Notes under the pieces: generated by a model | Told to the model about the DNA's origin: nothing | Seen by the model: the letters and a program-made list of their open reading frames with translations, nothing else | Database searches by the model: none | Made by a program: the position numbers and the translations under genes | Part shown: piece after piece, positions 1-64,000 of the stretch | How the letters are laid out: every line of letters begins with the position of its first letter | Position numbering within the stretch: position 1 is the first letter of the stretch | DNA from: an uncultured Gammaproteobacteria bacterium | GTDB taxonomy: Bacteria; Pseudomonadota; Gammaproteobacteria; DRJJ01 | Length of the DNA: 64,000 nucleotides | Assembly (NCBI GenBank): GCA_947258795.1 | Contig: CAMYJU010000009.1 | Coordinates: forward strand, 37,407 to 101,406 | Reading direction: 5' to 3'

Positions 1-1352
1 TCAAGTGCACCGAAATCGATTAACAGCTTCTTCCACGCCTCCACTGCCTGGTATTCATCACTGCACAGGGTTCTGCCACAGGCCCAGCCTGCTACCGTCA
101 GGCACTTGCCAAACCAGACCGCCCAGGCATTGGCACCGGCCTGCTCTGGTATTGTCTTATATAACTCGAGCAGGCCGGCTATGCGTCGCGACAATTCAGA
201 CAGGGTTTCGGTAGCAGGCCCCTCTTCCGCATCATCCCGCTGTGCCACGCCCCGGTATCTGCCAATCTGGTAGGCCAGTGCCGACAGGGAAAGCCAGGGT
301 TCTCCGGACTGGCGCAATTGCACATCCAGCATGCAGCGATCGCTGAACTCTTCGACTGCGCCGGCAATATACGGTGTTCGCAATAACGCGCCGGTATCGC
401 GAACCTCAATCCGGTTAACCACCAGGTCCAGCAGCCTGAACGCAATTCGGATGACAGGATATGCCGCCAGTGGCTGACCAAGTGAAAAATTCCATGGCAC
501 CGATTGCATCTGTTGACCGGGAACCTGTACATCCGGCACCAGCACCCGGGTCAGCTTGTCGGTCAGCATGCTACGAACAGCGGACTGGTCCGGCACAATA
601 ATACCAATCCGGGCATCAGGATTCCGGTCCAGACAATGCCTGGTCCAGCGCACGACCGCCTCGGTCTCCGCACGGCTGTCTTTCGCCGTAAAGCGGCCGA
701 TCCTGGCGGGTGGTTGGTTAAGGTCCAGGTTACGTAGCGTGACCCCCGCCGCTGACAGGCTCTGCTGCAATTCCGTCAACACCGGGCTGAGTTCTTCAAA
801 ACCGGCCCAGACCAGATCCTTCGCAGGCAGTGGATAATCTCGCCTGAACCGCTCAATCAGGCGGCCGGGTATCTCGCATTCACTGATCCAGTGACGGGCA
901 TGACACTGTTGTTCAAACGTCTCTGCCCAGACTGAAAATGCCTGGCTATCCTCATTAACAGAAAACGTTGCCTGTTCTCGGCGCAGACGCCAGTCCAGCA
1001 TCAGCTGCCAGGCATCACGCGCCTTGCGCGCAGTGGCCTGTGTGCGTAATAGAGATTCGGGATGCTGACTGACAATCTCATACCAGAGATGCAGTTCCTG
1101 GTCCTGACTCAGCAGTACCGGCGGATTCGGTAACTCCCCCGCCATCAGCAGGTCTTCCCAGGTCCGCCTCAGCCAGGACCTGACTGACAGGATGTCAGGC
1201 GTCTGCCAGGCCAGTTGACCACCGCGCAACTGATGCTGGTCATAGTCTGCAAGAATGGAACGTGCCAGACGACTGTTTCCGGTAATCAGCGTCGCGTCTT
1301 TACCGATTTCCGATATCAGTTCATTACGGCTGATAGCCTGCTGTTCAATCAT
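1..1352 (-). CDS. AddB-like / PD-(D/E)XK-family probable DNA repair protein (5' part; runs off the window)
   Basis: Not in the ORF track because no stop lies in the window. Manual translation from ATG at 1352 gives MIEQQAISRNELISEIGKDATLITGNSRLARS...AWQTPDILS..., and the same frame reads DEYQAVEAWKKLLIDFGAL at the window edge. These motifs are typical of proteobacterial AddB-like proteins. Confidence 0.8.
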   Translation of the reverse strand, partial: MIEQQAISRNELISEIGKDATLITGNSRLARSILADYDQHQLRGGQLAWQTPDILSVRSWLRRTWEDLLMAGELPNPPVLLSQDQELHLWYEIVSQHPESLLRTQATARKARDAWQLMLDWRLRREQATFSVNEDSQAFSVWAETFEQQCHARHWISECEIPGRLIERFRRDYPLPAKDLVWAGFEELSPVLTELQQSLSAAGVTLRNLDLNQPPARIGRFTAKDSRAETEAVVRWTRHCLDRNPDARIGIIVPDQSAVRSMLTDKLTRVLVPDVQVPGQQMQSVPWNFSLGQPLAAYPVIRIAFRLLDLVVNRIEVRDTGALLRTPYIAGAVEEFSDRCMLDVQLRQSGEPWLSLSALAYQIGRYRGVAQRDDAEEGPATETLSELSRRIAGLLELYKTIPEQAGANAWAVWFGKCLTVAGWACGRTLCSDEYQAVEAWKKLLIDFGAL

Positions 1353-1552
1353 CTGCTGTCAGGAGTGGCAAGTCTTGTAGGTTAATTTATCCGTTAGTTG
1401 TTCCCATCATACACGTCACCGATGCAGGCATGCCACTGGCAACAAAAACAACAGCAAAAACCGGCATCTATCCCTGGCCAGCTAGTCGCAGGGGCAGACG
1501 CTGAAGGGTGCGGGTGCGGGTGCGCATGGCCAAACCGGGGCCAGGCGATCGA

Positions 1553-1667
1553 CTAGCTGCGTCGCGGGTGCTTGCTCAGTTTTCGCTGCAACGTGCGGCG
1601 ATGCATACCCAGTGCTCATGCTGACGCGGAGATATTGCTATCATGTTCTGACAGGACGATATTGATA
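1553..1667 (-). pseudogene. regA: RegA/PrrA/ActR response-regulator C-terminal HTH remnant
   Basis: Reads INIVLSEHDSNISASA*ALGMHRRTLQRKLSKHPRRS*, matching the RegA HTH (NISATARALGMHRRTLQRKL). There is an in-frame TGA at 1616-1618 and no receiver domain. Confidence 0.8.
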
Positions 1668-1760
1668 CCAGCTAATCGAAGGCGAGATGGACGAAGCCGC
1701 AAGCGGACTCTCCGGACGCGTAATGCAAAATAACCCTGCGTCACCGTATACAACTCCACT

Positions 1761-1916
1761 ATGGGACACAGACAATTCAGGGAAAACCCAGCTCATTTAA
1801 TCGGCAGAGACGGAAAGTTTATCGCCCGATTTGTCGGTGCCAGAGACTGGCCAGCAAAGGCAATTAAACAGTACATCGAATCAATTTTAAATAATAATGC
1901 TCCTGCATCAGAGTAA
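1761..1916 (+). pseudogene. TlpA-like thioredoxin C-terminal remnant
   Basis: ...HLIGRDGKFIARFVGARDWPAKAIKQYIESIL... resembles the TlpA C-terminus (LIDRDGKIVARFVGARDW). The CxxC-bearing N-terminus is missing. Confidence 0.6.
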
Positions 1917-1962
1917 GAGCGAATACTGGCACAGTACATCTGCGACTATGAAATCCTCGATC

Positions 1963-3846
1963 TTACAAAAGCGGTTCCGCGACGCCACCAAAACCACTTA
2001 TCAACAAAGTCTGAATCGATTTTATAGGGGCGCCCACTTCTGGAAACTGCCCGACATTCGTGTAATGTTCATAAAAGTCTGCATGGCCAAGAGGTAACGG
2101 CGCCATCCCTTCGCCTAGTGCATAGTTAGAGGTGTAGCGGAACGGCCAGATATCAAATACGGGCAGCATACGGGAAATTGTCGCGAGCACTTCACTAACA
2201 TGGCCAAGCAACGGTACTTTTTGTCTGCGTGCTGAGATCCAACTATTTTGCGGTTCTGTGTGGCGCTTGATACTTTTCACTATCGCATTGGCAAATTTTT
2301 CGTCAAGCACGGTTAAAGTCAGTTCGGTATTAATCATGGCCGATCGAGGATCGAAATTGTGTGACCCAATAACTGCCACCTTACCATCAATGACAATAGA
2401 CTTGGCATGGATCCCAATCCGCGATTGTGGGGTTTTTAAAGGCAATGGCTCACCCGCCTCTATATGATCATAGTCGTCTGGCTTCTGGTAATTTTCCGTC
2501 AAAAGCGGGTATCTTGGTATAAATGTCTCAACATCACCAGGTACCGGCATAATTTCATGAATCTGTAATCCTAACTTCTTGATATAACGCTTTCTATGCT
2601 TCATCGTCAAGGCATAGACATAGAAGGCATCCGTCGCAGCCAGGCTATTGGTTGAAATAGTTACATTAAAGCCAGGGTTCTTGTCGCGCAGTGATTTGAT
2701 AACTTTCTGTGCTGGTTTACTCAATAATAAATACGGCGTCTGAATTAACAATGATTGATTCGCATTCTCGATGATAGCTTTAAGCGATTTGAATGAACCT
2801 GCAGTTACCGATTTACTGGTCAATTCATTTGGCTCTGATTCATTTGATTCCGATTCATTTACATTATCTTGTATAAAACCTTTACGTGGTATATCCGCAT
2901 CAAAGCTGATTTGATTTACCGGATAAATGGAATCTATAAATTTTTTCTGTATTAGTTTTTCATCAACAGCATTCGCAATCAGTTCTTTAAACACTGGCAG
3001 TTTAATATCGGATACAGAAATGGGTTCCAAGGGTTTCTGTTTTCCCTTATCAAACAATTGAGCACTAATATCGCTATGCTGATCCAGACTCACTGTAATC
3101 GGATCATGCCAATATTGTTCAAATGATTCTTTCATATCAATTGCAACAGGCCCCACTACTATTACATCACGATCGATAAAATTATATTCAGTATCCCTGT
3201 CATAATATTTATTCTCTATATTTCGTCCCCCTACGATACCAATGCGCTCATCAAACAGCATAAGTTTGTTATGCATTCGTCTATTCGCAACACTAAAGTC
3301 AACCATAAACCCTTGTATTATTTGCGCTTTGGTTGCTGTCGCTTTACCCAATAAGGGATTAAATAGTTTAAATTTAAGGTTTTCATGGGTGATAGCCAAT
3401 CTTGCCCCCAATACCGGATCACTAACCGATGATAGCTGGTCAACTATCATTCTAACCTTGACACCACGTTGTGCTGCGGCAATCAGCTCCCTCAATATCA
3501 GGCGACCCGCTTCATCATCTGCCCAAATGAATGTTTGAATATTAATTGACTTACGGGCTGCGCGAATAAGGTGAACACGTAATTCGAGCGCATCATCACC
3601 TATATCCACTATATTCACATACTGGGTTGATGAACCGTTATCAGCTTCAGAGAAAGCCTGATCAGCCAGTTTATGCAGAGGAGACGAAATACTGCAGCGA
3701 TTTGGGTCACTTTCAGGGCAAGTCAATCCTGCATATGCGACCGGTATGGGTTGCGCTGGTGGTGGTGTGTAGCTGACTGGCGCAGTCGCACAGCCATTTA
3801 AAAGAAAATAGCCTAACAAAACGCTTATTCGCAGAATAGCTGACAT
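1963..3846 (-). CDS. Phospholipase D family lipoprotein (ClsC/YmdC-like)
   Basis: Two HKD motifs (HNKLMLFD...GGRN; HAKSIVID...GSHNFDPRS) and a lipobox LLNGC. Confidence 0.9.
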   Translation of the reverse strand: MSAILRISVLLGYFLLNGCATAPVSYTPPPAQPIPVAYAGLTCPESDPNRCSISSPLHKLADQAFSEADNGSSTQYVNIVDIGDDALELRVHLIRAARKSINIQTFIWADDEAGRLILRELIAAAQRGVKVRMIVDQLSSVSDPVLGARLAITHENLKFKLFNPLLGKATATKAQIIQGFMVDFSVANRRMHNKLMLFDERIGIVGGRNIENKYYDRDTEYNFIDRDVIVVGPVAIDMKESFEQYWHDPITVSLDQHSDISAQLFDKGKQKPLEPISVSDIKLPVFKELIANAVDEKLIQKKFIDSIYPVNQISFDADIPRKGFIQDNVNESESNESEPNELTSKSVTAGSFKSLKAIIENANQSLLIQTPYLLLSKPAQKVIKSLRDKNPGFNVTISTNSLAATDAFYVYALTMKHRKRYIKKLGLQIHEIMPVPGDVETFIPRYPLLTENYQKPDDYDHIEAGEPLPLKTPQSRIGIHAKSIVIDGKVAVIGSHNFDPRSAMINTELTLTVLDEKFANAIVKSIKRHTEPQNSWISARRQKVPLLGHVSEVLATISRMLPVFDIWPFRYTSNYALGEGMAPLPLGHADFYEHYTNVGQFPEVGAPIKSIQTLLISGFGGVAEPLL

Positions 3847-3892
3847 AGCCCCTTCTCGTAGCTTCTATTCGATAGTGTGAATATACACTCAA

Positions 3893-4642
3893 CTAGTTAC
3901 TTTCTTGTTTTTCTTGTTTGGCTTGTTTAATTCCGTGCCATTCATCAAGGCGATTGCGAAAACGAGATGCCCAGGTGCGAAATGCTGCTTTGGTGTGACT
4001 CCAGCGGGTATAGCCGCCAGTTGGTCCTACGCGGGTGCCAACACGACGATCGACCATTGCGGCGAGGCGCTCACCCGTAGATGTATCAACCAACTCACCC
4101 TCCAGTGCGGCTGCACCAACATCCAGGTTTATACTGAGTAGAAGTTTCACAGCAGCATTGCCAGAACTGACCGGATCTACGTCAGTAATCGCGGTACGTA
4201 CACGTAAAACGCCTGGCCCTGGCTCGTTCACCACTTCGTATTGTTCATCTATACTTTGAATCAACGCATTGCGAAGATAATCAGCCAGTTCCTTCATATC
4301 ATCGGCATTAATAGCAACCGTTTCACCTTCCGAGGCAGATCCGGGCTTCAGATATATAAGAGGCTGATCAATAATAAAGCGTTTATAATTGCCAAATTGA
4401 GCATCGGACTTTAACCACAGATAGGCCGCCTTACCATTACCACCTGGCTTAAGTTGTGAATAGTCTTCCAGAAAGCCAGAGAAACTGATTTCATCCAGAT
4501 CTGCAGGTTTATTGTCTGCCATTACATCAGAAACTAGCCCACTACTATCCTTTTCACTTTCTTCTTCCGCCGATACATACACCGGATACGCCATCATTAG
4601 CAGTACAACCATGATCAAGTTAGTCGATAGAGTAAATTTCAT
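3893..4642 (-). CDS. DUF3313 family periplasmic protein
   Basis: Motifs SGFLEDYSQL, PGPGVLRVRTAITDV and EGELVDTSTGERLAAMVD; Sec signal; RBS AAGGAG. Confidence 0.8.
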   Translation of the reverse strand: MKFTLSTNLIMVVLLMMAYPVYVSAEEESEKDSSGLVSDVMADNKPADLDEISFSGFLEDYSQLKPGGNGKAAYLWLKSDAQFGNYKRFIIDQPLIYLKPGSASEGETVAINADDMKELADYLRNALIQSIDEQYEVVNEPGPGVLRVRTAITDVDPVSSGNAAVKLLLSINLDVGAAALEGELVDTSTGERLAAMVDRRVGTRVGPTGGYTRWSHTKAAFRTWASRFRNRLDEWHGIKQAKQEKQESN

Positions 4643-4731
4643 ACTATTCTCCTTTATAGTCTGATTTTACTAAATACTAATATTACCAGCTGGTTACTGG
4701 TATCACAGTATAAACAAAATTCTAGCGGGCA

Positions 4732-7700
4732 CTATTCTGATGCATCCGGCTGCTCACGGAAAGGTCTTTTAATAGTTCTGAATATACCCATTGGTAAGTC
4801 ACGGATACTAAATTGGGTCTCTCCTTCCGCTTCAGCTGTCTCGCGCTTGTCCAGCGCAGACACACACGGGTTTTGCTCACCTGTGCCTAAGTCACTATAC
4901 ATCAGAATCAAGGTTGCTGGACTGGCGAGTCCTGCGAGTATGCCTCCCAGGGTCCATTTATTACTAATCGATGTCCGCTCGTACACAGGTTCAGCCAAAG
5001 TACCACTTACCTTAGCCGGGTGTGCCAGGCTCACAAAACTCGGATTTTTCGGGGCCGGGTGGAATATGGCATTAATCTCCTCTGTATCGAGATTAAGCGT
5101 ACCACTACCGGCAACTGTAATGCGCATGGTATCTAACAATACTGAATCAGTGCTGACGATACCGTCCTTTATATCAAAATACCCCACGACACAGTTAGTA
5201 GTTGTGACCCTTTCCTGTTCCCAGGCCTGAGACAGCATGGTAGTCATGACATCTGCTGCCCACAAATCTATCTTGGTACCAGAGATCTTTCCAGGACCGG
5301 CTACGACATTAATCTCACCATTGCTACTGCTAAAAAGCTCATGCAGTGTAGCCCCTTCGCCTTTGAGATCCAGATCAAAATTGCCTTTTCCTTCAATCTG
5401 CTCTGTGATACCCAGTGACTGAAGCAACTGACCATGATCCAATTCCTCGCCATAACTCTTGAGATGAACTGTTGGGATCATATCTATCACATTGATATCC
5501 AATTGTGTAGTGATTGGTGAATCGAGCAGTCTTGCGCTAAATGGGTCTAGCTTCAGATGGCCATTGTTCAACGATGCCTGTAACACAAATTGGTCATATT
5601 TTACAGTACCGATAAAAAGCTGCTCTGCCTGTAGATTCAGGCTGACATCAACGACACGTAATAATTCAACAGGTATTTCATTATCAGGGAGTAATCGTTT
5701 CGGCTTCGCTGGATCTTGCGACTTGACTTTCTTGGCAAAGATATCTTGATAATATAATTTTTTGGATTTTAGGTCAGCCTCGATCAGTGTGCGCTGATCC
5801 TTAGTGGATATAGTCATATCGCCGGCAAGGTCAGTATTAGCGATCGTGCCGGTCAATGAGGATAGATGATAGCGTGGGGTATTACCTGATAATTGGCCCT
5901 TAATATGGTAGGGACCAATTCTCAATAAATTCTTTGCCAGTATCGGTTCAAGCGCTTCAAGCTGTTTTCCCCTTATATCAACATCAAGTTTAAGCCCCAT
6001 GTCTTTTAGTGGAGATTCGATAGATCCATTTGCTTTTACAAATGTTTCGGATACATCAAGACTCATGTCAATGGGGATGGATTTTGTTTCTGAAATCAAC
6101 TCTACCAAGCGCTCGGTCGTTAGCGCGAACCTAAAGGGGGTATCGTTTAATTTACCATGGGTAGTGATATTAAGCGGTTGCTGAGCTTTAGATTCCGCAG
6201 TCAATTTTGAAAAAATCACTTTGGGCTGCCTGGGCTTTTTGTTCTCGAAGTTGAGCGATGCTGTTCCACTCGATAGATGCATATCACCTTGCTCAAGCAA
6301 ATCACGCACTGTCAGGCCACGCCCTCGCATTCCTAATTTCAAATTACGAAAATAACCACTCACAATCGCATCATCGTTCCATGTTTTAGTCAGCTTAGCA
6401 ATATCGAGTTTTTTACTAGACAGGTTGATTGTGATTTGTTGAGACTGCTGTTGTAAAAGAAACTCAAGATCACCCGTGACAATGGCGCCTGGTATCGTGG
6501 CAGAGAAGGTAGAAATCCTTGATCGACTATGCCGAAACTTGCCGGAAAGACCGATATTAGCTACTGGAAAGGGTGCACCAAGCAGCTTGCCAAGCTGAAG
6601 ATCAAGATCAAACTGATAGCTTTCTGGAAACATAAATGGTAATTTCATATCCAGACGATCTATTTTTTGAGTTGGATCTTGCTTTTTAGTCGCCTTTGGA
6701 ATCCAGGCTGCTAGGTCCAGCATATTTACAGCTAGTTTTGCAGCTATGCGCGGCTTTGGATCAGATTGGCGAAATGATAGCTCACCCTTCACACTTGACT
6801 TGCCAACTTTCGCATCGGGAATAGCTAACTTATATGCATCCCTGTTACCCGTGATTTTCGCTGACAACTTATAGGCACCGACGGACGGGATCAGATGTGT
6901 GGACAGTAATGGCAATTTGCTAAGCTGCTTACCCTGAACGGATATATCCATATCAACACCATCACCTGTCAACGGGTGAAGTATCATACCCTCCCCTTCT
7001 AGGGTAGCATCAGTCATCGACATTGCCACTTTCACTGGCCATGGCTTGTCATTCAATAAATCATCCAAGCTACCGCCCTCTACGCTGGTTGTAATCACAT
7101 TGTCTGCATATTGACCTGACAAATTGACTAAAACAGGCTTTACACGTCCTGCCGTTAATTGCCCATCAGTAATATTAAATTGCAGATACGCTTGTTCAGC
7201 ATCCAGTTTAATATTGGTCTTACTAAGTATGATTTCATCTGCGTTTGCACTGATGTTGGCGGATGCTGTATATGGTCCTGCTGTGGGTAGCTGCATATCA
7301 ATAATATTACCAATGGATGCAAACTGTTTGCCTTGAATACTGATTTCCCCCTCGAGACGAGGTATTTCTCGTTTTCTGTCAATACTACCTTTAAACTCAG
7401 ATACCATATCGGCAACTGATATCGATAACCGATACGGCCATAATGATTTAGCGGACATCAAATCATTCAGAGGGTCACCAACTAACGCAATCGTTACAGG
7501 TTCCTCCCTATATCTCGCTTCCACCTGAATCAATACAGGTTCTGCTGCCAAAATCTTAGCGTCGACCTTCTTAATTGATAGTGAAAAATCTGATACAATA
7601 CTGCCACGATAGCTTAACTGTGAGTCGTATACAGTAATTGTTTCGAGATCAGGTATCGTGACGGCCTTGTCCTGATCACCGAATTGCCAGTTCCCTCTCC

Positions 7701-8067
7701 CATCCGGTCCAATTTCGAACAGAATATCAGCCTGTTGCATTTCAAACCTGGGTATCTGTAGTTGGCCTTTTAATAACGGAATCAGTGCTACATTCAGTTC
7801 CACCCGTCCTGCCCTAAGCAGGTGTTTCCTTGACGCCCAGTTTGGATTGGCAATCGCAGCATCCTCAACCACAATCGTCGGTACTAATGAAAGGCCTAAT
7901 GAAATATTGCCTTCAAATGTGACTGGCCGGCCCAGGGTTTTACTCGCATACGCCTGCAACTGATCACGGTAGGTGTTTGCGTCAAAGGTCAACACAATAA
8001 TCGTAAGCACGAGTAAGACAAGTACTATAACAATGACCGACCAACGAATAATCTGTCTTATATACAC
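4732..8067 (-). CDS. Long AsmA-family protein
   Basis: N-terminal TM followed by FDANTYRDQL...LGRPV...NPNWA; C-terminal NCVVGYFDIKDG...LLDT...GTLAEP. GTG start. Confidence 0.85.
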   Translation of the reverse strand: MYIRQIIRWSVIVIVLVLLVLTIIVLTFDANTYRDQLQAYASKTLGRPVTFEGNISLGLSLVPTIVVEDAAIANPNWASRKHLLRAGRVELNVALIPLLKGQLQIPRFEMQQADILFEIGPDGRGNWQFGDQDKAVTIPDLETITVYDSQLSYRGSIVSDFSLSIKKVDAKILAAEPVLIQVEARYREEPVTIALVGDPLNDLMSAKSLWPYRLSISVADMVSEFKGSIDRKREIPRLEGEISIQGKQFASIGNIIDMQLPTAGPYTASANISANADEIILSKTNIKLDAEQAYLQFNITDGQLTAGRVKPVLVNLSGQYADNVITTSVEGGSLDDLLNDKPWPVKVAMSMTDATLEGEGMILHPLTGDGVDMDISVQGKQLSKLPLLSTHLIPSVGAYKLSAKITGNRDAYKLAIPDAKVGKSSVKGELSFRQSDPKPRIAAKLAVNMLDLAAWIPKATKKQDPTQKIDRLDMKLPFMFPESYQFDLDLQLGKLLGAPFPVANIGLSGKFRHSRSRISTFSATIPGAIVTGDLEFLLQQQSQQITINLSSKKLDIAKLTKTWNDDAIVSGYFRNLKLGMRGRGLTVRDLLEQGDMHLSSGTASLNFENKKPRQPKVIFSKLTAESKAQQPLNITTHGKLNDTPFRFALTTERLVELISETKSIPIDMSLDVSETFVKANGSIESPLKDMGLKLDVDIRGKQLEALEPILAKNLLRIGPYHIKGQLSGNTPRYHLSSLTGTIANTDLAGDMTISTKDQRTLIEADLKSKKLYYQDIFAKKVKSQDPAKPKRLLPDNEIPVELLRVVDVSLNLQAEQLFIGTVKYDQFVLQASLNNGHLKLDPFSARLLDSPITTQLDINVIDMIPTVHLKSYGEELDHGQLLQSLGITEQIEGKGNFDLDLKGEGATLHELFSSSNGEINVVAGPGKISGTKIDLWAADVMTTMLSQAWEQERVTTTNCVVGYFDIKDGIVSTDSVLLDTMRITVAGSGTLNLDTEEINAIFHPAPKNPSFVSLAHPAKVSGTLAEPVYERTSISNKWTLGGILAGLASPATLILMYSDLGTGEQNPCVSALDKRETAEAEGETQFSIRDLPMGIFRTIKRPFREQPDASE

Positions 8068-8312
8068 ATTATTTCCAGTACTAAAAAGAAGTGATTTAAT
8101 GTGCTCACGTGTTTAATTATGATATTAGCAATACTTCTTTAATGGCAGCTTATACAACATCTCCGATTTTAACCCGCATATGACTTCGCGCTGATTCATT
8201 ACGATCACTAACTGTTCTACTTTTTTGACAGCGATATCCATTTCATCTCTTCCTCGGTATTCAACACCCAATGCCAGGCATAATAAAATATTCCAGACGA
8301 TTGATTGTCCAT

Positions 8313-9641
8313 TTATAACATGCTATTGATATTATTGGTAAAATACCGATTCGTAATAGCTTCAAGCTCGTGTTTCAGACCCTCGTCATCCCGGTTAGCT
8401 ACTTCCTCATAACAACGTGGTGCGATAGTAAAGAATTTATCGATAAGTGCCGGATCAAAATGACTACCACGGCCTTCGCTAAGGATTTGCATCGTGTCAT
8501 CATATGAGAATGGCTGCTTATATGGACGTTGTGATGTCAGGGCGTCGAACACATCGGCAATCGCAAATATCCGCGCATTCAGGGGTTTGTTGTCTGCACT
8601 GATACCAGCCGGGTAACCACTACCATCATATTTCTCATGATGAGAAGCCACCACATCCGCTGCATCGCTCAACCAATCTGAACGTATAATGATATCTAAC
8701 CCATGTTGGACATGATTACGCATGACCTCGAATTCTTCCTCAGTGAGCTTGCCTTCCTTGAGTAAAATATAATCCGGGATACCGATCTTGCCAACATCAT
8801 GAAGAAAAGCACCCTTGATTAGAGACTGGATCGAGTTGGCATTCAAGCCGACGGCTTCCGCAAGACGAACCGCCATGATGGTAACGCGGTAATTATGGGC
8901 ATCCGTATCACTGTCGCGTTTGGCAATGGCACTGCCCAACACCTTCAGGGTTTCCAGATTGGAATCAAGTAAATTTAACGATAATTTCGTCAATCTGCGC
9001 ATCAAGCCAAGGATCACAGGGTATAATAATGCAGTGGTGATTAATACTATCACCACCACCGCCAGTACGGTGCGCATCACACGCCAGGCGACGGCAGTAA
9101 TTGCTTCATCAGAGACGGCAAAAACCCCATCCGCATAAGCAACGATATTACCTTCAATGTTACGGAGTGGGACTTTGACCTTGATATGCGGCCTGCCTTG
9201 CAGCCTGACAACCTCATAATCATTGTTATTACCAGGTGTTAGGCCATGACCTGATTCCTGTATAAATGATTTGACGGCATTCAATTCTGCATAGTTAGCG
9301 TCACTCTGTTTAACGATTTCATTACCTTCGGCATCGTAAACGATAATATAGACAAAATGCCCTGCCTTCATTCTTATACTACGCGCGGCGAAGGCCTCTA
9401 GTTCATTCTTTATACCGTCATGATCAGGCAGGCCAGGCTGGTTCAATATGTGACTGGCTTGAGTATTAAAATGGTTAGCACTTTGCAGGGCATACGCTAG
9501 TACATCCTCACCAACTTTGCCACGTTCGGTGAAAATGACAATCAGGGACAGAACGACGATGATTGCCAACGCGGCGAACATCAACCGCCTGATTAATAGT
9601 CTATGGATTGACGACTTTTGAAATGTTGTTTTATCTGATAT
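8313..9641 (-). CDS. Membrane-anchored HD-GYP c-di-GMP phosphodiesterase
   Basis: Two TMs around a periplasmic domain; HDVGKIGIPD and HHEKYDGSGYP motifs. The track start is TTG at 9584, but an in-frame ATA at 9641 sits 7 nt after AAGGAG. Confidence 0.85.
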   Translation of the reverse strand: MSDKTTFQKSSIHRLLIRRLMFAALAIIVVLSLIVIFTERGKVGEDVLAYALQSANHFNTQASHILNQPGLPDHDGIKNELEAFAARSIRMKAGHFVYIIVYDAEGNEIVKQSDANYAELNAVKSFIQESGHGLTPGNNNDYEVVRLQGRPHIKVKVPLRNIEGNIVAYADGVFAVSDEAITAVAWRVMRTVLAVVVIVLITTALLYPVILGLMRRLTKLSLNLLDSNLETLKVLGSAIAKRDSDTDAHNYRVTIMAVRLAEAVGLNANSIQSLIKGAFLHDVGKIGIPDYILLKEGKLTEEEFEVMRNHVQHGLDIIIRSDWLSDAADVVASHHEKYDGSGYPAGISADNKPLNARIFAIADVFDALTSQRPYKQPFSYDDTMQILSEGRGSHFDPALIDKFFTIAPRCYEEVANRDDEGLKHELEAITNRYFTNNINSML

Positions 9642-9681
9642 TTTTACTCTCCTTGAAAACGTGAACTCAGAAACCTATTTT

Positions 9682-9942
9682 CTAACGGTCCTGTGACAGA
9701 CATTCTGCCTTATATCTTTCATGAGCTGCAGATCGACGTTGTGGTTTACCTTTCAAGCTTTGGTATTTACGATATAATTTCTTACAATATTCACGCTGCT
9801 GCTCAGACTCTAAGTTGTTAGTATTTGCATCCCCGGTTATATCCGTACGTTTATCTTCAAACATGATTGACTCGGCTGCATTGGTGCTAGCGATCATTAG
9901 TAATGTGAACACCAACGTAGTCAATAATGCAATATACTTCAT
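9682..9942 (-). CDS. Small secreted protein with a Cys pair
   Basis: Signal-peptide-like MKYIALLTTLVFTLLMIASTNA; C...GKPQRRSAAHERYKAEC. Confidence 0.6.
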   Translation of the reverse strand: MKYIALLTTLVFTLLMIASTNAAESIMFEDKRTDITGDANTNNLESEQQREYCKKLYRKYQSLKGKPQRRSAAHERYKAECLSQDR

Positions 9943-10199
9943 ACTGCCCCCATATACTCTTAACAATTTCACTATTACTATCAAACTATATTCAAACTAA
10001 AACACATCATACTGTGATACAGAATATTGCCTGTGGGAACACATATAATCATTATTCTTGTTCCCACAGGCTTACTGATCAGCATTGGCACAATCAATCT
10101 AGCTTAATCCACCCATCGCTGATTGAACTGATATATTACTCATTTATATCGACTTGTAACATAAATATTATCAAGACACTTCAAACAAACTGATCTCTA

Positions 10200-10856
10200 C
10201 TATTTACGTGCTTCATTCATGCGCTGACGAAAGCGTTTGGCATAAAATTCAAAGGTTTTCTGTATCGTATCCCATGATGGCTTTTCATCCTCACCACCTT
10301 TATGTGGTTGCGTATCTACCAATACGCCGACTTGCTCGCCTGTTTTGCCATCGATGAGTTCTGCTTCAATACTGGCTTTCACCAGATTGATATTTTTACC
10401 AGCTGATGACTGAACACCGGACGCGACCATGCCTATTGGCGTATAACTGAATAAACCTTTTTTCTTCTTCTTTAGTTTCACATTGGTAATTGCTATTCGC
10501 ATACGTAATACGCCTGCGCCTTGCTGGCCTACAACAGGATATTCGGGCTCAAGATTTTGTATAATTGTCTCACGGAAACTATGCGCCAGGATCATTAACT
10601 CATCCGGGTCAATCCCTTTATACTTGGAATTTGGGTCAATAAAGATGGTGATCGGATCAATCATAACCTTTGTATAAGCAGATAGATCATAGCCAGGTTT
10701 TTCATAGATATGAGCACCTGCACGATCTTTATCTGGCTTAAGATCTGGATATTTATCTAAAAAGCCGGAGTAACCGCCTGCAGTTGCTGTGGCCGTTAAA
10801 AATAAGATGCCGAATACAAGCGCGATTAATGTAAAGAATTTATTCCAAATACTCAT
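10200..10856 (-). CDS. DUF3313 family periplasmic protein (second paralog)
   Basis: Motifs YSGFLDKYPDL, GAGVLRMRIAITNV and IEAELIDGKTGEQV; start MSIWNK after RBS AAGGAG. Confidence 0.8.
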   Translation of the reverse strand: MSIWNKFFTLIALVFGILFLTATATAGGYSGFLDKYPDLKPDKDRAGAHIYEKPGYDLSAYTKVMIDPITIFIDPNSKYKGIDPDELMILAHSFRETIIQNLEPEYPVVGQQGAGVLRMRIAITNVKLKKKKKGLFSYTPIGMVASGVQSSAGKNINLVKASIEAELIDGKTGEQVGVLVDTQPHKGGEDEKPSWDTIQKTFEFYAKRFRQRMNEARK

Positions 10857-10959
10857 AATATTCTCCTTAATATTTAATTCTTTTTTACTATAACAACATG
10901 AAAAGAGTTGCAATATTCTAACCATGTACATATCTGTACTCCTGAATACCACTATCATC

Positions 10960-13900
10960 CTATGCATTGGGTACTTTATAAAAAGTGGCATATAATACTG
11001 GTACGACAATCAAAGTCAGTACCGTAGCAAAGCCCAAACCAAACATCAGGGTAACGGCCATTGATACAAAAAACGCATCCTTTAGCAATGGAATCAGACC
11101 CAGTATTGTTGTGGCAGCAGCCATCACGACCGGGATCAAACGGCTGACACCAGAATCCACAATAGCGTGGAAAGCCTCTTTCCCAGATGCCAGTTGGGTA
11201 TCAATCTCATCGATCAAAACGATCGCATTTTTTATCAACATCCCTGAAAGGCTCATCAGTCCCAGAACCGACATAAAGCCAAAGGGTTGATTCAGTAATA
11301 ACAGGCCTGCGGTGACACCAATCAATGACAGAGGTACAGTCAACCAGATAATTAACGTTTTTTTAATTGAGTTAAACAACCACAACACAATGATAACCAT
11401 TAGCCCGAAAAAGATCGGTATTTGCTCTCCAAGGCTAGCATTAGCCTTGGCAGAGTCCTCTAGCTCACCACCCCAGGCCATGTAGTACCCAGGTTTGCCT
11501 TTAATTGGCCATTTGTTGTCTTCCGTAACAGTCAGGGTTGTATGAGTGTGTTGTTCTGGTTGTCGACCAAGGACTGCCTCGAGATCTACATTTAACGCCT
11601 GTTCTACTCTGGGTTTTAACGTTTTCATCAATTCGCTGGGCAGGCCCGTTCTTGGATCAGCATGTATTTTTAGCATCTTGGCACGATTACGCCGCCAAAT
11701 ATGTGGATTCTCAAATTCCGTGACAAAGCCTGTGACAACCTGATCTGCAGGAATCATGGTTTGTGCAGCGGGGCTCCATACCTGGATACCGCCGAGATTA
11801 TCCAGATCCACCCTTTCATGCTCAGGTGAACGCGCAATAATGGGCAACAGCTCATCACGCTCCCGATACACTCCCGCCGCAGTACCTTCGACGGCTGCTT
11901 CCAGGGCGTGTGCCAATTGTGGTCGATCGATACCGACCTGCCGTGCCTGTGCCTCTGACATTTGCGGCCGAACCACTTTAACCTGGGTGCGCCACTCATT
12001 CCGAACTGCCTTGGCATTTGGTTCGTCAAGCATAACCTGTTCAGCTATTGTGCCAAACTTACGTATTTCTTCTGCATCTGGGCCGTATATGCGTAGCTGT
12101 ATTTTTCCACCCGTAGATGGGCCATTAACAAACATACGCACGGAGACATTGACATCAGGAAATCGCTGTTCGAGTTCTGTCTGCAGGCCTTCAGTCATAT
12201 CACTTATGATGCTGTAGTTTTCAACACTGACGAGAGTTCGTGCAAAACTATGATAAGGATATTCACCTGAATAGGTCAGCAGCATACGCGGGTTACTTCC
12301 ACCAATTTCAGTAGCCACCCCAGTTACACCTTCTTTAGATTGAAGATGTTCCTCTGCTTCCTTCATGCGAAGAGTGGTTTCATCAATATGCGTGCCTTCA
12401 GGAAACCAGTAGTCAACATAGAATTGTGGTCGGGTAGAATCAGGGAAAAAACTCTGTTTTACATAACCAAAACCAAAAAGTGCCGTAGCAAATATCACGA
12501 TTACAACAACAAGAGTAGCCCAGCGATTACGGATACTGCGACCCAGAATTTGACGGTATAAGACATAAAATTTACCAGCATATGGATCCTGACTTCCACC
12601 AGCACTGGCTTTCTTACCCATAAGAAAATGTTTACAAAACAGTGGCGTGCTTGTCACTGCTGTCAGCCAGCTAAGCATCAGTGAAATCAGGATGACGGTA
12701 AACAAAGCCCTGGTATATTCACCGGTACTGTCCGGTGAGGTACCTATTGAGGCAAAGGCGGTTACCGCTACCACAGTTGCGCCTAGCAAGGGTATCCCTG
12801 TCTGCCCTACAACCTTAGATGAGGCTGTAAAGGCATCCATACCTTGCTGCATACGCACACGAATACCATCTGTAACGACTATCGCGTTATCGACCAGCAT
12901 ACCCAGGGCAATAACCAAAGCGCCGAGTGAAATACGCTCGAGGGTGATATCCAGCATATCCATAAAAATAAAGGTGCCGGATATTGTAATGAACAGGATG
13001 GAGCCTATAATCAGGCCGCTTCGTAGCCCCATAAAGAATAGCAATACAACAACAACAATAACAACAGCCTCGATCAGGCTTACCAGAAATCCTTTAATAG
13101 CTACTGTGACGGCATCTGATTGCAATGCGATAACATGAAATTCTACTCCAAGGGGCATAACCGGCGTTAACGATTGTAACCGCTCCTTCAGCTTTTCCCC
13201 CATGGTAACCACATTACCACCAAAGACCGTCGAAATGCCAAGACCAATAGCGGGATCTCCATCATAGCGGAGTAGGTTTTTTGCTGGCTGCTGATAATCT
13301 CGCTTTATCTCTGCTACATCTTTGAGGTAAACCAGACGTTTACCTGGACCTCGGCTGCTAATCAACAAATCACCGAACTCTTTTTCAGACTTGAATTCAC
13401 CGGTAGGACTGACAGTAATATATTCAGAGCCAATAGTAATATTACCGGATGTCACAGGCAGATTTTTAGAGGACAATGCCCGAAAGATATCCTCAGGGGA
13501 AATACCAAATTCGGCCATCTTGTCACGGCTCATCTCGACATATACGGCTTCTTTTTGTACGCCATGCAGAATAATACGCTTGACATCCTTGACGGTCAGC
13601 AACTCTCTTTGCAGGAACTTGGCAAACTCATGCATCTCTTTCTGATTATAGCCATCACCTGTCAAGGCAAGATAAATACCATAAACATCACCGAAATCAT
13701 CATTGACCAAAGAAGGCCCAGCTCCAGGCGGTAGTTTACTCTGCGCGTCGTTTACCTTACGACGTAACTCGTCCCATACCTGCGGAAGAGAATCTTTATC
13801 GTATTTTTTCTTGATATACGTCTTAACAATAGAAAGACCACGTGAAGAACGTGATTCGACATAATCAAGCTGGCCAAGCTCCTGAGCTGCTTTTTCAATA

Positions 13901-14097
13901 ACGTTGCTAACCTCTTCTTCGACTTCTGCAGCAGATGCACCGGGATATGGGGTAAAAACTACCGCTTCCTTGATTGTGAATTCCGGGTCCTCGAGTCGTG
14001 ATAACTTTCCAAATGAGCTAATGCCCACGACCAACATCAGGATGGTCATTACCCAGGTAATAACACTCTTATTAAGACTCCATTCGGCAATATTCAT
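10960..14097 (-). CDS. RND efflux permease (AcrB/AcrD/AcrF family)
   Basis: 1045 aa; EDPEFTIK, TPYPGASAAEVE, GMLVDNAIVV and KNAIVLID motifs. Confidence 0.95.
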   Translation of the reverse strand: MNIAEWSLNKSVITWVMTILMLVVGISSFGKLSRLEDPEFTIKEAVVFTPYPGASAAEVEEEVSNVIEKAAQELGQLDYVESRSSRGLSIVKTYIKKKYDKDSLPQVWDELRRKVNDAQSKLPPGAGPSLVNDDFGDVYGIYLALTGDGYNQKEMHEFAKFLQRELLTVKDVKRIILHGVQKEAVYVEMSRDKMAEFGISPEDIFRALSSKNLPVTSGNITIGSEYITVSPTGEFKSEKEFGDLLISSRGPGKRLVYLKDVAEIKRDYQQPAKNLLRYDGDPAIGLGISTVFGGNVVTMGEKLKERLQSLTPVMPLGVEFHVIALQSDAVTVAIKGFLVSLIEAVVIVVVVLLFFMGLRSGLIIGSILFITISGTFIFMDMLDITLERISLGALVIALGMLVDNAIVVTDGIRVRMQQGMDAFTASSKVVGQTGIPLLGATVVAVTAFASIGTSPDSTGEYTRALFTVILISLMLSWLTAVTSTPLFCKHFLMGKKASAGGSQDPYAGKFYVLYRQILGRSIRNRWATLVVVIVIFATALFGFGYVKQSFFPDSTRPQFYVDYWFPEGTHIDETTLRMKEAEEHLQSKEGVTGVATEIGGSNPRMLLTYSGEYPYHSFARTLVSVENYSIISDMTEGLQTELEQRFPDVNVSVRMFVNGPSTGGKIQLRIYGPDAEEIRKFGTIAEQVMLDEPNAKAVRNEWRTQVKVVRPQMSEAQARQVGIDRPQLAHALEAAVEGTAAGVYRERDELLPIIARSPEHERVDLDNLGGIQVWSPAAQTMIPADQVVTGFVTEFENPHIWRRNRAKMLKIHADPRTGLPSELMKTLKPRVEQALNVDLEAVLGRQPEQHTHTTLTVTEDNKWPIKGKPGYYMAWGGELEDSAKANASLGEQIPIFFGLMVIIVLWLFNSIKKTLIIWLTVPLSLIGVTAGLLLLNQPFGFMSVLGLMSLSGMLIKNAIVLIDEIDTQLASGKEAFHAIVDSGVSRLIPVVMAAATTILGLIPLLKDAFFVSMAVTLMFGLGFATVLTLIVVPVLYATFYKVPNA

Positions 14098-15176
14098 CAG
14101 AATGCAACCTTCTCAATTGGTCTAACCTCTACACCCTCACGTAGTGTATTAACAGCGGTTATCGCAATTATTTCGCCTGGTTGCAGGCCGCTGCTTATAC
14201 GGATATCACCACTGCCAGTTAATTCGCCTGTTATCACTTTACGCTTTTTGACTTTATTGCTACTTTGATCAACGACCCATACATGCGCTTCACCATTATC
14301 GTCCGAAAAGACTGCGACATAAGGGATAATGATGCCGCGTTGCTGACTGTCTTCATCTGATAATTGCCTCTCAACAAATACAGTAGCCGTCATCCCGGGC
14401 AATATATTGGCACTATCCGGTTGTGGCATACCAAGTACATATTCAAAAGTTTGCGTTTTTTCATCTGCTTCAGTCGAAAACTCCTTAATTTGCAGCTCAT
14501 ATTTATTATCTGGAGCCGCTTCAAACATGGCATAAATTTCCAATACACCTTTGCCTTTACTCCCAGCTACTAACCTTTCAGGCACATTAACGACTATCTC
14601 GAGACTGGATGGATCCTGAAAACTGACAACGGCCTCTTTGGCTTGTATATCCTGAAAATTCTGCACATATTGCTTGGCAATCACCCCAGAGAACGGTGCA
14701 ATCAGTTTCGTATCTTTTAATGCTTTTCTAGCCTTCTGTAACTCTGACTTGTTAACGCCATACTGCGCCTTAATCCTGTCATAATCCAGTTCCGATATAT
14801 AATTCTTTTTTATTAATTCGTTGGCACGCTCCAGGTTCGCCTTGCTTTTAGTAAAATTGGCTTGTGATGCGCTAACTGTACTTCGATAGTCTTTATCATT
14901 CAGTCGACCAATTAAATCACCTTTATTCATTTTTTGACCTTCCTTGATTGGTAGCTCAACAATTTGGCCAGGTACCTGAAATGATAAGTCAACACGATCT
15001 GATGCTCGCACCTTACCAGGAAATTGGCGACGCGCAATACTCTCACCGCCTTTCAGAATCATAACCTTGACAGGTCTAACTAAAGGTTTCGAGGGTGCAT
15101 CTTCTTGTTTATCGCAGCCCTGTGTTGCCAGGGCAGTCATTAATGCAAAACCAGAAACTAATCTACTTACTCGCAT
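14097..15176 (-). CDS. RND periplasmic adaptor (MFP), lipoprotein
   Basis: Lipobox TQGC; DLSFQVPGQI, LIAPFSGVI and ILPGMTATV motifs. Overlaps the permease start. Confidence 0.95.
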   Translation of the reverse strand: MRVSRLVSGFALMTALATQGCDKQEDAPSKPLVRPVKVMILKGGESIARRQFPGKVRASDRVDLSFQVPGQIVELPIKEGQKMNKGDLIGRLNDKDYRSTVSASQANFTKSKANLERANELIKKNYISELDYDRIKAQYGVNKSELQKARKALKDTKLIAPFSGVIAKQYVQNFQDIQAKEAVVSFQDPSSLEIVVNVPERLVAGSKGKGVLEIYAMFEAAPDNKYELQIKEFSTEADEKTQTFEYVLGMPQPDSANILPGMTATVFVERQLSDEDSQQRGIIIPYVAVFSDDNGEAHVWVVDQSSNKVKKRKVITGELTGSGDIRISSGLQPGEIIAITAVNTLREGVEVRPIEKVAF

Positions 15177-15330
15177 TGTATTTATCCCTTAATTATATGT
15201 ACTTTATATTACTGGCTAAGCCAATGGCTTTTATAATTTATATTTCATAGATAAACTTCATATATAGTTAGTAATCTATGTAATAAATTCATCTAATCAA
15301 AATAGTTAATAGTCCTTCAATATCAACATC

Positions 15331-16707
15331 TCAAAGTATTGGGACCTCATAATTCACGATTATACGATAGTCATCCAGATCCACTGCACCAATGACATCA
15401 TTATCCTGGTCTATAAATGCGGCACGGGCACGAAGCCATAGTCCTTCAAACGGCCCTTCCTGAAACCGATAGTCAACTGTAACGTTAAGCTCATCCTGGT
15501 CAGGTGAAACATTGGTACCGCTGTCCGGTGTATTACCTTTTGCGAAATTAATAAAACCACTTAATCCCGGTAACCTAACTTTGGTAAAGTCATATGATAA
15601 ACCCAATAACCATCCTTGCTCTTCTGCACGATTAAAATCATTTATGATGATGGACAAATATCCCGGATAGCCGCCAAATGGACTACGAATGCCGGAATTA
15701 TCATCTGTCGAGGTATGCGTCAATGTCAAAGTGGCATAACGATAGCTTACCGCCGCCTTGATGCCATAAACATATGTATCAAAATCACCACCCAACTCAT
15801 TACCAACACTACGCTGATCAGTATATTGAGCAGCGAGTTTTAACGCCAGGTCGTCACTGAACCTCCAGACAGCGCTCCCTTCCGCATAAAAGTTATTCAT
15901 GAATTCCCATGCATACTGGTTAATCGCACCAATCGTAATGCCCTCCTGTAGGGTATAACGTGCACCAAGCATGGTGAGCGGTTCTTTAGTTCCAGGAAAA
16001 CCGGCCGCTTCAGATATATAGATGAACTTGTCATCATTACGACGTTTCATTTTTGTGACATGTGATATGCCAAATGCTATATTTTTCAACCTATCATTTA
16101 TTAGCGTATATGCTTCAAAAGTATTCGGCAGCATGCGCGAATCCTGTCGATTCACATATGGAACATCGAAGGTTTGTCTATAAAGACGGGCTCTTATGTC
16201 TTTGCTTATCTTTGCCTCCAGATAGGCCTCTCCAGTCACGCTGAAACTTTGTTGTCCCGTCTGCAGTAATAGTGTCCCATCCTTATCATCTGATCCATGC
16301 AATTTTTGTGATGTAAACCAGGCTGCCCCAATCTTAATGCGATCATGCCACCATCCGGAACGATAGCGAAATTGTCCTCCCAGCGCTATTGCACCAATAT
16401 CTGTAGCGCCATCACGTATCCGATTAAGAGAATAGAGTCGTGGCAACAGAATCAGCTCGGTATCACGCCAGAATGGTGGCGCCACTTTCATGCGCTCTCT
16501 CAATTGTGGGAAAATTGATGGGCGTCTAACTTCTGGTGTAAATGCCTCCTCGATAGGCCCCAGAGCTTGCTCAACTGATGGTGCCACCGGCTGCTCTCCG
16601 CTGAGATACTCTGGCTCAGTTGCATGTACTGGTCTTATTGGCGTTAAAAGGATGATAACGATCAAGTAATAGCGACCATTAATTGTGCTGCACATCATAA
16701 TAACCAT
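15331..16707 (-). CDS. OprD-family outer-membrane porin
   Basis: DSRMLPNTFEAY, DFNRAEE and GLWLRARAA motifs; terminal DYRIIVNYEVPIL. Exact start uncertain. Confidence 0.85.
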   Translation of the reverse strand: MVIMMCSTINGRYYLIVIILLTPIRPVHATEPEYLSGEQPVAPSVEQALGPIEEAFTPEVRRPSIFPQLRERMKVAPPFWRDTELILLPRLYSLNRIRDGATDIGAIALGGQFRYRSGWWHDRIKIGAAWFTSQKLHGSDDKDGTLLLQTGQQSFSVTGEAYLEAKISKDIRARLYRQTFDVPYVNRQDSRMLPNTFEAYTLINDRLKNIAFGISHVTKMKRRNDDKFIYISEAAGFPGTKEPLTMLGARYTLQEGITIGAINQYAWEFMNNFYAEGSAVWRFSDDLALKLAAQYTDQRSVGNELGGDFDTYVYGIKAAVSYRYATLTLTHTSTDDNSGIRSPFGGYPGYLSIIINDFNRAEEQGWLLGLSYDFTKVRLPGLSGFINFAKGNTPDSGTNVSPDQDELNVTVDYRFQEGPFEGLWLRARAAFIDQDNDVIGAVDLDDYRIIVNYEVPIL

Positions 16708-17165
16708 TTTTTAATCACGCCAATAAAGAATTTGATTGTTGCCACATTCAACAAGTCAATAAAGAATGCACCCACTAATGGTACAACCAGGTATGCTTTT
16801 GCTGATGGACCAAATCGTGAAGTAACAGAACGCCTATTGGCGATTGCAACTGGAGTTGTACCCAGCCCCAGTCCGGCGAATCCGGATACAATAACGGCTG
16901 TAACATATTCCCTCCCCATTACCCAGAAAACAATATGAATTGCAAATACAGTCATCACCAGCATTTGAATAATAAATACAAAGGTGATCTGGCCAAATGC
17001 GCTTGCTAACGTCCATAGTTGTATACTAATCAGGCTCATACTCAGTAATATATTTAGTGAGACCTCGCCGAATTTTTCTACCGTTAATGCCTTGTCCCTT
17101 GATCCTAAAGTTCGCAATATTGTTTCATCCATATACTGGCCTACATACGTTTTGATTAACCGCAC
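16695..17165 (-). pseudogene. gltS: Sodium/glutamate symporter GltS, C-terminal fragment
   Basis: GFAGLGLGTTPVAIAN...GPSAKAYLVVPLVGAFFIDLLN matches the GltS C-terminus. Only ~150 of ~400 aa are present. Confidence 0.8.
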
Positions 17166-17178
17166 ATAAAAACTAAAT

Positions 17179-17541
17179 CTACCCGGTCAATAACCAATGC
17201 TCTGCTGCTTCTGATTCGCCATCCTTGAAATATTCAATAGGAAATGGGCGTAAACCCTTTAAGGTAAAGGCATAAGCAAGATCTTCCCATTTTCTGTCAC
17301 CAACGATAGCTATTTTTTCTATATACCTGTCATTCCTCTCGGCAAATGAGAAATCATCCCAGCCTTCTGCCTTTTCCCATCCGCTAAAATTATCCAGGAT
17401 AATGAGTATCTTTATTCCACCTAGTTTCTGAATTACAAGATCTGCCTGATTCTGGGCCAGTTGTAACTCATCTATACTGAGTTTACCTGACACAGTAAAT
17501 ACTCCCAGGTTACTTGTACCTAATTTCCAACTAACTGGCAT
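17179..17541 (-). CDS. SpoIIAA-like (STAS/SEC14) protein
   Basis: SGKLS...ILIILDNFSGWE...IEKIAIVGDRKWE...IEYF...AEHWL. Confidence 0.85.
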   Translation of the reverse strand: MPVSWKLGTSNLGVFTVSGKLSIDELQLAQNQADLVIQKLGGIKILIILDNFSGWEKAEGWDDFSFAERNDRYIEKIAIVGDRKWEDLAYAFTLKGLRPFPIEYFKDGESEAAEHWLLTG

Positions 17542-17605
17542 ATTGAATATGCCCCATGTTAATAATTAATAAAACTTGATAACAGACAACCAAGATATTC
17601 ATATA

Positions 17606-18568
17606 TCAATTACCTTCAAGACGAACTGGTTTCCAGCTCTTGTCAGGATTGAATGAATCCATTTTTATTATCTGCTCATTCGTATTGATACCGAGATCCT
17701 TTTCAAGGATCGTTCCTTCATGACTCATCATAAATGTCATAATACCTGTATTGGCATATTCGGCTGGCCAGGCGATAACAGCGAATCCTGAAATCATATT
17801 ATTATTGATGACATAATTGTATTTTCCACCTGCTGCATTTTCTCCTTGCGATAAAAACACCTTGAAGTAATAGCCCTTGTAGGGTACTTTCGAGCTACTT
17901 TTTGTATCGATAAAGTCTCCAGCATCCGTAACAAATTCTTTAAGCGGGCTTATTTCTGTTCTGGCTGCACCCTCCGCTATCTCCCAATATAGGCCGTTTC
18001 GTTGTCCTGTTTTACTCTTTATTTCCCTGGCAAACTCAAGCACACCGTCATTATCATGGTCTGATTTTGCATATTTTACTTGCGCATCGTATATGGCATC
18101 ACATGCCGAAATAGCAGCGAGTTCATTATGACCTATGCGTCTATTAAGTATTTCCTCAATACCCGCTTCAGTATCAAAGTACCAGCCATCTTCATTTTTA
18201 ATCAATGGAATACTAAATGGCCAATCATTTTTACCTACCAATATCGTTTTTTTATTTGATCCAGTTGATTCAAGTTTGTATTGCTCAGAAATAGCATTAG
18301 AAAGCAGCTTACGACGTACTTTTTCTGCCGCCTTATCTTGAGTATCTATATTAGATTCGTACTGATGCCCGAAAAGATTTAATAGCGCAGGGATATTATT
18401 TTCCCTTAGTGCCGCTTTTAACGCTTCAACAGCGCGCTCTGGTTTCGAAAACATGGCTTGTTTATCTGATTTGGCGCAAGCATAGTTTGATAAAAATCCA
18501 GTATGAAACGCTACCAGCACGATCAATACGAATTTATATAAATCGATATATTTGTTCATAATCATCAC
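17606..18568 (-). CDS. DUF2950 family periplasmic protein
   Basis: WPFSIPLIK...GWYFDTEAGIEEILNRRIGHNEL, PYKGYYFK and AWPAEYANTGIMTF motifs. Confidence 0.9.
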   Translation of the reverse strand: MMIMNKYIDLYKFVLIVLVAFHTGFLSNYACAKSDKQAMFSKPERAVEALKAALRENNIPALLNLFGHQYESNIDTQDKAAEKVRRKLLSNAISEQYKLESTGSNKKTILVGKNDWPFSIPLIKNEDGWYFDTEAGIEEILNRRIGHNELAAISACDAIYDAQVKYAKSDHDNDGVLEFAREIKSKTGQRNGLYWEIAEGAARTEISPLKEFVTDAGDFIDTKSSSKVPYKGYYFKVFLSQGENAAGGKYNYVINNNMISGFAVIAWPAEYANTGIMTFMMSHEGTILEKDLGINTNEQIIKMDSFNPDKSWKPVRLEGN

Positions 18569-18599
18569 CGGTTACACAGAATCGCAAAATGATAATTGG

Positions 18600-19700
18600 T
18601 TAACGTCTACGACCACCACCAGCGCGGCCAGACATACCACGACTACTGAATCCTCGCTGACTACTCATTCTAGTAGAGCGACTGTTAGCATAGGAGCCAC
18701 CAAACATTGAGCCACTACGGTTGTATCCACTTTGACGAGACAGGCTCTGTTGTCGCTGTCTATTAATATCTCTATTTGACTGATTTATACTTGAACGGTA
18801 ACCCTGGTATTGCTGCTGTCGATTCGTTTGCCGTTGAGCTGCTGCTGGACTACGCTCGCTACGACGTGAGTCAGATGTACTCTGCCTTTCTGTTTGACGC
18901 TCTGTGGCTCCTTCTCGGCGTCCTGTTTGACGTTCTGACTGGTCCTCTCGACGACTTTTTTGTCGTTCTTCTATATTACGTTGTGCCTCATCATGTCTTT
19001 CCCTGATAAACTGTTGGCGATCCTCCTGTATCCGGCGAATATCATCGTATACATCATCGCTATAATGAAAATGATGGTGATGCCAGTCAAAATAATGATC
19101 ATCTGCTATCGCGGCACCAATAAATAGACCAACTGCAAAACCAACAAAGGCTGCCTCATATGGATCATCTTGATATACAACCGTTGTACTTGATGGATAA
19201 GAATAATACTGCGGAACATAGATCACTTCCGGTTCAGCCGGAACAATTTTAATCACTTCCTTTTCCACGATAACGACTTGTTTATCACTACTACTTAGTT
19301 CGCCTGCCTCATAGGCAGCGCTTCTTACCCTTTGAATCGCCTCGAGAACTGCCTCCTGATCATTTTTAACTGCCTCACCCAGTTCAACAGTCCAGGATAA
19401 ATTGGTGTTCATCATTTCCAGAACTGGTGGAACAGAAAGCAAGGCCTTGACGGATGGATGCCATTCAGTGTCCGGATTCAAGTTGATATCATCTCCTTGA
19501 GTTCGCAGATAACGTGCTGCTTCTACAATTTGTATTGGATTTTGTGACGCGGGCAAAATCTGCGCAAGTAGCGCATCAGGGTACAATGCCACGGGCTCTA
19601 CTAGTTTATCAAATTTGGCATTTGCCATTGATACTTGCGATAACATCATCATGCTTAAGGATGTAAGAAGAAGAATGCTATTTATAAGGATCTTTAACAT
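18600..19700 (-). CDS. DUF3300 family protein with a low-complexity C-terminal tail
   Basis: LVEPVALYPDALLAQIL, WHPSVKAL and PAEPEVIYVPQY motifs; R/Q/S/G-rich tail. Confidence 0.9.
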   Translation of the reverse strand: MLKILINSILLLTSLSMMMLSQVSMANAKFDKLVEPVALYPDALLAQILPASQNPIQIVEAARYLRTQGDDINLNPDTEWHPSVKALLSVPPVLEMMNTNLSWTVELGEAVKNDQEAVLEAIQRVRSAAYEAGELSSSDKQVVIVEKEVIKIVPAEPEVIYVPQYYSYPSSTTVVYQDDPYEAAFVGFAVGLFIGAAIADDHYFDWHHHHFHYSDDVYDDIRRIQEDRQQFIRERHDEAQRNIEERQKSRREDQSERQTGRREGATERQTERQSTSDSRRSERSPAAAQRQTNRQQQYQGYRSSINQSNRDINRQRQQSLSRQSGYNRSGSMFGGSYANSRSTRMSSQRGFSSRGMSGRAGGGRRR

Positions 19701-19760
19701 TGTATACTCCCTAAACTATGTAATGTCGGAATCCTGGTTGCTCATCTAGACCAGTTTTTC

Positions 19761-20222
19761 TTATTGTTTAGCACCCAGATCCCAAAGACCGGTCTCCTTC
19801 AATGCCGCTATACACGCCTTGCTGGCCTTGGCCTCGTTTTTCCTGATACAGCGCACTATTCGACCTTCACCCGCTTTGACATCCAGGCAAAACTTGTCGG
19901 CATCGACTTCACATGCTCGAACCGAATAATCGATGGCAGCGGCTCCCATCTTGATTGCCATGGCAGCTTCCGCGATACCGAGCTTACAGGTTTCGGACAG
20001 CTTGTCTTCATACGCCATCATGCACAAGAATGCCTTTTCACCGTTCGGATCCAGACCCGGGCAGTATTGCTTAGCATCGGCATCACAACCTTTAATCTGA
20101 GCAGTTATCACAATGACACCTTTTGATAACTTATCTTGCAGATTTTCACCTTCAGCCTGTGCAACATTAAATATAAACGCTGCTGTAATGATTAATACCA
20201 ATATCTTTATCTTGTTGCTCAT
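19761..20222 (-). CDS. Secreted cysteine-rich repeat protein (GLG1-like repeats)
   Basis: Two repeats of CxxDAxxxCxxxxxxxxxxxxC...LSxxC; signal peptide. Confidence 0.8.
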   Translation of the reverse strand: MSNKIKILVLIITAAFIFNVAQAEGENLQDKLSKGVIVITAQIKGCDADAKQYCPGLDPNGEKAFLCMMAYEDKLSETCKLGIAEAAMAIKMGAAAIDYSVRACEVDADKFCLDVKAGEGRIVRCIRKNEAKASKACIAALKETGLWDLGAKQ

Positions 20223-20359
20223 TTATTTTTCCTCGTTCTGGTTCTAGCTAACTCCTTACAATTTATATAATTTATTAACGTTTACTACAAAATCGTAGAT
20301 ATTTAAACTTTTTGTATCTCAGAACTCTTGACTACCTATTAGTAGTTGCTTATCTCTTT

Positions 20360-20743
20360 TCAAGTATTCTCATCCATAATGTCACTTGGTACAGAATAAG
20401 CTGTTGCACCTGACAGGCTTATCTGCAAAATCATGCTGCTACCAGATTGCCCCATACCGGCCTTGTCATAGATAAAATCAAATACCTCCTCGGCTTGCTG
20501 TTCGGAAACGATGACTGATAACATGCGATAAAAAGTAGCTTCAGGTAATTTACCTCGCCGTATTTTAACTGTTTGCAAATTGTGTACCCCGCGACAGGCA
20601 ACACTCTCCGCACGAATAACTCCTTTTTCAATTTTCAGCTGACGCATTAATTTAATGTCAGTACCATCATCGGGCAACATAAAGGCAATCAACTTGGCTG
20701 ACTCTATTTGGACGCTTTCAATTTCCAAGTTAGTTTCAGACAT
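20360..20743 (-). CDS. Divergent PII-like protein
   Basis: PII-like C-terminal half (LSVIVSEQQAEEVFDFIYDKAGMGQSGSSMI); adjacent to a PII gene. Confidence 0.6.
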   Translation of the reverse strand: MSETNLEIESVQIESAKLIAFMLPDDGTDIKLMRQLKIEKGVIRAESVACRGVHNLQTVKIRRGKLPEATFYRMLSVIVSEQQAEEVFDFIYDKAGMGQSGSSMILQISLSGATAYSVPSDIMDENT

Positions 20744-20748
20744 AGTGG

Positions 20749-21111
20749 CTACCGTAAACTTATTTGTTCAATCATGGTTTCCGGCAGATAAACAGCAGCT
20801 TTATCAACCGGAATGGTATAGATAAATCCCGCTGCAGGTGTATTCAATTCAGCGGCTTTAAATAGACTCTCAATCAGGATGTCTCGCCGTTCATTAGCGG
20901 CCATCATCATGACAATCTCTTTGTCCACTTCCACGGCAATACCAAGAATACCCAAACGCTCACGGACACCGGTACCCCGGCCTTGCACTACCACTCCGCC
21001 CGTCACACCCAGATCTCTGGCTGCTTTGAGCACCGTGTCTGCCTTGCCAGCTGACACCACGCAGGTAATCAGGCTGGCATCGGTAATATAAGTTATGTCA
21101 TTCTTTGTCAT
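20749..21111 (-). CDS. PII-family regulator (DUF1538-associated type)
   Basis: LITCVVSAGKADTVLKAARDLGVTGG...GRGTGVRERLGILG...EIV...PAAGFIYTIPV. Confidence 0.85.
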   Translation of the reverse strand: MTKNDITYITDASLITCVVSAGKADTVLKAARDLGVTGGVVVQGRGTGVRERLGILGIAVEVDKEIVMMMAANERRDILIESLFKAAELNTPAAGFIYTIPVDKAAVYLPETMIEQISLR

Positions 21112-22892
21112 AGACTGGCTCCGGCTTCCAATTCAACACGGGATAAGGCTGATGTTTTTATTTTTGTCTGTGTATGAACCTTGTATCTAGACCATAAGCC
21201 TGTCAGCATCACCGTGATAATTGGACCGATGGAGGCCATACTCAAGATACCAAAACCTTCTACCGCACCGGTGGCGTTACCGAATCCCAAGCCCATCGCC
21301 AGGACTAATGGTACAGTGATTGGCCCTGTAGTTACCCCGGCACTGTCCCAGGCAACGTTGACAAACTCTTCGCTTGAGAAAAAGGTTAATATGACCGCCA
21401 ACGAGTAACCAGGCACAATTAACCAGATTAACGGTAAATCAAATATCATTTTTGCCAGCCCGATGGCGATGCCAAATGCAACGCCGGTAGATACGGCATA
21501 GATCAAGGTTTTCTTTTTAAACACGCCATTTGTCAATGTCTCAGCAGTAATCCCTAAGGCGTTGAGGGCCGGTTCGGCAAAGGTGGCGCCGAAACCTAAC
21601 ACCCAGGCAAAGGCCAACGCCAAAATCAATCCGACCATGTACATATATACGGGTGATATCTCGATACCATCAATTTTCATAAAGGCAATCGGAACCAGAC
21701 TGCCCGCACTGCCACCCAGTTTGGATAGACCGTAAGTTAAACCAATATTAAATATACACATACCGATAATGGTGAGCGTAATACCTAAAAAGATTTCGGC
21801 GGGTTTTTTTAAAGACTCTTTTAAAATGACTTTAAGCACAAAAAACAAAAACAAGACCAGGGGTAAGATAGCGCGAACACCAACTATGATTTCCTGCCCT
21901 GGACTGCTTTCATACCAGGTCTGTGCTGCCGGAACCTGGGTCGATGCCAGCTTGGCGGCCTGGATGATCTCGGAGGGTGAAACGTTGAAAGAAACATAAA
22001 CCAGTAAACACATCACGCCGAGGATAGGAAACAGGGATGCCAGGGTAACAATACCAAAGCCCGACAATTGATTGCTCCCTTTACCGGCAGCAGCGGCAAT
22101 ACCTATACCAAGGGACAATACCAACGGCACAGTAACAGGGCCGGTAGTGACCGCACCTGCGTCCCACGCCAGACCCAGGACTTTATTCAGTTCAGGATTT
22201 AGCGCACAAAATAATGACATACTCAATACCAGCACGAGGGAAACATAAATTAGTGGTTTTAAACTCCAACCATAAATAAATCGCAGGGTACCAAGTACGG
22301 CAGCGGCTCCCACACTGAAACCCACGACTAATACAAGTTGATCTGCGTATTGATTCAATATTGCATATAAATAAGGCGCGCGTTCCACACTCACGTTTTG
22401 ACCTGCGGCCTTAAGTGCGCCGATAGCCGGTTCGGCAAAGGTCACCCCTATGCCAAGCAACAGGGTGATAAACAGCACCAAAGGCAAAGGCGATTTTCTT
22501 GGTAGGGTGCTACCAATTATGGTACCAAATGGCATCAAACCCAGTTTCAATCCTTCCATGAAAAACATCAGGCCGATAATGACGGCAAACAAGCCTCCGG
22601 TAACGATCCAGGAATCTTCTATCAGATGGCGCAAAAACAATATTTGAAACAGGGCCAGGTAAGCGGCCAAAGGAACAACTGCCTTGAATTGATCCATAAA
22701 ACGTAATGAAAAATATGGTTTCAACAATTGCAGCGTTTCATTAAATGACAATGCTATTTTTTTATATTTGACAGGTAGCAAAGTGCCATCTGCATCCCGC
22801 TCTAATTTCGGAACCAATTGATTCAGACTAACTTGTTTTTGTCCGGCACCAATGGTCCGTTCAAAATCTGCATAGCGGATGTAGTTAGCCAT
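21108..22892 (-). CDS. Tandem-fused DUF1538 polytopic membrane protein
   Basis: Two repeats of AEPA...AWD(AG/SA)xVTTGP(V/I)TVPLVL...GFGI..AS..PI. Confidence 0.9.
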   Translation of the reverse strand: MANYIRYADFERTIGAGQKQVSLNQLVPKLERDADGTLLPVKYKKIALSFNETLQLLKPYFSLRFMDQFKAVVPLAAYLALFQILFLRHLIEDSWIVTGGLFAVIIGLMFFMEGLKLGLMPFGTIIGSTLPRKSPLPLVLFITLLLGIGVTFAEPAIGALKAAGQNVSVERAPYLYAILNQYADQLVLVVGFSVGAAAVLGTLRFIYGWSLKPLIYVSLVLVLSMSLFCALNPELNKVLGLAWDAGAVTTGPVTVPLVLSLGIGIAAAAGKGSNQLSGFGIVTLASLFPILGVMCLLVYVSFNVSPSEIIQAAKLASTQVPAAQTWYESSPGQEIIVGVRAILPLVLFLFFVLKVILKESLKKPAEIFLGITLTIIGMCIFNIGLTYGLSKLGGSAGSLVPIAFMKIDGIEISPVYMYMVGLILALAFAWVLGFGATFAEPALNALGITAETLTNGVFKKKTLIYAVSTGVAFGIAIGLAKMIFDLPLIWLIVPGYSLAVILTFFSSEEFVNVAWDSAGVTTGPITVPLVLAMGLGFGNATGAVEGFGILSMASIGPIITVMLTGLWSRYKVHTQTKIKTSALSRVELEAGASL

Positions 22893-23260
22893 AATCTAAA
22901 CCACTTTTAAAATTATTGTATCCAGTTTACTTATAACGCTACGGATTCCATCTGCTTTCCCTTTGCATATTACCGAAAGATTGCTGTGGAAATCATAATA
23001 TTTATTAACACTAGAAAAGATATTGTTATAGCGCCTGTTTTTACTATTTATCACTTACTTTAGTACGTTTTGGACCGTTCTCAACCCGAAGCGAAATGAC
23101 CAATCAGATAGGTCCTCATACCACAGGGTGATTTAAGTGTGACGCATCCTACGAATTATCACTATCCAAATCACGACAGTGTTCGATTGACAACCGGTAC
23201 AGACCCGGGTTACTAATATCACATTAACGATGGAATTTTCCCAACGGCAGGAGAATAATA

Positions 23261-23758
23261 ATGATGGTTCACGTAAAGTCCCTACTTGTTGCAATATTAT
23301 TAAACACGTTCTCCATAGGCATTGCCTCTGCGAGTGACCTCTTTGTCTATCCGACTAAAGGTCAAAATCAACAACAGCAGCAAAAAGACGAATCTGAATG
23401 TTACGTCTGGGCAAAAAATAACACCGGATTTGATCCAATGGCCACACCACGCGCGACCACCCCACCACCGAGCACCTCCGAACCTACGTCCAGTGCTGGC
23501 CGTGGGATGGTTCGTGGTGCCGTCGGCGGCGCCATCATTGGTGAAATTGCTAGTGATGATGCCGGCAAGGGGGCCGCTATAGGCGCTGTTGCCGGGGGCA
23601 TGTTTGGCGGTATGCGCCGGCAACGCCAGAAGGAACAACAACAACAGCAACGACAACAATGGGAACAGGATCAGGCGGCACAATATAGCCAAAAACGTAA
23701 TAGCTATAACCGGGCCTATGCTGCTTGTCTGGAAGGACGTGGCTACACCGTAAAATAA
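23261..23758 (+). CDS. Secreted glycine-zipper (YMGG-like) protein
   Basis: Signal peptide; YPTKGQ...KDESECYVWAK; GAVGGAIIG...GAAIGAVAGGMFGG; AYAACLEGRGYTVK; RBS AGGAG. Confidence 0.85.
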   Translation: MMVHVKSLLVAILLNTFSIGIASASDLFVYPTKGQNQQQQQKDESECYVWAKNNTGFDPMATPRATTPPPSTSEPTSSAGRGMVRGAVGGAIIGEIASDDAGKGAAIGAVAGGMFGGMRRQRQKEQQQQQRQQWEQDQAAQYSQKRNSYNRAYAACLEGRGYTVK

Positions 23759-23762
23759 TGAA

Positions 23763-24188
23763 ATGGATGGAATAACTATGAAAAAGCTAGCGATTGTCTA
23801 TATAACCTCATTGTTGTGCTTACTGTCTCTACCGGCTGCTGCAGATAAATTTGATGGTACTGTTCCGATGCTTTGTGCCTCCATCGAGGCCAATGCCTGT
23901 GCTGTGGGTGGTGAGTGTCTGGGCGGTCTTCCGGAAGAAATTAATGCTCCCCAGTTCGCCCGCATTGATGTCAATAAAAAACTGATCAATGTCAAACGTA
24001 GCGCAGGTGAGAAGCAGACCACTAAAATCCAGAGTGTGAAACGCATGGATGGAAAACTTATTCTGCAAGGCGTGGAGAATGGCCGCGGTTGGAGTATTAC
24101 GATTTCTGAAACTACCGGAAAGATGACCGCGGCCGCTGCCAGTGATGAGGTGGCCTTTATGTTATTTGGTGCTTGTACGAATCTATGA
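23763..24188 (+). CDS. Secreted hypothetical protein with four Cys in the mature region
   Basis: Signal peptide; LILQGVENGRGWS...FGAC. The true start may be MKKLA at 23778. Confidence 0.7.
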   Translation: MDGITMKKLAIVYITSLLCLLSLPAAADKFDGTVPMLCASIEANACAVGGECLGGLPEEINAPQFARIDVNKKLINVKRSAGEKQTTKIQSVKRMDGKLILQGVENGRGWSITISETTGKMTAAAASDEVAFMLFGACTNL

Positions 24189-24311
24189 TAATCAAGGGAA
24201 CGAACTGGTTTACCTTAGAAAATCAAAATAAACCAGTTTGTTCTATACCAGCGATTGCTGGCACAGCTAGATAACGGATTGATTGGTGATCTATCACTTG
24301 GGGGGGATCCG

Positions 24312-26552
24312 ATGTCCACGTACGCACATTCATGCTCAACCATAAGAATAATCAGCTTATGTTTGTGCGCTGTTGTTTCATGTCTACCTGTCGCGATCTC
24401 GCAAGCAAGCCCAGCGGCCGAAAAACCAATATCCAAACAACGGCCAAAGATCGGTTTAGTCCTGAGTGGTGGTGGTGCTCGCGGTGCAGCGCATATCGGT
24501 GTCCTGCGTCAACTTGAAGAGCTACGTATACCGGTTGACTATATCGCTGGCACCAGTATGGGTGCGATTGTGGGCGGACTATATGCCTCAGGTCTGTCCA
24601 CCGATGAACTTGAACAGGTCATTACAAGTATTGATTGGGATAGCGCGTTTGATGACGATCCAAAGCGAGAAGTGCGTCCGATGCGACGCAAGCGAGACGA
24701 TGACATTTATCTGGTCGAACACAAGCCAGGCTTTAATGACGGCAAACTGGAATTCCCTGCCGGTCTACTTCAAGGACAAACCATTGATCTGATATTCAAG
24801 AAGATCACGCTGCCGGTAGCACATATCCATAACTTCGATAACTTACGAATTCCGTATCGTGCAGTCGCTGCTGATCTCGAGACTGGCGAGGCTGTTGTAC
24901 TCGGATCAGGTAACCTGGCAAAGGCAATGCGGGCAAGTATGTCGATTCCTGCCATATTCTCCCCGACAGTAATTGATGGCAAGTTGCTGGTTGATGGAGG
25001 TATTGCTAATAACCTGCCCATAAGCATTGCCCGGGAAATGGGGGCTGATGTGATTATTGCAGTGGATATCAGCACGCCTTTACTTGATCGCGATAAGATA
25101 AAGAACGTCTTTTCCATTGCTGAGCAAATTACCGGGCTTATGACCCAGGGCAATACCAAGAAACAATTGAGCACTTTAACTGATAAGGATATATTAATTC
25201 AGCCGGATCTTGGCAATATCACGACCAGCGATTTTAAACGTGCAAACGAAGCGGTTCCCACTGGTATTGACGCGGCAAATAAAATGCAGAAGGAATTAAC
25301 GCGTCTATCTCTGTCGGAAGCTCAATACAGACAATATCTCCTGGAACAAGGAGAACAAAAACGGTCACCCCCGATCATTGGCTTTATACGTATCGAGAAC
25401 GATTCCAATCTTAGTGATGATGTTCTGGCTGCGCGCATCAACATACAGACTGGGAAACCGCTGGACATCACACAACTCGAAAAAGATATCGATCAGATCT
25501 ATGCACTGGATATATTTCAAAATGTCACTTACATAATCGAAGAAGAACAAGGCCAAACTGGCGTGGTCATTGATGCCAAAGCAAAATCATGGGGTCCAAA
25601 CTACTTACAGTTTGGTGCCGCTATCTCAGGCAACATGCAGGGTGAAAACAGCTTCAACGTGGGTGTTGCCTACACGCGTACTGCGATCAATAAACTCGGT
25701 GGCGAATGGCGTAGTGCCATACAACTCGGTGAAGATCCACTATTGATTACTGAAATTTATCAGCCACTGGATGTCGGATCGAAATATTTTTTCACCGCCA
25801 AGGCACTCCTGGAGAGACGTAATATCAATGTCTTTGCAGATGGCGATCAGGTAGCAGAGTTTCGGGCCACACGTGGCGGCGCCTCGATTGCCGCCGGTCG
25901 CACGCTAGGTACCTGGGGCGATATTCGGGTCGGCTTGCGTCGCACAACCGGTGACCTTGAAGTCCGCGTCGGCGACCCATCCAATCCTGAATTTGATTTT
26001 GAGACAGGTGAAGGCTTCATTTTGTTTGAGGTGGATACTTTCGACAATGCCAACTTTCCTCATTACGGTACCCACGCCAGCCTGGAGTGGATTGCATCGC
26101 GCGACAGCCTGGGTGCGGATACTGACTTCGATCAGATACTGGCGAGTTATACTTACGCAAAAAGTTTTGGCCGTAATACCCTGCTTGGTGGTGCCACTTA
26201 CCAAACCACCCTGGATGATGATGCGCCTATTCAAAGTTTATTCCGTGCCGGAGGATTCTTTAATCTATCCGGCTTTCAACAGAATGAACTCTCCGGGCAA
26301 CACTATGGCAGGTTGGCGCTTGCTTATTTCCGTCGAATAAACGACTTCGAACTCCTGCCCACCTATCTCGGTGCATCACTTGAGTATGGTAATGTCTGGC
26401 AAGACGAGGAAGACATCGATCTGGATAATGCCCTGGCCGCTGGCAGTATCTTTCTCGGCGTCGATACCGTTGTTGGTCCGATTTATTTTGCCTATGGCCA
26501 TGCAGAGGGCGGCGAAGACAGCCTTTATTTCTTTCTTGGCAGATTGTTCTAG
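24312..26552 (+). CDS. Patatin-POTRA-Omp85 barrel protein (PlpD-like, type Vd)
   Basis: LSGGGARG, GTSMG and DGG catalytic motifs, a POTRA-like linker, and a barrel ending YFFLGRLF. Confidence 0.9.
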   Translation: MSTYAHSCSTIRIISLCLCAVVSCLPVAISQASPAAEKPISKQRPKIGLVLSGGGARGAAHIGVLRQLEELRIPVDYIAGTSMGAIVGGLYASGLSTDELEQVITSIDWDSAFDDDPKREVRPMRRKRDDDIYLVEHKPGFNDGKLEFPAGLLQGQTIDLIFKKITLPVAHIHNFDNLRIPYRAVAADLETGEAVVLGSGNLAKAMRASMSIPAIFSPTVIDGKLLVDGGIANNLPISIAREMGADVIIAVDISTPLLDRDKIKNVFSIAEQITGLMTQGNTKKQLSTLTDKDILIQPDLGNITTSDFKRANEAVPTGIDAANKMQKELTRLSLSEAQYRQYLLEQGEQKRSPPIIGFIRIENDSNLSDDVLAARINIQTGKPLDITQLEKDIDQIYALDIFQNVTYIIEEEQGQTGVVIDAKAKSWGPNYLQFGAAISGNMQGENSFNVGVAYTRTAINKLGGEWRSAIQLGEDPLLITEIYQPLDVGSKYFFTAKALLERRNINVFADGDQVAEFRATRGGASIAAGRTLGTWGDIRVGLRRTTGDLEVRVGDPSNPEFDFETGEGFILFEVDTFDNANFPHYGTHASLEWIASRDSLGADTDFDQILASYTYAKSFGRNTLLGGATYQTTLDDDAPIQSLFRAGGFFNLSGFQQNELSGQHYGRLALAYFRRINDFELLPTYLGASLEYGNVWQDEEDIDLDNALAAGSIFLGVDTVVGPIYFAYGHAEGGEDSLYFFLGRLF

Positions 26553-26568
26553 TTTCACGTAATAGACA

Positions 26569-26778
26569 AAAGCGCGACGCTAAGTATTACTGCGGACTGA
26601 TCTCGCTGATTTCAGCTTTCATGGCCTGCGCCATACCTGGACGAACTATGATGATCTACCAGCCATTCTACTCCAGCTGTTATAGCAACCGAATGGCCTG
26701 AAAAGCATTGATATGGTGAAACTTAAAGTTAGCCTACCCGCCAATTACTTGGCGGAGAGTGCGGATAACCTTAATTAA
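26569..26778 (+). pseudogene. Tyrosine recombinase (phage integrase) C-terminal remnant
   Basis: One frame reads KARR*VLLRTDLADFSFHGLRHTWTN...LL*QPNGLKSIDMVKLKVSLPANYLAESADNLN*. It has the HxLRH box, two internal stops and no catalytic Tyr. Confidence 0.75.
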
Positions 26779-26812
26779 GTATGGATTTAGGAGTATAACC
26801 CATTGAAAAAAT

Positions 26813-26889
26813 TGGTAGCGGGGACAGGATTTGAACCTGTGACCTTCGGGTTATGAGCCCGACGAGCTGCCAGACTGCTCCACCCCGCA
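26813..26889 (-). tRNA. tRNA-fMet (CAT)
   Basis: TGCGGGGTGGAGCAG...TCGGGCT-CAT-AACCCGA...GGTTCAAATCC...CCCCGCTACCA. The 1:72 mismatch and three G-C pairs in the anticodon stem mark it as an initiator tRNA. Confidence 0.97.
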
Positions 26890-26913
26890 ACTGGTGTGCG
26901 CATACTAAGCCAC

Positions 26914-26939
26914 AAAAAAGCGGGCGACTAGCGCCCGCT
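26914..26939 (-). terminator. Intrinsic terminator after the DsrE gene
   Basis: AGCGGGCG/CGCCCGCT stem followed by a T-run on the minus strand. Confidence 0.8.
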
Positions 26940-26980
26940 AATATTGCTAATAGTTATTATTTTTAGTATCTAGTCAGCTA

Positions 26981-27442
26981 TTAAGGCTTGATGTAGTAGT
27001 AGCCTTTCTGCTGCAGATCAGCCAACTGAGCAACGCCTGATGGAATAACCTTGGCATTCAGATTGATTTTGTTCTTGTCAATCTTCTTGCCACGGATGGT
27101 GTTGGCGCAAATCTGGAATTTAACACCACGGTTAGCCAGCTTCTGGATGGTTTCTTCGAAACCACGGCCTTTCTTATCCTTGCTGCCATCAACCAGTGAG
27201 AAAGCACCTTTACTGTGAGTAACAATAATGATTTCAACATTCTTGTCGCCCAGCGCGTTCAGGTGGTTTTTAACGTTACGGAATGCGCCAAATGCGCTAT
27301 TGATGTCATTTACGTGGTACGCAACTTTCTGCTGCATATAGCCATTCTTCGCTGGCTTCAGGTTCTCTCCACCGCAGGCTACCAGTGAGGCTCCCAGCAC
27401 AGTTGTAGCCGCAATCAGGGAAATACGTTTAATGTGACTCAT
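26981..27442 (-). CDS. DsrE-family lipoprotein
   Basis: Lipobox LVAC; KVAYHVND...RNVKNHL, GVKFQICANT and PSGVAQLADLQQKGYYYIKP motifs; RBS GGAGGAG. Confidence 0.9.
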   Translation of the reverse strand: MSHIKRISLIAATTVLGASLVACGGENLKPAKNGYMQQKVAYHVNDINSAFGAFRNVKNHLNALGDKNVEIIIVTHSKGAFSLVDGSKDKKGRGFEETIQKLANRGVKFQICANTIRGKKIDKNKINLNAKVIPSGVAQLADLQQKGYYYIKP

Positions 27443-27490
27443 ACAACACTCCTCCAACATATATATGTAATTGTAAACAATAGTTAATAT

Positions 27491-27506
27491 TGCAAGTCTT
27501 ATTCCA
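27491..27506 (-). promoter_or_regulatory. Sigma-54 (-24/-12) promoter of the DsrE gene
   Basis: Minus strand TGGAATAAGACTTGCA has exact GG-N10-GC spacing and lies directly downstream of a sigma-54 activator gene. Confidence 0.75.
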
Positions 27507-27663
27507 TAAACTACCGATGGATATATTTATTTTATTTCCTATAACTATCATATAGTTACCGGTATATTAGTACGTGTTTTTATATATATAAGCTTATTTT
27601 TACCTCCTTTTTATATGCATGTTGCAGTATTTCAGCTATAAATATCATTGTTTTTTGCAATAC

Positions 27664-29019
27664 TCATTCGACTTCCTCATAGCGCCTTAGTTTGCGCCAC
27701 AGCGTGGTCTTGTCGATACCCAGGATTTGTGCGGCACGCGTCTTTTTGCCGCCGGCATGCTCCAGCACATGGCGGATATATTCCTGCTCGAGCTTCTCCA
27801 GCGAGACAAAATCTTCCTCGGGGAAACGCATGCCGTCACTTTCTTCCTGTTTCGGGATACTTGGCAGGCGCCCGGCCTCAGGCCAGCTTAATACCGGACT
27901 GTCAGCAAGGATAATGCAGCGTTCAACCACATTGCGAAGTTCACGTACATTGCCATGCCAGTCATGCTCATACAGATGGCGCATGGATACCGGATCAAAA
28001 CCCTGCACACGTCGGTCATAGCGCTCCGAAAACTCGCCAAGAAAATGTTCAACCAGTGAAGGAATGTCTTCCCGCCGATCGTTCAGGGGGGGGACATGAA
28101 TATTGACCACGTTCAGTCGATGATAAAAGTCATGCCTGAAATCCCCGTTAGCGACCATTGCGGCGAGATCGCGGTTACTGGCCGCGATGATGCGTATATC
28201 GATCGCGATCGGCTCAGTACTGCCGACACGGGTTACGCGCTGATTTTCGATGGCACGCATAAGCTTGACCTGCATCGCGTCCGAGATATTACTGATCTCG
28301 TCCAGGAACAGGGTGCCACCACTGGCCTGCTCCATTAATCCCCTTTTACGCTGACTGGCGCCAGTAAACGCGCCCTTTTCATGCCCGAACAATTCACTTT
28401 CCAACAAGGTTTCGGTCAGTGCACCACAATCAATGACAACAAAGGGTGCATCACTGTCAGGACCACAGTCGTGCAGGGCGCGGGCGACCAGTTCCTTGCC
28501 GGTACCGGACTCTCCTTCGATGATAACGTTACAACGCACATCGGAGACCTTATCGATGGTCGCGAACAGGGATTTCATGACCGGTGTGTCACCGATCATG
28601 CCGAAGCGGTTGCGGTCCTGTCTAAGCTGGCGTTTAAGCAGGCGATTCTCGTCCTTGAGCTTGACCGATTGCTGGGTACGCTCGATGATCAGTTTGAGTT
28701 CCTTGAAGTCGAACGGCTTCTTGATAAAGTCGGTTGCGCCCAGTTTCATGGCTTCAACCGCGTTCTCCACCGATGAGTAACCGGTCATGACCAACACCGG
28801 CATGTCCTCGTCGATTTCACGCAGTTTCCCCAGCAGCTCGAACCCGGTCATACCGGGCATACGTAAATCGGTAATCACCAGGTCCGCACCGGTATTGTTG
28901 ACTTCATCAATGGCTTCCTGCCCGGACTGGTAGGTCTTGCACTGGATATCACAGCGGTCACAATGCCGCTGCATAACTGAACAGGTTACAGGATCATCAT
29001 CTACAAATAATAATTTCAT
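27664..29019 (-). CDS. Sigma-54-dependent response regulator (NtrC family)
   Basis: REC domain (DLRMP), [21 protein letters not shown], and Fis-type HTH ([11 protein letters not shown]). Confidence 0.95.
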
Positions 29020-29037
29020 AATTCATGTTACGGAACA

Positions 29038-30978
29038 TCAGGCCGTATTAAGTAAATCTGTGGATTCACCTGACTCCGCTCCATGATTGACAGGTAATTC
29101 GATACAAACCAACAAACCGCCTTCCGGGCGATTATCCAATGAAATAGTGCCACCATGCTTGTTGACAATACCATAGCTGACAGAGAGACCCAGGCCGGTA
29201 CCAGTGCCCTCCGGCTTGGTGGTGAAGAACGGGCTGAACACACGCGACAGGTCTTCCTGACTGATACCACTACCCTGATCGGTAATCTCGATATGCACAG
29301 TCTGTTCGTTATCCAGGCGTGCTAGCACGCCAATCACCGAATCGATATGTGACTCATGAATTGCGTTGATCAGGATATTGATCAATACCTGCTGCAATTG
29401 CGCTGCATCCCCGAACATCATCAACGGATGTTCAATATCAACATCCATCCTGATGCTGGAAGTCTCGAGCCGGTGATTGAATACCGTCAGGGTGTTATCC
29501 AGCAGTTCAGCCATATCGAACGCTTCTGACTTGGGCTCGGTTTCACGGGCAAAATTCAGGATACCCTGTACGATACGGGCACAGCGTTTACCTTCACCGG
29601 TTAGCGCCTTGAGATCGGCTTTCGCCTGGACGTCATGATCGGGTATCGCGTCATCAATCAGTGAGGCCAGTGACATGATATTCATCAACGGGTTATTGAT
29701 TTCATGACCGATACCCGCTGCCATCTGCCCTACTGCGGCAAGTCGGTCTGCCTGCTTGGCCGCTATCTCAGCCTTGTCACGCTCATCCCTGGCGCTCGAT
29801 AACTTGTCGCACAGGTAGTTAAAGGCCTTGCCGGCCACGCCAATCTCGTCGCTGCGCAGGTCCTGGTAACGGGTTTGTCTCTCACCATCGGCAAACCGGG
29901 TGATGATCTGCGCCAGTTCATGGACCGGTTCTGCCAATCTTGCCGATGCCCAGCGCGCAATCAACAGGCTGAATATCATACCGACAATAATCAGTCCGGT
30001 TACCCAGTTGCGCAGGTTACCAAGTGGCGCGAGTATGGTGTCACGATTACTGTCGATAATCAGTAGCCACTGTGTGTCCCTGTCCTGATACGGATAAAAT
30101 TTGTGGTAGAAAAACATGCGTTCATCGTCTGTTACCACAACACCCTGGTCGGAGCCTTTCTTGATCGATGACCACTGACCGGTTTTCAGTAGTCGGGGTA
30201 AGCGGTAGTCTGTCCCGACCTGGTTCGCAAAACGCCAGTCAGCATTCTTATGGTATAGAAAAATGCCGTCCCTTTCCGCATCCGTGTTCAGTTCAACGAT
30301 ATAGGCCTGGCCCTGGAACGCGCCTAGCGCCGCCTCAACCGCATCGTCGAAGCGCTTGCCCCACATATTGACGATCAGCATACCCAGGTTCAGTTCAAGC
30401 TCGTCCCGTATCGGCGCAGTATAGCGCACCATGGCCGGACAGAACTCGACCTCACCGGACACCTTGCCTCGTTCGAAATTCGAGATATTGATCTCGTCGT
30501 CTGATTTTTTCGCCTGCTTGAAAAAGGGTTTATAGGCGATATCTTCAACGAACGGCAGGCCCGACTGGTTCTTGTGCTTGTTTGCTATCAAGCGACCTTC
30601 TTTCACCTTGACCAGAGTCTTGCCATCGACATCAGTAAAACGCAGGGCCTGTATACTCGGGACGGTCGACTGATAGTTCAGGAAAAAGGCCATAAGCTGG
30701 GTAGCGCGCTCTTCATAACGCTCATAGTCGCGGTTATGAAGCATTTGCGCAAAGTCCCTGACCACCGGCACCTTGGACAGCCCCCGAACCAGGGATTTCT
30801 GGTTATTCATCAAGGTGTCGATCTCACCAGCCATCTTGAACAGAGTGGTGTACAACTCCTGGCTGGTACGTTGTTCGAGGTCCTTTTCGATATGGTTGAC
30901 CACACCAAACAACAATACCAGCAATGGCACGATGGCCATCAGGCTGATCACAAGAAACAGTTTTTGACGTAACAGCAT
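29038..30978 (-). CDS. Sensor histidine kinase (periplasmic sensor, HAMP)
   Basis: Two TMs; periplasmic EVEFCPAMVRY; H-box GHEINNPL; PFFTTKPEGTGTGLGL. Confidence 0.95.
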   Translation of the reverse strand: MLLRQKLFLVISLMAIVPLLVLLFGVVNHIEKDLEQRTSQELYTTLFKMAGEIDTLMNNQKSLVRGLSKVPVVRDFAQMLHNRDYERYEERATQLMAFFLNYQSTVPSIQALRFTDVDGKTLVKVKEGRLIANKHKNQSGLPFVEDIAYKPFFKQAKKSDDEINISNFERGKVSGEVEFCPAMVRYTAPIRDELELNLGMLIVNMWGKRFDDAVEAALGAFQGQAYIVELNTDAERDGIFLYHKNADWRFANQVGTDYRLPRLLKTGQWSSIKKGSDQGVVVTDDERMFFYHKFYPYQDRDTQWLLIIDSNRDTILAPLGNLRNWVTGLIIVGMIFSLLIARWASARLAEPVHELAQIITRFADGERQTRYQDLRSDEIGVAGKAFNYLCDKLSSARDERDKAEIAAKQADRLAAVGQMAAGIGHEINNPLMNIMSLASLIDDAIPDHDVQAKADLKALTGEGKRCARIVQGILNFARETEPKSEAFDMAELLDNTLTVFNHRLETSSIRMDVDIEHPLMMFGDAAQLQQVLINILINAIHESHIDSVIGVLARLDNEQTVHIEITDQGSGISQEDLSRVFSPFFTTKPEGTGTGLGLSVSYGIVNKHGGTISLDNRPEGGLLVCIELPVNHGAESGESTDLLNTA

Positions 30979-31094
30979 GCCTACATATTAGCACAGGGTG
31001 CAAATTGCAGCGTACTTTTTATGAGGATTTTTAGAATATTAGGATATTTTAATAGTACTCATTAGCCGTAGACCCTGAATGACACAAACCAGGA

Positions 31095-32534
31095 TCAGGC
31101 CAGGGCCGCAACACACAGCGCCATCAGCGACCCGGGGAACAGCCCCAGACCCAGCACCACGATGCCGTTCAGGCTCAGTGCCAGGCGCATATCTGCGCTG
31201 CCTTCCAGTACCTGCTCGTCTTCAGGTGCATCAAAGTACATCAGTTTAACCATACGGATATAGTAAAAGGCACCGATCACCGAGAAGAATACTGCAACGA
31301 TAGCCAGCCAGGTCATGTCATTGTTGATCACAGCTTCCAATACCCACAGTTTGGCGAAGAAACCGACGGTTGGCGGCACCCCTGCCATGGAAAACATCAG
31401 GATCAACATCACAAACGCATACCAGGGATTACGCTGATTCAGGCCTTTATAGTCATCCAGCTGGTCTGCCTCAAAGCCGTTACGACTCATCAGGATAATT
31501 ACCCCGAATGCACCCAGCGAGGTGATCGCATAGGTAATGGTGTAGAACATCGCAGCTGAATAACCGGCCTTGTCAGCTGCGATAATACCCAGCAGGATGA
31601 AACCGACATGTGAAATCGTTGAATAGGCCAGCATACGTTTCAGATTGGTCTGTGCGATCGCAATCACGTTACCGATGGCCATAGACAGGACTGCCAGCAT
31701 GATCAGCATGGTCTGCCAGTCTGACTGCAGGCCCGGCATGGTTTCGACCAGCAGGCGCATGACCATTGCAAAAGCGGCGATCTTCGGTGCCGACGCGATG
31801 TAAAGGGTCACGGAAGTCGGTGAGCCATGATAGATATCCGGCAACCACATATGGAAAGGTACCGCACCCAGTTTGAATGCCAGTCCAACGATAATAAACA
31901 CCAGTCCGAATGCCTGGATCTGTTTGCTGGCTGTACCGGAGTTAATGCTGTCGTTGATTGCAGAGATATCCAGTGTACCGTTGGCACCGTACAGCATCGA
32001 CATTCCGTATAACAGCATGCCCGATGCAATCGCACCGAGTACGAAATACTTCATTGCAGACTCGGATGCCACCATCGAGTCCCTGTCATAGGCGACCAGC
32101 GCGTACATGGAAAGGGACAGCAGTTCCAGACCCAGATAGATGGTCAGGAAATTATGTGCCGAGATCATCACCATCATACCCATCATGCCGAACAGGCCGA
32201 GCGCATAATACTCGCCCTTCAGCAGGCCACGCTTGGTCAGGTAGGCCCTGGAATACAGGAATATACCAATCATCACGACATACATGGCCAGTTTCAGTAA
32301 CACTGACATACTGTCATTGACAAACATGCCCGAGAATGTCACCACGGTATCCGTGCCGAACTGATTGAAAGTTAATACGGCAGCGACAATAACGGTTAAC
32401 TGCGTCAGGTAGTAGGTAATGCTGCGACGCGCATCACTCAGAAACTGATCCAGGATCAGGATCACACATGTCATGGCCAGAACAAACATTTCCGGGTAGG
32501 CCTGGGTGAAATCCGGCATCGTAAAATTGATCAT
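31095..32534 (-). CDS. nuoN: NADH-quinone oxidoreductase subunit N
   Basis: [16 protein letters not shown] and [11 protein letters not shown] motifs; operon order. Confidence 0.97.
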
Positions 32535-32585
32535 TGCTTTACACCTGAACGCATTGTCTGCTGACTGTCTATCATAATCCTGGCT

Positions 32586-34109
32586 CTACAACTTGCTTAC
32601 CGATACATGTTGTAACAGGTTGGCGACACTGGCATGCATCACATCAACCAGTGGCGCAGGCCACAGGCCCAGCACCAGTACTGCGACTGCCAGCGTAGAT
32701 AAAATAACAAACTCCCGGCCATTGAGATCCTTCAGTGCAGCGACATTGTCATTGGCCACTTCACCGTATATCGTGCGCTTGACCATCCACAGGGTATAGG
32801 CCGCGCCCAGTATCAGCGTGGTTGCAGCCAGGAAGGCATACCAGAAATTAGCCTGAAAGCTGCCGATAATAACCATGAACTCGCCAACAAATCCCGAGGT
32901 GCCTGGCAGGCCGGCGTTGGACATCGCGAAAAATACCATTAGTGCCGCAAACACCGGCATGGTATTGGCTACACCGCCATAGTCATTAATATTCCGGCTA
33001 TGCATGCGATCATAAAGCACCCCTACACACAGGAACAGTGCACCCGAGATAAAGCCATGGGAGATCATCTGTACCAAGCCTCCCTCGACACCGAGTACGG
33101 CCTTTTCCCAGCCACCGGTCTTGTCGAAAATATCGTATGCGATGAAAAAGCCCAGCGTAACAAAACCCATATGGGCAATGGATGAGTATGCAATCAGCTT
33201 TTTCATATCGCTTTGGATCAGCGCGACGAAACCGATATAAACCACCGCGACCAGGGACATCAGGATGATCAACCAGCTCAGTTCATTACTCGCATCCGGA
33301 GTAATCGGCAGGCTGAAACGCAGGAAGCCGTAGCCACCGATCTTCAACATGATCGCGGCCAGGATCACTGACCCACCGGTAGGTGCTTCCACGTGCGCAT
33401 CAGGCAACCAGGTGTGCACCGGCCACATCGGTACCTTGACCGCAAATGCGAGCAGGAACGCAAAAAAGATATAGATCTGTTCGACCCGACCCAGTGACAG
33501 CGCATGAAAGTCCAGTATCGAGAAGGTTCCCTGGGTCTGTATTCCTTGAGAATGCATATACATATAGATCAGCGCGACCAGCATGAACACCGAGCCGAGG
33601 AAGGTATACAGGAAGAACTTGATGGTTGCATAGACACGGCGCGGCCCGCCCCAGACACCGATGATCAGGAACATCGGGATCAGCATGGCCTCCCAGAACA
33701 CATAGAACAACACCGCATCCAGCGCACTGAACACACCGATCATGATGCCTTCCATAATCAGGAAGGATGCCATGTACTGGCTAACCCTGGACTTGATCGA
33801 TTCCCAGCCTGCGAGTACGACCAGTACCGTGGTAAACGAGGTCAACAGGATCAGCGGCATCGAGATGCCGTCTATACCCAGATAGTAATGAACATTGAAG
33901 TGGTCGATCCAGGGCATTTTCTCAACGAACTGCATCTTGGCAGTGCTTGAGTCAAAATGGCTGTACAGCGGCAGTGTCAGGATGAAGGTTGCTACAGAAG
34001 TGATCAGCGCAATTGGACGAGCTGCCCGTTCACCGCTGATCAGCAGTAACAGACCACCCAGCACGGGCAACCAGATTACAACACTCAGGATTGGCCATTC
34101 CAAAGACAT
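32586..34109 (-). CDS. nuoM: NADH-quinone oxidoreductase subunit M
   Basis: HTWLPDAHVEAPTGGS. Confidence 0.97.
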   Translation of the reverse strand: MSLEWPILSVVIWLPVLGGLLLLISGERAARPIALITSVATFILTLPLYSHFDSSTAKMQFVEKMPWIDHFNVHYYLGIDGISMPLILLTSFTTVLVVLAGWESIKSRVSQYMASFLIMEGIMIGVFSALDAVLFYVFWEAMLIPMFLIIGVWGGPRRVYATIKFFLYTFLGSVFMLVALIYMYMHSQGIQTQGTFSILDFHALSLGRVEQIYIFFAFLLAFAVKVPMWPVHTWLPDAHVEAPTGGSVILAAIMLKIGGYGFLRFSLPITPDASNELSWLIILMSLVAVVYIGFVALIQSDMKKLIAYSSIAHMGFVTLGFFIAYDIFDKTGGWEKAVLGVEGGLVQMISHGFISGALFLCVGVLYDRMHSRNINDYGGVANTMPVFAALMVFFAMSNAGLPGTSGFVGEFMVIIGSFQANFWYAFLAATTLILGAAYTLWMVKRTIYGEVANDNVAALKDLNGREFVILSTLAVAVLVLGLWPAPLVDVMHASVANLLQHVSVSKL

Positions 34110-34120
34110 TCAGCGCCCCT

Positions 34121-36082
34121 TTACGACGAATAAATTACCCATGACAACAGACCCAGCAGGCCCAGGATCATGGCAAATGCATAATGATAGAGATAACCGG
34201 ACTGTACGTTACGAATAATGCCCGAGATCCAGCCGACTGTTTTGGCTGAACCATTTACTATCAGTCCGTCAATCAGGCGCACATCACCGTTGCGCCAGAA
34301 CAGATTACCGAGACCTCTTGCACCACCGGCAAACACAATCTCGTTAAAACGGTCGAAACCGTATTTCTCGACCAGCATGGTATATAACAGGCCAGACTTG
34401 TTCTTGATACTCTCGGCAATATCCGGTCGTTTCATATACAGGAACCAGGCCGTGAACACGCCCAGCATCGCCAGTACGAACGGCGGTTGCATCACACCAT
34501 GGGTAACCATGCCAGCCGGTCCATGCCAGGATTCGCCAACCGCAGCCAGCGCATTATGTTCAGGCAACACGAAGATTGATGCTCCGAAATAGTCACCAAA
34601 CAGCATCGGCCCAATCGTATACCAGCCGACGATCGCCGACGGGATAGCCAGCAGGATCAGTGGCACGGTAACCACGGCCGGTGTTTCATGCAGGTGTTCA
34701 CGGGTATGCTCGTCCATGCGCTCCTGCCCATGGAATACCAGGAAGAACATGCGGAAGCTGTATAAAGCGGTGATGAACACGCCACCCAGTACCGCGGCAT
34801 AGGCAAAACCCGAACCGGCAATATCGGAATGCGCCACCGCTTCGATAATGGCGTCCTTGGAGAAGAACCCGGAGAAGCCCGGGAAGCCGATCAGGGCCAG
34901 CGAACCGATCAGTGAGGTCCAGTAGGTGATCGGCATGTATTTTTTCAGACCACCCATCTCGCGCATATCCTGTACGTGATGCATCGCGATTATGACCGAA
35001 CCGGCACCAAGGAACAGCAGCGCCTTGAAGAAGGCGTGGGTCATCAGGTGGAAGATCGCGGCGGAATACGCCGAGGCACCCAGCGCAACTGTCATATAGC
35101 CCAGCTGTGACAGCGTCGAATAGGCCACCACACGCTTGATGTCATGCTGCACCAGGCCCAGCAGCCCCATAAACAGGGCCGTAATCGCTCCTATCGTGAT
35201 CACAACACTCAGTGCGGTCGCCGACAGTTCAAACAATGGCGACATGCGCGCAACCATGAAGATACCTGCGGTAACCATGGTCGCCGCATGGATCAATGCC
35301 GAGATCGGGGTCGGGCCTTCCATCGAATCAGGCAGCCACACGTGCAGTGGCACCTGTGCCGATTTACCCATCGCGCCGATAAACAGCAGGATGCAGACCA
35401 CGGTCATCGCCGACCACGGCACACCGGCAAAGATCTCGATGTTCTGTGATGCGATCGTATCGGCCTGACCGAACACGGTCATGTAATCCAGTGAACCGGT
35501 GAAATAGACAATCGCCGCGATGCCGAGCAGGAAACCGAAGTCCCCGACGCGGTTAACCAGAAACGCCTTCAGGTTCGCATAAATCGCTGTTTCACGTTTG
35601 AACCAGAAACCGATCAGCAGATAGGAAACCAGCCCGACCGCCTCCCAGCCGAAGAACAGTTGCAGGAAGTTGTTGGACATGACCAGCATCAGCATCGAGA
35701 ACGTGAACAGTGCGATATAGCTGAAGAAGCGCTGGTAACCGGGATCTTCCTTCATGTAACCAATGGTATAGATATGCACCATCAGCGATACAAAGGTGAC
35801 CACGACCAGCATTACCGTGGTCAGCTTGTCAATCAGGAAGCCGATTTCGAACTGGATACCCTGGCTGATCATCCAGACATACACGGTCTTGTTATAGGTC
35901 TCCGCCCCGTCGATAACGATGTGTTTGAATACCAGCATGGATAGCGCAAATGCAACCGCAACACCGAGTATGGTCACCCAGTGTGAAGCCGCCCTGCCGA
36001 TTTTCCACCCGAACAAGCCAGCCACGATTGCACCGAACAGCGGTGCAAGCGGGATTGCCAAATATATGTTTTCCATATTCAT
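34121..36082 (-). CDS. nuoL: NADH-quinone oxidoreductase subunit L
   Basis: GKSAQVPLHVWLPDSMEGPTPISALIHAATMV. Confidence 0.97.
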   Translation of the reverse strand: MNMENIYLAIPLAPLFGAIVAGLFGWKIGRAASHWVTILGVAVAFALSMLVFKHIVIDGAETYNKTVYVWMISQGIQFEIGFLIDKLTTVMLVVVTFVSLMVHIYTIGYMKEDPGYQRFFSYIALFTFSMLMLVMSNNFLQLFFGWEAVGLVSYLLIGFWFKRETAIYANLKAFLVNRVGDFGFLLGIAAIVYFTGSLDYMTVFGQADTIASQNIEIFAGVPWSAMTVVCILLFIGAMGKSAQVPLHVWLPDSMEGPTPISALIHAATMVTAGIFMVARMSPLFELSATALSVVITIGAITALFMGLLGLVQHDIKRVVAYSTLSQLGYMTVALGASAYSAAIFHLMTHAFFKALLFLGAGSVIIAMHHVQDMREMGGLKKYMPITYWTSLIGSLALIGFPGFSGFFSKDAIIEAVAHSDIAGSGFAYAAVLGGVFITALYSFRMFFLVFHGQERMDEHTREHLHETPAVVTVPLILLAIPSAIVGWYTIGPMLFGDYFGASIFVLPEHNALAAVGESWHGPAGMVTHGVMQPPFVLAMLGVFTAWFLYMKRPDIAESIKNKSGLLYTMLVEKYGFDRFNEIVFAGGARGLGNLFWRNGDVRLIDGLIVNGSAKTVGWISGIIRNVQSGYLYHYAFAMILGLLGLLSWVIYSS

Positions 36083-36083
36083 G

Positions 36084-36389
36084 CTAGCCCTTCATCGTAT
36101 CCAGTTCTTCCACATTGATCGTACTGCGATTTCGGAACAATACGACCAGTATTGCCAGCCCGATGGCGGCTTCAGCTGCGGCAACCGTCAGAATGAAAAA
36201 CACGAACACCTGCCCCGCGATATCATTCAGGAAATGAGAAAACGCAATAAAATTGATATTGACCGCAAGCAACATCAGTTCGATGCACATCAGCAGGATG
36301 ATCACGTTTTTACGGTTCAGGAAGATGCCTGCAATCGAGATGCAGAACAAAATCGCTCCCAGAATCAGGTAATCGGTCAGCAACAGCAT
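36084..36389 (-). CDS. nuoK: NADH-quinone oxidoreductase subunit K
   Basis: IELMLLAVN...[11 protein letters not shown]. Confidence 0.97.
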
Positions 36390-36425
36390 GGCATCACCTT
36401 GTCGTTTTTCATATCACACATAAAA

Positions 36426-37022
36426 CTAGCTCTCTGTATCCATATCCTTGACGATACGGATACGGTCCGACTTTCTGACCTTCACCTGATTGCCCGGCGT
36501 CTGGTAACGGGTGTCCTTGCGCTTGCGCAAGGTCAACGATATCGCTGCTACAATCGCAAGCAACAGGATCACGGCCGCGATCTCGAACACAAACAGGTAG
36601 TCGGTATACAGCACGTTTCCGATCGCGCGTGTGTTGCTGTACTCAACACCATGCTTGACCGGCGTGAACTTGCTGTTATCAAAACCGCCAAGCAGGAAGT
36701 AGGACATCTCGATAATCACCACGACCGCCACGGTCGCGCCTACCGGCAGGTAACGGGTAAAGCCGGCGCGCAACACGGAAACATCGATATCCAGCATCAT
36801 CACCACGAACAGGAACAGCACCATGACCGCACCCACGTACACCAGTACCAGGGTCATGGCCAGGAATTCCGCCTCCAGCATCAGCCACAAGGCAGCCGTT
36901 GTAAAGAACGCAAGCACCAGAAACAGAGCCGCATGCACGGTATTACGTACGGTGATAACTCTCAGCGCGGATACCACCAATATTGCCGCGAAGAAGTAAA
37001 AAATAATTTTTTCGAAACCCAT
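36426..37022 (-). CDS. nuoJ: NADH-quinone oxidoreductase subunit J
   Basis: VLVYVGAVMVLFLFVVMML. Confidence 0.97.
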   Translation of the reverse strand: MGFEKIIFYFFAAILVVSALRVITVRNTVHAALFLVLAFFTTAALWLMLEAEFLAMTLVLVYVGAVMVLFLFVVMMLDIDVSVLRAGFTRYLPVGATVAVVVIIEMSYFLLGGFDNSKFTPVKHGVEYSNTRAIGNVLYTDYLFVFEIAAVILLLAIVAAISLTLRKRKDTRYQTPGNQVKVRKSDRIRIVKDMDTES

Positions 37023-37052
37023 GATTATCTCTGTTCCAAACTCATCGACGTG

Positions 37053-37541
37053 CTAGCGGTACCTGGCATCAGCTGTCCTGGCCGCTGCGATCTGTTCTTC
37101 GTACTTGTCACCAATTGCAAGCAGCTTTTCCTTGGTCATGATCTGCTCGCCCCTGTTTTCAAAATGGTATTCATAAATCTGAGTTTCCACGATCGAGTCA
37201 ACCGGGCAGGCCTCTTCACAGAACCCGCAGAAGATACACTTGAACAAATCAATATCGTAACGGGTGGTACGACGCGTTCCGTCCTCGCGTTCTTCCGAAT
37301 CGATTGTGATCGCCAATGCCGGGCAAACCGCTTCACACAACTTACAGGCAATACAACGCTCCTCACCGTTTTGATAACGCCGCAGTGCATGCAGGCCCCT
37401 GAAACGGTTTGAGATCGGGGTCTTTTCCTCCGGGTACTGGATGGTAATCTTGCGTACAAACAGATAACGCCCGGTCAGTCGCATACCTTTCAGCAACTCC
37501 CACAAGGTCATACTCTTTATAAAATGGGTCAAACCACTCAT
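37053..37541 (-). CDS. nuoI: NADH-quinone oxidoreductase subunit I
   Basis: Two CxxCxxCxxxCP motifs. Confidence 0.97.
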
Positions 37542-37559
37542 TCGATATCCCCTGTCCGC

Positions 37560-38600
37560 TTATCCAAACCAGGGTGGCAGCTTGGCCACGATGGCTACGG
37601 CCAGTACAACCAGCCACACAATAGTTACCGGTATCAGAACCTTCCAGCCCAGGCGCATGATCTGGTCATAGCGATAGCGCGGGAAGGTAGCCCTGAACCA
37701 CAGGAAGCAGAACATAAAGAAAAATGTCTTCATCACCAGCCAGAAGATACCCGGTATCCAGGCCGTCGCCGCACCCAGCAGCGGAATGCCTTCAAATGGT
37801 GACAGCCAGCCACCCCAGAACATCAGTACGGTCAACATAGAAATCAGGATGATGTTGGCATATTCGGCCAGGAAGAATACCGCGAACAACATACCCGAAT
37901 ATTCAACGTGGAAGCCGGCCACGATCTCCGACTCGCCTTCCGCGACATCGAACGGTGCACGGTTGGTCTCGGCCACACCGGATATCAGGTAGACCATGAA
38001 CAGGGGTAACAACGGTAACCAGTACCAGTGCCAGAACCCACCGGACTGTTGTAACACGATTTCACGCAGATTCAGGCTGTGTGCGGCCATCAACACACCA
38101 ACCAGTGCAAAACCCATCGCAATTTCATAGGAAACGATCTGCGCCGCGGAACGCATTGCGCCGAGGAAGGCATATTTCGAGTTCGATGCCCAGCCGGCAA
38201 TAATCACGCCGTATACACCCAGTGAGGTCAACGCGAGGATATATAACAGTCCGGCATTGATATCGGCCAATACCAGGCCATCGCCAAATGGCACCACCGC
38301 CCAGGCGGCCAGCGCCGGCGCGATTGCAAGGATCGGCGCAATTACAAACAGGTAACGGTTGGCCTCGGCCGGCATGACGATTTCCTTGAACATCAGCTTG
38401 ACCGCGTCCGCGATCGGCTGACCCAGGCCGAACATCCTGAAACCGAAGAAGCCAACACGGTTCGGTCCTATACGGACCTGCATAAAGCCGATCAGCCTGC
38501 GTTCTGCATAGGTCAGATAAGCGACCGCCGTCATCAACGGTATCAGAATCGCAAATATCTTCAACAAGATAATGATCAAGTCGTATGCCAGTTCGTACAT
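37560..38600 (-). CDS. nuoH: NADH-quinone oxidoreductase subunit H
   Basis: [21 protein letters not shown]. Confidence 0.97.
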
Positions 38601-40987
38601 TAATCCGCTTCCAGTTCTATATCGCCAAACAGGTCACCCAGTTGTGCAGTATGCTCGGTACCACCCGGTATCCACACGCACTGATCAGGAACCCCGTCGT
38701 CGATGACGAGTTCCATGCGAATGCGGTTGTTTGCCTGTTTTACAAAAACCCGGTCCATGTCACGTAGCTGCATTTTGCCGGCCAGCTTGCTGTTTATCCT
38801 GATCATCTGATCCTGCGCGACCGGTGTCTTCTGTAGTGAGTCTGCACGTCGGGTAATGTTATCAACGCCGTATATCGAGATACCTGTCAGTCGTTGCAGG
38901 CCGGCATCGGGCTGGTCGAACAGTTTGACCGGCACCCTGTCGACAGGTGGTTTGCCCGCTGCCACATCAATCACGTGGCTTGCCAGTTCTTCCCTGACCT
39001 GTTCGGAAGACATGTAATCACATGCCGACAGGTCCAGCAGGTTGCCCAGTACGCGTAACACCTTCCAACCTGGTCGGGATTCGGCATGCGCGCTGACCGC
39101 ACCCTGGAAACTTTGCCAGTTGCCTTCTATGTTGACAAAGGTGCCGGATGTCTCGGTGTAGGGCGTGACCGGCAGCAGCACATCGGCATAGCCACGCATG
39201 GTGTCGGTCACATATGGTGTCAGGCAAACCACATGTTCGGCTGCGGTCAGCACCTTGATGGTCTGTTCCGCATTCCAGCAATCGTATTCAGGTTCAAGGT
39301 TGAACAGGACGTAGGCCTTCAGTGTTCCGGAAAGCATTTGGCCCGCATCCATACCTGGGTCGGCCCGATCTTCTCCGGCCGTTTTACGATGCGGCAGGAT
39401 GCCGGCCTGACAGGCGCCGGCCGTGTTGGCCCCGTCAGTCAGGTAACCCAGCGTCACACCGGCCGTTTCTGCAAGTTGTGTCGCCAGTACCTCGAGTACG
39501 GAATAATGCGGATGAGAAATAGCCTGTACACCGAGGATGACACTACCCTGTTCCGCATCCATCAGTTTAGTCGCAATGCGCTTGTGTTCATCACCCGGTT
39601 CGTTATGTGCAAGGATATCGCTCAGATCAGACGGTGCCTGCTGGTTGTTCAGCTCCAGCACGGCACGGGTTACCGCCGCCAGATGATTGATCACGCCGCT
39701 GGGACAACCGAGCAGTTTTTCATCCTGCTCGAAGTGCGTGTCATAGTCACGCATGTTCAGTGACATGATGCTTGCGCCGTTCAGACTGGCCTTGCGCAGG
39801 CGATGCGCAATAATCGGTTGCTCCTTGCAGATATTACTACCGATCATCAGCACCGCGTTCTGTTCATCCAGCTCGGCGATGGCGACACCCAGGCTGGGTG
39901 ACACCGGCGCGTTGTCCTGATCGGAAAAGTCGGTCTGACGCAGTCGATGATCGATATTACTGATACCCAGATGATCGGCAATCCGGAACAACAGGTACAT
40001 TTCTTCCAGTGTTGCATTCGGTGATACCAGTATACCGACCTGGTCTTCACCGTGTTCGGCGACAGCGGTTTGCAGGATCTCTGCGGTACGTGCCAGCGCA
40101 ATCTGCCAGTCCTGCCTGGTCCATTCACCATGGTCCAGAACCGCGGGCTCGCCCAGTCGGTCCTGATGCATCAGCCCCTCATAGCTGAAACGGTCCCGGT
40201 CAGATAACCAGCATTCATTGATATGCTCGTTATCCAGCGGTACCACGCGATTGACCTGGTCACGAAAGGTATGAATATTGATATTGGAGCCCACGCAATC
40301 ATGTGCGGCAACCGAGTTTGACTGGTTCAGCTCCCAGGCCCGGGCTGAGTATCTGGATGGTTTCGCGGTCAGCGCGCCGACCGGACACACATCAATGATG
40401 TTACCTGACATTTCGGAGCTGATCGCTTGCTCGATATAGGTACCTATCAGGGTATGCTCGCCGCGTCCGACCGCACCCATTTCACGTAGACCGGCGATCT
40501 CCTGCCCGAAGCGCACACAGCGTGTGCAATGGATGCAGCGGGTCATCTCGGTCGCAATCAGTGGACCGAGGTTCTTGTCCATGACCACACGCTTGCCTTC
40601 AGTGTAGCTGGATACGTCGCCACCATAACCCATGGCGACGTCCTGCAGCTCACACTCGCCGCCCTGATCACAGATCGGGCAATCCAGCGGATGATTGATC
40701 AACAGGAATTCCATCGTGCCTTTCTGTGCACCACGCGCCAGCGGTGAATCGGTGTATACCTTCATACCTTCCATGACCGGTGTGGCACAGGCAGGTAAGG
40801 GTTTGGGTGCCTTTTCAACCTCGACCAGGCACATGCGGCAGTTGGCAGCTATCGACAGTTTCTCGTGGTAACAGAAACGCGGTATGTTGATACCGTTACG
40901 ATCAGCTACCTGAATGACCATCTCATCAGGATGGGCTTCCAGGGTGACGCCATTGATCTCAATTTCGAATGTTGAATTATCGCTCAT
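38600..40987 (-). CDS. nuoG: NADH-quinone oxidoreductase subunit G
   Basis: PRFCYH...CRMCLVE and [15 protein letters not shown]. Confidence 0.97.
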
Positions 40988-41011
40988 CTGACAATATGGT
41001 CCCTACAACAC

Positions 41012-42289
41012 CTAAACATCTGCCTCGACCATACAGCGCTTATGATCGATGTGATACTGGAATTCATCACGGTAATGCTTCAAAAAACTCTGAACCGGCA
41101 TGGCTGCCGCATCGCCCAGCGCGCATATGGTCCGGCCGGCTATTTTTCCAGCCACATCATCCAGCTGATCAAGGTCTTCCGGCCTGCCCTGCCCGTGTTC
41201 GATGCGATGGATAACACGGGCCAGCCAGCCTGTACCTTCACGGCACGGCGTACATTGACCGCAAGACTCGTTATAGTAAAAATGCGACAGGTTCTGCAGT
41301 ACCTTGACCATACAGGCGGTCTCATCGATCACGATCACCGCACCGGAACCCAGCATGGTACCGGCAGATGCCAGTGAGTCGTAATCCATATCCAGATCTA
41401 TCATAACCTCGCCCGGAACCACCGGGACAGACGACCCCCCCGGGATCACGGCCTTGAGTTTGTGCCCTTCGCGGACACCACCAGCCATTTCCAGCAGTTC
41501 GGAAAACGGTGTGCCCATCGGTATTTCGAAGTTACCCGGGTTATTCACATGCCCGGATACACAGAAGATCTTGGTGCCGCCATTGTTCGGCTTGCCGATA
41601 TCCAGAAACCACTGACCGCCGTTGCGCAGAATTTCGGGCACGGACGCCAGCGATTCGGTGTTATTGATGGTGGTGGACTTGCCATATAAACCGTAGGCGG
41701 CCGGAAATGGCGGCTTGTATCTTGGCTGCCCCTTTTTACCCTCGATGGATTCAAGCAGCGCGGTTTCCTCGCCGCAGATATAGGCGCCGGCACCCAGATG
41801 ATTGTACAGATCAAAATCTATGCCTGAACCCAGGATATTGTTGCCCAGCAGGCCCGCCTTACGTGCCTCCTCGATCGCGGCCTCCATACGCTCATAGGGT
41901 TCCCAGAACTCACCGCGGATGTAGTTATAACCCACCGTGGCGCCGATCACATAGCCGGCGATAATCATCCCTTCGATCAGGGCATGCGGATTGTAACGCA
42001 GGATATCACGGTCCTTGCAGGTACCCGGCTCACCTTCGTCCGAGTTACAAACGATATATTTCTGTCCGGGCAGGTCGCGGCGCATAAAGCTCCACTTCAC
42101 ACCGGTCGGGAAACCGGCGCCACCACGGCCACGCAACGCAGACTGTTTAAGCTGTTCGATAATTTCTGCCGGCGGGGTTTTTTCCTTCAGTATTTTTTTC
42201 AATACCTCATAACCGCCACCCAGCTGGTAGGCATCCAGCTGCCAGGACTTATCCAGATGTATATTCTTGAAACAGACTTCGTTTGCCAT
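41012..42289 (-). CDS. nuoF: NADH-quinone oxidoreductase subunit F
   Basis: [21 protein letters not shown] and [12 protein letters not shown]. Confidence 0.97.
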
Positions 42290-42292
42290 GAT

Positions 42293-42799
42293 TCAGTCCA
42301 GGTCCTGGAGTATCTTGTCCAGTATTTCAGGAGTCAGATGCTCATAATATTGCTTACCGATCATTGCCGCCGGTGCGCCGACACAGGCACCCAGGCACTC
42401 AACTTCCTTGATGGAAAACTTTCCGTCTTTTGTTACTTCACCCAGACTGACACCCAGGTTTTCCTGCAGATAATCCAGCAGCTTGCCTGATCCGTTCAGC
42501 ATGCAGGAGATACTGTTACAAATGCAGATCTTGTTCTGACCGACCGGCTGGTGCTCATACATGGAATAGAAGGTAGCGACCTCGTAAACAGCGATACGCG
42601 GCATGTCCAGGTAGTAAGCCACGGCGTCCATCAGCTCGTTGGTCAGCCAGCCGCCGTTTTCTTCCTGCATGATACGCAGAGCTGACATTACCGCCGACTG
42701 TTTCTGCTCAGGCGGATAATTAGCCACCCACTTGTCTATTTCCGCACAGACCGGGGCGGTCAGTACATTTCCAAATCTTTTCTGCTGTTCGGAACTCAC
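42293..42799 (-). CDS. nuoE: NADH-quinone oxidoreductase subunit E
   Basis: [15 protein letters not shown] and ECLGAC. Confidence 0.97.
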
Positions 42800-44049
42800 C
42801 GGTCGACATCTCCGAATACAATATCCTGGGTACCGATCACCGTGACGACATCCGCCAGCATATGTCCTTTCACCATGTCATTCATAGTGGACAGATGGGC
42901 GAAGCCCGGCGCCCTGATTTTCACACGATAAGGCTTGTTGGCACCATCCGATACCAGATAAATCCCGAACTCACCCTTGGGGTGTTCTATTCCCGTATAC
43001 ACTTCGCCTTCCGGCAGACAGAAGCCTTCGGTAAACAGCTTGAAGTGATGAATCAGTGCTTCCATATCACCTTTCATGTCCGCCCTCTTTGGCGGCGCGA
43101 ACTTGTGACTCTCGGCAATTACCGGGCCCGGGTTTTCGCGCAACCATTCGATGCACTGTCTGATAATACGGTTGGACTGACGCATCTCTTCCATACGCAC
43201 CAGGTAACGATCGTAACAATCGCCATTTACACCAATCGGAATATCAAAATCCATGCGCTCGTAGACTTCATAGGGTTGCTTCTTGCGCAGATCCCATTCA
43301 ATGCCTGAACCACGCAACATCGGTCCGGTAAAGCCGAGTTGTTTTGCTTCGTCCGGTGACACAATCGCAATATCAACCAGACGCTGTTTCCAGATACGGT
43401 TATCGGTCAGCAGGGTTTCGTATTCATCGACATAGCCCGGGAAATGATCGGTAAAGTCTTCCAGGTAATCCAGCAAGGAACCCTGACGATTTTCGTTCAG
43501 GCGTGACGCTTCCTTTTCAGTGCGGAACTTGCCGGTCTGGTATTGCGGCATGAAATCCGGCAGGTCACGATAGACACCGCCCGGACGGTAGTAGGTCGCA
43601 TGCATGCGTGAACCGGATACCGCCTCATAGGCATCGATCAGGGTCTCACGCTCACGAAATGCATACAGGAAGATGGTCATTGCGCCCACGTCCAACGCAT
43701 GGGTTCCGAGCCACAACAGGTGATTCAGAATTCGGGTGATCTCGTCATACATCACACGTATGTACTGGGCGCGTTCCGGTACCGTTACGCCAAGTAGTTT
43801 TTCGATGGCCATCACATAACAATGTTCGTTACACATCATCGACATGTAGTCGAGCCGGTCCATATAACCGATGCTCTGGTTATAGGGCTTACTTTCGGCG
43901 AGCTTTTCGGTAGCCCGGTGCAACAGGCCAATATGGGGATCGGCACGCTGGATGACCTCGCCGTCCATCTCCAGGATCAAACGCAATACACCATGCGCAG
44001 CCGGATGCTGGGGACCGAAATTCAGGGTCAAGTTACGCAACTCAGGCAT
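42796..44049 (-). CDS. nuoD: NADH-quinone oxidoreductase subunit D
   Basis: [14 protein letters not shown]...DIVFGDVDR; start MPELRN. Confidence 0.97.
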
Positions 44050-44752
44050 CGTTGGAGGCCTCCTTTGCGTCGTCATCCCCGCTGTAACGCGAGTCTTCTC
44101 TTATCACGCGCGGTACCAGCACCCTCGGCTCGATACTGACCGGCTCATAGATCACGCGTTTCTGCTCTGCGTCATAGCGCATTTCAACCTGACCACTGAG
44201 CGGGAAGTCCTTGCGGAACGGATGCCCGATAAAGCCGTAATCGGTCAGGATACGACGCAGGTCCGGGTGTCCCTCATACACGATGCCGAACAGGTCGAAG
44301 GACTCGCGCTCGAACCAGTTGGCGCCCTTCCAGATACCGGTGACCGACTGCACAGTCGGAAAATCGTTATCCTGTGCGTATACGCGAGCAATCGCACGAT
44401 AATTCAACTCGGTGGATAACAGCTGATAGACCGATGCGAAACGCCGACCCGGTCTGGCCTGCAGCTCATCTGCCATATTGGTGATACGCTCCACACCGCG
44501 GCTGAACCCGGTATTGACCGAGTCATCGGTCTGCCACTCGGCGACGCCATAGGCGAGATAATCCACACCGCAGACATCAATCAGGGTGTCGAAACGAAAC
44601 GCAGGTTCATCTCGCAATGCCTCAAACACCGACAGCATCTTGTCGACCGGTATCTCTATGATCACCTGATCGATCGACGACAGCTCGCAGCTGGTCAGAT
44701 CATCTCCAAATCGGGCCCTGATCAGGTCAGTCAGTTGTTCTACATTGCTCAT
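44042..44752 (-). CDS. nuoC: NADH-quinone oxidoreductase subunit C
   Basis: [10 protein letters not shown] and GHPFRKDFP; start MSNVEQ. Confidence 0.95.
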
Positions 44753-44768
44753 GTTTTGTGTGATCCTG

Positions 44769-45248
44769 TCAGGTACGCGCGATGGTACTGGTGCGCCTGA
44801 TCTTGTTCTGTAATTGCAAAACACCGTATAGCAGGGCTTCAGCGGTCGGCGGGCAGCCAGGGACATAGATATCCACCGGCACGATGCGGTCACAACCACG
44901 CACCACGGAATAGGAGTAATGGTAATAGCCACCACCATTGGCACAGGAGCCCATCGAAATCACCCAGCGTGGTTCCGCCATCTGATCGTAGACCTTGCGT
45001 AAGGCCGGGGCCATTTTGTTGGTCAGGGTACCGGCCACAACCATGACATCCGACTGGCGTGGTGACGGCCGGAACAGCATGCCAAACCGGTCCATGTCAT
45101 AACGCGATGCACCGGCGTGCATCATCTCGATCGCACAACAGGCCAGACCGAAGGTCATCGGCCACATCGAGCCGGTACGCGCCCAGTTGATCAGCTTGTC
45201 GGCCGAGGTGGTGATCACCCCTTTTTCAAGTACGCCCTCTATTCCCAT
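44769..45248 (-). CDS. nuoB: NADH-quinone oxidoreductase subunit B
   Basis: [10 protein letters not shown] and VPGCPP; start MGIEG overlaps the nuoA end. Confidence 0.97.
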
Positions 45249-45595
45249 TCCAGCGCACCCTTTTTCCATTCGTAGATGAAGCCGATTACCAGTATGCCGA
45301 GGAAGATCATCATGGAGGTGAAACCGAACCAGCCCATTTCGTTCATCACAATGGCCCATGGAAACAGGAAGGCAATCTCCAGATCAAAAATAATAAACAG
45401 TATAGCGACCAGGTAATAACGCACGTCGAAAGTCATGCGCGAATCTTCGAACGCCTCGAATCCACACTCATAAGGAGATGTCTTGGCCTCATCCGGACGA
45501 TGCGGACCCATTATGGCTCCGATGACAATGGGACCGATCCCGAAAGCGATACCGATACCGATAAACACCAGGATAGGCAGGTAATTTTCCAGCAT
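45239..45595 (-). CDS. nuoA: NADH-quinone oxidoreductase subunit A
   Basis: [17 protein letters not shown] and KGALEWE. Confidence 0.97.
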
Positions 45596-45685
45596 TACTT
45601 CATTAACTCCCCCGACCGGTCGTGCTTAGTAAAGCAAAACATAATATTATTTTTTTTATGTTCGTTATTTTTTAGTGTGCGCAGC

Positions 45686-45715
45686 AGTCTAGGCCAGTTA
45701 CGCACAAACTGTCAA
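45686..45715 (-). promoter_or_regulatory. Putative sigma-70 promoter of the nuo operon
   Basis: TTGACA-18-TAGACT with an AT-rich upstream tract. Confidence 0.65.
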
Positions 45716-45776
45716 GTTAATGAAATATTATTTATAATAATAATTTCAGTAACTTAAAACATTTTTTTGCGTGTAT

Positions 45777-45805
45777 AAAAAAACGGTATCGGTCCATGGA
45801 TACCG
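45777..45805 (-). terminator. Terminator after tRNA-Leu
   Basis: CGGTATC/GATACCG stem plus T7 on the minus strand. Confidence 0.65.
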
Positions 45806-45912
45806 GCTAATGACTTAATTTAAATAGGTTTTAATGAATCGGCCATGACCTGGGTCAGTTCTCGGTCAATCAGTCGACGGATTCAGGGACGTTCAGGGAT
45901 TTGGGGATGGGT

Positions 45913-45997
45913 TGGTGCCGATGGCCGGAGTCGAACCGGCACAGCTTGCGCTACTGCCCCCTCAAGACAGCGTGTCTACCAGTTCCACCACATCGGC
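45913..45997 (-). tRNA. tRNA-Leu (GAG)
   Basis: GCCGATGTGGTGGAACTGGTAGACACGCTGTCTT-GAG-GGGGCAG, a long variable arm, and GGTTCGACTCC...ACCA. Sits in the usual secG-leu position. Confidence 0.97.
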
Positions 45998-46019
45998 ATA
46001 TCTCATGCAGTACTTATTC

Positions 46020-46487
46020 TTATTGCGCCGGTACTGCAGGCTTATCGGTCTCGCCGCTGTTTTCGACAGTGGGCGCTGCTGGCTGTTCCGCCGGTACGGC
46101 AGGGACTTCTGTCGCCGGGGCGGTTTCAATGGCCGGTACCGGTGGGACATCGGTATCGGGCGCCGCGGTAGCTGGCACACCCGGAACCTGCGGGACCTCG
46201 GTCTGGCTGGCCGGCTGCTCCTGGTACTTGTCCGCGAGATCGGTGCTTTCAGCGGTATTGCGATGCGCGAGTATTGCCAGCGCCAGGCTCACGGTGAAAA
46301 ACAGCGTCGCCAGTATCGCCGTGGTACGGCTCATGAACGAAGTACTGCCACTGGCACCGAACACGGTGGCCGACGCCCCACTGCCGAACGCGGCACCGGC
46401 ATCAGCGCCCTTGCCATGCTGTAACAGGATCAGCACGATCAGACCAATGGACAGTAACAGATGTAAAATCAGTAAAATTGATTGCAT
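46020..46487 (-). CDS. secG: Preprotein translocase subunit SecG
   Basis: LLQHGKGADAGAAFGSGASATVFG. Confidence 0.95.
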   Translation of the reverse strand: MQSILLILHLLLSIGLIVLILLQHGKGADAGAAFGSGASATVFGASGSTSFMSRTTAILATLFFTVSLALAILAHRNTAESTDLADKYQEQPASQTEVPQVPGVPATAAPDTDVPPVPAIETAPATEVPAVPAEQPAAPTVENSGETDKPAVPAQ

Positions 46488-46501
46488 AGTAACAGCCTGT
46501 G

Positions 46502-47254
46502 TTATTGGGCCGCGTCACAGATCGCCAGGAACTCGCCGGCCTGTAACGACGCACCGCCGATTAATCCGCCGTCGATATCCGGCATACCAAACAGCTCTGC
46601 CGCGTTGCTGGCCTTGACACTGCCGCCGTACTGGATAATGACCTTTTCTGCGACTGTGCTGTCTGTAGCGGCCAGCTTGTTACGAATAAAGGCATGGACT
46701 TCCTGTGCCTGGCCAGGTGTCGCGGTCTTGCCGGTACCGATCGCCCAGACCGGCTCGTATGCAATCACCGCATCAGCCAATGCAGCGATACCTTCCAGAT
46801 TGATCACCGCATCCAGCTGACGGGCCACAACCGCTTCGGTGGTACCGTTTTCACGTTCTTCCAGCAGCTCGCCAACACATAGTATAGGTGTAATGCCGGC
46901 ACGACGTGCCGCGGCAAAACGCGCAGCCACCAGTTCATCACTTTCGCCATACAGGCTGCGGCGCTCGGAATGGCCAACAATCGCGTATTGGCAGCCACTA
47001 TCCTTGAGCATGGAGCCGGCAATCTCGCCGGTATAAGCGCCACTGTCCTGGTCACAGACATTTTGTGCCCCGACCGCGATGGCTGAACCATCTGCCAGGC
47101 CGACTACCTTCGGGATGTACAGGGCGGGTGGGCAGACTGCGATATCGGCACCTGTAATACTGCTGGCACCGGCCTTCAGGCCTTCCATCAGTGTGCAGAT
47201 GCTTTGCAGCGATCCATTCATTTTCCAGTTTCCAGCTACCAGCTTGCGGCGCAT
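46502..47254 (-). CDS. tpiA: Triosephosphate isomerase
   Basis: GNWKMN, GHSERR and AYEPVWAIGTG. Confidence 0.98.
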   Translation of the reverse strand: MRRKLVAGNWKMNGSLQSICTLMEGLKAGASSITGADIAVCPPALYIPKVVGLADGSAIAVGAQNVCDQDSGAYTGEIAGSMLKDSGCQYAIVGHSERRSLYGESDELVAARFAAARRAGITPILCVGELLEERENGTTEAVVARQLDAVINLEGIAALADAVIAYEPVWAIGTGKTATPGQAQEVHAFIRNKLAATDSTVAEKVIIQYGGSVKASNAAELFGMPDIDGGLIGGASLQAGEFLAICDAAQ

Positions 47255-47334
47255 ATTTATTCTCCTAAAACAGCTGCCCGGCCAACCTGGAATGAGCCCG
47301 GGACCCGGCTTTCGCCAATAAAATCAAGGCGGCA

Positions 47335-47363
47335 AGCTTACCGGTCATGGCGCAAAAAATCAA
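47335..47363 (-). promoter_or_regulatory. Putative sigma-70 promoter of tpiA
   Basis: TTGATT-17-TAAGCT. Confidence 0.5.
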
Positions 47364-47434
47364 TGCCGATACCGGTCGGTCGCTGATAAATCAGTGCAAT
47401 ATCATAAAATTAAAGGCCGACTGGCCAGTTGGAA

Positions 47435-48781
47435 TCAGGCGCAGGCACTAACCGTGGTCTCGACCACATCGGCCAGTTGCCGGGCCAGCTTGCTGACCTG
47501 CGCATCGTCGCGGCCCTCGACCATGACCCGAATCAATGGCTCGGTGCCCGACGCCCGTAGCAGCACCCGGCCACTGTCACTGAGCTCTGTCTCGGCCTCG
47601 GCAACGGCCTGCTGTATCGGCTCCATGCCGTCGATATCCATGCGCCTGGGCATTTTCACATTGATCATAGTCTGCGGGTATTTCTGCATGCCGGATTTGA
47701 TTTCATGCAGGGTCTTCTGCTGCAAGACCATCGCCGACAGAACCTGTAGAGCTGAGACCATACCATCACCGGTGGTAGTGCGGTCCAGACAAATGATATG
47801 ACCGGATGATTCGCCGCCAATATAAGAACCCGATGACAATAACATTTCCATTACATAGCGGTCACCCACCTTGGCACGTTGAAACTCGATGTCAAGGTCC
47901 TTCAATGCATGTTCCAGTCCCAGGTTACTCATCAGGGTGCCCACGACACCGCCCTGCAGCTGGTTCTGCGCCAGTCGGTCACGCGTAATGATAAACAGGA
48001 TTTCGTCACCATCGACGATCTCGCCTTTATGATCGACCATGATCAGGCGATCACCATCACCATCCAGCGCAACACCCAGGTCGGCACCGCTCTTGAGTAC
48101 CGTATCGACCAGTTGCTGTGGCATGGTCGAACCAACGCCGTCATTGATATTCAGCCCATCCGGCTGGTCGCCGATGGTAATCACTTCAGCACCCAGTTCG
48201 ACCAGCACCATCGGCGCGATATGGTAGGTTGCACCGTTTGCGCAATCGACCACGATTTTCAGGCCACGCAAATCGACGCGATACGGCATGGTACTCTTGC
48301 AGAACTCGATATACCGACCCGCGGTGTCGCTGACCCGTTCCGCCTTGCCCAGTTTGTCAGACTCGACGGTTTTCATCGCGTTGGACAGCTCTGCTTCGAT
48401 CGCATGCTCGATACTGTCAGGCAGCTTGGTGCCTTCCGATGAAAAAAACTTGATACCGTTATCATAATGCGGGTTATGCGAAGCACTGATCACGATCCCG
48501 GCATCGGCATGCAGGGTCCTGGTCAGATAGGCAATGGCTGGAGTTGGCATCGGACCGAGCAAGCCTATATCGGTACCGGCCGCGGACAGACCTGCCTCCA
48601 GTGCCGACTCGAACATATAGCCTGATATACGGGTATCCTTGCCAATCAGTACACGCCCGCTGCCCTGTTGCGCAAGCACTCTGCCGGCGGCCCAGCCCAG
48701 GCGCAGCATGAACTCTGCGGTAATTGGTTCTTCACCGACACGGCCGCGTATCCCGTCTGTCCCAAAATATTTTTTACTCAT
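47435..48781 (-). CDS. glmM: Phosphoglucosamine mutase
   Basis: [16 protein letters not shown] and DGDGDR. Confidence 0.97.
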
Positions 48782-48942
48782 ACTACCGGCAATCTCCATT
48801 CAAACGCTTTGCTAGCGATTGGTTTTAGAAACCAATCCTGACATTCTAGTACAAGGCATCTCATCCAGCTATTGCCATGATAGCTCTCTTCAATGCAATT
48901 ACACCCACAGCTTCACCATACAATAATCTGGTGTGTAGTGAG

Positions 48943-49779
48943 TTATGCCATCATAACCGCCATACATACTTTTATCGCATCGATTGTAGCGCCGACATCG
49001 TGTACCCGCACAATATTGGCACCTGACATCACCGCGATCACGGCGGCGGCCAGGCTACCATACAGGCGCTGGTCCACCCCGGCATCCAGTACGGCACCAA
49101 TCATGCTCTTGCGTGACAGGCCCACCAGTACAGGCAGCCCCATCGTGCCGATGCGCTGTAACTCTGCAAGCAAAGTGTAGTTCTGCTCCTGCGTCTTGCC
49201 AAAACCGAAACCAGGATCGAGCACGATGCGCTCACGAGGTATGCCGGCCTCGACACAGGCCGCTATGCGTTGTTCCAGAAAATGCATGATATCGCCGGTC
49301 ACGCTGTCATACTGCGGATTGTCCTGCATCTTCTGCGGATCACCCTGCATATGCATCAAACAAACCGCTACCCCGGCATCCGCCGCAGCCTGCAGCGCAC
49401 CCGGCTGCTGCAGTGCACACACGTCGTTAATCATCCCGGCACCGGCCGCCACCGCCGCGCGCATGACCTCGGGCTTGCTGGTATCAATCGAGATGGGCGT
49501 CGTGATGCCGGCCAGCCTGATCGCCTCAATCACCGGGATCACGCGTTGCAATTCCTGATCAAGGCTCACCGGTTCGGCGCCCGGACGAGTGGATTCACCG
49601 CCGATATCCAGGATTGCAGCGCCCTCGCTAAACAACTGCCGGGCATGTTGTACTGCATTATCCAGGCTGGCGTAGCGACCGCCATCAGAAAACGAATCCG
49701 GTGTGACATTCAAAACCCCCATCACAACCGGTCGTGACAAATCCAGGGTCTGATTGTTACACACCAGGTTCATAGACAT
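48943..49779 (-). CDS. folP: Dihydropteroate synthase
   Basis: NVTPDSFSDGG, GGESTRPGA and SRKS. Confidence 0.97.
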   Translation of the reverse strand: MSMNLVCNNQTLDLSRPVVMGVLNVTPDSFSDGGRYASLDNAVQHARQLFSEGAAILDIGGESTRPGAEPVSLDQELQRVIPVIEAIRLAGITTPISIDTSKPEVMRAAVAAGAGMINDVCALQQPGALQAAADAGVAVCLMHMQGDPQKMQDNPQYDSVTGDIMHFLEQRIAACVEAGIPRERIVLDPGFGFGKTQEQNYTLLAELQRIGTMGLPVLVGLSRKSMIGAVLDAGVDQRLYGSLAAAVIAVMSGANIVRVHDVGATIDAIKVCMAVMMA

Positions 49780-49816
49780 CTTTCAGAATCAAACAGACTG
49801 ACTGCAGCCATACTAC

Positions 49817-49845
49817 GAAAAACGGCGGAACCAGGTCCGCCGTTT
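49817..49845 (-). terminator. Terminator-like hairpin after ftsH
   Basis: AAACGGCGGA/TCCGCCGTTT stem with a T-tail. Confidence 0.7.
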
Positions 49846-49866
49846 CCGTTGATTACCAGTTATAGA

Positions 49867-51804
49867 TTAGTGTTCGCCTGCCGGGCCACCGATGGTGGAA
49901 CCCTGGTCCTTGTCGGATGAGGCCTCACTGCTGTCAACCGGGTTGCCGGGACCGGGCTCATCGGTATCTTCCCAGTCTGCCGGTGGTTTCGGCGTACGAT
50001 GCGCCATCAGGTCCTGGATCATGGCCGTATCGATGGTTTCGTATTTGACCAGGGCATCTGCCATCGCATGCAGAATATCCATATTCTCGGTCAGTATGGT
50101 TTCAGCACGCTTGTAGTTACGATTGATAAAGCTGCGTATCTCTTCATCGATCGTATGCGCCGTTTCATCTGACACATTCTTGTGCTGGGTCACAGAGTGA
50201 CCGAGGAACACCTCACCATCGTCTTCACTATAGGTCAACGGACCCAGGCGGCTGGACAGCCCCCATTTGGTGACCATGTTCCGCGCGATTTCCGTCGCAC
50301 GCTGAATATCATTCGAGGCACCGGTGGTCACGCTGTCCGCACCGAATATCAGTTCCTCGGCAATACGGCCGCCGAACAGACTGGACAACTGGCTTTCCAG
50401 ACGCTGCTTGCTGTAGCTGTAACGGTCCTCTTCCGGCAGGAACATGGTTACACCCAACGCTCGACCACGCGGGATGATGGTGACCTTGTAAACCGGGTCA
50501 TGTGACGGTACCAGCAGACCAACGATCGCATGTCCGGCCTCATGATAGGCGGTCAGCTTCTTCTCTTCATCACTCATGACCATGGACTTGCGCTCGGCGC
50601 CCATCATGATCTTGTCCTTGGCGTGTTCGAAATCGTCCTGATCGACCAGGCGCTTGTTGGCGCGTGCCGCAAACAGCGCGGCCTCGTTGACCAGGTTGGC
50701 CAGATCGGCGCCGGAAAAACCGGGTGTGCCGCGCGCGATTATGGACGGCTTGATATCATCAGCCAGCGGCACCTTGCGCATGTGTACACGCAGGATCTGC
50801 TCACGACCACGTACATCAGGTAATGGCACCACGACCTGGCGGTCAAAACGGCCCGGGCGCAGCAGCGCCGGATCGAGTACATCCGGGCGGTTGGTTGCCG
50901 CAATCACGATTACGCCTTCATTACCTTCAAAGCCGTCCATCTCGACCAGCAACTGGTTCAGGGTCTGCTCGCGTTCATCATGCCCGCCACCAAGACCGGC
51001 ACCACGATGACGGCCGACCGCATCAATTTCATCAATAAAGATAATGCAGGGCGAGGCCTTCTTGGCCTGCTCGAACATATCACGCACACGGGACGCACCG
51101 ACACCGACAAACATCTCGACAAAATCTGAACCGGAAATCGTGAAAAACGGCACCTTGGCTTCACCGGCAATGGCCTTGGCCAGCAGGGTCTTGCCGGTAC
51201 CGGGGGCACCGACCATCAATACACCACGTGGAATCTTGCCACCCAGTTTCTGGAACTTGCCCGGATCACGCAGAAATTCGACCAGTTCACCGACCTCTTC
51301 CTTGGCCTCGTCGACACCGGCGACATCACTGAAATTGATCTTGACCTGGTCTTCGCCGAGCATGCGCGCGCGGCTCTTGCCAAACGACATCGCGCCACGG
51401 CCACCGCCGCCGCCCTGCATCTGGCGCATGAAAAAGATCCACACACCGATCAATAACAACATCGGGAACCAGGAGATAAAGATCTGCTGCCACATCGACG
51501 GGCGTTCCGGTGGCATGACTTCCAGCGAAACACCGTTCTCGATCAGGTCCTTGACCAGCCCGGACTCATCGCCGAGTGGTGCATAGGTGACAAAGCGTTG
51601 ACCGGTATTGGTCTCACCATGAATGGTATGCCCATCCATGGTCACTTTCTTGATGCGGCCGCCCTTCACCTCTTCCAGGAACTGGGAATAGGTCGCCTTT
51701 TGCTGACTGCTGCTGCTGGGGCCAAACTGGTTGAAAACGGTCATCAGGATGATCGCAATAACCACCCACAACACAAGGTTTTTAGCCATGTCGTTCAACG
51801 TCAA
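49867..51804 (-). CDS. ftsH: ATP-dependent zinc metalloprotease FtsH
   Basis: [15 protein letters not shown] and HEAGH. The start may be TTG at 51798. Confidence 0.98.
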
Positions 51805-51840
51805 AATCCTCTGAATACGGCACGTATGCCATTTACCCTA

Positions 51841-52461
51841 CTATAGTTTACAACCCGTGGCCAGTGCATAGACCTCGCGGCTACGCGGCCTGGAGGCCTT
51901 GGGTTTTCTAAAGACCACTTTTTTAAAATGCTTACGCATCTCGCGTATATAATCATCAAAGCCCTTGCCTTGAAATACCTTGACGACCATAGACCCGCCG
52001 GGCTTTAGCACTTGTCTGGCCAGATCCAGCGCGAGTTCACATAAATACATTGCCTGCGGCTGATCAACCACCGCCATACCACTTATATTGGGGGCCATAT
52101 CGGATAAAACAAGGTCTGCCCGGCTTTCTCCAAGCGTCTGCAACAATTGGTCCAGCACCGCCTGTTCGCGAAAATCCCCCTGAATGAATTCGACCCCGGC
52201 AAAACTGTCGATCGGCAGCAGATCCAGAGCCACCACCCTGCCCTGATCACCAACCCGGTCGGCGGCATATTGTGACCATCCCCCCGGGGCCGCACCCAGA
52301 TCGACCACGGTCATACCCGGTTTGAGCAAATGGTCTTTCTGATCCAGTTCGATCAGCTTGTACACTGCACGCGAACGATAGCCGTCTTTCTGTGCCTGGC
52401 GCACATAGGCATCATCAAAATGTTCGCGCAACCAGCGCCCGGAACTTTTACTGCGAGCCAT
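51841..52461 (-). CDS. rlmE: 23S rRNA Um2552 methyltransferase
   Basis: [22 protein letters not shown] and SDMAPN. Confidence 0.97.
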
Positions 52462-52738
52462 GTCGGTCGCCGGCGTGTTGCAGCAGGATGCGCCGTACCC
52501 GGTAAATAATCCAGCCAGCCGCCAGCGCACTGCACAGGAACAGGATGCCTGCCTGCAGCCAACCATCGTCCGCCAGGGTTCTGCCCAGCACCAGCCACAG
52601 CAGCAGCAGCACCACGATGATGATGCCGAGATCCAGTTTGACCCCGTTAAAAGGACTGGCCTCGACACGCATGCCGCTGCGACCCGCTGATTCAGGCCCT
52701 GATTGTGGTAGACTGTCGTCCTTTTCGTTCATGGTCAA
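52448..52738 (-). CDS. Small two-TM membrane protein coupled to rlmE
   Basis: Two hydrophobic segments; overlaps the rlmE start by 14 nt. The start may be MRVEAS at 52672. Confidence 0.55.
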
Positions 52739-52748
52739 AATTCACTGT

Positions 52749-53045
52749 ATGTCACTAACACCAAAACAAACACGACACCTTCGTAGCCTCGCACACCATT
52801 TAAAACCAGTGGTGATTATCGGCGGTGCCGGACAGACCGAGGCGGTGATGCGCGAAATCGATCTGTCGCTGGCCCATCACGAGTTAATCAAGGTCAAGAT
52901 ACAGGCCGCAGACCGCGATCAGCGTAAGGCCATGATCGAGGAAATCTGTGACACCCTGAATTGCGAATGCGCCCAGACCATTGGTCATATAGCGGTATTA
53001 TACAGGCCGGCAGACAAACCGGTCATCACTTTACCGAAAGACTAG
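52749..53045 (+). CDS. yhbY: Ribosome assembly RNA-binding protein YhbY
   Basis: LRSLAHHLKPVVIIG, HELIKVK and QTIGHIAVLYR. Confidence 0.95.
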   Translation: MSLTPKQTRHLRSLAHHLKPVVIIGGAGQTEAVMREIDLSLAHHELIKVKIQAADRDQRKAMIEEICDTLNCECAQTIGHIAVLYRPADKPVITLPKD

Positions 53046-53063
53046 CGAAAACCGAATTATGTA

Positions 53064-53127
53064 GTCATTGCGAGCGCCAGTGAAGCCATCTTTCTGATTT
53101 CGCTACCAGCCTTAGGAAATTGCTTCG
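53064..53127. repeat. Degenerate GTCATTGCGAG-type palindromic repeat
   Basis: GTCATTGCGAGCGCCAGTGAAGCCATC...ATTGCTTCG between convergent genes. Confidence 0.4.
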
Positions 53128-53178
53128 TACTTCATTGCATGTACCCCACCCGTCCCGGGTCGAGACAACCCTATCTAG

Positions 53179-53640
53179 CTACAACAGGTCAGGACGTCTA
53201 GGAAACACCACCAGCACCAGCCCCAGCAGACTATTGGTCATGAACAGCACTTGCGAGATGCCATGTAGACGGCCAAATTGGGCCTTGTTTGCCATCTGGT
53301 CCAGGCCTTGCATTTTTAGCTCGACCATCATTGGCTGCAGGTACCACTGACCGATCACGATCACCACTACCATTACCAGAATCAACCACGCACGTAGCTG
53401 TTTCCAGACCGGCAGACTGCCGGTCATCGCATCCAGCAACAGGATCAGCGCGCAGCCGATACCAATATAGGACATGACCGTGAACAGACGCCCGGCCACT
53501 TCACCGGCGGTTTGCCGGTCGAGCATGTTGAACAGCACCGGCGCGACCAGATAACCGGTCACCCACATGCCGCCGACCCACAGCGTCAGCGCGATACGAG
53601 CAGCCGTGGAGCCGGATAACAGGTCACGTGTAATCGACAT
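53179..53640 (-). CDS. DUF4149 membrane protein
   Basis: LWVGGMWVTGYLVAPVLF and FGRLHGIS; usual greA-DUF4149-yhbY context. Confidence 0.9.
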   Translation of the reverse strand: MSITRDLLSGSTAARIALTLWVGGMWVTGYLVAPVLFNMLDRQTAGEVAGRLFTVMSYIGIGCALILLLDAMTGSLPVWKQLRAWLILVMVVVIVIGQWYLQPMMVELKMQGLDQMANKAQFGRLHGISQVLFMTNSLLGLVLVVFPRRPDLL

Positions 53641-53643
53641 ATA

Positions 53644-54123
53644 CTAGATGTATTTGACGTCGGTGATTTCCAGCTCGCGGATCCCGCCCGGGGCATCCAG
53701 CTGCACGACATCGTCAACGGACTTGCCGATCAGCACACGCGCGATCGGCGAACTGATCGAGATCTTGCCGTGCTTGATGTCGGCCTCGTCATCACCAACG
53801 ATCTGGTAGGTCAATTCAGTATCTTCATCGATATCCAGCAGTTCTACCGTGGCGCCGAAAATCACCTTGCCACCGGCATTCATCTTGGTTACATCAATGA
53901 CCTGGGCATGGGACAGCTTGCCTTCGATATCGGCTATACGCCCCTCGATAAAGCCCTGTTCCTCGCGTGCGGCATGATACTCGGCATTTTCTTTCAGATC
54001 ACCATGCTCACGCGCCTCGGCAATGGCCGCAATCACCTTAGGACGGCGCACGTTCTTCAGTTCCTTGAGTTCCTCACGAAGTCGTTCAGCACCCTGTGCC
54101 GTAATCGGTATTTTCCCGCTCAT
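53644..54123 (-). CDS. greA: Transcription elongation factor GreA
   Basis: [16 protein letters not shown] and SPIAR. Confidence 0.97.
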
Positions 54124-57100
54124 GCCGATTTCCCCTTGTTCAATAATTGGTGCAAATCCTGTAATGAATTGACTTCATCCAGATCCTGCTTCTGCAAGGC
54201 CATACAGGTCGCCCTGGCGCCGGCCATGGTCGTGGCATAGGTGACCTTGTGATTCAATGCCTCCCTGCGAATGGCGTATGAATCAGCAATAGCCTGTTTG
54301 CCTTCGGTCGTATTCACGATCAGTGCAATTTCCTCATTCTTGATCATATCCACAATATGCGGGCGGCCTTCGGCCACCTTGTTGATCAGGGTACAGTCAA
54401 CACCGGCCTCCTGGATAGACTTGCCTGTCCCTTTTGTGGCATAGATATCAAAACCGAGTTCGGCCAGGTTCCTGGCAATCTCGACGGCATCCTGTCTGTC
54501 ACTATCACGCACACTGACAAAGGCCTTGCCCTTGTCAGGCAGGGATACACCCGCACCCAGCAGGGATTTACCAAATGCCTCGGCAAAATCCCTGCCGACC
54601 CCCATGACCTCGCCGGTAGATTTCATTTCCGGACCGAGCAACGGGTCGACACCCGGGAATTTCACAAATGGGAATACGGATTCCTTGACCGTAAAATAGT
54701 CCAGCCTGTCCGGCGCAGTCGCGTTCTGCTGCGCCAGGCTCTGGCCTACCATGCAACGCGCGGCAATACGCGCCAATGGCAGGCCGGTGGTCTTCGACAC
54801 ATACGGTGCGGTACGTGATGCACGTGGATTGACCTCGAGAATATATATCGTATCGCCCTGGATCGCGAACTGGGCGTTCATCAGGCCGACCACCTTCAGT
54901 TCCAACGCATACTGGCGCATGTGTTCGCGTAACTGTTCCTGAATCTCTTCGCTCAGGGTATAAGGCGGTAGTGAACAGGCCGAATCACCGGAATGCACGC
55001 CGGCCTGCTCGATATGTTCCATGATGCCGCCGATCAGCACCTGTTCACCGTCACAGATTGCATCGACGTCGACTTCCACCGCGTCATCCAGAAACCGGTC
55101 CAGCAGTACTGGTGAATCATTCGATACCTGCACCGCCTCTTTCATATAGCGTTGCAGGCCTTCCTCGTCGAAAACGATTTCCATCGCCCGGCCACCCAGT
55201 ACATAGGACGGACGCACCACCAGCGGAAAACCGATCTCGCTGGCCGCCTGTATCGCCTGTTCCTCGGTACGCGCAGTGCGGTTCGGCGGTTGCAGGAAGC
55301 CGAGTTTTTCGACCAGCTGCTGGAAACGTTCACGGTCTTCGGCCAGGTCGATCGAATCCGGGCTGGTACCAATAATCTTCGCACCGGCCGCCTCGAGATC
55401 ACGCGCCAGTTTCAACGGCGTCTGGCCACCATACTGCACAATCACACCGGCCGGCTGTTCCAGCTCGATGATCTCCAGTACATCCTCCAGTGTCAGCGGT
55501 TCGAAGTACAGGCGATCCGAGGTATCGTAGTCGGTCGACACCGTTTCCGGGTTACAGTTGACCATGATGGTTTCGTAACCATCCTCACGCATGGCCAGTG
55601 CCGCATGCACACAGCAGTAATCAAACTCGATACCCTGACCGATTCGGTTCGGGCCACCACCGAGCACCATGATTTTCTGGCGGTCACTGGGCTGTGCCTC
55701 GCATTCCTGGTCATAACTCGAGTACATATAGGCGGTAGACGTCGCAAACTCGGCCGCACAGGTATCAACCCGTTTGTACACCGGCCTGACGCCGAGTGAC
55801 TGGCGATGTGTACGTACTTCCTGTTCTGTACATTGCAACAGCGTTGCGAGGCGATGATCGGAAAAACCCTTGCCCTTCAGTGCGCGCATGCCGGCCTCGT
55901 TCAGGTCGGACAACTGTTTGTTCGCCAACCCCTGTTCCTCGCGGATCAGGTCTTCGACCTGCACCAGGAACCACGGATCGATAGCGGTCAGTTGATGGGT
56001 TTCCTCGATGCTCATGCCGCTACGGAATGCATCACCAAGGTACCAGATGCGTTCGGCACCAGGCACCCGTAATTCCTTGGTCAGTAACTGGTTCGCCGAT
56101 TCCTGGGTGACATCGATCCTGGGGGTCAGCCCATCGACGCCGGTCTCGAGACCGCGTAACGCCTTTTGCAAGGATTCCTGAAAGTTTCTGCCGATTGCCA
56201 TCACCTCACCGACCGATTTCATTTGCGTGGTCAGGTGTGCATCGGCATGCGGGAATTTCTCGAACGTGAAACGCGGGACCTTGGTGACCACATAGTCGAT
56301 CGACGGCTCGAATGATGCCGGGGTTGCGCCACCGGTAATATCGTTCTGCAATTCATCCAGGGTGTAACCGACCGCGAGCTTGGCAGCGACCTTCGCAATC
56401 GGAAAGCCGGTGGCCTTGGAGGCCAGTGCGGATGAGCGCGACACACGCGGGTTCATCTCGATAATAATCATGCGGCCATCTTCGGGATTGATCGCGAACT
56501 GGACATTCGATCCACCGGTATCGACGCCGATCTCGCGCAATACCGCCAGCGAGGCGTTGCGCATGATCTGGTATTCCTTGTCGGTCAGGGTCTGCGCCGG
56601 CGCAACGGTAATCGAGTCGCCGGTATGCACACCCATCGGGTCGAAGTTTTCGATCGAACAGATAATGATGCAGTTGTCTTTATGGTCACGCACCACTTCC
56701 ATCTCGTACTCTTTCCAGCCGAGCGCGGATTCCTCGATCAGCAGTTCCGTGGTCGGTGACAGGTCCAGGCCACGTTCACAGATCTCGACAAACTCTTCCT
56801 TGTTATAGGCAATCCCGCCACCGCTACCACCCATAGTAAAGGACGGACGGATAATGGTCGGAAAGCCGATCGATGCCTGTACCTGTAACGCCACTTCCAT
56901 ACTGTGCGCAATCGCCGAACGTGGCATGTCCAGACCGATCTTGCGCATCGCCTGGCGGAACAGGTCACGGTCCTCGGCCTTGTCGATGGCTTCACGGGTT
57001 GCACCGATCATCTCGACACCGGATTTTTCCAGCACTCCCTCGCGTACCAGGTCCAGCGCACAGTTCAGTGCGGTCTGGCCACCCATGGTCGGCAACAGCA

Positions 57101-57353
57101 CATCCGGGTGCTCTTTTTCGATAATCCTGGCCACTGTCTGCCAGCGTATCGGTTCGATATAGGTCGCATCGGCCATCTCCGGATCGGTCATGATCGTGGC
57201 CGGGTTGGAGTTGACCAGGATGACGCGGTAACCCTCTTCACGCAGGGCCTTGCAGGCCTGTGCACCGGAGTAGTCAAATTCGCATGCCTGACCAATTACA
57301 ATTGGCCCGGCGCCGATAATCAGGATGGATTGGATGTCAGTTCTTTTTGGCAT
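54120..57353 (-). CDS. carB: Carbamoyl-phosphate synthase large subunit
   Basis: MPKRTDI...[10 protein letters not shown]; duplicated ATP-grasp halves. Confidence 0.99.
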
Positions 57354-57376
57354 ATAACTCTAACTATTTTCTGTTA

Positions 57377-57476
57377 CCCCCCTCTCCTCCCGGGAGAGGG
57401 TTGGGGTGAGGGGGTCAATAAGATAACTCGTCATATTTTATACCCTCATCCTAGCCTTCTCCCTGAGGGAGAAGGA
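57377..57476. repeat. Inverted pair of BoxC-like repeats
   Basis: CCCCTCTCC..GGGAGAGGGTTGGGGTGAGGGG (57377-57414) and an inverted copy (57443-57476). Confidence 0.8.
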
Positions 57477-57543
57477 ATAACCACTATGATCGGGCTATAC
57501 CAATACATATCATTGAATAGCTTCAATCAGCTTGAAATCCAGG

Positions 57544-58689
57544 CTACTCGCCCTGCTTACCCCGGTACTGCTGGATCATTTCAATAAACTGGTCAAACAA
57601 GGGCGCAACATCGTGCGGCCCGGGACTCGCCTCAGGATGCCCCTGAAAACTGAACGCCGGCACATCGCTGCGCGACACACCCTGCAACGAACCATCAAAC
57701 AATGAACGATGGGTAGCCTTCAGATTGTCAGGCAAACTCGCCTCGTCGACTGCAAAACCGTGGTTCTGGCTGCTGATCATGACCACGCCACTGGCCAGGT
57801 CCTGTACCGGATGGTTGGCACCGTGATGGCCGAATTTCATTTTCTTCGTGCTGGCGCCACTGGCCAGCGACAATAACTGGTGACCCAGACAGATACCGAA
57901 CACCGGCACCGCCGCGGCGAGGATCTCCTGGATCGCACTGATCGCGTAGTCACAGGGCTCCGGGTCCCCGGGTCCGTTGGACAGGAAAACGCCATCCGGC
58001 TGCATCGCCAGCACCTCGGCCGCCGGCGTCTGCGCCGGGACCACATGCACCTGGCAACCACGGTCTGCGAGCATGCGCAGGATATTGCGCTTCACACCAA
58101 AGTCGTAGGCTACCACACGCCAGGGGCGGTCCGCGCCGACATCCTGATGGCCGTGTTCCAGGGTCCAGCTACCCTGGTGCCAGTCATAGGCCTGCGCCGA
58201 GCTTACCTGTTTGGCCAGGTCCATACCCTGGAGGCCCGGGAAAGCACGCGCCGCGGCCAGTGCAGCGGCCTCGTCGATCTGGTCACCGGCAACGATACAA
58301 CCTGCCTGTGAGCCCTTTTCACGCAGGATACGGGTTAACCGGCGTGTGTCGATATCGCTGATGCCAACCAGCCGGTGTTCAGTCAGATAGTCAGACAGGG
58401 CTTGCTGGCTACGCCAGTTGCTGGTCAGCATCGGCAGGTCACGTATCACCAGGCCACCGGCATGGATACGATCGCTTTCCTCGTCTTCGGGGTTGGTGCC
58501 GACATTGCCGATATGCGGATAGGTCAGCGTCACGATCTGTTGACTGTAGGAAGGGTCGGTAAGGATTTCCTGATAACCGGTAATAGCGGTATTAAAAACC
58601 ACTTCACCGGTGGTTTCACCATCAATGCCTATGGACAAACCATGAAAAAGGCTGCCATCAGCCAGAGCAAGTAGCGCCGCATTGCGCAA
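57544..58689 (-). CDS. carA: Carbamoyl-phosphate synthase small subunit
   Basis: GEVVFNT, GICLGHQ and [10 protein letters not shown]; TTG start after GAGGAGG. Confidence 0.98.
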
Positions 58690-58712
58690 GGAAACCTCCT
58701 CATTCAGACACA

Positions 58713-58745
58713 CAAAAGCGGGAGAGCCCGATGGATCATCCCGCT
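58713..58745 (-). terminator. Attenuator-type hairpin in the carA leader
   Basis: AGCGGGA/TCCCGCT stem plus TTT directly before the carA RBS. Confidence 0.65.
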
Positions 58746-58777
58746 AGGAAAACTGCGAAGCTGGAGGTACAAAGCAC
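58736..58777 (-). CDS. Putative carA leader peptide (13 aa)
   Basis: GTG CTT TGT ACC TCC AGC TTC GCA GTT TTC CTA GCG GGA TGA; the stop falls inside the hairpin. Confidence 0.5.
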
Positions 58778-58797
58778 CTATACCAGATTGGACGGTA

Positions 58798-58826
58798 ATT
58801 ATACGGTATCCGACAGCCCAGGTCTA
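58798..58826 (-). promoter_or_regulatory. Sigma-70 promoter of carAB
   Basis: TAGACC-17-TATAAT. Confidence 0.7.
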
Positions 58827-58893
58827 TTCCAAACCACCCTGTAGAAGGCCAGCGGCCCCGTCAACGGTGTATGGCTACGACCCGGCAACAGCC

Positions 58894-59244
58894 TCAGGTA
58901 TAGTACTCAGTAATTACCCATGACAAAGCCATGAGCAAGACTCCAAGTATTACAATCATATAAGCTACGAGAAAGGGGCGTTTGAACTTCTTGTCAAAAT
59001 GCTCATAGAATTCAAGCTGCCCGGTACGTTTGGCAAACCAACGTGATGCAAAAACTGAGATGTACTGAGGTAAACGCGCCATTTGAAAAAAAATACTGTC
59101 GTGTTCAAATTCATGTCCATATATGTACTTATCGATTTCTTTCATTCTCGTTCGTCCCAGTACAATCAGCATAACAAACGTAATCAGCCCACAGAGCATG
59201 GCTAAAATAAACGCCACTAACGATAGCAGTTCTGCTGTTTCCAT
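58894..59244 (-). CDS. Two-TM membrane protein, putative immunity paralog 2
   Basis: 116 aa; collinear with 59312..59662 (63/116 identical by manual count). Confidence 0.7.
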   Translation of the reverse strand: METAELLSLVAFILAMLCGLITFVMLIVLGRTRMKEIDKYIYGHEFEHDSIFFQMARLPQYISVFASRWFAKRTGQLEFYEHFDKKFKRPFLVAYMIVILGVLLMALSWVITEYYT

Positions 59245-59266
59245 ATATTAAAGCGGGTCAATCATA

Positions 59267-59295
59267 GGGTGCAGAATCCATTGGTTATTGCACCC
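59267..59295. repeat. REP-like hairpin between the immunity-like paralogs
   Basis: (TA)GGGTGCA...TGCACCC. Confidence 0.5.
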
Positions 59296-59311
59296 CGCAG
59301 GCTCTTGATAA

Positions 59312-59662
59312 TTACAAATAATACTTGTCAATAAACAAACCGCTTAGTAACAAAAAAAGACCTAATAACACAAACATAGATGCAAGAAGAAAAGGGCGTT
59401 TAAATTTCTTGTCAAAGTGCTCATACATATCAAGATGCCCAACAAGTCTGGCGTACCAGCGCGAAGCAAAAATATTTGCATATATCGGGAATCGGACAAG
59501 TTGATAGAAAATGCTATCGTTATCTACATTAAACCCATAATAGTATTTATCTACTTCTTTCATGCGGGTTCGACCAATTATGATGACCATCACCAAATAT
59601 ACAATCCCACAAATAATGAACGCAAAAAATGTAATCAACGATAACAGATCTGCAGTATTCAT
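59312..59662 (-). CDS. Two-TM membrane protein, putative immunity paralog 1
   Basis: Shares GRTRMKExDKY, FASRW and YEHFDKKFKRPFL with its neighbour; AT-rich. Confidence 0.7.
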   Translation of the reverse strand: MNTADLLSLITFFAFIICGIVYLVMVIIIGRTRMKEVDKYYYGFNVDNDSIFYQLVRFPIYANIFASRWYARLVGHLDMYEHFDKKFKRPFLLASMFVLLGLFLLLSGLFIDKYYL

Positions 59663-59740
59663 AAATCCATGTCATCCAGCCATAATAATAAAATATTTTC
59701 AGAAATGAGCCAGCTCAAGTCATAATGACTACTATGCGTA

Positions 59741-60772
59741 TCAGTATATAGACTCATATAAGACAGCACCCCTGTTTTTTCCAAACCCACCTCCCGCAGC
59801 CCCCCCGACATAGCCCCCTGCACCCGCCCCAACCAGAGCACACCAGAACAAGCTGCTACCACCTGATGGAAGACCAAAGACCAGATTGCAAGTAGCATAG
59901 CCCAGTGGAGCACCTACCCAACCTCCAAAAGCTGAACCAATAAGCGAACCACCAAGCCGTCCGCCCTGGACATATTTGCTTTTGGTGCATTCCTGTTCCC
60001 GGCCCGTGATACATGCCTTATGGATCAGCACTCCGCTTTGACCGATATCCAGCGCCACACCGGCATAACCAATGCGGCTGAGCAGCCTGCCATATTTGCC
60101 GACCCGGGCGTAGTTGTCGGCAAAATCGGGAATGGTTTGCACCTGACTCGGGAGCCGGTTCCACTGGTGCAGGATGCTTTTGGTGCTCAGGCCGAGGCTG
60201 TTTTTCAGGTTGCCGACCTGTAGGTTGGTGCCTGCCAATTGTTGCCCCACCATGCGCCTCAAAACCGCATTCATCTGGTCAAAAATGGCCTTGCGTTGTT
60301 GATAAAAGCGCTGCTGATTCAGTTTCCTGTTGCTGTTAAAGGTGTCCACATACAGGCGTTCGAGCCGTTTCAGCAATCCCTCCAGTCGTTTCTTATGATG
60401 ATTGAAAAACGTAGTGGAAATACCGATCGCCGTGCCCGAGTGGGCCAGGATATTGTTAATCAATTCATAATTCTCGGCGACGAAGCTTGCTTCTTTCGGG
60501 CTCAACTGCACCTGCATACGCTCGATATCCGCCGCCACTGCTGCCAGATCATATTCGAATGCGGTGCACACCGTCTGTCCGGGTGGGGTAACGACCACCA
60601 CCTGACCCGGCAGTACCGATGTTTGAATATGCTGGTTAACGCTCAGGAAGTGGTCTTTGGTGGCCGGGTCAGGGTTCTGGTACAGACTCGCAATCAGGCT
60701 GTCTATTGACTGGGCGCGTGTGACCGGATGAAAAAAGGCTTGATCGGGTACGCTCTTGATTGACTTGCTCAT
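59741..60772 (-). CDS. Putative membrane-targeting toxin (LysM-like N-terminus, Gly-zipper C-terminus)
   Basis: Clean 343 aa ORF. The N-terminus fits a LysM pattern and the C-terminus is a Gly-rich hydrophobic hairpin. Function is inferred. Confidence 0.6.
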   Translation of the reverse strand: MSKSIKSVPDQAFFHPVTRAQSIDSLIASLYQNPDPATKDHFLSVNQHIQTSVLPGQVVVVTPPGQTVCTAFEYDLAAVAADIERMQVQLSPKEASFVAENYELINNILAHSGTAIGISTTFFNHHKKRLEGLLKRLERLYVDTFNSNRKLNQQRFYQQRKAIFDQMNAVLRRMVGQQLAGTNLQVGNLKNSLGLSTKSILHQWNRLPSQVQTIPDFADNYARVGKYGRLLSRIGYAGVALDIGQSGVLIHKACITGREQECTKSKYVQGGRLGGSLIGSAFGGWVGAPLGYATCNLVFGLPSGGSSLFWCALVGAGAGGYVGGAAGGGFGKNRGAVLYESIY

Positions 60773-61050
60773 GGCACCTGTTCCTTGTGCTGATGTTCCA
60801 TTTTTTCCTGCTAATAATGATAGACAGGCGGCAAGATTTCAAGCTATCAACAAGCCAAAGTTACGTCAACATTCCACGACAGGCTCCAAGCTCTACAGAC
60901 TGGACCGCCAAAGTAGATCAGCCCTGTCGGCGCAATGCCCTGTTTATCTCGCCGAATCCCTTCGGGCTTCATTGTGAGTACGCTACGCTTTTAGCGTCAG
61001 TGCAATCGCACCTACGTATCCGGTTCACCGTTGCGTATCAGCGTACAGCA

Positions 61051-61999
<949 letters not shown>

Positions 62000-62080
62000 T
62001 TCTCAATTCATAGCACAGAGTTATTCAATCTAATCATGCCTTGAATCGGGGTTGCGATTCACCCGGTCAGGAGGCAGTGA

Positions 62081-63220
62081 CTAGAATTTGATTTTATCAA
62101 CAAAACTCTTCACACCATCAATCCAGGAACTGGCCTTCGGATTGTGGTGCTGGTGTTTCTGATCCAGCGATGCCTGGAACTGCTGTAGCAGCTCTTTCTG
62201 CTGACCGGTCAGCTTCACCGGGGTCTCGACCATGACCCGGCACATCAGGTCACCGGTGGCACCGCCACGCACCTGTTTGACCCCCTTGCCACGCAGTCGG
62301 AACACACTGCCACTCTGGGTCTCGGGTGGAATCTTGAGCTTGACCTTGCCATTCAGGGTCGGCACTTCCAGTTCACCACCCAGCGCCGCGGCCACAAAAC
62401 TGATCGGCACTTCGCTGTGCAGGTTGCTTTCCTCGCGTGTGAATATCGGGTGTGGCTTGACGTTGATCTCGACATACAGATCACCCGGTGGTCCGCCGTT
62501 TTCACCGGCCTCGCCCTCACCGGACAGACGGATGCGGTCGCCGATGTCGACACCGGCCGGCACCTTGACCGACAGGGTCTTGGTTTCCTTGACCCGACCC
62601 TGTCCGTGACACTTGCCACACGGATCGCCGATCATCTTGCCGGTGCCATGACAACGCGGACAGGTCTGCTGCACCGAGAAAAAGCCCTGCTGCATACGTA
62701 CCTGGCCGTGACCACCACAGGTGGTGCAGGTGCTTGGGGAACTGCCCTTCTTCGCACCGGAGCCATCACACTCGGTACAGGGAACCATGCTCGGCACCTT
62801 GATCTTGACCGTGGTGCCGGCAACGGCGTCTTCCAGATCCAGATCCAGTCGGTAACGCAGGTCGGATCCGCGATAGGCGCGCTGACCTCCGCCGCCACCA
62901 CGACCGCCACCACTGAAGATGTCACTGAACACATCACCGAAGATGTCACTGAAGTTGGCACCACCACCGAAACCGGCGCCGGCACCGGCAGACGGATCCA
63001 CACCGGCGTGACCGAACTGGTCGTAGGCGGCACGTTTCTGTGCATCACTCAGTACGTCGTAGGCCTCCTTGGCCTCCTTGAACTTGGCTTCGGCCTCGCT
63101 GTCATCCGGATTGCGGTCCGGGTGATATTTCATGGCCAGACGTTTGAAGGCCTTTTTGATCTCTGCATCCGAGGCATTTTTTGCGACGCCCAGAAGTTCG
63201 TAATAATCCTGTTTTGCCAT
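62081..63220 (-). CDS. dnaJ: Chaperone DnaJ
   Basis: HPD motif, G/F region and four CxxCxGxG repeats. Confidence 0.99.
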
Positions 63221-63301
63221 TTTGTTTTATTCGCCTGGTAACGTTTACGACCATGACTGGCCAGAACAGGCCTGACCATTCTATTCTGTACTGCCAGACA
63301 G

Positions 63302-63340
63302 CACACAACGACAGGCGGGATACCCGGCTGTCGTTGTGTG
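63302..63340. other. Long hairpin in the dnaK-dnaJ spacer
   Basis: CACACAACGACAG...CTGTCGTTGTGTG forms a perfect 13-bp outer stem. Confidence 0.6.
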
Positions 63341-63374
63341 ATGCCAGCCTGCCGCAGCAGGCCCTGATTCCGAC

Positions 63375-64000
63375 TTACTTCTTGTCGTCCTTGACCTCTT
63401 CAAACTCGGCATCAACCACATCGTCAGCTGCCGCATTATCATCAGCAGGCTGTTCTGCAGCCGCTTCGCCGGCCCCGGCCTGTGCCTGTTGGGCATAGGC
63501 ACGCTCGGCTATCTTGCCGGCCTTTTCGGTCAGATCCTTGGTTTTGGCCTCGATCTCTTCCTTGTCTTCACCTTTCAGTGCGGTCTGCAAGGCCTCGATC
63601 GCAGCCTCGATCTGGGTCTTCTCTTCCGCCTCGACCTGGTCGCCCAGATCATCAAGCGACTTTTTGGTCGCATGGATCAGGTTGTCCGCCTGGTTGCGCA
63701 CCTCGACCAGTTCATGGAACTTGCGGTCTTCATCCGCATGCGCCTCGGCATCCTTGACCATGTTGTCGATTTCATCATCCGACAAACCACTGGAGGCCTT
63801 GATTGTGATCGACTGCTCCTTGCCGGTGGCCTTGTCTTTCGCAGACACATGCAGGATACCGTTGGCATCGATATCAAAGTTCACCTCGATCTGCGGTACA
63901 CCACGCGGTGCTGGTGGAATATCGGCCAGGTCGAAGCGACCCAGCGACTTGTTGGCCGTGGCCATTTCACGCTCACCCTGCAAGACATGTACGGTCACCG
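63375..64000 (-). CDS. dnaK: Chaperone DnaK (3' part)
   Basis: [22 protein letters not shown] and [10 protein letters not shown]. Confidence 0.99.

Follow-up and report, generated by a model that had tools for sequence, protein, structure and literature searches.

A probable orphan type VI secretion effector-immunity module with a polymorphic glycine-zipper tip between dapB and carA of an uncultured gammaproteobacterium

The window analysed here, a stretch of 64,000 nucleotides from an uncultured gammaproteobacterium, harbors between dapB and carA a cassette that probably represents an orphan (auxiliary) type VI secretion system (T6SS) effector-immunity module, proposed to act on the inner membrane. 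As stated in the original prediction, which was made from the DNA letters alone, the insert consists of three genes: three minus-strand ORFs (58894-60772) lie inside flanks formed by dapB on one side and by carA and carB on the other, the flanking genes being identified from their translations (Table 1). The ORFs further upstream were likewise judged from their translations to be dnaJ and dnaK. The dapB and carA genes are normally adjacent, as in the gene order of E. coli and Pseudomonas. The AT-rich character ascribed to the stretch around the two smaller genes was borne out, with a GC content of 0.35-0.40 over 58900-59800 vs 0.53-0.66 in the flanks. The same island is also present between dapB and carA in the one sister genome of the same genus that was compared. 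The promoter-like pair upstream of the effector gene is weak evidence for a promoter, since seven such sites occurred in the scanned region vs 3.4 ± 1.9 in shuffles. A 30-nt similarity 3' of the dapB and toxin stop codons was out of register with the stops and was set aside as a probable chance match.

Table 1. Positions in the window of the cassette genes, the regions of the effector protein and the flanking genes
Feature	Residues	Position	Strand	Basis or remark
dapB, flanking ORF		61051-61884		Identity read from translation
Promoter-like -35/-10 pair (TTGAAA-17-CATTAT)		60814..60842	(-)	42 nt upstream of effector start; consensus scan, 9/12 matches
Putative effector gene, 343 aa		59741..60772	(-)	ORF; stand-alone (cargo) form of T6SS-associated toxin module
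Divergent LysM-like beta-alpha-alpha-beta domain	13-61	60590..60736	(-)	AlphaFold2 and hhalign
Basic helical middle region with conserved LGLSTKS motif (193-199)	62-214	60131..60589	(-)
Three long helices (215-256, 259-299, 306-342), predicted glycine-zipper membrane-insertion region	215-343	59744..60130	(-)	AlphaFold2, glycine statistics, alignment
Polymorphic tip, most variable part among close homologs	271-343	59744..59962	(-)	Block identities
Immunity-like gene 1, 116 aa		59312..59662	(-)	ORF; two TM segments, basic loop in between
Immunity-like gene 2, 116 aa		58894..59244	(-)	ORF; gene 1 paralog, presumed orphan or second-specificity immunity
carA, flanking ORF		57544-58713		Identity read from translation
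carB, flanking ORF		54120-57353		Identity read from translation

The three cassette proteins gave no match over the cut-offs in Pfam or NCBIfam, and neither the toxin family nor the 116-aa family has a model in these databases. Hydropathy analysis of the 343-aa protein revealed no N-terminal hydrophobic stretch and no signal or leader peptide, the ORF list of the cassette contained no export or lysis gene, and no enzymatic domain was found in the protein with Pfam, NCBIfam or fold search. Structure prediction with AlphaFold2 from 91 sequences gave a usable model (pLDDT 79.5), an earlier model from 14 sequences having been poor (58). In this whole-protein prediction, the N-terminus is folded as strand 13-16, helix 23-30, helix 36-45 and strand 58-61, i.e., beta-alpha-alpha-beta, with a block pLDDT of 89-96 over residues 11-50 and 90-91 over residues 51-70. 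Alignment by hhalign of the family N-terminal profile with nine LysM domains of the own genome showed a probability of 89.4% (P 2e-6, 46 columns), the reversed control reaching 0.2%; since the template comprised only nine sequences, this match indicates remote homology and is not proof. Residue N46 is invariant in 91 of 91 aligned members and G56 is found in 89. The Pfam LysM model (PF01476) did not match the 343-aa protein at E ≤ 1, a whole-genome scan with the same model found 10 other sites and not the effector N-terminus, and of 13 family N-terminal segments two reached only E 0.037. The LysM-like start described in the original prediction is supported as regards remote homology and predicted fold, but not as regards the Pfam LysM model. 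The N-terminus is thus best described as a probable remote LysM relative outside Pfam LysM membership, which may bind peptidoglycan.

A Cys-flanked, hydrophobic GxxxG hairpin had also been proposed at the C-terminus, and the statistics are in agreement with it. Hydropathy gave hydrophobic windows only at residues 296-326, a single clear stretch that counts against the reading preferred here. The last 79 residues contain 29% Gly, compared with 6% elsewhere, and hold 14 GxxxG motifs, a number reached in none of 2000 shuffles of the same 79 residues. Four cysteines are near-invariant among the 91 aligned members (C254 in 89, C262 in 88, C295 in 84 and C311 in 83); in the AlphaFold2 model, the pairs 254/262 and 295/311 flank the two turns of the three-helix region, positions from which they could form disulfide staples. 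As for a possible resemblance to colicins, Pfam Colicin did not match the 343-aa protein, the colicin E1 channel domain gave a weak match (E 1.1) at query residues 214-250, and no colicin was present among the listed matches from Foldseek and other fold searches of the predicted structure. The tip showed an identity of 0.38-1.0 to four close homologs over residues 271-343: the 30-residue blocks of 271-330 were mostly at 0.60-0.67, with one at 0.87, and the last block (331-343) ranged over 0.38-1.0. Most blocks upstream of the tip had an identity of 0.77-0.97 to the three ~80% homologs. Orphan toxin fragments at other loci cover exactly the 271-343 end.

Hydropathy places two hydrophobic segments in each 116-aa protein, at about residues 1-35 and 85-116, with a loop of ~55 residues between them, and predicts the proteins to be almost entirely membrane-embedded. 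The two proteins share 63 of 115 residues (55%, E 6e-51), in agreement with the 54% obtained earlier by hand count. Gene 1 is presumed to be the cognate immunity gene owing to its adjacency to the toxin gene; gene 2 shares 82% identity with the immunity gene that lies nearest to carA in the sister genome. The original prediction had named linkage of homologs to small membrane genes as its own test, and among 19 loci in other genera, 17 had a homolog of the 116-aa protein immediately downstream of the toxin gene; of the two exceptions, one was a contig of 501 bp and the other a homolog with 24% identity. In enterobacterial members of the family, the ORF that follows the toxin gene is 129-138 aa long and shares the two-TM layout. 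Variable immunity arrays, for which a neighbourhood survey had been suggested, were frequent; they comprise 2-4 copies, and toxin-tip fragments are interleaved at two loci (L019 and L024). This linkage and the arrays support the proposal of a membrane-acting, presumably toxic antibacterial protein with cognate and orphan small membrane immunity genes. Action at the membrane is supported by the glycine statistics, the long helices of the model and the embedding predicted for the immunity-like proteins.

Another contig (C35) of the same genome contains a partial immunity gene, a 42-aa toxin tip, an immunity gene and a frameshifted immunity gene. The tip is 85% identical to the main toxin tip of the sister species vs 71% to that of the window toxin, and the immunity gene following it is 83% identical to the toxin-adjacent immunity gene of the sister vs 67% to gene 1 of the window. 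At least one effector and five genes of the immunity type are present in the genome; of the latter, one is truncated by the end of its contig and another carries a frameshift. Orphan tips followed by immunity genes, together with tip-immunity co-variation, characterize polymorphic toxin systems with orphan modules, and both were observed here.

The delivery route had been left unexplained in the original prediction, as the protein lacks a signal peptide and PAAR, VgrG or Rhs domains. These are indeed absent, but an effector of this kind fits a T6SS cargo because its relatives fuse the module to PAAR or VgrG or adjoin hcp, and because the genome has a T6SS of its own, encoding TssC (two copies), Hcp, PAAR and VgrG as a single system. 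Pfam domains were searched in 25 longer homologs, in all of which the 343-aa module is C-terminal: PAAR was over the cut-off in four and weak in one, two were full VgrG proteins and one had a weak DUF2345 match, a true LysM was present in two, and 15 were without a Pfam match. The suggested survey for PAAR fusions revealed three more at other loci (L048-L050), PAAR is present in 19 of the 91 aligned family members, and three of five plasmid matches are annotated as PAAR proteins. One family member, from Marinomonas mediterranea, carries a VgrG-end fragment; the VgrG-fused homolog in the paper on the Pantoea effector Pse1 is reportedly a Marinomonas protein. Two stand-alone copies are located directly downstream of hcp (loci L045 and L046), and in three genomes (G251, G337 and G304) the toxin gene lies 1.5-4 kb from tssC. 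No adjacent T6SS gene was found in the 64-kb window, and none of the 60 neighbour ORFs scanned at 19 stand-alone loci was a T6SS gene or known adaptor, which weighs against the T6SS reading. All 10 of the tested genomes that host stand-alone copies contained TssC vs 13 of 61 in a class-level sample, and for one sample drawn evenly the figures were 16 of 17 family-positive genomes vs 168 of 401. These counts overstate the support because genomes of shared ancestry are not independent; the only TssC-negative genome among the 17 (G178) is a fragmented assembly.

Also against the T6SS reading, a gene for a ShlB-type two-partner-secretion transporter is situated ~1 kb upstream of a homolog at one locus (L018).

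A mechanism can be proposed for the cassette. The 343-aa protein, which has no signal peptide, would be synthesized in the cytoplasm, ride as cargo on the Hcp/VgrG/PAAR needle of the single T6SS and be injected into Gram-negative neighbours, reaching their periplasm. There, the C-terminal glycine-zipper helices (about 215-343), with two disulfides that arise in this compartment as their probable staples, would enter the inner membrane from its periplasmic face and dissipate the membrane potential via an ion-conducting pore or a membrane defect. The LysM-like domain probably tethers the toxin to the peptidoglycan or aids its loading. In the inner membrane of the producer, the two 116-aa proteins would inactivate toxin arriving from other cells through contacts between their helices and those of the variable tip, gene 1 providing cognate immunity and gene 2 being a retained orphan against the variant of a relative.

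Other explanations of these genes were weighed. The glycine zipper of a T6SS effector could be a translocation device that carries the helical middle to a cytoplasmic target, a role that has been reported for that of Agrobacterium Tde1 (PMC10240207), and the conserved middle region with its LGLSTKS motif has no assigned function. This is improbable in view of the failure of Pfam, NCBIfam and fold search to find an enzymatic domain; moreover, it is in the glycine-zipper tip that the variation matched by the immunity genes is located, and two-TM immunity proteins with a loop of only ~55 residues fit neutralisation inside the membrane. An effector directed against the cell wall or lipid-linked precursors, in which the LysM-like domain would target and the helices would only anchor, is improbable to the same degree. 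It would account for an N-terminal domain that appears to be a remote LysM relative and for the extra true LysM of two homologs, and other T6SS effectors do join LysM to peptidoglycan hydrolases, e.g., Va01435 (PMC4549250). However, no hydrolase or transferase domain was found with Pfam or NCBIfam, the immunity proteins are predicted to be membrane-embedded and not periplasmic inhibitors, and the periplasmic toxicity of TseVF is described as unchanged by deletion of its LysM (PMC12861213).

An antibacterial toxin released by a non-T6SS route, e.g., bacteriocin-like lysis release or two-partner secretion, is very improbable. The absence of adjacent T6SS genes from the window and the 19 stand-alone loci, the ShlB-type transporter gene near one homolog, and weak sub-threshold Pfam matches to Bacteriocin_IIc and Gly-zipper_Omp could be read in this way, whereas the PAAR/VgrG fusions and hcp adjacency of the same module, its co-occurrence with TssC (10/10 and 16/17), and the absence of a signal or leader peptide and of an export or lysis gene from the cassette argue against it. 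It is scarcely credible that the genes code for non-toxic, mobile proteins of the membrane or envelope that serve in housekeeping or under stress: they do lie among housekeeping genes, but in an AT-rich island, with a patchy distribution (3 of 61 class relatives), in variable arrays that include orphan C-terminal fragments and frameshifted copies, and with the module fused to T6SS spike proteins.

For the preferred reading as a T6SS effector-immunity module, published effectors offer several comparisons. Judged by published descriptions, the family probably corresponds to that of two "colicin-like" effectors, Pse1 (Pantoea) and Va03175 (Vibrio alginolyticus). Va03175 of V. alginolyticus 12G01 (UniProt Q1VCR9) is listed as "LysM, Pore-forming" and as colicin-like by HHpred; it is a 320-aa protein of 34.2 kDa with T6SS2-dependent secretion, encoded outside the T6SS cluster, and the small homologous immunity genes Va03170 and Va03180 (65% identical) are each described as protective (PMC4549250). 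In size, mass and domain labels, the features compared, it has the same architecture as the window effector, experimentally validated there according to that account, and its mass of about 107 Da per residue suggests a Gly/Ala-rich protein like those of the window family. The 340-aa family members with an internal ATG would yield products of 321-322 aa and 34.5-35.0 kDa, close but not identical to Va03175. The immunity genes of Va03175 are described as flanking the effector, whereas both of those in the window are downstream.

Pse1 (WP_064704484.1), with Psi1, of Pantoea agglomerans pv. betae 4188 is presented, by prediction only, as a pore-forming effector of at least 325 aa encoded directly downstream of hcp and followed by a TM-helix immunity gene, with homologs fused to PAAR or VgrG (PMC9796082). 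This layout is matched by the family members at L045 and L046 (tssC-hcp-toxin-two-TM ORF), and identity with Pse1 is a lead based on that description. Plasmid pPAB02 of the same Pantoea strain encodes a 332-aa family member (hhalign vs the family profile: probability 100%, E 8.6e-54). The similarity of Pse1 to colicin B, given as 97.2% by HHpred (PMC9796082), was not reproduced for the window family, for which the colicin E1 match at E 1.1 was the only one.

Ssp4 of Serratia marcescens Db10 is described as a ~331-aa stand-alone T6SS effector composed mostly of helices with one small sheet, active only from the periplasm and forming a cation-selective pore; with the membrane immunity protein Sip4, it constitutes a small insertion in a housekeeping operon (ilv), and its family spans Enterobacterales, Pseudomonas and marine bacteria (PMC12669606). 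The likeness to the window cassette, as far as described, lies in a stand-alone helical T6SS effector with membrane immunity inserted among housekeeping genes. Sip4, however, has four TM helices vs two in the window immunity-like proteins. In a Serratia-like genome (G642), a 331-aa ORF and a 191-aa four-TM ORF are located between ilvA and ilvY; we infer from the ilv position, the sizes and the four-TM neighbour that they are the Ssp4/Sip4 orthologs. Identity of the window family with Ssp4 was rejected, as hhalign of the family profile with this presumed ortholog (L072:6106-7101) gave a probability of 0.13%, and the family-profile scan of G642 matched only the other locus and not the ilv insertion. 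A 334-aa family member of Serratia marcescens (P0195) was similarly rejected as Ssp4, the ilv insertion holding a different, unrelated 331-aa ORF; the 88-90% orthologs of P0195 adjoin a LysR gene and ato-like genes and have a 130-132-aa two-TM ORF downstream. Part 1 of Dataset EV2 of the Ssp4 paper (PMC12669606) does not list Photorhabdus, Kangiella, Endozoicomonas or Psychromonas, four genera with members of the window family.

Tme is described as a C-terminal membrane-active domain, stand-alone or fused to PAAR/VgrG and toxic from the periplasm, and Tmi as its small, DUF1240-like inner-membrane immunity protein with 3-6 TM helices, encoded downstream (PMC7046647; bioRxiv 10.64898/2026.10.08.757527). 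The window cassette resembles these accounts in its stand-alone or spike-fused toxin module and in the small membrane immunity gene downstream. Both equivalences were rejected: the near-invariant DxxK, which in Tme precedes a TM helix and an Asp, is absent from the window family (best column pair in only 14% of 91 rows), and the window immunity proteins have no Pfam match even at E ≤ 1, DUF1240 included, and two TM segments, not 3-6. As they are described in the sources, Tme, TseVF, Tke5, DUF4225 effectors, T6EC1 and the candidates of a machine-learning preprint do not match the window family.

In CDI/Rhs systems, C-terminal pieces of toxins occur as orphans, each with an immunity gene of its own behind it. 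The window family is similar to them, as far as described, in having such fragments with their own immunity genes downstream of or away from the main gene, and in tip-immunity co-variation (partly PMC9796082). It differs in that the window toxin is a 340-aa cargo-type protein without Rhs, CdiA or a large delivery scaffold, and in that the exchanged piece comprises only about 42-160 residues of transmembrane helices. A joint reading may tentatively be put forward, and is quite possible without being the favored outcome, in which the family diversifies by tip swapping, specificity is read within the bilayer and a degenerate LysM positions the toxin. The last ~40-160 residues, i.e., the supposedly disulfide-stapled glycine-zipper helices, would be exchanged with the next gene as orphan modules, a CDI/Rhs-style C-terminal displacement on a 340-aa stand-alone T6SS cargo effector. 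Self and non-self would be read entirely inside the lipid bilayer, by the transmembrane hairpin of the toxin against the two-TM immunity protein, and the degenerate LysM, kept even in PAAR/VgrG fusions, would place the toxin at the peptidoglycan.

The family comprises 348 representative homologs of the 343-aa protein at E ≤ 1e-3. With a cut-off of E ≤ 1e-40, 55 of the 401 genomes sampled from one enterobacterial family were positive; among class relatives, three of 61 were, a patchy spread. Members are also found in Pseudomonas, Halomonas, Marinomonas and many marine genera, and strains of Litoribacillus (L016), Kangiella (L021) and Pseudoalteromonas (L022) are culturable hosts; in public records the members are labelled "hypothetical protein." The number of pore-forming T6SS effectors studied so far is said to be relatively small beside the many enzymatic ones (PMC12669606). 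For the genome examined here, the analysis indicates that an uncultured gammaproteobacterium with one T6SS has at least one such effector. Defining the family could allow annotation pipelines to recognise a common weapon-and-shield pair, and the small size of the partners, along with a natural library of matched tips and two-TM immunity proteins, would offer a compact system for the study of specificity between transmembrane helices.

On the minus strand of the window, dnaK, dnaJ, dapB, a 343-aa ORF, two 116-aa ORFs, carA and carB follow in this order, the flanking names having been assigned by reading the translations without a library scan. The three-gene insert of the original prediction was thus recovered between dapB and carA, and every detail of its sequence description that was checked proved correct. 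The GC content over both 116-aa genes and the 3′ end of the 343-aa gene was 0.35–0.40, against 0.53–0.66 in the surroundings, in keeping with the AT-rich paralog pair described there. A G+C-rich palindromic element of ∼100 nt, resembling intergenic repeats of the REP or MITE type, occurs in two copies (84–86% identity over 49 and 31 nt). A 30-nt similarity (77% identity) overlapping the toxin and dapB stop codons was discarded as a meaningful element, being out of register with the stops and probably due to chance. The same island in a sister genome of the genus contains an additional 132-aa ORF between dapB and the toxin gene, which is absent from the window and matches DUF6455 (E = 5.8e-7).

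Coordinates of the dapB–carA island and of related features (window positions unless a contig or locus is named)
Feature	Position	Strand	Basis or content
dapB-like ORF, 277 aa	61051-61884	-	translation read
Candidate toxin ORF, 343 aa	59741-60772	-	ORF listing
Putative immunity 1 ORF, 116 aa	59312-59662	-	ORF listing
Putative immunity 2 ORF, 116 aa	58894-59244	-	ORF listing
carA-like ORF	57544-58713	-	translation read; carB then follows
Palindromic element, carB/carA gap	57376-57470		
Palindromic element, dnaJ/dapB gap	61899-61999		
30-nt similarity	59735-59764 and 61032-61061		
132-aa ORF, sister genome	L002:1374-1772		
Second array, window's own genome	contig C35, 3-1216 (L006)		partial immunity gene (contig edge), 42-aa orphan toxin tip, 124-aa immunity gene, frameshifted immunity gene
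TssC (VipB)-type gene pair, window's own genome	contig C1, 35754-38439		454 and 373 bits
Transporter gene and apparently split toxin homolog, one MAG	L018:2962-4851 and 5924-6888		toxin homolog in 56-aa and 227-aa pieces
Mobile-gene site at stand-alone cassette, Psychromonas	L020:2369-3481		
Mobile/defence-gene site at stand-alone cassette, Endozoicomonas	L024:2806-4911		
ilvA–ilvY insertion, Serratia-like genome G642	L072:5531-7101		331-aa and 191-aa ORFs

Scans against Pfam and NCBIfam gave no model above cut-off for any of the three island proteins. No hydrophobic segment is present at the N-terminus of the 343-aa protein. Glycine makes up 29% of its C-terminal 79 residues, which contain 14 GxxxG motifs, a number reached in none of 2000 shuffles, which bears out the predicted GxxxG-rich C-terminal end. 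The AlphaFold2 model (91 sequences; mean pLDDT 79.5, pTM 0.60) showed a beta-alpha-alpha-beta unit at residues 13–61 (block pLDDT 89–96 over residues 11–50), a helical middle region and three long C-terminal helices (215–256, 259–299 and 306–342). In this model, Cys254 and Cys262 bracket the first helix turn, and Cys295 and Cys311 the second. As these near-invariant cysteine pairs flank both turns, they could form two putative disulfide staples in the oxidising periplasm. Fold searches with the whole model returned generic helical matches only. The sole colicin match from the other searches was a weak one to colicin E1 (E = 1.1).

The LysM-like N-terminus proposed originally was upheld in its predicted fold and by remote profile similarity; the Pfam LysM model did not match the protein. 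Alignment of the family N-terminal profile with nine LysM domains of the window's own genome by hhalign gave a probability of 89.4% over 46 columns (reversed control, 0.2%), and a weak match to a 49-aa 'Chitinase A' chain ranked first in a PDB profile search (E = 0.58). N46 is present in 91/91 and G56 in 89/91 aligned family members, positions which we take to be the typical Asn and Gly-Gln positions of LysM. Taking the Pfam, hhalign and conservation results together, we therefore call the N-terminus a divergent LysM-like domain. According to a review, VPA1263 requires its N-terminal MIX and LysM domains for T6SS secretion, and an excerpt on TseVF describes unchanged periplasmic toxicity after removal of its LysM (PMC12861213).

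The two 116-aa proteins are 55% identical (63/115, E = 6e-51; 54% by the earlier hand count), and each comprises two hydrophobic segments, at about 1–35 and 85–116, separated by a basic loop with 10–11 K+R, as expected of the two-TM paralogs foreseen. A survey with an iterated HMM built on the 116-aa protein covered 19 loci of MAGs and named marine Gammaproteobacteria, including Litoribacillus, Psychromonas, Kangiella, Pseudoalteromonas, Endozoicomonas, Microbulbifer, Methylomonas and Pokkaliibacter. A homolog was located immediately 3′ of the toxin gene in 17 of them, the other two being a 501-bp contig and the locus of the most distant toxin homolog. Tandem copies were found in Kangiella (four) and Pseudoalteromonas (two), and toxin C-terminal fragments alternate with immunity genes in Methylomonas and one Endozoicomonas locus. 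Enterobacterial toxin members are followed by ORFs of 129–138 aa with the same N-terminal/C-terminal TM layout. Divergence among close toxin homologs is concentrated at residues 271–343. A second site in the window's own genome, at the start of contig C35, holds an array without a full toxin gene. Its orphan tip shares 85% identity with the sister's main toxin tip and 71% with the window toxin; the immunity protein behind it shows 83% identity to the sister's toxin-adjacent immunity protein and 67% to immunity 1. Immunity 2 shares 82% identity with the immunity protein encoded last before carA in the sister genome. Such joint travel of tip and immunity gene is the signature of a polymorphic toxin. 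This co-variation supports immunity 1 as the cognate and immunity 2 as a retained orphan, both assigned by position only. A 173-aa lipoprotein-like ORF comes after the C35 array on the opposite strand.

A word-indexed search found 14 relatives of the toxin; HMMER, run exhaustively over 1.84 billion cluster representatives, gave 348 matches with E ≤ 1e-3, of which 62 had E ≤ 1e-30. The named members come from Pseudomonas veronii and other Pseudomonas (recorded as hypothetical proteins), Serratia marcescens, Photorhabdus, Marinomonas mediterranea and Halomonas (a LysM fusion). Others are plasmid-borne: one on pPAB02 of Pantoea agglomerans, and PAAR proteins from Pantoea deleyi and Yersinia pseudotuberculosis. 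The pPAB02 protein, 332 aa long, aligned end to end with the family profile (E = 8.6e-54, hhalign probability 100%). Within one enterobacterial family, 55 of 401 evenly sampled genomes gave matches at E ≤ 1e-40, frequently in several copies. The open-access literature on T6SS glycine-zipper, LysM, PAAR, pore-forming and orphan-immunity themes yielded no paper naming or defining this family, which is widespread yet has no curated model.

Signal peptide, PAAR, VgrG and Rhs are indeed missing from the toxin, which is the appearance expected of a T6SS cargo effector. The delivery route, regarded earlier as unexplained, is indicated to be T6SS by fusions, hcp/tssC proximity, TssC co-occurrence and the window's own genome, four lines of comparative genomic evidence. 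Numerous longer homologs bear the complete 343-aa module at the C-terminus. Among 25 scanned with Pfam, four carried an N-terminal PAAR (plus one weak), two were full VgrG spikes with Phage_GPD, Phage_base_V and Gp5_trimer_C (plus one with a weak DUF2345), two had a true LysM preceding the module, and 15 gave no N-terminal domain match; in the 91-sequence family alignment, PAAR is present on 19 members and LysM on two. Hence, the PAAR fusions and variable immunity arrays sought in homolog neighbourhoods were both found. The hcp gene lies directly upstream of two enterobacterial stand-alone copies, and the toxin gene is 1.5–4 kb from tssC in three genomes. TssC was detected in 10/10 tested host genomes of stand-alone copies vs 13/61 in a sample of class-level relatives, and, in an even sample of 401 genomes, in 16/17 with a family match vs 168/401 overall, the lone exception being a fragmented assembly with partial matches only; these are given as counts without probabilities because related genomes are non-independent. 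In the window's own genome, contig C1 carries hcp, vgrG and a pair of neighbouring tssC-type genes, and contig C31 carries a PAAR gene; the doubled TssC arrangement was also seen in several other host genomes. Evidence against the T6SS route is that, around the 19 stand-alone loci, 60 neighbour ORFs included no T6SS gene or known adaptor and were unrelated housekeeping or mobile genes. The Psychromonas cassette adjoins an IS91-type transposase and an Endozoicomonas cassette a resolvase and a DarT-like gene, which fits horizontal cassette spread. A further point against the T6SS route comes from one MAG, in which a TPR gene and the gene of a ShlB/POTRA two-partner-secretion transporter lie ∼1 kb upstream of a toxin homolog that seems to be split in two.

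Among named systems, Tme/Tmi was ruled out since the family lacks a conserved DxxK and its immunity proteins do not resemble DUF1240. Ssp4/Sip4 of Serratia comes close in function, being described in an excerpt as a periplasm-acting, cation-selective pore of about 331 aa encoded in a small ilv operon insertion (PMC12669606). The identity of the Serratia family member with Ssp4 was rejected by gene location and profile comparison. Two genomes with 88–90% orthologs of that member carry the gene away from ilv, with a two-TM ORF after it. In one of the two, G642, the 331-aa ORF and a four-TM ORF inserted between ilvA and ilvY, neither with a Pfam match, probably represent Ssp4/Sip4, judging from position and sizes; the toxin family profile showed no similarity to the 331-aa ORF (hhalign 0.13%). 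Va03175 of Vibrio alginolyticus, listed in the relevant section of its source as a 'LysM, pore-forming' protein of 320 aa secreted by T6SS2, with two redundant immunity genes 65% identical (PMC4549250), resembles the window module in its LysM label, its size and its pair of homologous small genes. Pse1/Psi1 of Pantoea agglomerans pv. betae is a predicted pair downstream of hcp, and the part of the report concerned mentions Pse1 homologs fused to PAAR or VgrG and an HHpred link to colicin B (PMC9796082). Compared by description only, Va03175 and Pse1/Psi1 are leads to where the family has most probably been described before.

On this genomic and comparative support, it is quite probable that the window protein is a T6SS cargo effector acting as follows. 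The toxin would be injected via the T6SS into the periplasm of a rival cell, where insertion of the stapled glycine-zipper helices into the inner membrane would abolish the membrane potential; in kin cells, the two-TM proteins would block the toxin within the membrane. The most interesting point is that very short transmembrane toxin tips appear to be exchanged together with matched two-TM immunity genes.
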